16,226 nt of DNA, from NCBI GenBank assembly GCA_045106415.1, contig JBGCEP010000083.1, forward strand, positions 1 through 16,226, read 5' to 3'. The notes under the pieces were generated by a model. That model was not told the origin of the DNA, ran no database searches, and saw nothing but the letters and a program-made list of their open reading frames with translations. Of this stretch, positions 1 to 16,226 are shown piece after piece (position 1 is the first letter of the stretch; the number at the start of each line of letters is the position of its first letter). Made by a program: the position numbers and the translations under genes. Source of the DNA: Oligoflexales bacterium (GTDB lineage Bacteria > Bdellovibrionota_B > Oligoflexia > Oligoflexales > Bog-1112).

Positions 1-1027
1 CAGCCACTGGTGCAAGCGAGATGTACATTACTAACACTTCAGGGTGTTCTTCAGATGGATCTTGGGAAGCGTATGCGACTTCAAAAGCCGGGTGGACTTT
101 AGGGCAAACAAACGCGACGGCAACTGTTTACACTAAATACAAAGACGAAGCAGGTAATGAATCAGCTTGTATTAACGATACAATCACTCATGATGATACT
201 GCACCAACGAGCCCAATGGTCACAATTGCTGGAGGTAGCTCTACTTCTGACGGAACACCCGATTTAATATTATCAGCAGTTAGTGCGGACTATATGTACA
301 TTACGAATACGTCTGGTTGTGGATCTGGTGGCACATGGGAAGCTTACGCGACTTCGAAAGCCAATTGGACGCTCGGTCAAACAAATGCAGTTGCGACTGT
401 CTACGCTAAATATAAAGATGAGGCAGGAAATGAATCAACCTGCGCCAACGATACAATCACTCACGATGATACAGCTCCTGGTTCTCCCTCTCTTGTAATT
501 AGCGGTGGAACGCATACTTTAGATGCAACTCCAGATTTAACTCTATCAGCAGCTGACGCAAGTGAAATGTATATAACAAACACTTCAGGCTGTGGATCTG
601 GCGGCACATGGGAAGCTTATGCAACCTCTAAGTCCAATTGGACTCTAGCCCAGACGAATGCCGTTGCAACAGTGTATGTGAAGTATAAAGATGCTTTAAG
701 CAATACAACAAGTTGTGTGAACGACACAATAACACATGATAATGTGGGGCCAACCAGCCCCGCAATGCTTATCTCTAGTGGTGCTACTTACACGACAAGT
801 TCTTCAGTGACGTTATCTCCAGCTGCTACTTCTGCCAGTGATATGTACATCACAAATACTTCTGGTTGTGGATCAGGAGGGTCTTGGGAAACTTATGCGA
901 CTACTAAAGCGGGTTGGTCTCTAGGACAAACAAACTCAACTGCCACAGTTTACGCTAAATACAAAGACGAAGCTGGAAATGAATCGACCTGTGAAAACGA
1001 TACGATTGTGCATGACAACATAGCCCC
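1..1027 (+). repeat. Intragenic tandem repeats of 273-276 bp (91-92 aa); four copies visible, the last partial
   Basis: The MYITNTSGC unit starts at 21, 294, 567 and 843 (spacings 273, 273, 276). Each copy has WE(A/T)YAT(S/T)KxxWxLxQTNxxATVYxKYKDxxxNxxxCxNDTIxHD with two Cys. Synonymous sites have diverged. Confidence 0.95.
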
Positions 1028-2135
1028 TTCTGACCCTAGTTCTTTTGTTGATGGAGTCGAATCCAAAGATCTCACAGAGTCTGCAGATATGACTTGGGTA
1101 ACGAGTACAGATGCTGGATCTGGGTTTTCTTCTTATGAGCTTTCATTAGGAACTTCATCAGGGGCAACCGATGTGCAAGATTGGACGGATATCGGCGATG
1201 TATTAACAACATCGATGACAGGTTTATCTTTGACTGAGGGGACAACCTATTACGCAAACATACGAGGGTTAGATAACGCTGGGAATATTAGCTCTGTCGT
1301 TAGCGGAGATGGGTTTGCTGGGTTTGATCCAATTGATTGTTCAGGGCTAAGCGGTGGAACTTGGGTTGGCGTACCAGGAGATAGTGATTATGGGACCTCC
1401 GATTTCTGTGTCATGAAATATGAGGCAAAAAATGTTTCTAGCGCTCCTGAATCTAACGCAGCAGGTTCGCCTTGGGTGAGTATTTCTCAAACCACCTCAG
1501 TGACAGAGTGCGCGTCCCTAGGTGGAAGTTATCGTCTAATAACAAATGAGGAATGGATGACGATTGCCTCAAATGTTGCCAATGTTGATGAAAACTGGAG
1601 TGGTGGTACCGTTGGAAGCGGCGTGATGAACCGTGGGCATTCAGATAACTCTCCGTCTAACAGTTTAGCGGCAAGTACGGATGATGATGACCCTTGTTCA
1701 GGAACAGGTCAAACCTGTGATGCTTCGACATGGCACGAACAAAGAAGAACCCACAAGCTTTCAAATGGGGAAGTCATCTGGGATTTATCTGGGAATGTCC
1801 GCAATTGGACCAGCGCATATGAAGTAGCCGGGAAGATCTGCGGAGGGTGCACCGGATGGAAAGAGTATTCCGAATCGTTGTCAGATGGTGCCAACTGGTC
1901 TGTGATTGACTTAGTCCCTAGAAACTCTCAAAAAGGATTTTGGGATGATACCTGGGATTCAGACCAAGAAATAGGACGATACGTTGGGAATACAAACATC
2001 TCGGGAGGTGCGCTACACAGAGGGGGTGGTTGGGCTAACGCTTCTTACGCTGGCGTGTTCACTGCGGATATGTATGATCCGGAATACCGTGTATACACGA
2101 ACCTCGGCTTTCGCTGCTCAGCCTCTGTTCCTTGA
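1..2135 (+). CDS. Large surface/adhesin-like protein, 5'-truncated by the window edge: tandem Ig-like repeats + FN3-like domain + C-terminal FGE-sulfatase (CLec-fold) domain
   Basis: The frame is open upstream of ATG 21 (gcc act ggt gca agc gag = ATGASE, matching the repeat context 'AADASEMYITN'), so the true start lies outside the window. FN3-like segment ~1024-1320 (DAGSGFSSYELSLGTSSG...YYANIRGLDNAGN). CLec/FGE motifs from ~1335: FCVMKYEAK, PWVSIS, RLITNEEW, IWDLSGNVRNW, RGGGW...LGFRC. Confidence 0.85.
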   Translation, partial: ATGASEMYITNTSGCSSDGSWEAYATSKAGWTLGQTNATATVYTKYKDEAGNESACINDTITHDDTAPTSPMVTIAGGSSTSDGTPDLILSAVSADYMYITNTSGCGSGGTWEAYATSKANWTLGQTNAVATVYAKYKDEAGNESTCANDTITHDDTAPGSPSLVISGGTHTLDATPDLTLSAADASEMYITNTSGCGSGGTWEAYATSKSNWTLAQTNAVATVYVKYKDALSNTTSCVNDTITHDNVGPTSPAMLISSGATYTTSSSVTLSPAATSASDMYITNTSGCGSGGSWETYATTKAGWSLGQTNSTATVYAKYKDEAGNESTCENDTIVHDNIAPSDPSSFVDGVESKDLTESADMTWVTSTDAGSGFSSYELSLGTSSGATDVQDWTDIGDVLTTSMTGLSLTEGTTYYANIRGLDNAGNISSVVSGDGFAGFDPIDCSGLSGGTWVGVPGDSDYGTSDFCVMKYEAKNVSSAPESNAAGSPWVSISQTTSVTECASLGGSYRLITNEEWMTIASNVANVDENWSGGTVGSGVMNRGHSDNSPSNSLAASTDDDDPCSGTGQTCDASTWHEQRRTHKLSNGEVIWDLSGNVRNWTSAYEVAGKICGGCTGWKEYSESLSDGANWSVIDLVPRNSQKGFWDDTWDSDQEIGRYVGNTNISGGALHRGGGWANASYAGVFTADMYDPEYRVYTNLGFRCSASVP

Positions 2136-2289
2136 TCTCAGTTTTAGGCATTTCTCTATACAAGAGGGCTGCAGTAGCTGCCTTACTCTGTTGATTTGAA
2201 TAGAGGAGTCATAATCCTTTAGAGTCTGGATACACAGTTACTTCCATGAATTAGACATTTAAGATTTCCCGGAAAATAATCTTTAATTT

Positions 2290-2800
2290 GCAAAAGAATC
2301 TGGAGAAATTTCAAAGATTCGTAGAAGAAAAACCTGACAGAAGTTCTGTTGCAAATACTTAAAACGTATTGGTTTCAAAAATAAAAAACTTCCGGATATA
2401 AAAACCGGTGTGGCATTAAATGCAAAAGAATTTCTAGAAAATATTGAGAAAAAAAGATAAAAACATCTTGTGTATAGACGAATTTGGAGTCCAACTAAAT
2501 GAAGTATGTCAACGGGGTTTGTGTCATATAAGCTCTTGTCTTCAAAGCCTTAAGGAAGGTTCACAACATCGTGCAGTAAGCATTATTGGTACTCTCAATA
2601 ACCAAAATGAACGCATTGCACCATTAAGTTTTTAATATGTATATCGAGGAGGTTTTGAGTTCATCATTTAGATGAAAATATACTTATTATCCTAGATAAC
2701 GCTTCATTTCATAAATCTTCTGATATTCTTCAAATTGTGAAAGCAAATAAAGCTGAAGTTTTATATTTACCTCCATCATAGTCTTGACTTCAATGTAGCC
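2290..2800 (+). pseudogene. Degenerate IS630-family transposase remnant
   Basis: Fragments in different frames with stops: LEKFQRFVEEKPD, LKRIGFKNKK, ILCIDEFG (first catalytic D), VSIIGTL, IILDNASFHKS (2692-2718, second D), EVLYLPP followed by a frameshifted HSLDFN (cf. LPPYSPDLNPIE). A possible right end '...gctata' lies near 2864. Confidence 0.85.
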
Positions 2801-3020
2801 CAATTTTGGGTGGTGTTTATGATGTTTTAAAAATAATGAGTAAATAGATATTAGCAATGCTATAGGATGGCTTAAATTCTATCGACAAACTTCCGTTCAC
2901 GTTCTACCCAGAAGATCTGACAGCAGCTCGAGGAGCTGTATTTTTGATAAAAAATCATCCATGGACGGCATTATCCAATATCCAATAATACCTAAGTGTT
3001 GGAAGGTTTTCTCTTTTAAA

Positions 3021-3118
3021 GCCTTATCGGAAACTTCAAACCGGATCAGTATAATAATGACTATTTATGAAAAATAACAATTATTGCTCGAATTTTTAAA
3101 TGAAGTTCCGATAAAGGC
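3021..3118. repeat. Imperfect 18-bp inverted repeat with a 62-bp spacer
   Basis: Left arm gccttatcggaaacttca (3021-3038). Reverse complement of the right arm tgaagttccgataaaggc (3101-3118) is gcctttatcggaacttca. The arms are identical apart from two 1-nt indels. Confidence 0.75.
3088..3114 (+). promoter_or_regulatory. Putative sigma28 (FliA)-type promoter of the Ig/PA14 lipoprotein gene
   Basis: TCGA-N15-TCCGATAA versus consensus TAAA-N15-GCCGATAA; ends ~58 bp before the ATG; SD GGAGGAG precedes ATG 3173. Confidence 0.5.
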
Positions 3119-3172
3119 AACACTCCTGCTGCTGTGACGCACCGGAGTTTTTAGAGAAAACTGGAGGAGTAT

Positions 3173-6100
3173 ATGGTGCGCGGGTTTATAGCTCTTTTAT
3201 TATGCCTAGGTCTTTTCGGCTGTGATAAAACACAGCCAGGAGAGTACGGCCAAAATAAGAGAACGAAACAAATCCCAGGCGAAAGCGCTGATGCTGTTAC
3301 AGAAAAAACCACCCCCTCAGAAGTCTCCGGTGAAGTAAATAGCAGTAATGCTAATACTTTACCATCTGGGTCAAGTGCCGTAGTGAGACTAGGTGTTCCT
3401 GTGCTTAGAGTTGAGCCATCTGTTGTTCAACTGACACCTGGTCAAGATCAAAAACTTCGTTTCTTTTTTGAAACAAGTCACGAATCGAAAGAAGTCACTC
3501 TAGATATTGAAATTAGGACAGAGGCTCAGAATATTGATGTTCAAAGGGACGAGCAAGGCCTTCTTCACATAAGTGGACTCGGCACCGGTGAGGGAGTCTT
3601 AGAAGCTTACTACGGTGAAGTGAAGGCTGAGGTTCCTTTTGTAGTTCAATTACCACAGGCTATTGGAATTCAATTTGTGCCACAAGTCTTTGATTTAGAA
3701 CCAGGAAGCTCACAGACATATAGGGTGAACGGATTAATGCCTGATGGCTCAACATTTGATGTGACACACCTGGTCCGCTGGAACACATCATCAAACGATG
3801 TGGTGGATGCTCAAGAAAACAATGATGGGTCTTTAAGTGTGACTGCGAAAACTCCTGGAGTATGGGAGCTGAATGGAGCAGCAATGGGTATGGTTGAAAG
3901 GCAAAAGGGTCATATTCAGCCTTATCCCGTAACGGGAATCATAGCAGAGCCATCACTGATTGTTCTTCAACCTGATCAAAAAATTGAAGTGGCTCTCCTG
4001 CTCGAAAGAGGAGGGTTTCAGTTCGATGCTTTAGAAGAAGAAATCGAGAGACAAGAAACATGGGAAGGGGTTGAAGCTTCATGGGATGAGGGGAGATTTT
4101 ATGTTGCTGCTCTAGAAGAGTCAGGAGAAGGGGTGATACGTCTTTCCTACCAAGATATCTCGATAGACATTTCTGTGGTGATCCGAGACCAGCAACCCTC
4201 ATATTTACGGCTTATTGCACCAGAATCTCTTGAACAAGGGATGAGTCGGCAAATATCTGTTTATGCCGTTTACCCAGACGGTAGCGTACAGGATGTGTCT
4301 TTGCTTGCTGATTGGAGCGTGGAAGGTGTAGAGGGGCAAGATATTGCAGAAATTAAAGTTTATGAAAAAAAGAAAAAAATTGAAGCTTTTGGAACAGGGG
4401 AACTTCAGCTCCAAGCTTCATGGAGTGAGATGAAGGTAGCGAAGAACATCATAGTTACACCTATGAAGCCTAGAGCCTTAGAACTCTCTACCTCTAAGAA
4501 AAATCTTGCCGTCAGAAGCTATGTTCAACTGAGAGCTCAAACTCTTGCGCAAAACCGTATCAACCAAGTGTCTTGCGATGTGCGGTGGACATCGCAGAAC
4601 CCTCAAATTATCAAATTAGTGGATCAGTGCGGACGATTTGAAGGAGTGGCTGTAGGAACATCTACGATTTCGGCTGAATGGAACGGCCTTAGTGCAAGCG
4701 TAAGTCTGAATGTAGAACCGTCTCCGATGAAAGAAATTGTTTTTGTTCATAAAGATATTGATATGGTGAAAGGACAAAAACAATCACTTCTCGTGCATGG
4801 AGTCCTAGAAAATGGAACAGTTGTCGCCCTGGATGTGAGAGATGTCCAAGTTCAGGTCCATAGTGCAGGTGTTGTTCAAATAGAAGCTTCGGAGAAGAAT
4901 TTAGTCGCAAAAGCCATCGGAGTGGGGTCTACTTTAATAAAAGCTCGTTATCAAGAATTTGAAGCGCAGATTAATCTGCATGTTGTTGCTGGGAAAATTA
5001 AAGAAATTGCTATCGTTCCTGATGCCATTGAAGTGGCTCTAGGGAATCAAACATCACTGCTCGCTGTTGGGTATTTTCAAGATGGAGCAGTGCGTGACTT
5101 TACGCAGGCTGTAAAGTGGAGTGTTGATGATAGTTCTATTGTACAAGTTCATCAACAAGAAGACGGCCATTATATTCTCAACACTTTAAGTACAGGTAAA
5201 ACAATTCTACGAGCTGACTATGAAGGGAAAAAAGCTGTTGCTATGGTTCAAGTTGTGGATGGATTTTTTGTTGAAATTGTGATCGAACCACGAGAACAAG
5301 TCGCAACATTTGATGATAACCCAGAAACAGGACGCAACGTAACGGTCTATGGTGTTCTTGCTGATGGGCGTAGAGTTGATGTGACAGATCAGGCCGTTTT
5401 GCAAAGCCTGAACCCAAATGTGATCGAAGCCGACAGCAATGTAAAAGGCCGATTTATTGATAAAGGGATCGGATTCGGGATGATTGAAGCAAGGCTAGAT
5501 GAGTTTCGTACAAGTGCTCGTATCGATGTTCGTAAACCATCTGAACCTGATGTCGTCTTAACTTTTGAAGGGCTCCCGGATGATAGAGAAGTCGAAAAAG
5601 GAAAAATAGCCAACATTCAATGGAGTGGTGGAATTGATGCCGTGTCTTGTGATGTGAGAGATATTTCAGGAAAGCTACTAGGGACAACAAGACAAGGAAA
5701 GGTTTCTGTCGATATTCAGGAAGATCAGGTTTTTACCGCGCGTTGTGAAAATGTTCTAGGAGAGTCAGATAAAAAGCATCTTGTTGTAGATCTTTTAAGG
5801 GATCTTAAGCTTACGCCATCTATTGTGGAAATTAGAGAAGGTGGCCATAAGCAAAAGTTTAAAGCAGAGTTTGTCCATGCGTTTGGCCCAGCGGATGTGT
5901 TTTGGGAGGTCATGGCACCTATTGGTGAAGATGGAGGGTATATTGATGAAAAAGGTGTTTATACAAGCCCTAAAAAAATTTTAGAGAGGATGAACGTTAG
6001 GGTTAAAGCAACACTTAAGACAGATACGTCAAAATTTGTGATGGGGATGATCCATATAAACCCAGAAGACACCATTTTTGTGCGGTGTTCTCAGGGGCAA

Positions 6101-6562
6101 AAACAGTTCCCTATTCTTGCTGAGATCTACCAAATGTCAGAAGACTCGACAGGTCTTCCTGATTATGATCAGCTAACAAAAATCGATGAAGTTTGTATGG
6201 ATGAGTATAATGTTGCTGTGAGAAAATTTACAGAAGGTTTTCCTAATGTACGTGATCTTATTGAATGGTTTTCCTTAAAAACGACAACAAAAATTATAGC
6301 CCCTCAAACAGGTATTTATACTTTCACACTAATTTCCGATGATGGAGCACAGCTGAAAATTGAAAACCGGATGGTTGTCGACAACGATGGTTTGCACCTC
6401 CCACAGTCTAGAAGTGGTCAGATTTATCTGGAAAAAGGCCAAAGTTATGAAGTGAATTTGAATTATTTTCAAGGACCAAGGTTTTATATCGCTCTGCAGT
6501 TGTTTTGGACTGTTCCAGGGAGTGAGCAAAGTGTGATTGTCCCAAGAGAGGTTTTTGAGTAA
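3173..6562 (+). CDS. Lipoprotein with multiple bacterial Ig-like (Big_2, invasin/Lig-type) repeats and a C-terminal PA14 domain; putative adhesin
   Basis: Lipobox signal MVRGFIALLLCLGLFG-C. Recurring motif VxGxxxDGxxxDVTxxxxW (VNGLMPDGSTFDVTHLVRW, VYAVYPDGSVQDVSLLADW, AVGYFQDGAVRDFTQAVKW, VYGVLADGRRVDVTDQA) and GxGxxxIxAxY strands. PA14 signature APQTGIYTFTLISDDGAQLKIENRMVVDNDGLH...YFQG...LQLFW at the C-terminus. Confidence 0.88.
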   Translation: MVRGFIALLLCLGLFGCDKTQPGEYGQNKRTKQIPGESADAVTEKTTPSEVSGEVNSSNANTLPSGSSAVVRLGVPVLRVEPSVVQLTPGQDQKLRFFFETSHESKEVTLDIEIRTEAQNIDVQRDEQGLLHISGLGTGEGVLEAYYGEVKAEVPFVVQLPQAIGIQFVPQVFDLEPGSSQTYRVNGLMPDGSTFDVTHLVRWNTSSNDVVDAQENNDGSLSVTAKTPGVWELNGAAMGMVERQKGHIQPYPVTGIIAEPSLIVLQPDQKIEVALLLERGGFQFDALEEEIERQETWEGVEASWDEGRFYVAALEESGEGVIRLSYQDISIDISVVIRDQQPSYLRLIAPESLEQGMSRQISVYAVYPDGSVQDVSLLADWSVEGVEGQDIAEIKVYEKKKKIEAFGTGELQLQASWSEMKVAKNIIVTPMKPRALELSTSKKNLAVRSYVQLRAQTLAQNRINQVSCDVRWTSQNPQIIKLVDQCGRFEGVAVGTSTISAEWNGLSASVSLNVEPSPMKEIVFVHKDIDMVKGQKQSLLVHGVLENGTVVALDVRDVQVQVHSAGVVQIEASEKNLVAKAIGVGSTLIKARYQEFEAQINLHVVAGKIKEIAIVPDAIEVALGNQTSLLAVGYFQDGAVRDFTQAVKWSVDDSSIVQVHQQEDGHYILNTLSTGKTILRADYEGKKAVAMVQVVDGFFVEIVIEPREQVATFDDNPETGRNVTVYGVLADGRRVDVTDQAVLQSLNPNVIEADSNVKGRFIDKGIGFGMIEARLDEFRTSARIDVRKPSEPDVVLTFEGLPDDREVEKGKIANIQWSGGIDAVSCDVRDISGKLLGTTRQGKVSVDIQEDQVFTARCENVLGESDKKHLVVDLLRDLKLTPSIVEIREGGHKQKFKAEFVHAFGPADVFWEVMAPIGEDGGYIDEKGVYTSPKKILERMNVRVKATLKTDTSKFVMGMIHINPEDTIFVRCSQGQKQFPILAEIYQMSEDSTGLPDYDQLTKIDEVCMDEYNVAVRKFTEGFPNVRDLIEWFSLKTTTKIIAPQTGIYTFTLISDDGAQLKIENRMVVDNDGLHLPQSRSGQIYLEKGQSYEVNLNYFQGPRFYIALQLFWTVPGSEQSVIVPREVFE

Positions 6563-6596
6563 AAGGTGGGTAAGTGTTTCCGTAGTGATGAAAGAA

Positions 6597-6619
6597 ATTA
6601 ACCAGAGGGCATGGTTAAT
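6597..6619. promoter_or_regulatory. Perfect 8-bp palindrome with a 7-nt spacer (operator or weak hairpin)
   Basis: attaacca-gagggca-tggttaat in the intergenic region between the two lipoprotein genes. Confidence 0.35.
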
Positions 6620-6663
6620 CCTAAAAAAATAGCAATAAAAACAAATTCTTAATAAATATTGAT

Positions 6664-6691
6664 TAGAGAGGAGCTTTTTTTGATCCGAACT
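6664..6691 (+). promoter_or_regulatory. Possible sigma28-type promoter of the 458 aa lipoprotein gene
   Basis: TAGA-N16-TCCGAACT, ending ~52 bp before ATG 6744; SD AGGAGAG at 6731-6737. Confidence 0.35.
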
Positions 6692-6743
6692 GTTCAATAA
6701 AATCGTGTTAGCCTTTTATGGATAATTCATAGGAGAGTAAGAC

Positions 6744-8120
6744 ATGATCCGCAAGTATAATACAGGTCTTGTTGCTTTATTCGTGGTGTTTGGTTTTTTA
6801 GCGTGTAAGCCTCAAACAAAATCAAGTACACCTGATGATAGTGGTGCAGGGGATGTTGTTGGTGAAGATCCTTTTGGTGGTGATGACACAGGTATCGTGC
6901 CCACTCCAGGTGAAATTATCCCGGTTGATGAACCTTTATATGACCCACCTTTGCCACCTTCGGCAGACGATTCTCCAGAAATATCGGATACAGAGGATGA
7001 AGTTGATGAGTCGAAAGAAACAGGTTCAGTTACTTCAAATCCGAGTACAAAGGTTGTCAGTGTAGATCTAAATAATTTAGCGGGTAACAAAGTCTATGCG
7101 ATAAACGCAAGTGGCCAAGCAGACTGGCTCAGCAGTTATAAGGCTGGTGAGTACATCATGGTTTGGGGAGCTCTAGGCGAATCCTTTAATCTAACCAAGA
7201 GTACTTCTCAAGGAAGCAGCCGGAGTTTAGGTCAAACGATAAAAGATAGAATTTTTGGAAGTAAAACGTCAGAGGTGAAGTCTGATCCTACGAGGCAAGA
7301 CTCGGTTGGTTCTGATTCAGAGACGTCTAGTAGCAGTAGCAGATCTGACGATGATGGTATTGTTTCTGATTTACGGGTTGAAGAATCAGGGTTAAATAGA
7401 GATGAAATAGCAGGGCCCGACGATGATGGAGTCGCTGAAGTGAGTATTCCTAGCGCTGCAGAAAAGCAAACACTTGTTCAAAGAGCAAAAGAAAAGTTTT
7501 CAGACCTCAAAAAAAGAGTGACGGATCGTTATAGTGATATGACCCCAGAACAAAAGAAAAGATATCAACAGTTGGGAATTGTTGCAGCCATCTCCGTGAG
7601 CTTAACTTTGATTGTTGCGTTGCCAGCTGCTTTGGCTGGAAAAGGTTCAGCAGTTGAAGAAGCCTTTTCTCAAGGGGAAACATCGACGGCCCAATGTTTG
7701 GATAGTCAGCAATGTGTAGTGATTGCAGGTAAGGTGCATAAACTTGATCAAGCAGCTTCTTTAGAAGAGCTTGCGTGTTTATATGAACCTAAAAATGATA
7801 AAAATGGTAAACCAGTTGTTATTGACGGAAAACAACAATATTCTTGCAATGTCGAAAATGGAAAAATAATAGGAAGCATGAATCAAAGCTCAGGAAGTTT
7901 TTCAGCGGGTGATGGAGGAGATATCCTTGTTTATGACCACTCTGAGTGTGTAAAAAGCTTCGGTTCTAAGCAAAGTTGTCAAAAGAAACCGATACGGCTG
8001 TCAGAAATGAAATCTGTAGGTACGCAAACTATCGTTGGTGTTGTCATTGATCCAACGACTGGTGAGTTGACTAAAAAATGGGTGAGTGTGCAAGGAGAGG
8101 TGCTAGAGCCGTCTTTGTAA
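6744..8120 (+). CDS. Hypothetical lipoprotein with low-complexity acidic/Ser/Pro regions, one internal transmembrane helix and a Cys-containing C-terminal domain
   Basis: Lipobox LVALFVVFGFLA-C; good SD; hydrophobic stretch LGIVAAISVSLTLIVALPAALAG (7572-7640) preceded by KKR; six Cys after the helix. No family recognised. Confidence 0.8.
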   Translation: MIRKYNTGLVALFVVFGFLACKPQTKSSTPDDSGAGDVVGEDPFGGDDTGIVPTPGEIIPVDEPLYDPPLPPSADDSPEISDTEDEVDESKETGSVTSNPSTKVVSVDLNNLAGNKVYAINASGQADWLSSYKAGEYIMVWGALGESFNLTKSTSQGSSRSLGQTIKDRIFGSKTSEVKSDPTRQDSVGSDSETSSSSSRSDDDGIVSDLRVEESGLNRDEIAGPDDDGVAEVSIPSAAEKQTLVQRAKEKFSDLKKRVTDRYSDMTPEQKKRYQQLGIVAAISVSLTLIVALPAALAGKGSAVEEAFSQGETSTAQCLDSQQCVVIAGKVHKLDQAASLEELACLYEPKNDKNGKPVVIDGKQQYSCNVENGKIIGSMNQSSGSFSAGDGGDILVYDHSECVKSFGSKQSCQKKPIRLSEMKSVGTQTIVGVVIDPTTGELTKKWVSVQGEVLEPSL

Positions 8121-9338
8121 AGCGCTTTGAAATCTGCTTCGAACCCAAGGTGATTTTAAAAGAATGGCTGCTGTAAATAAAAAAGAAAAACACATGAAAA
8201 ACAGGCCTTTTAGGTCTGTTTTTTCGTCTAAGCACCAACCAAATGCCACAGGTGACACTGCTGTTGAAGCAATGATAAATGGTTTCATAGCGCTTTTGAT
8301 TCTTCCCAGTTCTTCTGTTCCGTAACACTCGGCCCATAGGGCGGTATATATGCATGAAGCAAGACCAATGGTTGTACCAAACCCTCCCATGTAAAGAGGG
8401 ATAGCCCAAGGTGAATTTTGAGTAGAGATAACAAGAAGACTGAGAAAAAGTGGGATGAGTGGGGTTGCTGAAAGAGAGCAGGCAGCCCATTTGTCAACAA
8501 AAAAACCTCCGCTAAAAGTTCCAATAACTCTACATATAGCGTAGATAGGAAAGCACGCTATCATCCATTGAAGTTCCCACCCTTTTTGCGCTGCGATCGC
8601 TGCCTGATGGAAGAAAAGCCCTGTCCCAATAAAGGGGTACGCCATCAGAGAAGGAAGTATAGATAAGAAAAATGGAGATTTTATAAGTTTCCATGTCGAG
8701 GTTTTTTGATCATTCTCTTTTGCTATGGAGGTGAATGTAGGTTGCAAAAAGAGGTCATTTTTAGGAAGTAGGTAGATAACAGTTGGGATAAAGAGAACAG
8801 CATTGATAAAAATGAGAAAAGACAAAGAATCTTCCCAACCCAAGTGTTTTAGAAGAAAAGCAAGTAGAAGGGGTAGGATTGCTTCTCCGATGGGATGACC
8901 AAGACCAGAGATGGCAAGAGCACGTCCTCTAAATTTTTGAAAATAGCGACTTGAAGCGGTGGCAGAAATATGAGGAAGAAGAGCTTGACCACATAAACGA
9001 ATAAAAAAAAGTGCAAGAAAAAGAACAAGAGGGGAGCGAGCCTTTATAAGTAAAAGATAGCCAATGATCAAGCCACTGTTCACCAATAGGCTATACCTTC
9101 TGAGGTGAGTCCTATCAATACAGGCACCAAGAAAAGGAATGAGACAAGCAGAGCAGATTGTAGCTGCGCTATATAAAGAGCCTAATGCCATGTGACTCAT
9201 GCGATGAATACTCTGAAGTTGTGGTAAAAAAAGAGCGATGAAAAAAGTCTGGCCAAAACCTGAAAAAAAAGTATGAACCGCGCTATAAAATAAAGGGCGA
9301 GGCTCTTTTCTTATTAAACCGAGGTAAGACTCCAACAT
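8103..9338 (-). CDS. MFS transporter (~12 TM, substrate unknown)
   Basis: 411 aa hydrophobic protein. Motif-A-like GACIDRTHLRR and GGFFVDKW; FFSGFGQTFFI, RLCGQ, SRYFQKFRGRALAI, WAECYGTEELGRI. Confidence 0.92.
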   Translation of the reverse strand: MLESYLGLIRKEPRPLFYSAVHTFFSGFGQTFFIALFLPQLQSIHRMSHMALGSLYSAATICSACLIPFLGACIDRTHLRRYSLLVNSGLIIGYLLLIKARSPLVLFLALFFIRLCGQALLPHISATASSRYFQKFRGRALAISGLGHPIGEAILPLLLAFLLKHLGWEDSLSFLIFINAVLFIPTVIYLLPKNDLFLQPTFTSIAKENDQKTSTWKLIKSPFFLSILPSLMAYPFIGTGLFFHQAAIAAQKGWELQWMIACFPIYAICRVIGTFSGGFFVDKWAACSLSATPLIPLFLSLLVISTQNSPWAIPLYMGGFGTTIGLASCIYTALWAECYGTEELGRIKSAMKPFIIASTAVSPVAFGWCLDEKTDLKGLFFMCFSFLFTAAILLKSPWVRSRFQSALQRRL

Positions 9339-9566
9339 GAAAGATCCTGTGTTTTGTTGTTGGCGGAATGCTTTATGTGTTCGCGACCTTTTAAAGGCAG
9401 GTTAGATGTTGTGACAGAACCTGACAAGTTTTTATCTTGACCGCCTGGCCAAAAAAAGAGATTTTTTTTAAAAAAAGTTAAACTGAACAGTTCATCTATC
9501 AGATGTGTGTAACCTCTATAAGCGCCTGCTTTCAAATGGATAATCTTAGTTTTTGTTATATTTTTG

Positions 9567-9595
9567 TTGACGCGAGGTTGAGAAGACTGTAACAA
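9567..9595 (+). promoter_or_regulatory. Putative sigma70 promoter of the nucleotide translocase gene
   Basis: TTGACG (9567-9572)-N17-TAACAA (9590-9595), with a T-rich UP-like tract upstream. Confidence 0.4.
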
Positions 9596-9676
9596 GTCCC
9601 ATGATCTTTAGCCCCGCTGTTGTTGGCGTGGTGTCATCCCACCTCAGGCACTTTCTGTTTTTTTTGGAGGTATTCA

Positions 9677-11242
9677 ATGTCAGGAACCGGAGAATCGGCA
9701 TCTTTTGGTAAGATCCGATCAGTATTGTGGCCAATTTACTCTTATGAGTTAAAGAAGCTCCTTCCTATGTTTTTTATGTTTTTCTGCATTTCGTTCAACT
9801 ACACGATTTTGCGTGATACGAAGGATGCGTTGGTAACTACAGCTCCAAATTCTGGTGCAGAAGCAATTCCTTTCTTGAAGTTGTGGTGTGTTTTACCTGC
9901 TGCAATTCTTCTTGTCTATATTTACTCGCGTTTGAGTAATGTCCTTAGCCGTGACCGCCTTTTTTATACAATGATCGCTCCTTTCATGGCTTTTTTCATT
10001 CTTTTCGGGTTTGTTTTATATCCAATGCGTGATGTGATTCACCCAACTGAAACAGCAGCAATGTTAAGGGAAATCTTACCGTCTACCGGTTTTTTTCGTG
10101 GCCTTTTAGCTGTGTTTGAACACTGGAGCTTTAGCATCTACTACGTTTTGGCTGAAATGTGGGGAAGCATGGTTCTTTCTATGATGTTTTGGGGGTTTGC
10201 TAATGAAATCACAAAAACAACTGAAGCAAAACGTTTTTATGGTCTTCTCGGTATCGGTGCAAACCTTGCTCTTGTTGTTTCTGGTCCTGTGACAATTTGG
10301 GCTTCTCCTGGTCGTGGTCAGCCTTTTGGTTCTTCTCTTCAAGTTTTGATGACATTAACTACGATCTCAGCAGCTCTTGCTGTAGCGACATATGCTTGGA
10401 TGAACCGTTACGTATTAACAGATCCTCGTTTTTATGACCCATCAAAAGTTCGTAAGAAAAAGCCCAAAACAAAAATGCCAATGAGCGAGAGCTTAAAGTT
10501 CTTGTTTCAATCACGCTACTTAGGTTGCATTGCATTTATGGTGATGGCTTATGGCCTAACAATCAACCTGATTGAAGTTGTCTGGAAGGGTCAGGTTCAG
10601 ATGATGTACCCAGATCCGGCTGATTACACGCGTTTCCGTGGGCAGTTTTCAACAGCAATGGGACTTTGTAGTCTTGTCATGTTTATCTTTGTAAGTCACA
10701 ACGTCCTTCGCCGTTTTGGTTGGACTGTTGCAGCTCTTATCACTCCTGTTATTCTTATGTTCACAGGAACGTCATTTTTTGGATTTGCAACTTTCCGTGA
10801 CGCGATTCCATCTGTGCTTATGCTTGGAACGTCACCTTTGATGATGGCTGTTATCTTTGGTGCTGCTCAGAATGTTATGACAAAATCTTCAAAATACTCT
10901 CTTTTTGATCCTACAAAAGAGATGGCGTATATTCCTTTGGACGATGAGTCTAAGGTTAAAGGTAAAGCAGCCATCGATGTTGTTGGAGCTCGTCTTGGTA
11001 AATCAGGCGGATCTTTGATTTTGATGCCTCTTATGCTCTTCTTCACAAGTATTACAGAACCACTTCCTATCTTTATTGTTGGATGTGTTGTGATCGGAGT
11101 TGGCATGGGTTGGATTAAATCCGCACGTACTCTTGGTGGTCTTTATCATGCACTTGTTGCTGAAAAAGAAGGCGAAGAAGCACTTGCAGCAGCTAATGAT
11201 TCTGAAAAAAGTCCTGTAGGAGCAGAACCTGCAAAAGCTTAA
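9677..11242 (+). CDS. npt1: ATP/ADP translocase (NTT/Tlc/Npt1, AAA family), 521 aa
   Basis: Start reassigned from TTG 9620 to ATG 9677 (SD GGAGG at 9666-9670). The N-terminus FGKIRSVLWPI..ELKKLLPMFFMFFCISFNYTILRDTKD..APNSGAEAIPF closely resembles chlamydial Npt1 and plastid NTTs. Also LAEMWGS, FWGFANEIT..EAKRFY, NLIEVVWK, KYSLFDPTKEMAYIPLD, KGKAAIDVVGARLGKSGG. Confidence 0.96.
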   Translation: MSGTGESASFGKIRSVLWPIYSYELKKLLPMFFMFFCISFNYTILRDTKDALVTTAPNSGAEAIPFLKLWCVLPAAILLVYIYSRLSNVLSRDRLFYTMIAPFMAFFILFGFVLYPMRDVIHPTETAAMLREILPSTGFFRGLLAVFEHWSFSIYYVLAEMWGSMVLSMMFWGFANEITKTTEAKRFYGLLGIGANLALVVSGPVTIWASPGRGQPFGSSLQVLMTLTTISAALAVATYAWMNRYVLTDPRFYDPSKVRKKKPKTKMPMSESLKFLFQSRYLGCIAFMVMAYGLTINLIEVVWKGQVQMMYPDPADYTRFRGQFSTAMGLCSLVMFIFVSHNVLRRFGWTVAALITPVILMFTGTSFFGFATFRDAIPSVLMLGTSPLMMAVIFGAAQNVMTKSSKYSLFDPTKEMAYIPLDDESKVKGKAAIDVVGARLGKSGGSLILMPLMLFFTSITEPLPIFIVGCVVIGVGMGWIKSARTLGGLYHALVAEKEGEEALAAANDSEKSPVGAEPAKA

Positions 11243-11263
11243 TTTTGTGTTCTGTTTTTGAAG

Positions 11264-11297
11264 AAAAGCCTCTGTATTTTATAGTACAGAGGCTTTT
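11264..11297. terminator. Bidirectional rho-independent terminator between the convergent npt1 and VWA genes
   Basis: aaaagcctctgta-ttttatag-tacagaggctttt: perfect 13-bp inverted repeat with a T-tract on both strands. The VWA gene stop codon lies in the loop. Confidence 0.85.
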
Positions 11298-12658
11298 TCT
11301 ATTTTAATTTTTTGAAATTTTTTATCTTCTTTGCAAGATTGAAAATCACCTGATTTGGCATCTTGTGTTGGTAAGCAGCAGTGCTTAGCAAAGATTTGAA
11401 AATCATCTTTGTCTCCTGTTTCTTTTATGTTTATAGTTATATTTTCTCTTCTCTCTTTCCAAACATCTTTAATGTCTGGTGACCATGTTTTAATAATGTT
11501 GTTTAATTTTCTAACTTCAATTTCTGAAGTCATACAGCTCATTTTCTTATTAGCAACTGTTTCACTGATATTTGTGTAGAGTTGATCTAGAAGTGATTTT
11601 TTAGTGAAAGGCCATGGGAGCTGATGATCGTCACTTGATGCTTGAGGGCTGAGGGCTTGCAGAAGAGCTTCATATTGATGAGATGGAGAAATCCAGTTAT
11701 CTATACAGTCTAATAGGCTAGGGTCAAGGGCCGCTGCTAGGTTTTCATCAAGGTCAATATTTTTTTTATTCCGTGATGAATAGAAGAATTTCCATTGATT
11801 AGGTTTTTGTGAAAAAAAGTCTTTCATAAAATCAGCGGTCGCACTTATATTACAGTCGTAGTCGAAATTAAGAGTGTCGTGACCCCATGAGTCAGTGACT
11901 AAAACGATTGTACGTATAGCATTCTCACGGTCTTCATTATCTTCTATATACTTAGAGGCTTCTTCTAGAGCTTTTAAACTTGCTTCAGGAATATCCCCCC
12001 CACCTTGAGCTGTATAGCTTCTTAGAGCACTTCTAAAGCTTTCTATATCGTTTTCAAATGATCTTGAAGGTTCAACGGTATCTCTGAAAGCTGTAAGATT
12101 GAGGTGGACATCAATATCCTCTTTTTCTAACTTTTTAGAGAAGTCACCAATTTGTGAAACAATCACGTCCAGTACATCATTCATAGAATTTGTGATGTCG
12201 ATGACAAAATGCATGGTAACGGGGTCTTTTATTTTTTCACCATCGATTTGTCGGGTGTTATAACCGTTGAAAAAAAGTTTTGTTTGTTTATCTTCTGCTT
12301 TTTTTATGATGACTTGTAGTGACTTTTCAATGTCATCACAATGAAGATAAATATCTTTGTCTTGTATGATATTTTGATAAACGATATCTCCTGACCTTTC
12401 TTTTGAAATATCTTCTTCTCCAATATGAAGAGAACATTCTTCAGAGAGGGCTCCATCCCAAGTGACCTCAATATTTTCGCCTTCTTTTATATGGATATCT
12501 TTTTTAGAAGAGTTGACTTCAAGGGTGATATCACTTGCCGTAGCTTCTTCAGCATTAGCAATGGCTTGTTTTTCACTGTTTTGGAAAGAACTTTTAGAAC
12601 ATGATGTTAGACAATAAAACACTAAAATGACAGGAAGATAAAGATTACTTTGATACAT
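11279..12658 (-). CDS. Lipoprotein with a von Willebrand factor A (VWA) domain
   Basis: Signal/lipobox LPVILVFYCLTS-C. MIDAS-like HFVIDITNSM (DxTxS), LTAFRD, AQGGGDIPEA, IVLVTD. A small beta-rich Cys-pair domain (IEVTWDG...C...LHC) precedes the VWA domain. Confidence 0.85.
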   Translation of the reverse strand: MYQSNLYLPVILVFYCLTSCSKSSFQNSEKQAIANAEEATASDITLEVNSSKKDIHIKEGENIEVTWDGALSEECSLHIGEEDISKERSGDIVYQNIIQDKDIYLHCDDIEKSLQVIIKKAEDKQTKLFFNGYNTRQIDGEKIKDPVTMHFVIDITNSMNDVLDVIVSQIGDFSKKLEKEDIDVHLNLTAFRDTVEPSRSFENDIESFRSALRSYTAQGGGDIPEASLKALEEASKYIEDNEDRENAIRTIVLVTDSWGHDTLNFDYDCNISATADFMKDFFSQKPNQWKFFYSSRNKKNIDLDENLAAALDPSLLDCIDNWISPSHQYEALLQALSPQASSDDHQLPWPFTKKSLLDQLYTNISETVANKKMSCMTSEIEVRKLNNIIKTWSPDIKDVWKERRENITINIKETGDKDDFQIFAKHCCLPTQDAKSGDFQSCKEDKKFQKIKIEKASVL

Positions 12659-12688
12659 GATGATCTCTAATGAAATGAACCTACAGAT

Positions 12689-12716
12689 ACATCGGGTTTT
12701 TTGTTCGATATCTTTA
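12689..12716 (-). promoter_or_regulatory. Putative sigma28 (FliA)-type promoter of the VWA lipoprotein gene
   Basis: Minus strand reads TAAA-gatatcgaacaaaaaa(16)-CCCGATGT, i.e. a TAAAG -35 and a CCGAT -10, ending 30 bp before the ATG. Confidence 0.55.
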
Positions 12717-12811
12717 GGGTATCTGTAATATTCTTTTTTATCATGTATTTAAAGTGAGAATGGTGTGAGTAGGTAAAATGTAGTATTCGCGAATGGGATT
12801 TATTTACATTT

Positions 12812-13186
12812 TTAGAACGCCGTGATGATCTCTTCTATAGATTCAACAAAGCTGTCATAGTCGAGTGCTTTTTTAAAGAAGTGGGTCACACCAAACTGTT
12901 TGAGTGTCTCAAAATCGTAATCAGAATATCCTGTCATACAAATGATAGCTTTGAGTTTGATTTCTTTTTCTTGTATCCAATTTAAAAGAAATATCCCGTT
13001 TTTTCCAGGCATTTTAATATCTGTTACAAGAATGCCATGAGGATTTTTTGTGAGAGAGTCCATAGCCTGATCTACGTTTGAATAAATTTTTATTTCACAC
13101 TCACTAAGAAACTCTAGTTGTTCTTTAATTGAATCAAGAATATCGATTTCATCGTCAACGATATGGATAATTTTTTTATGATTCAT
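12812..13186 (-). CDS. Single-domain response regulator (CheY-like receiver)
   Basis: IHIVDDE acidic pocket, LVTDIKMPGKNG phospho-acceptor, MTGYS, FFKK; SD GAGG before the ATG. Confidence 0.93.
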   Translation of the reverse strand: MNHKKIIHIVDDEIDILDSIKEQLEFLSECEIKIYSNVDQAMDSLTKNPHGILVTDIKMPGKNGIFLLNWIQEKEIKLKAIICMTGYSDYDFETLKQFGVTHFFKKALDYDSFVESIEEIITAF

Positions 13187-13260
13187 AAAACCTCTAAAAT
13201 TAAATTAAGATTTTTCGTATGATTTTATTGGAAGTCTACTTAGCGATGTGGTTTTGTCTT

Positions 13261-14505
13261 TTAGAAGCCCTCATCATCAAAGTCTTCAAATTTTGTAATA
13301 ATGTCTTGGGAACGATTGGTACCAGATTTTTGTGTAGAAGCTTTTGATAATATCTGAGAGTTATGGCTTGCAGATGTAAAGCTAGGGTCTTTTTGTAACG
13401 CGGATTCAAAAGCTTCAAGGGCATCATCTTTTTGTCCAGATTTATAATAACCTAAACCCATATTAAAGAATATACGAGCCTGAAACCGAGGTTTATCACT
13501 CAGAAAAGAAAGTGCAGTACGGTAGAGAGAAAGAGCTTGGTCGTATTTTAACTGCCGAATACATAAAACTGCAGAATCATTGAAAATAGAAGCTATCTCA
13601 CGAGGCTCTCTGATGTTTTTTAAAAGAGTAAGGGCATCGTTAATAGAGTCTTGAAGCATGTGACATTGACTTTTACCAATAATGGCTTCAGTTTTATCTG
13701 ATTGAAGCTCAAGAGCTTTGTCGAAATTTTTTTGTGCTGCTGCGGTTTTTCCTGATTTTAATAAAGCTTGCCCCAGCTCAACAATGCGATCAGAGTGCCA
13801 TGGATTTAAAATTTGTGCTTCTTGTAGAATATTAGATGCTTCTTCGTAGAGACCTTGTTTAAGGAAACATCGCCCGAGTAGGTGGCGGCCACGAGGATTC
13901 TCTGGAAATGATGACATTAGTTTTTTTGCTGTATTTCTCGCGTCTTCCCAGTTCTCTAATAAGATATGACAATTGGTTTTCTCTGCAAGAGTTTCTGACT
14001 TTAAACCATACTCTTCTTCAATCTCTAGAAGTATGTTTAAAGAGTCTTGGTACATGGCTAATTTTTTTTTCTTGATAGCATCTTCAAATTTAAGTCGATA
14101 ATCTTGTTGATGGCTGTCTTCTGCATAGTTCTGTAAAAATTGAATATGGTCGTTGAGGTCCTGTTTGGTCAGTGAGCCTTGATGAAATCGTGTGACTTGT
14201 TGATCAACAGCAAGTGCAACAAGCTCTTGAGAAACAGTCACAGAAATAAGAAATGTTGGGCGAGGAAGAAAATCTCCTGACATTTTTTTTGAAAATTCTA
14301 AAAGAGAAACTGTGGCAGGAGGTTGCCAGTCTATAATAAGAAGAGCGGTTTCATGTTTTTGTAAAAGATCTGAGCATTCGTCAATATTTGCTGCAACGTG
14401 AAGTGTTTTTATATTGCTGTCACGCACGCATTGACGCACTGAGTCACGGATTCCAGTGCTTTCTACGAAAACAATAGCGTCTTGAATAGGTACTGAAATG
14501 ATCAC
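13261..14505 (-). CDS. Tetratricopeptide-repeat protein with an N-terminal degenerate receiver domain
   Basis: Probable start GTG at 14505 (SD GGAGG 5 nt upstream) rather than 14574. Receiver-like N-terminus (AIVFVES...LHVAANIDEC...LLIIDW). TPRs: LLGRCFLKQGLYEEA, ELGQALLKSGKTAAAQKNFDKALEL, FFNMGLGYYKSGQKDDALEAFESALQKDP. Confidence 0.85.
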   Translation of the reverse strand: MIISVPIQDAIVFVESTGIRDSVRQCVRDSNIKTLHVAANIDECSDLLQKHETALLIIDWQPPATVSLLEFSKKMSGDFLPRPTFLISVTVSQELVALAVDQQVTRFHQGSLTKQDLNDHIQFLQNYAEDSHQQDYRLKFEDAIKKKKLAMYQDSLNILLEIEEEYGLKSETLAEKTNCHILLENWEDARNTAKKLMSSFPENPRGRHLLGRCFLKQGLYEEASNILQEAQILNPWHSDRIVELGQALLKSGKTAAAQKNFDKALELQSDKTEAIIGKSQCHMLQDSINDALTLLKNIREPREIASIFNDSAVLCIRQLKYDQALSLYRTALSFLSDKPRFQARIFFNMGLGYYKSGQKDDALEAFESALQKDPSFTSASHNSQILSKASTQKSGTNRSQDIITKFEDFDDEGF

Positions 14506-14805
14506 ATCAACCTCCCTGCTAAAGTCTATGATCTCATACATCATCGCTTTTTGAACATAGATTGAAAAAAACAATAGTTAAATGCGGTGTGCGAGTTTTA
14601 ACATAACCAGTTTCTTGAATTTTAAGAGAGGTTTGTCCAACTCTTTATTTAAAAAGACTGATTTAAAAATTCTCTGAATCCACAGACATACGAGATAGAT
14701 TAATCTTTTGTCGATAAATTTTCATCAAAATGAAAATCACTCCTTCTTTTTGAATGGTTTAGACGCACACTGGTCCCCAAAAAAATGGCAACTTCACTCA
14801 GAAAC

Positions 14806-15024
14806 TTAAAGCTTCATGAGCTGTTGAGAGGCTATGGCAAGAAAACCTAAGCTTAATGACATCATGGCTTGTTTAGCCCACCTTACTCTTTGTTCTCTCC
14901 TTCCAAATGCATCTTTCAAATAACTGTTTACACGTTCTGAAGATGAACGAGCTTTATATTTTCCTTTTTCAGGATGAGGTATTTTTATTTTCTCCCCTCT
15001 TCTTGGATTGTGATCGATACTTGG
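14806..15024 (-). pseudogene. C-terminal fragment of a DDE transposase (IS5/IS1182-like), truncated by IS256
   Basis: PSIDHNPRRGEK...YKARSSSERVNSYLKDAFGRREQRVRWAKQAMMSLSLGFLAI has the Y-x2-R-x3-ER-x-N-x2-LK motif of IS4/IS5-superfamily transposases. The upstream part of the called ORF (to 15105) is IS256 end sequence read in antisense. Confidence 0.75.
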
Positions 15025-16226
15025 AGATATAACCAAATTTAGTGGATGAGAAGAAAAAGGCAGCGTACCCTCCTGGTAACCAAACCAACCTTGGTCCAAG
15101 ACCAAAATCTGGAGAATACGCTATGAATACTCGTACCAAAAGAATCGACTCAACATCATCTAATTCTACAAATGATGTCTTGAGTGAAGTATTAAAAGCT
15201 GGTGCTCAGAAGATGCTTGCGGCTGCAGTTGAGTCAGAAATATCTGAATATGTTGCTACATTTGAAGATCAACTTGATGAACATGGAAAAAGACTTGTTG
15301 TCCGGAATGGTTTCCATCCATGTAGAAGAATTCAAACAGGGCTGGGAGATATAGAAGTAACAGCACCTCGAATCAACGACCGCCGATATGATAAGGATGG
15401 TAATAGGGTCAGATTTACCAGCAGTATCTTGCCTCCATACCTCAGAAGAACTAAAAGCGTTGGAGAGTTAATCCCTTGGCTTTATCTTAAAGGAATCTCA
15501 ACTGGGGATTTTTCTGAAGCCCTGACATCATTACTGGGCCCAGAAGCAGGCGGCCTTTCAGCGACAACAGTGACTCGGATGAAAGAGAAATGGGGTGATG
15601 AACATGATGACTGGAGCAATAGAAGCCTTGCAGGAAAGAAGTATGTCTATTGGTGGGCAGACGGAATTTACTTCAGTGTGAGGCTTGGAAACGGAGACCG
15701 AGTTTGCATGATGGTTATCATAGGTGCCTTAGACAATGGTAAAAAAGAGCTTGTTGCAGTTGTCCCAGGAGTACGAGAGCTCACTCTGAGCTGGAAGGAA
15801 ATTCTACTGAATCTACGAGATCGTGGATTGCAAGAAGAGCCAGAGTTAGCGACAGCAGATGGCGCATTAGGATTCTGGAGTGCAATGTCTGAAGTTTTTC
15901 CCAACAGTGATCAACAGATGTGCTGGGTGCACAAAATTGCAAATGTCCTAGATAAAATTCCTAAGACTCGACAGCCCCAGGCCAAGTCAATGCTGCACGA
16001 AATATATAATGCTGACACAGGAAAGGAGGCTGGGAAGGCTTTTAACCGATTTTCAGAGGTGTTTACAGATAAATACCCACGTGCTGTTAATAGCCTAATG
16101 AAAAATCGTGAAAGGCTTCTTACTTTTTACAATTATCCTGCTACGCATTGGCAACATATCAGGACCAGTAATCCCATAGAGTCAACCTTTGCAACCGTTC
16201 GATTGCGAAGTAAGAGAACAAAAGGA
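15024..16226 (+). mobile_element. IS256-family insertion sequence (right end outside the window)
   Basis: Putative left end GAGATATAACCAAATTTAGTGG at ~15024, exactly where similarity of the antisense transposase fragment stops. It is followed by the IS256 transposase ORF. Confidence 0.85.
15123..16226 (+). CDS. IS256-family (mutator-type) transposase, 3'-truncated by the window edge
   Basis: Absent from the ORF track because there is no stop in the window. Open for 368 codons from ATG 15123 (SD GGAGA). Motifs VVRNG, ILPPYLRR, LYLKGISTGDF, YWWADGIY, TADGALGFW, CWVHK, IRTSNPIESTFATVR, with all D-D-CxxH-E residues present. Confidence 0.95.
   Translation, partial: MNTRTKRIDSTSSNSTNDVLSEVLKAGAQKMLAAAVESEISEYVATFEDQLDEHGKRLVVRNGFHPCRRIQTGLGDIEVTAPRINDRRYDKDGNRVRFTSSILPPYLRRTKSVGELIPWLYLKGISTGDFSEALTSLLGPEAGGLSATTVTRMKEKWGDEHDDWSNRSLAGKKYVYWWADGIYFSVRLGNGDRVCMMVIIGALDNGKKELVAVVPGVRELTLSWKEILLNLRDRGLQEEPELATADGALGFWSAMSEVFPNSDQQMCWVHKIANVLDKIPKTRQPQAKSMLHEIYNADTGKEAGKAFNRFSEVFTDKYPRAVNSLMKNRERLLTFYNYPATHWQHIRTSNPIESTFATVRLRSKRTKG

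Follow-up and report, generated by a model that had tools for sequence, protein, structure and literature searches.

What would an ATP/ADP carrier of the chlamydial type do in a bacterium that looks motile and respiring, and does its gene really belong to that bacterium? The question is raised by a contig of 16,226 nucleotides (the whole stretch analysed, hereafter the window) from an Oligoflexales metagenome-assembled genome (MAG). Translation of positions 9677–11242 of its forward strand gives a stop-free open reading frame of 521 amino acids plus stop, identified by profile, structure and tree as a stand-alone TLC gene for an NTT1-type nucleotide transporter (NTT). Direct reading of the sequence reveals a Shine–Dalgarno motif, GGAGG (9666–9670, forward strand), with a 6-nt spacer to the ATG at 9677. 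A longer frame opening at TTG-9620 is a less likely start, since the alignments of homologues begin at about residue 6. Downstream, a 16-bp hairpin followed by a T-run (11263–11298, forward strand; terminator scan and sequence) starts 21 nt past the stop codon. It overlaps the 3′ end of a convergent VWA gene of the ORF list (11279–12658, minus strand), and is thus probably a bidirectional terminator. The NTT gene is confirmed as intact, and has a ribosome-binding site and a terminator of its own. As for the promoter, the weak sigma-70-like candidate TTGAGA-16 nt-CATGAT (9578–9605, forward strand) matches 9 of 12 consensus positions, but is no better than chance, since the same consensus scan returns five such sites in the region for 3.9 expected. 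The sigma-28-like promoters noted near the gene by the first-pass annotation did not withstand a consensus scan either, which remains at chance level, with no exact match and six three-mismatch matches for 4.4 expected. For a 704-aa protein, an Atlas look-up gave weak Ig/fn3-like leads only, and a search for a DNA tandem repeat found none.

The family assignment leaves little room for doubt. The 521-aa protein matches the TLC profile PF03219 over positions 5–489 of 491 with 638.4 bits (E-value 1.1e-191, cut-off 21 bits) and the TIGR00769 profile ‘NTP/NDP exchange transporter’ with 609 bits (cut-off 387 bits). TLC is the sole Pfam family above cut-off, MFS_1 falling below it at 21 bits; the protein is thus not a HEAT fusion, and no Pfam match to a HEAT or cNBD domain is seen along it. 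Its sequence aligns with that of Chlamydia pneumoniae NTT1 (PDB 9j3n) at 568 bits and with that of plastid AtNTT1 (PDB 9j3j) at 452 bits. An AF2 model (pLDDT 83.5, pTM 0.83) finds its best fold match in the same ATP-bound C. pneumoniae NTT1 (TM 0.86/0.91, rmsd 2.5, 52% identity), closely followed by ATP-bound plastid AtNTT1 (9j3l; TM 0.85/0.91), whereas the next non-NTT structures do not exceed a query-normalised TM of 0.56. The protein is a member of the NTT/TLC nucleotide transporter family and shares the fold of the solved NTTs, as the first-pass annotation had proposed when describing a canonical, full-length, non-HEAT carrier. It resembles C. pneumoniae NTT1 (Npt1, 9j3n/9j3o) in being a stand-alone TLC protein of similar length and of the same NTT1 clade. 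The NTT-HEAT and NTT-HEAT-cNBD fusions of free-living bacteria, as they appear in the accessible part of PMC5381601, have the same TLC domain; the window protein, with its 521 residues, carries neither extension.

Phylogeny brings this protein closest to the chlamydial carriers. The careful tree has 70 rows, with chlamydial sequences included and plastid, rickettsial, Dependentiae and Amoebophilus sequences absent. Query aside, its input covers 25 of 80 loci from the genome contigs and 16 of the 119 listed homologues. Sequences shorter than 400 aa and two weak MFS-like matches (L148, L151) were left out of the trees, and two others (L149, L150) served as outgroup in the first tree only. A Protochlamydia sp. 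MAG orthologue (L133) stands in for Protochlamydia amoebophila PamNTT1 (PMC1951785), a carrier of the same class as the window protein. The NTT1-type clade, window protein included, is supported at 100/100. Within it, the window sub-clade (15 rows, 100/99) adjoins chlamydial NTT1 (32 rows, 83/77), while the branching order of the chlamydial and three Oligoflexales sub-clades is left unsettled; the terminal branch of the window protein is long (0.59). The nearest named NTT, from ‘Oligoflexales bacterium DT_79’, is 63% identical; orthologues at 61–63% are found in three other genomes of the GTDB family, and the nearest relatives outside this family are Chlamydiota, at 46–57% identity. As judged from the tree, the window gene and chlamydial NTT1 are linked by a presumed old horizontal transfer, in either direction. 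The two other NTTs of the genome, both on the 136-kb contig C10, are placed among the chlamydial non-NTT1 (nucleotide-importer) paralogues.

Such a kinship raises the suspicion that the contig itself is a mis-binned or chimeric chlamydial piece. The proximity of Chlamydiota outside the family would fit, and so would the neighbourhood of the gene, which is not conserved around its orthologues in relatives: besides the NTT, the window has no gene in common with the orthologue loci L005, L006, L007 and L019. Two loose ends also lie just past the gene, where two contigs diverge from the window at 11312 and 11321, and no listed Logan piece bridges the right-hand junction (11194–11434). The sequences of the loose ends at 11312, 11321, 2460 and 6645 are absent from this genome assembly, and are read as coming from co-occurring relatives whose genes are arranged differently. 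Several observations speak nevertheless for a genuine resident. The composition of the contig fits that of the bin (GC 0.403 against 0.398, tetranucleotide correlation 0.978), its final 141 bases recur without mismatch at the end of contig C11, and its first ORF has paralogues of 40–68% on 11 other contigs of the genome. An independent Logan contig spans 8713–11194, and read depth is even, at about 5–10x, beyond the first bin. The two further NTTs lie on a contig that also bears COX1, and the 61–63% orthologues recur in the three other family genomes. A chimeric assembly at the NTT gene is contradicted by the composition, the C11 overlap, the paralogues and these orthologues, and a chlamydial origin of the contig has next to no probability left. 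The genome is itself of Oligoflexales type and non-chlamydial, with a flagellar gene (FlhA, 863 bits in the genome search), in line with the first impression drawn from the sequence. The marker-gene placement then called for points to Oligoflexales through ATP synthase beta, whose named matches are five entries labelled ‘Oligoflexales bacterium’, two Deltaproteobacteria, one Bdellovibrionota, one Zetaproteobacteria and one nematode-assembly entry, with no Chlamydiota among them. The sequence occurs in three DNA sequencing runs, all from one study labelled ‘plant metagenome’ and possibly its source, so that nothing is learned about habitat; no RNA sequencing run is listed.

What does the protein transport? 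The first-pass annotation had relied on four motifs, RDTKD, LAEMWG, NLIEVVWK and GKSGG, all four of which are present in the translation. Their charged residues (K, E, E and K) presumably correspond to the positions found essential in plastid NTT1 by the mutagenesis work that PMC1951785 cites. AtNTT1 is located in the organelle envelope and is made with a transit peptide. It shares these four charged residues with the window protein (9j3j/9j3l/9j3m), but is more distant from it than chlamydial NTT1 (47% against 52% identity). As marks of ATP/ADP exchange, however, the four residues, GKSGG lysine included, do not discriminate. They are kept across 24 aligned NTTs of every type with one exception: paralogue c of this same genome, one of the 15 aligned non-NTT1 paralogues, has D in place of E at the third position. 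Being shared with such paralogues, they are a mark of the NTT family and no proof of ATP/ADP exchange. Better discrimination comes from the NTT1-specific motifs RDTKD, FDPTKEM and AIDVVGA, which the window protein has in common with chlamydial NTT1 sequences; the presence of all three supports a predicted ATP/ADP exchange. It also keeps 107 of the 117 positions that are invariant in chlamydial NTT1, compared with 77 and 75 in the two paralogues of this genome. The picture is less clear for the 24 NTT1-specific signature positions: the window protein has 12 of them, these two paralogues have 4 and 3, and chlamydial paralogues 0–6. Its score of 12 is the lowest within the sub-clade of the window protein (range 12–19). 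Together with the long branch, it makes a drift of substrate possible.

The genomic context adds further clues. The MAG (G000) is 2.95 Mb in size and 93.8% complete, and the count of NTT paralogues suggested at first pass gives three. The genome search also retrieved atpD (816 bits), the haem-copper oxidase gene COX1 (439 bits) and citrate synthase (433 bits), with which the cell can presumably make its own ATP. Nucleotide synthesis, the completeness of which had likewise been flagged for checking, looks very different. No purH, purA, pyrB or pyrD was found in the 93.8%-complete MAG, and no true purF match, only a GlmS-like match of 109 bits; purA is present in 15 of 15 relatives. One relative (G014) has an intact operon purL-purQ-purH-purCE-purD-purN-purF-(deaminase)-guaB-guaA, of which G000 retains guaB-guaA only, in the middle of a contig with unrelated genes upstream, the other eight operon proteins having no tblastn match at E<=1e-15 anywhere in this genome. 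The genome does retain CTP synthase, GMP synthase and ribonucleotide reductase. The pyrF marker TIGR01740 was dropped as evidence: it matched 14 of 41 genomes, and is uninformative since even the sister families mostly lack this pyrF type. De novo purine and pyrimidine synthesis thus appear to be lost, and purA apparently too, as judged on a 94%-complete MAG. No second FlhA/SctV (type III secretion), VirB4 (type IV) or VipB sheath (type VI) was found in the MAG, and a single ankyrin ORF is present; the machinery with which bacteria usually act on a eukaryotic host is thus not seen. Among the traits of an energy parasite, the genome displays NTTs and loss of nucleotide synthesis, without strong reduction in size or a detected host-directed secretion system. 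Compared with that of C. pneumoniae, this NTT1 sits in a rather different setting, an Oligoflexales genome with FlhA and respiration genes and no type III secretion system found, and it has only half (12/24) of the chlamydial NTT1-specific positions.

The loss of the nucleotide pathways, combined with the presence of the NTTs, indicates that the cell probably lives off another one. We consider it fairly probable that the three carriers together serve to exchange ATP for ADP and to import nucleotides from a host or prey. The window gene would encode an NTT1-type antiporter for nucleotides in the inner membrane, most likely taking ATP in and ADP out (with or without phosphate), like chlamydial Npt1/NTT1. 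Since a strict 1:1 exchange of ATP for ADP leaves the adenylate total unchanged, this gene by itself does not account for the missing purA; the two paralogues on C10 would provide the net import of nucleotides. The cell would thus tap the cytosolic nucleotide pool of a eukaryotic host or of a prey cell. Against such a dependence, the genome is not small and encodes its own ATP synthase and respiration.

These same features could suit a carrier that has stayed in the NTT1 clade while losing its main role in energy (ATP/ADP) exchange. It would then serve nutrition, like the other two NTTs, by importing a different nucleotide or a cofactor: NAD+, GTP or, through symport, net adenylate. A cell that respires and has an ATP synthase needs nucleotides more than energy, the absence of a detected purA would create a need for net adenylate, and the halved signature and the long terminal branch are what such a change would leave behind. 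We regard this reading as unlikely, given that the 107 invariant positions and all three NTT1-specific motifs are kept, that the best sequence and structure matches are proven ATP/ADP translocators, and that two importer-type paralogues are already present. The direction of transport is another point to consider. NTT1 exchangers follow the gradients, and a cell encoding ATP synthase, haem-copper oxidase and citrate synthase might export ATP for ADP, either to a host, on the model put forward for ‘Candidatus Azoamicus ciliaticola’, or to its own periplasm. This is very doubtful: loss of both purine and pyrimidine synthesis denotes a taker rather than a giver, the protein is not of the HEAT-fused type, no exported kinase partner adjoins the gene, and genome size and flagellar genes are unlike those of an organelle-like symbiont.

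Does the import of nucleotides necessarily involve a living victim? A free-living scavenger could take up extracellular nucleotides released from lysed cells or in biofilms, without host or prey. The 2.95-Mb genome, with FlhA, respiration genes and citrate synthase, and the lack of detected T3SS, T4SS and T6SS markers would be compatible with such a lifestyle. Free nucleoside triphosphates are, however, scarce and short-lived outside cells, and loss of purine and pyrimidine synthesis in the presence of three NTTs is a cell-dependent pattern. According to the accessible part of PMC5381601, NTT genes occur in many free-living organisms, but those highlighted there are chiefly HEAT/cNBD fusions, whereas the window protein is of the stand-alone type of parasites and plastids. 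Scavenging without a victim is thus rather improbable, and import of nucleotides from a host or prey cell is the reading retained here.

The distribution of NTTs extends the question to the whole family. Strong NTT matches are present in 16 of 16 genomes of this GTDB family; in the rest of the phylum, they occur in 1 of 115. Fifteen of the 16 have a member of a ‘core’ NTT clade, which makes acquisition of an NTT at the root of the family probable. The NTT1-type window gene is an extra copy, seen in 4 of the 16 and shared with Chlamydiota; other family genomes have copies resembling a Simkania paralogue (the clade with L144), none of which is found in G000. Purine synthesis is observed in 10 of the 16 genomes, a true pyrB in 5 and FlhA in 10, for genome sizes ranging from 1.8 to 6.3 Mb. 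From this distribution, purine synthesis, pyrimidine synthesis and FlhA appear to have been lost piecemeal after the NTT gain. Tentatively, and with more doubt than conviction, the entire family may be seen as a so far undescribed group of Oligoflexales that has diversified as parasites of nucleotides and energy, and that is observed in mid-transition.

In a literature search, no paper was found tying an Oligoflexales or Oligoflexia lineage to NTTs, though supplementary trees might include such sequences. One paper names both Bdellovibrionota and ‘ADP translocase’, as unrelated terms, no translocase is mentioned in the Spirobacillus genome paper, and PMC9352585 and PMC9816063 mention neither Oligoflexia nor Bdellovibrio. 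The closest precedent comes from the accessible part of PMC5381601, which reports a divergent NTT in the predatory Halobacteriovorax marinus, a bacterium of the former Deltaproteobacteria; a predatory-lineage bacterium with an NTT is thus not wholly unprecedented. Unlike the NTT1-type window protein, the H. marinus carrier is placed with NTT4 of Simkania and with diatom NTTs in that source.

NTT carriers are a molecular hallmark of bacteria that feed on the nucleotides of other cells. In the present case, the carrier is a canonical NTT1-type one, and it is encountered in a lineage without described host-dependent members; NTTs are universal in its family and lacking in the relatives of that family. 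If the family is indeed a parasitic radiation, its victim might even be bacterial, which is conceivable since no eukaryote-directed secretion system was found; in that case, these organisms would be predators draining the ATP of their prey directly through an NTT. In practical terms, the organisms behind these MAGs probably will not grow axenically, and the three transporters, as targets for assays, together with a 16S or NTT probe, offer a handle for the search of their host or prey. The variation of purine and pyrimidine synthesis and of flagellar genes within the family also provides a natural series in which to ask whether the transporter or the pathway loss comes first on the way to host dependence. 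Among the 16 genomes sampled here, every one has the transporter, and the losses vary from genome to genome.

The gene at 9677-11242 (+) follows a Shine-Dalgarno GGAGG (9666-9670, +; ATG at 9677) and is open without stops over a 521-aa product, which scores 638 bits against PF03219 TLC (profile positions 5-489 of 491) and 609 bits against TIGR00769 'NTP/NDP exchange transporter', for a cut-off of 387. TLC is the sole Pfam family above cut-off, so the protein is a stand-alone nucleotide transporter (NTT) and not a HEAT fusion, as the first-pass annotation had indeed proposed. Beyond the stop lies a hairpin of 16 bp with a T-run (11263-11298), which reaches into the end of the convergent gene for a VWA-domain protein (11279-12658, -). 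The other neighbours are a 1129-aa Big_2/PA14 protein (3173-6562, +) and, at 12812-14574 (-), a receiver domain that stands alone and a TPR protein. Big_2/PA14, VWA, receiver and TPR genes are absent from the positions adjoining the NTT orthologues in relatives.

Sequence and fold comparisons point to the NTT1 type. The protein scores 568 bits against the Chlamydia pneumoniae NTT1 (PDB 9j3n) and 452 bits against the plastid AtNTT1 (9j3j). An AlphaFold2 model built from 44 aligned sequences (pLDDT 83.5, pTM 0.83) has as its top fold match 'ATP bound Chlamydia pneumoniae ATP/ADP translocator NTT1' (TM 0.86/0.91, rmsd 2.5 Å, 52% identity), followed by ATP-bound AtNTT1 (TM 0.85/0.91).

The type had first been read from four charged residues (K/E/E/K) in the motifs RDTKD, LAEMWG, NLIEVVWK and GKSGG. 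All four motifs are present, but the residues do not mark an ATP/ADP exchanger, since they are kept in 24/24 aligned NTTs whatever their clade, the one exception being E-to-D at the third position in one of the two paralogues on contig C10 of the same genome. Three other motifs do tell chlamydial NTT1 (five sequences) apart from its non-NTT1 paralogues (10 sequences) in the alignment, namely RDTKD (R-x-x-KD in the paralogues), FDPTKEM (FD[AST]TKE) and AIDVVGA (AIDG[VI]GS), and in each case the window protein shows the NTT1 variant. It also keeps 107 of the 117 columns that do not vary across 32 chlamydial NTT1 sequences; the C10 paralogues keep 77 and 75. A column was taken as NTT1-specific (n=24) if its conservation in NTT1 was 90% or more and no more than 10% of 12 chlamydial paralogues shared it. 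The window protein matches 12 of these columns, compared with 12-19 (median 16) in its own sub-clade, 17-24 in chlamydial NTT1, 0-6 in chlamydial paralogues and 4 and 3 in the C10 paralogues. On these motif and column counts, the protein appears to be of NTT1 type, yet the most diverged of its sub-clade.

For the trees, NTTs were taken from 16 family genomes, with every paralogue in five named chlamydial genomes, plus 25 of the 80 genome_contigs loci and a set of 16 metagenomic homologues. A quick tree (104 rows) and a careful one (70 rows; IQ-TREE LG+G4, ultrafast bootstrap/SH-aLRT) both recover an NTT1-type clade (100/100) that includes the window protein. It contains four main sub-clades, whose branching order lacks resolution: chlamydial NTT1 (32 rows, 83/77), the window sub-clade (15 rows, 100/99, with the source genome G000, its relatives G008, G009 and G012, and 11 metagenomic proteins) and two others, both from the window's bacterial family. 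One further row is unplaced at the base of the clade; it is the first gene of a tandem NTT pair (L019, record titled 'uncultured bacterium'), with 60% and 49% identity to the window protein. G000 carries three NTTs in all, the two on C10 (35617-37059 and 71538-73013; L154 and L155) lying outside the NTT1 clade amid chlamydial non-NTT1 paralogues. Their neighbours differ: one adjoins a Na_sulph_symp/CitMHS transporter and a Na+/H+ antiporter, the other NUDIX, inositol-monophosphatase-family and HAD hydrolase genes.

The source MAG (2.95 Mb, 89 contigs) is 93.8% complete and 0.33% contaminated. Its ATP synthase beta, on contig C35, is closest to MAG proteins, up to 83% among the matches listed. 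The 10 organism-named matches listed comprise 'Oligoflexales bacterium' five times, 'Deltaproteobacteria bacterium' twice, 'Bdellovibrionota bacterium' and 'Zetaproteobacteria bacterium' once each, and a UniRef entry from a Meloidogyne incognita assembly, with none from Chlamydiota. The closest named NTT is from 'MAG: Oligoflexales bacterium DT_79' (63%; NCBI lineage Bdellovibrionota; Oligoflexia; Oligoflexales), followed among the matches by Chlamydiota at 46-57%. Together with a single flagellar FlhA (863 bits; FlhA is found in 9/15 relatives), these matches bear out the motile Bdellovibrionota/Oligoflexia-type genome perceived initially. The Meloidogyne-labelled protein (P0158, 628 aa; 837 bits to the ATP synthase beta, 71% identity, 69% query coverage) may be bacterial DNA from a related organism inside the nematode assembly.

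A chimeric assembly at the NTT gene had been envisaged, but the contig, C83, whose full 16,226 bp make up the window, fits its bin. Its GC of 0.403 is near the 0.398 of the bin, and its tetranucleotide correlation is 0.978, for a median of 0.989; it shares its final 141 bases, without a difference, with the end of contig C11; the first ORF has paralogues on 11 other contigs (40-68% identity). In sequencing run X1, depth is even at ~5-10x once the first bin, which holds a repeat, is set aside, and 8713-11194 is spanned by one Logan contig. NTT GC (0.41-0.42) is close to that of the genome, so any transfer would be old. An IS256-family transposase gene runs off the contig end (15042-16226, +; 287 bits to NF033543), and the bases shared with C11 show that the assembly broke inside an IS copy, which probably joins C83 to C11. 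X1 Logan contigs track the window to intergenic 2460, 6645, 11312 and 11321, then continue into sequence missing from the genome assembly, which suggests co-occurring relatives with another gene order. The first ORF (21-2135, +) encodes a 704-aa protein with no Pfam family above cut-off, and an Atlas look-up gave weak Ig/fn3-like surface-protein leads only (best score 0.92). Its staggered self-like alignments suggest internal protein repeats, and no DNA tandem repeat was found; it may represent an expanded adhesin family.

NTTs are a trait of the family. Full-length PF03219 matches occur in 15/15 other genomes of the GTDB family (1-6 strong matches each), while elsewhere in the order 15 families (25 genomes) gave nothing beyond weak partial ones. 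Across all 131 genomes of the GTDB phylum, strong matches (E≤1e-60) were found in 16/16 family genomes and 1/115 others. That sole outsider (L152, G133:C3:14394-15857) comes from a different order, in a genome of 1.8 Mb, and groups with the NTT of family member G006 (100/100), a pattern that suggests transfer between these lineages. Members of a 'core' NTT clade (20 rows, SH-aLRT 100) come from 15/16 family genomes, NTT1-type copies occur in 12/16 and the window sub-type in 4/16. Major et al. 2017 (PMC5381601) showed NTTs to be widespread, listing 33 deltaproteobacterial sequences and grouping an NTT from Halobacteriovorax marinus with Simkania NTT4. Supplementary trees aside, our literature search found no publication tying Oligoflexales or Oligoflexia to NTTs.

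Nucleotide synthesis is reduced in G000, where purH, pyrB, pyrD and true purF were not found (the lone purF match is GlmS-like, 109 bits), nor was purA, present in 15/15 relatives. purF and purH are both absent from the same six family genomes (G000, G002, G005, G007, G009, G013), and true pyrB (at least 221 bits) occurs in 5/15 relatives; in sister families, purH is found in 22/25 genomes and pyrB in 21/25. The relative G014 has an operon purL-purQ-purH-purC/E-purD-purN-purF-(adenosine-deaminase-like)-guaB-guaA. The pur loss in G000 is real rather than an assembly gap, because guaB-guaA is kept mid-contig on C86 with unrelated genes upstream, and tblastn (E≤1e-15) of the other 8 operon proteins across G000 gave no match. 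The IMPDH-family gene beside guaA (L158, C86 7569-8684; 371 aa) lacks the CBS pair of the 493-aa G014 guaB and may act as an IMP dehydrogenase without CBS or as a GMP reductase, which would alter purine interconversion. G000 retains CTP synthase (804 bits), GMP synthase (419 bits), ribonucleotide reductase (669 bits), ATP synthase beta (816 bits), haem-copper oxidase (439 bits) and citrate synthase (433 bits). Searches of G000 for another FlhA/SctV, for VirB4 and for the sheath protein of a T6SS found none; it has one ankyrin ORF only.

G000 thus carries three NTTs, one of them an intact member of the NTT1 clade, and lacks de novo nucleotide synthesis. By analogy with solved and assayed relatives, the window carrier would take external ATP in and release internal ADP, the C10 carriers would import the other nucleotides, leaving CTP synthase, GMP synthase and ribonucleotide reductase to complete the pools. 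To our knowledge, useful nucleoside triphosphate concentrations are found only within cells, and the bacterium would therefore need access to the cytosol of another cell, either by living inside or attached to a eukaryote or by preying on bacteria. That the gene is akin to chlamydial ones suggests a shared eukaryotic niche; with no T3SS, T4SS or T6SS marker found and with predatory kinship, the target may also be prey bacteria. The window gene encodes a real, canonical NTT1-type transporter, of a known kind, but in an unexpected, still-motile lineage.
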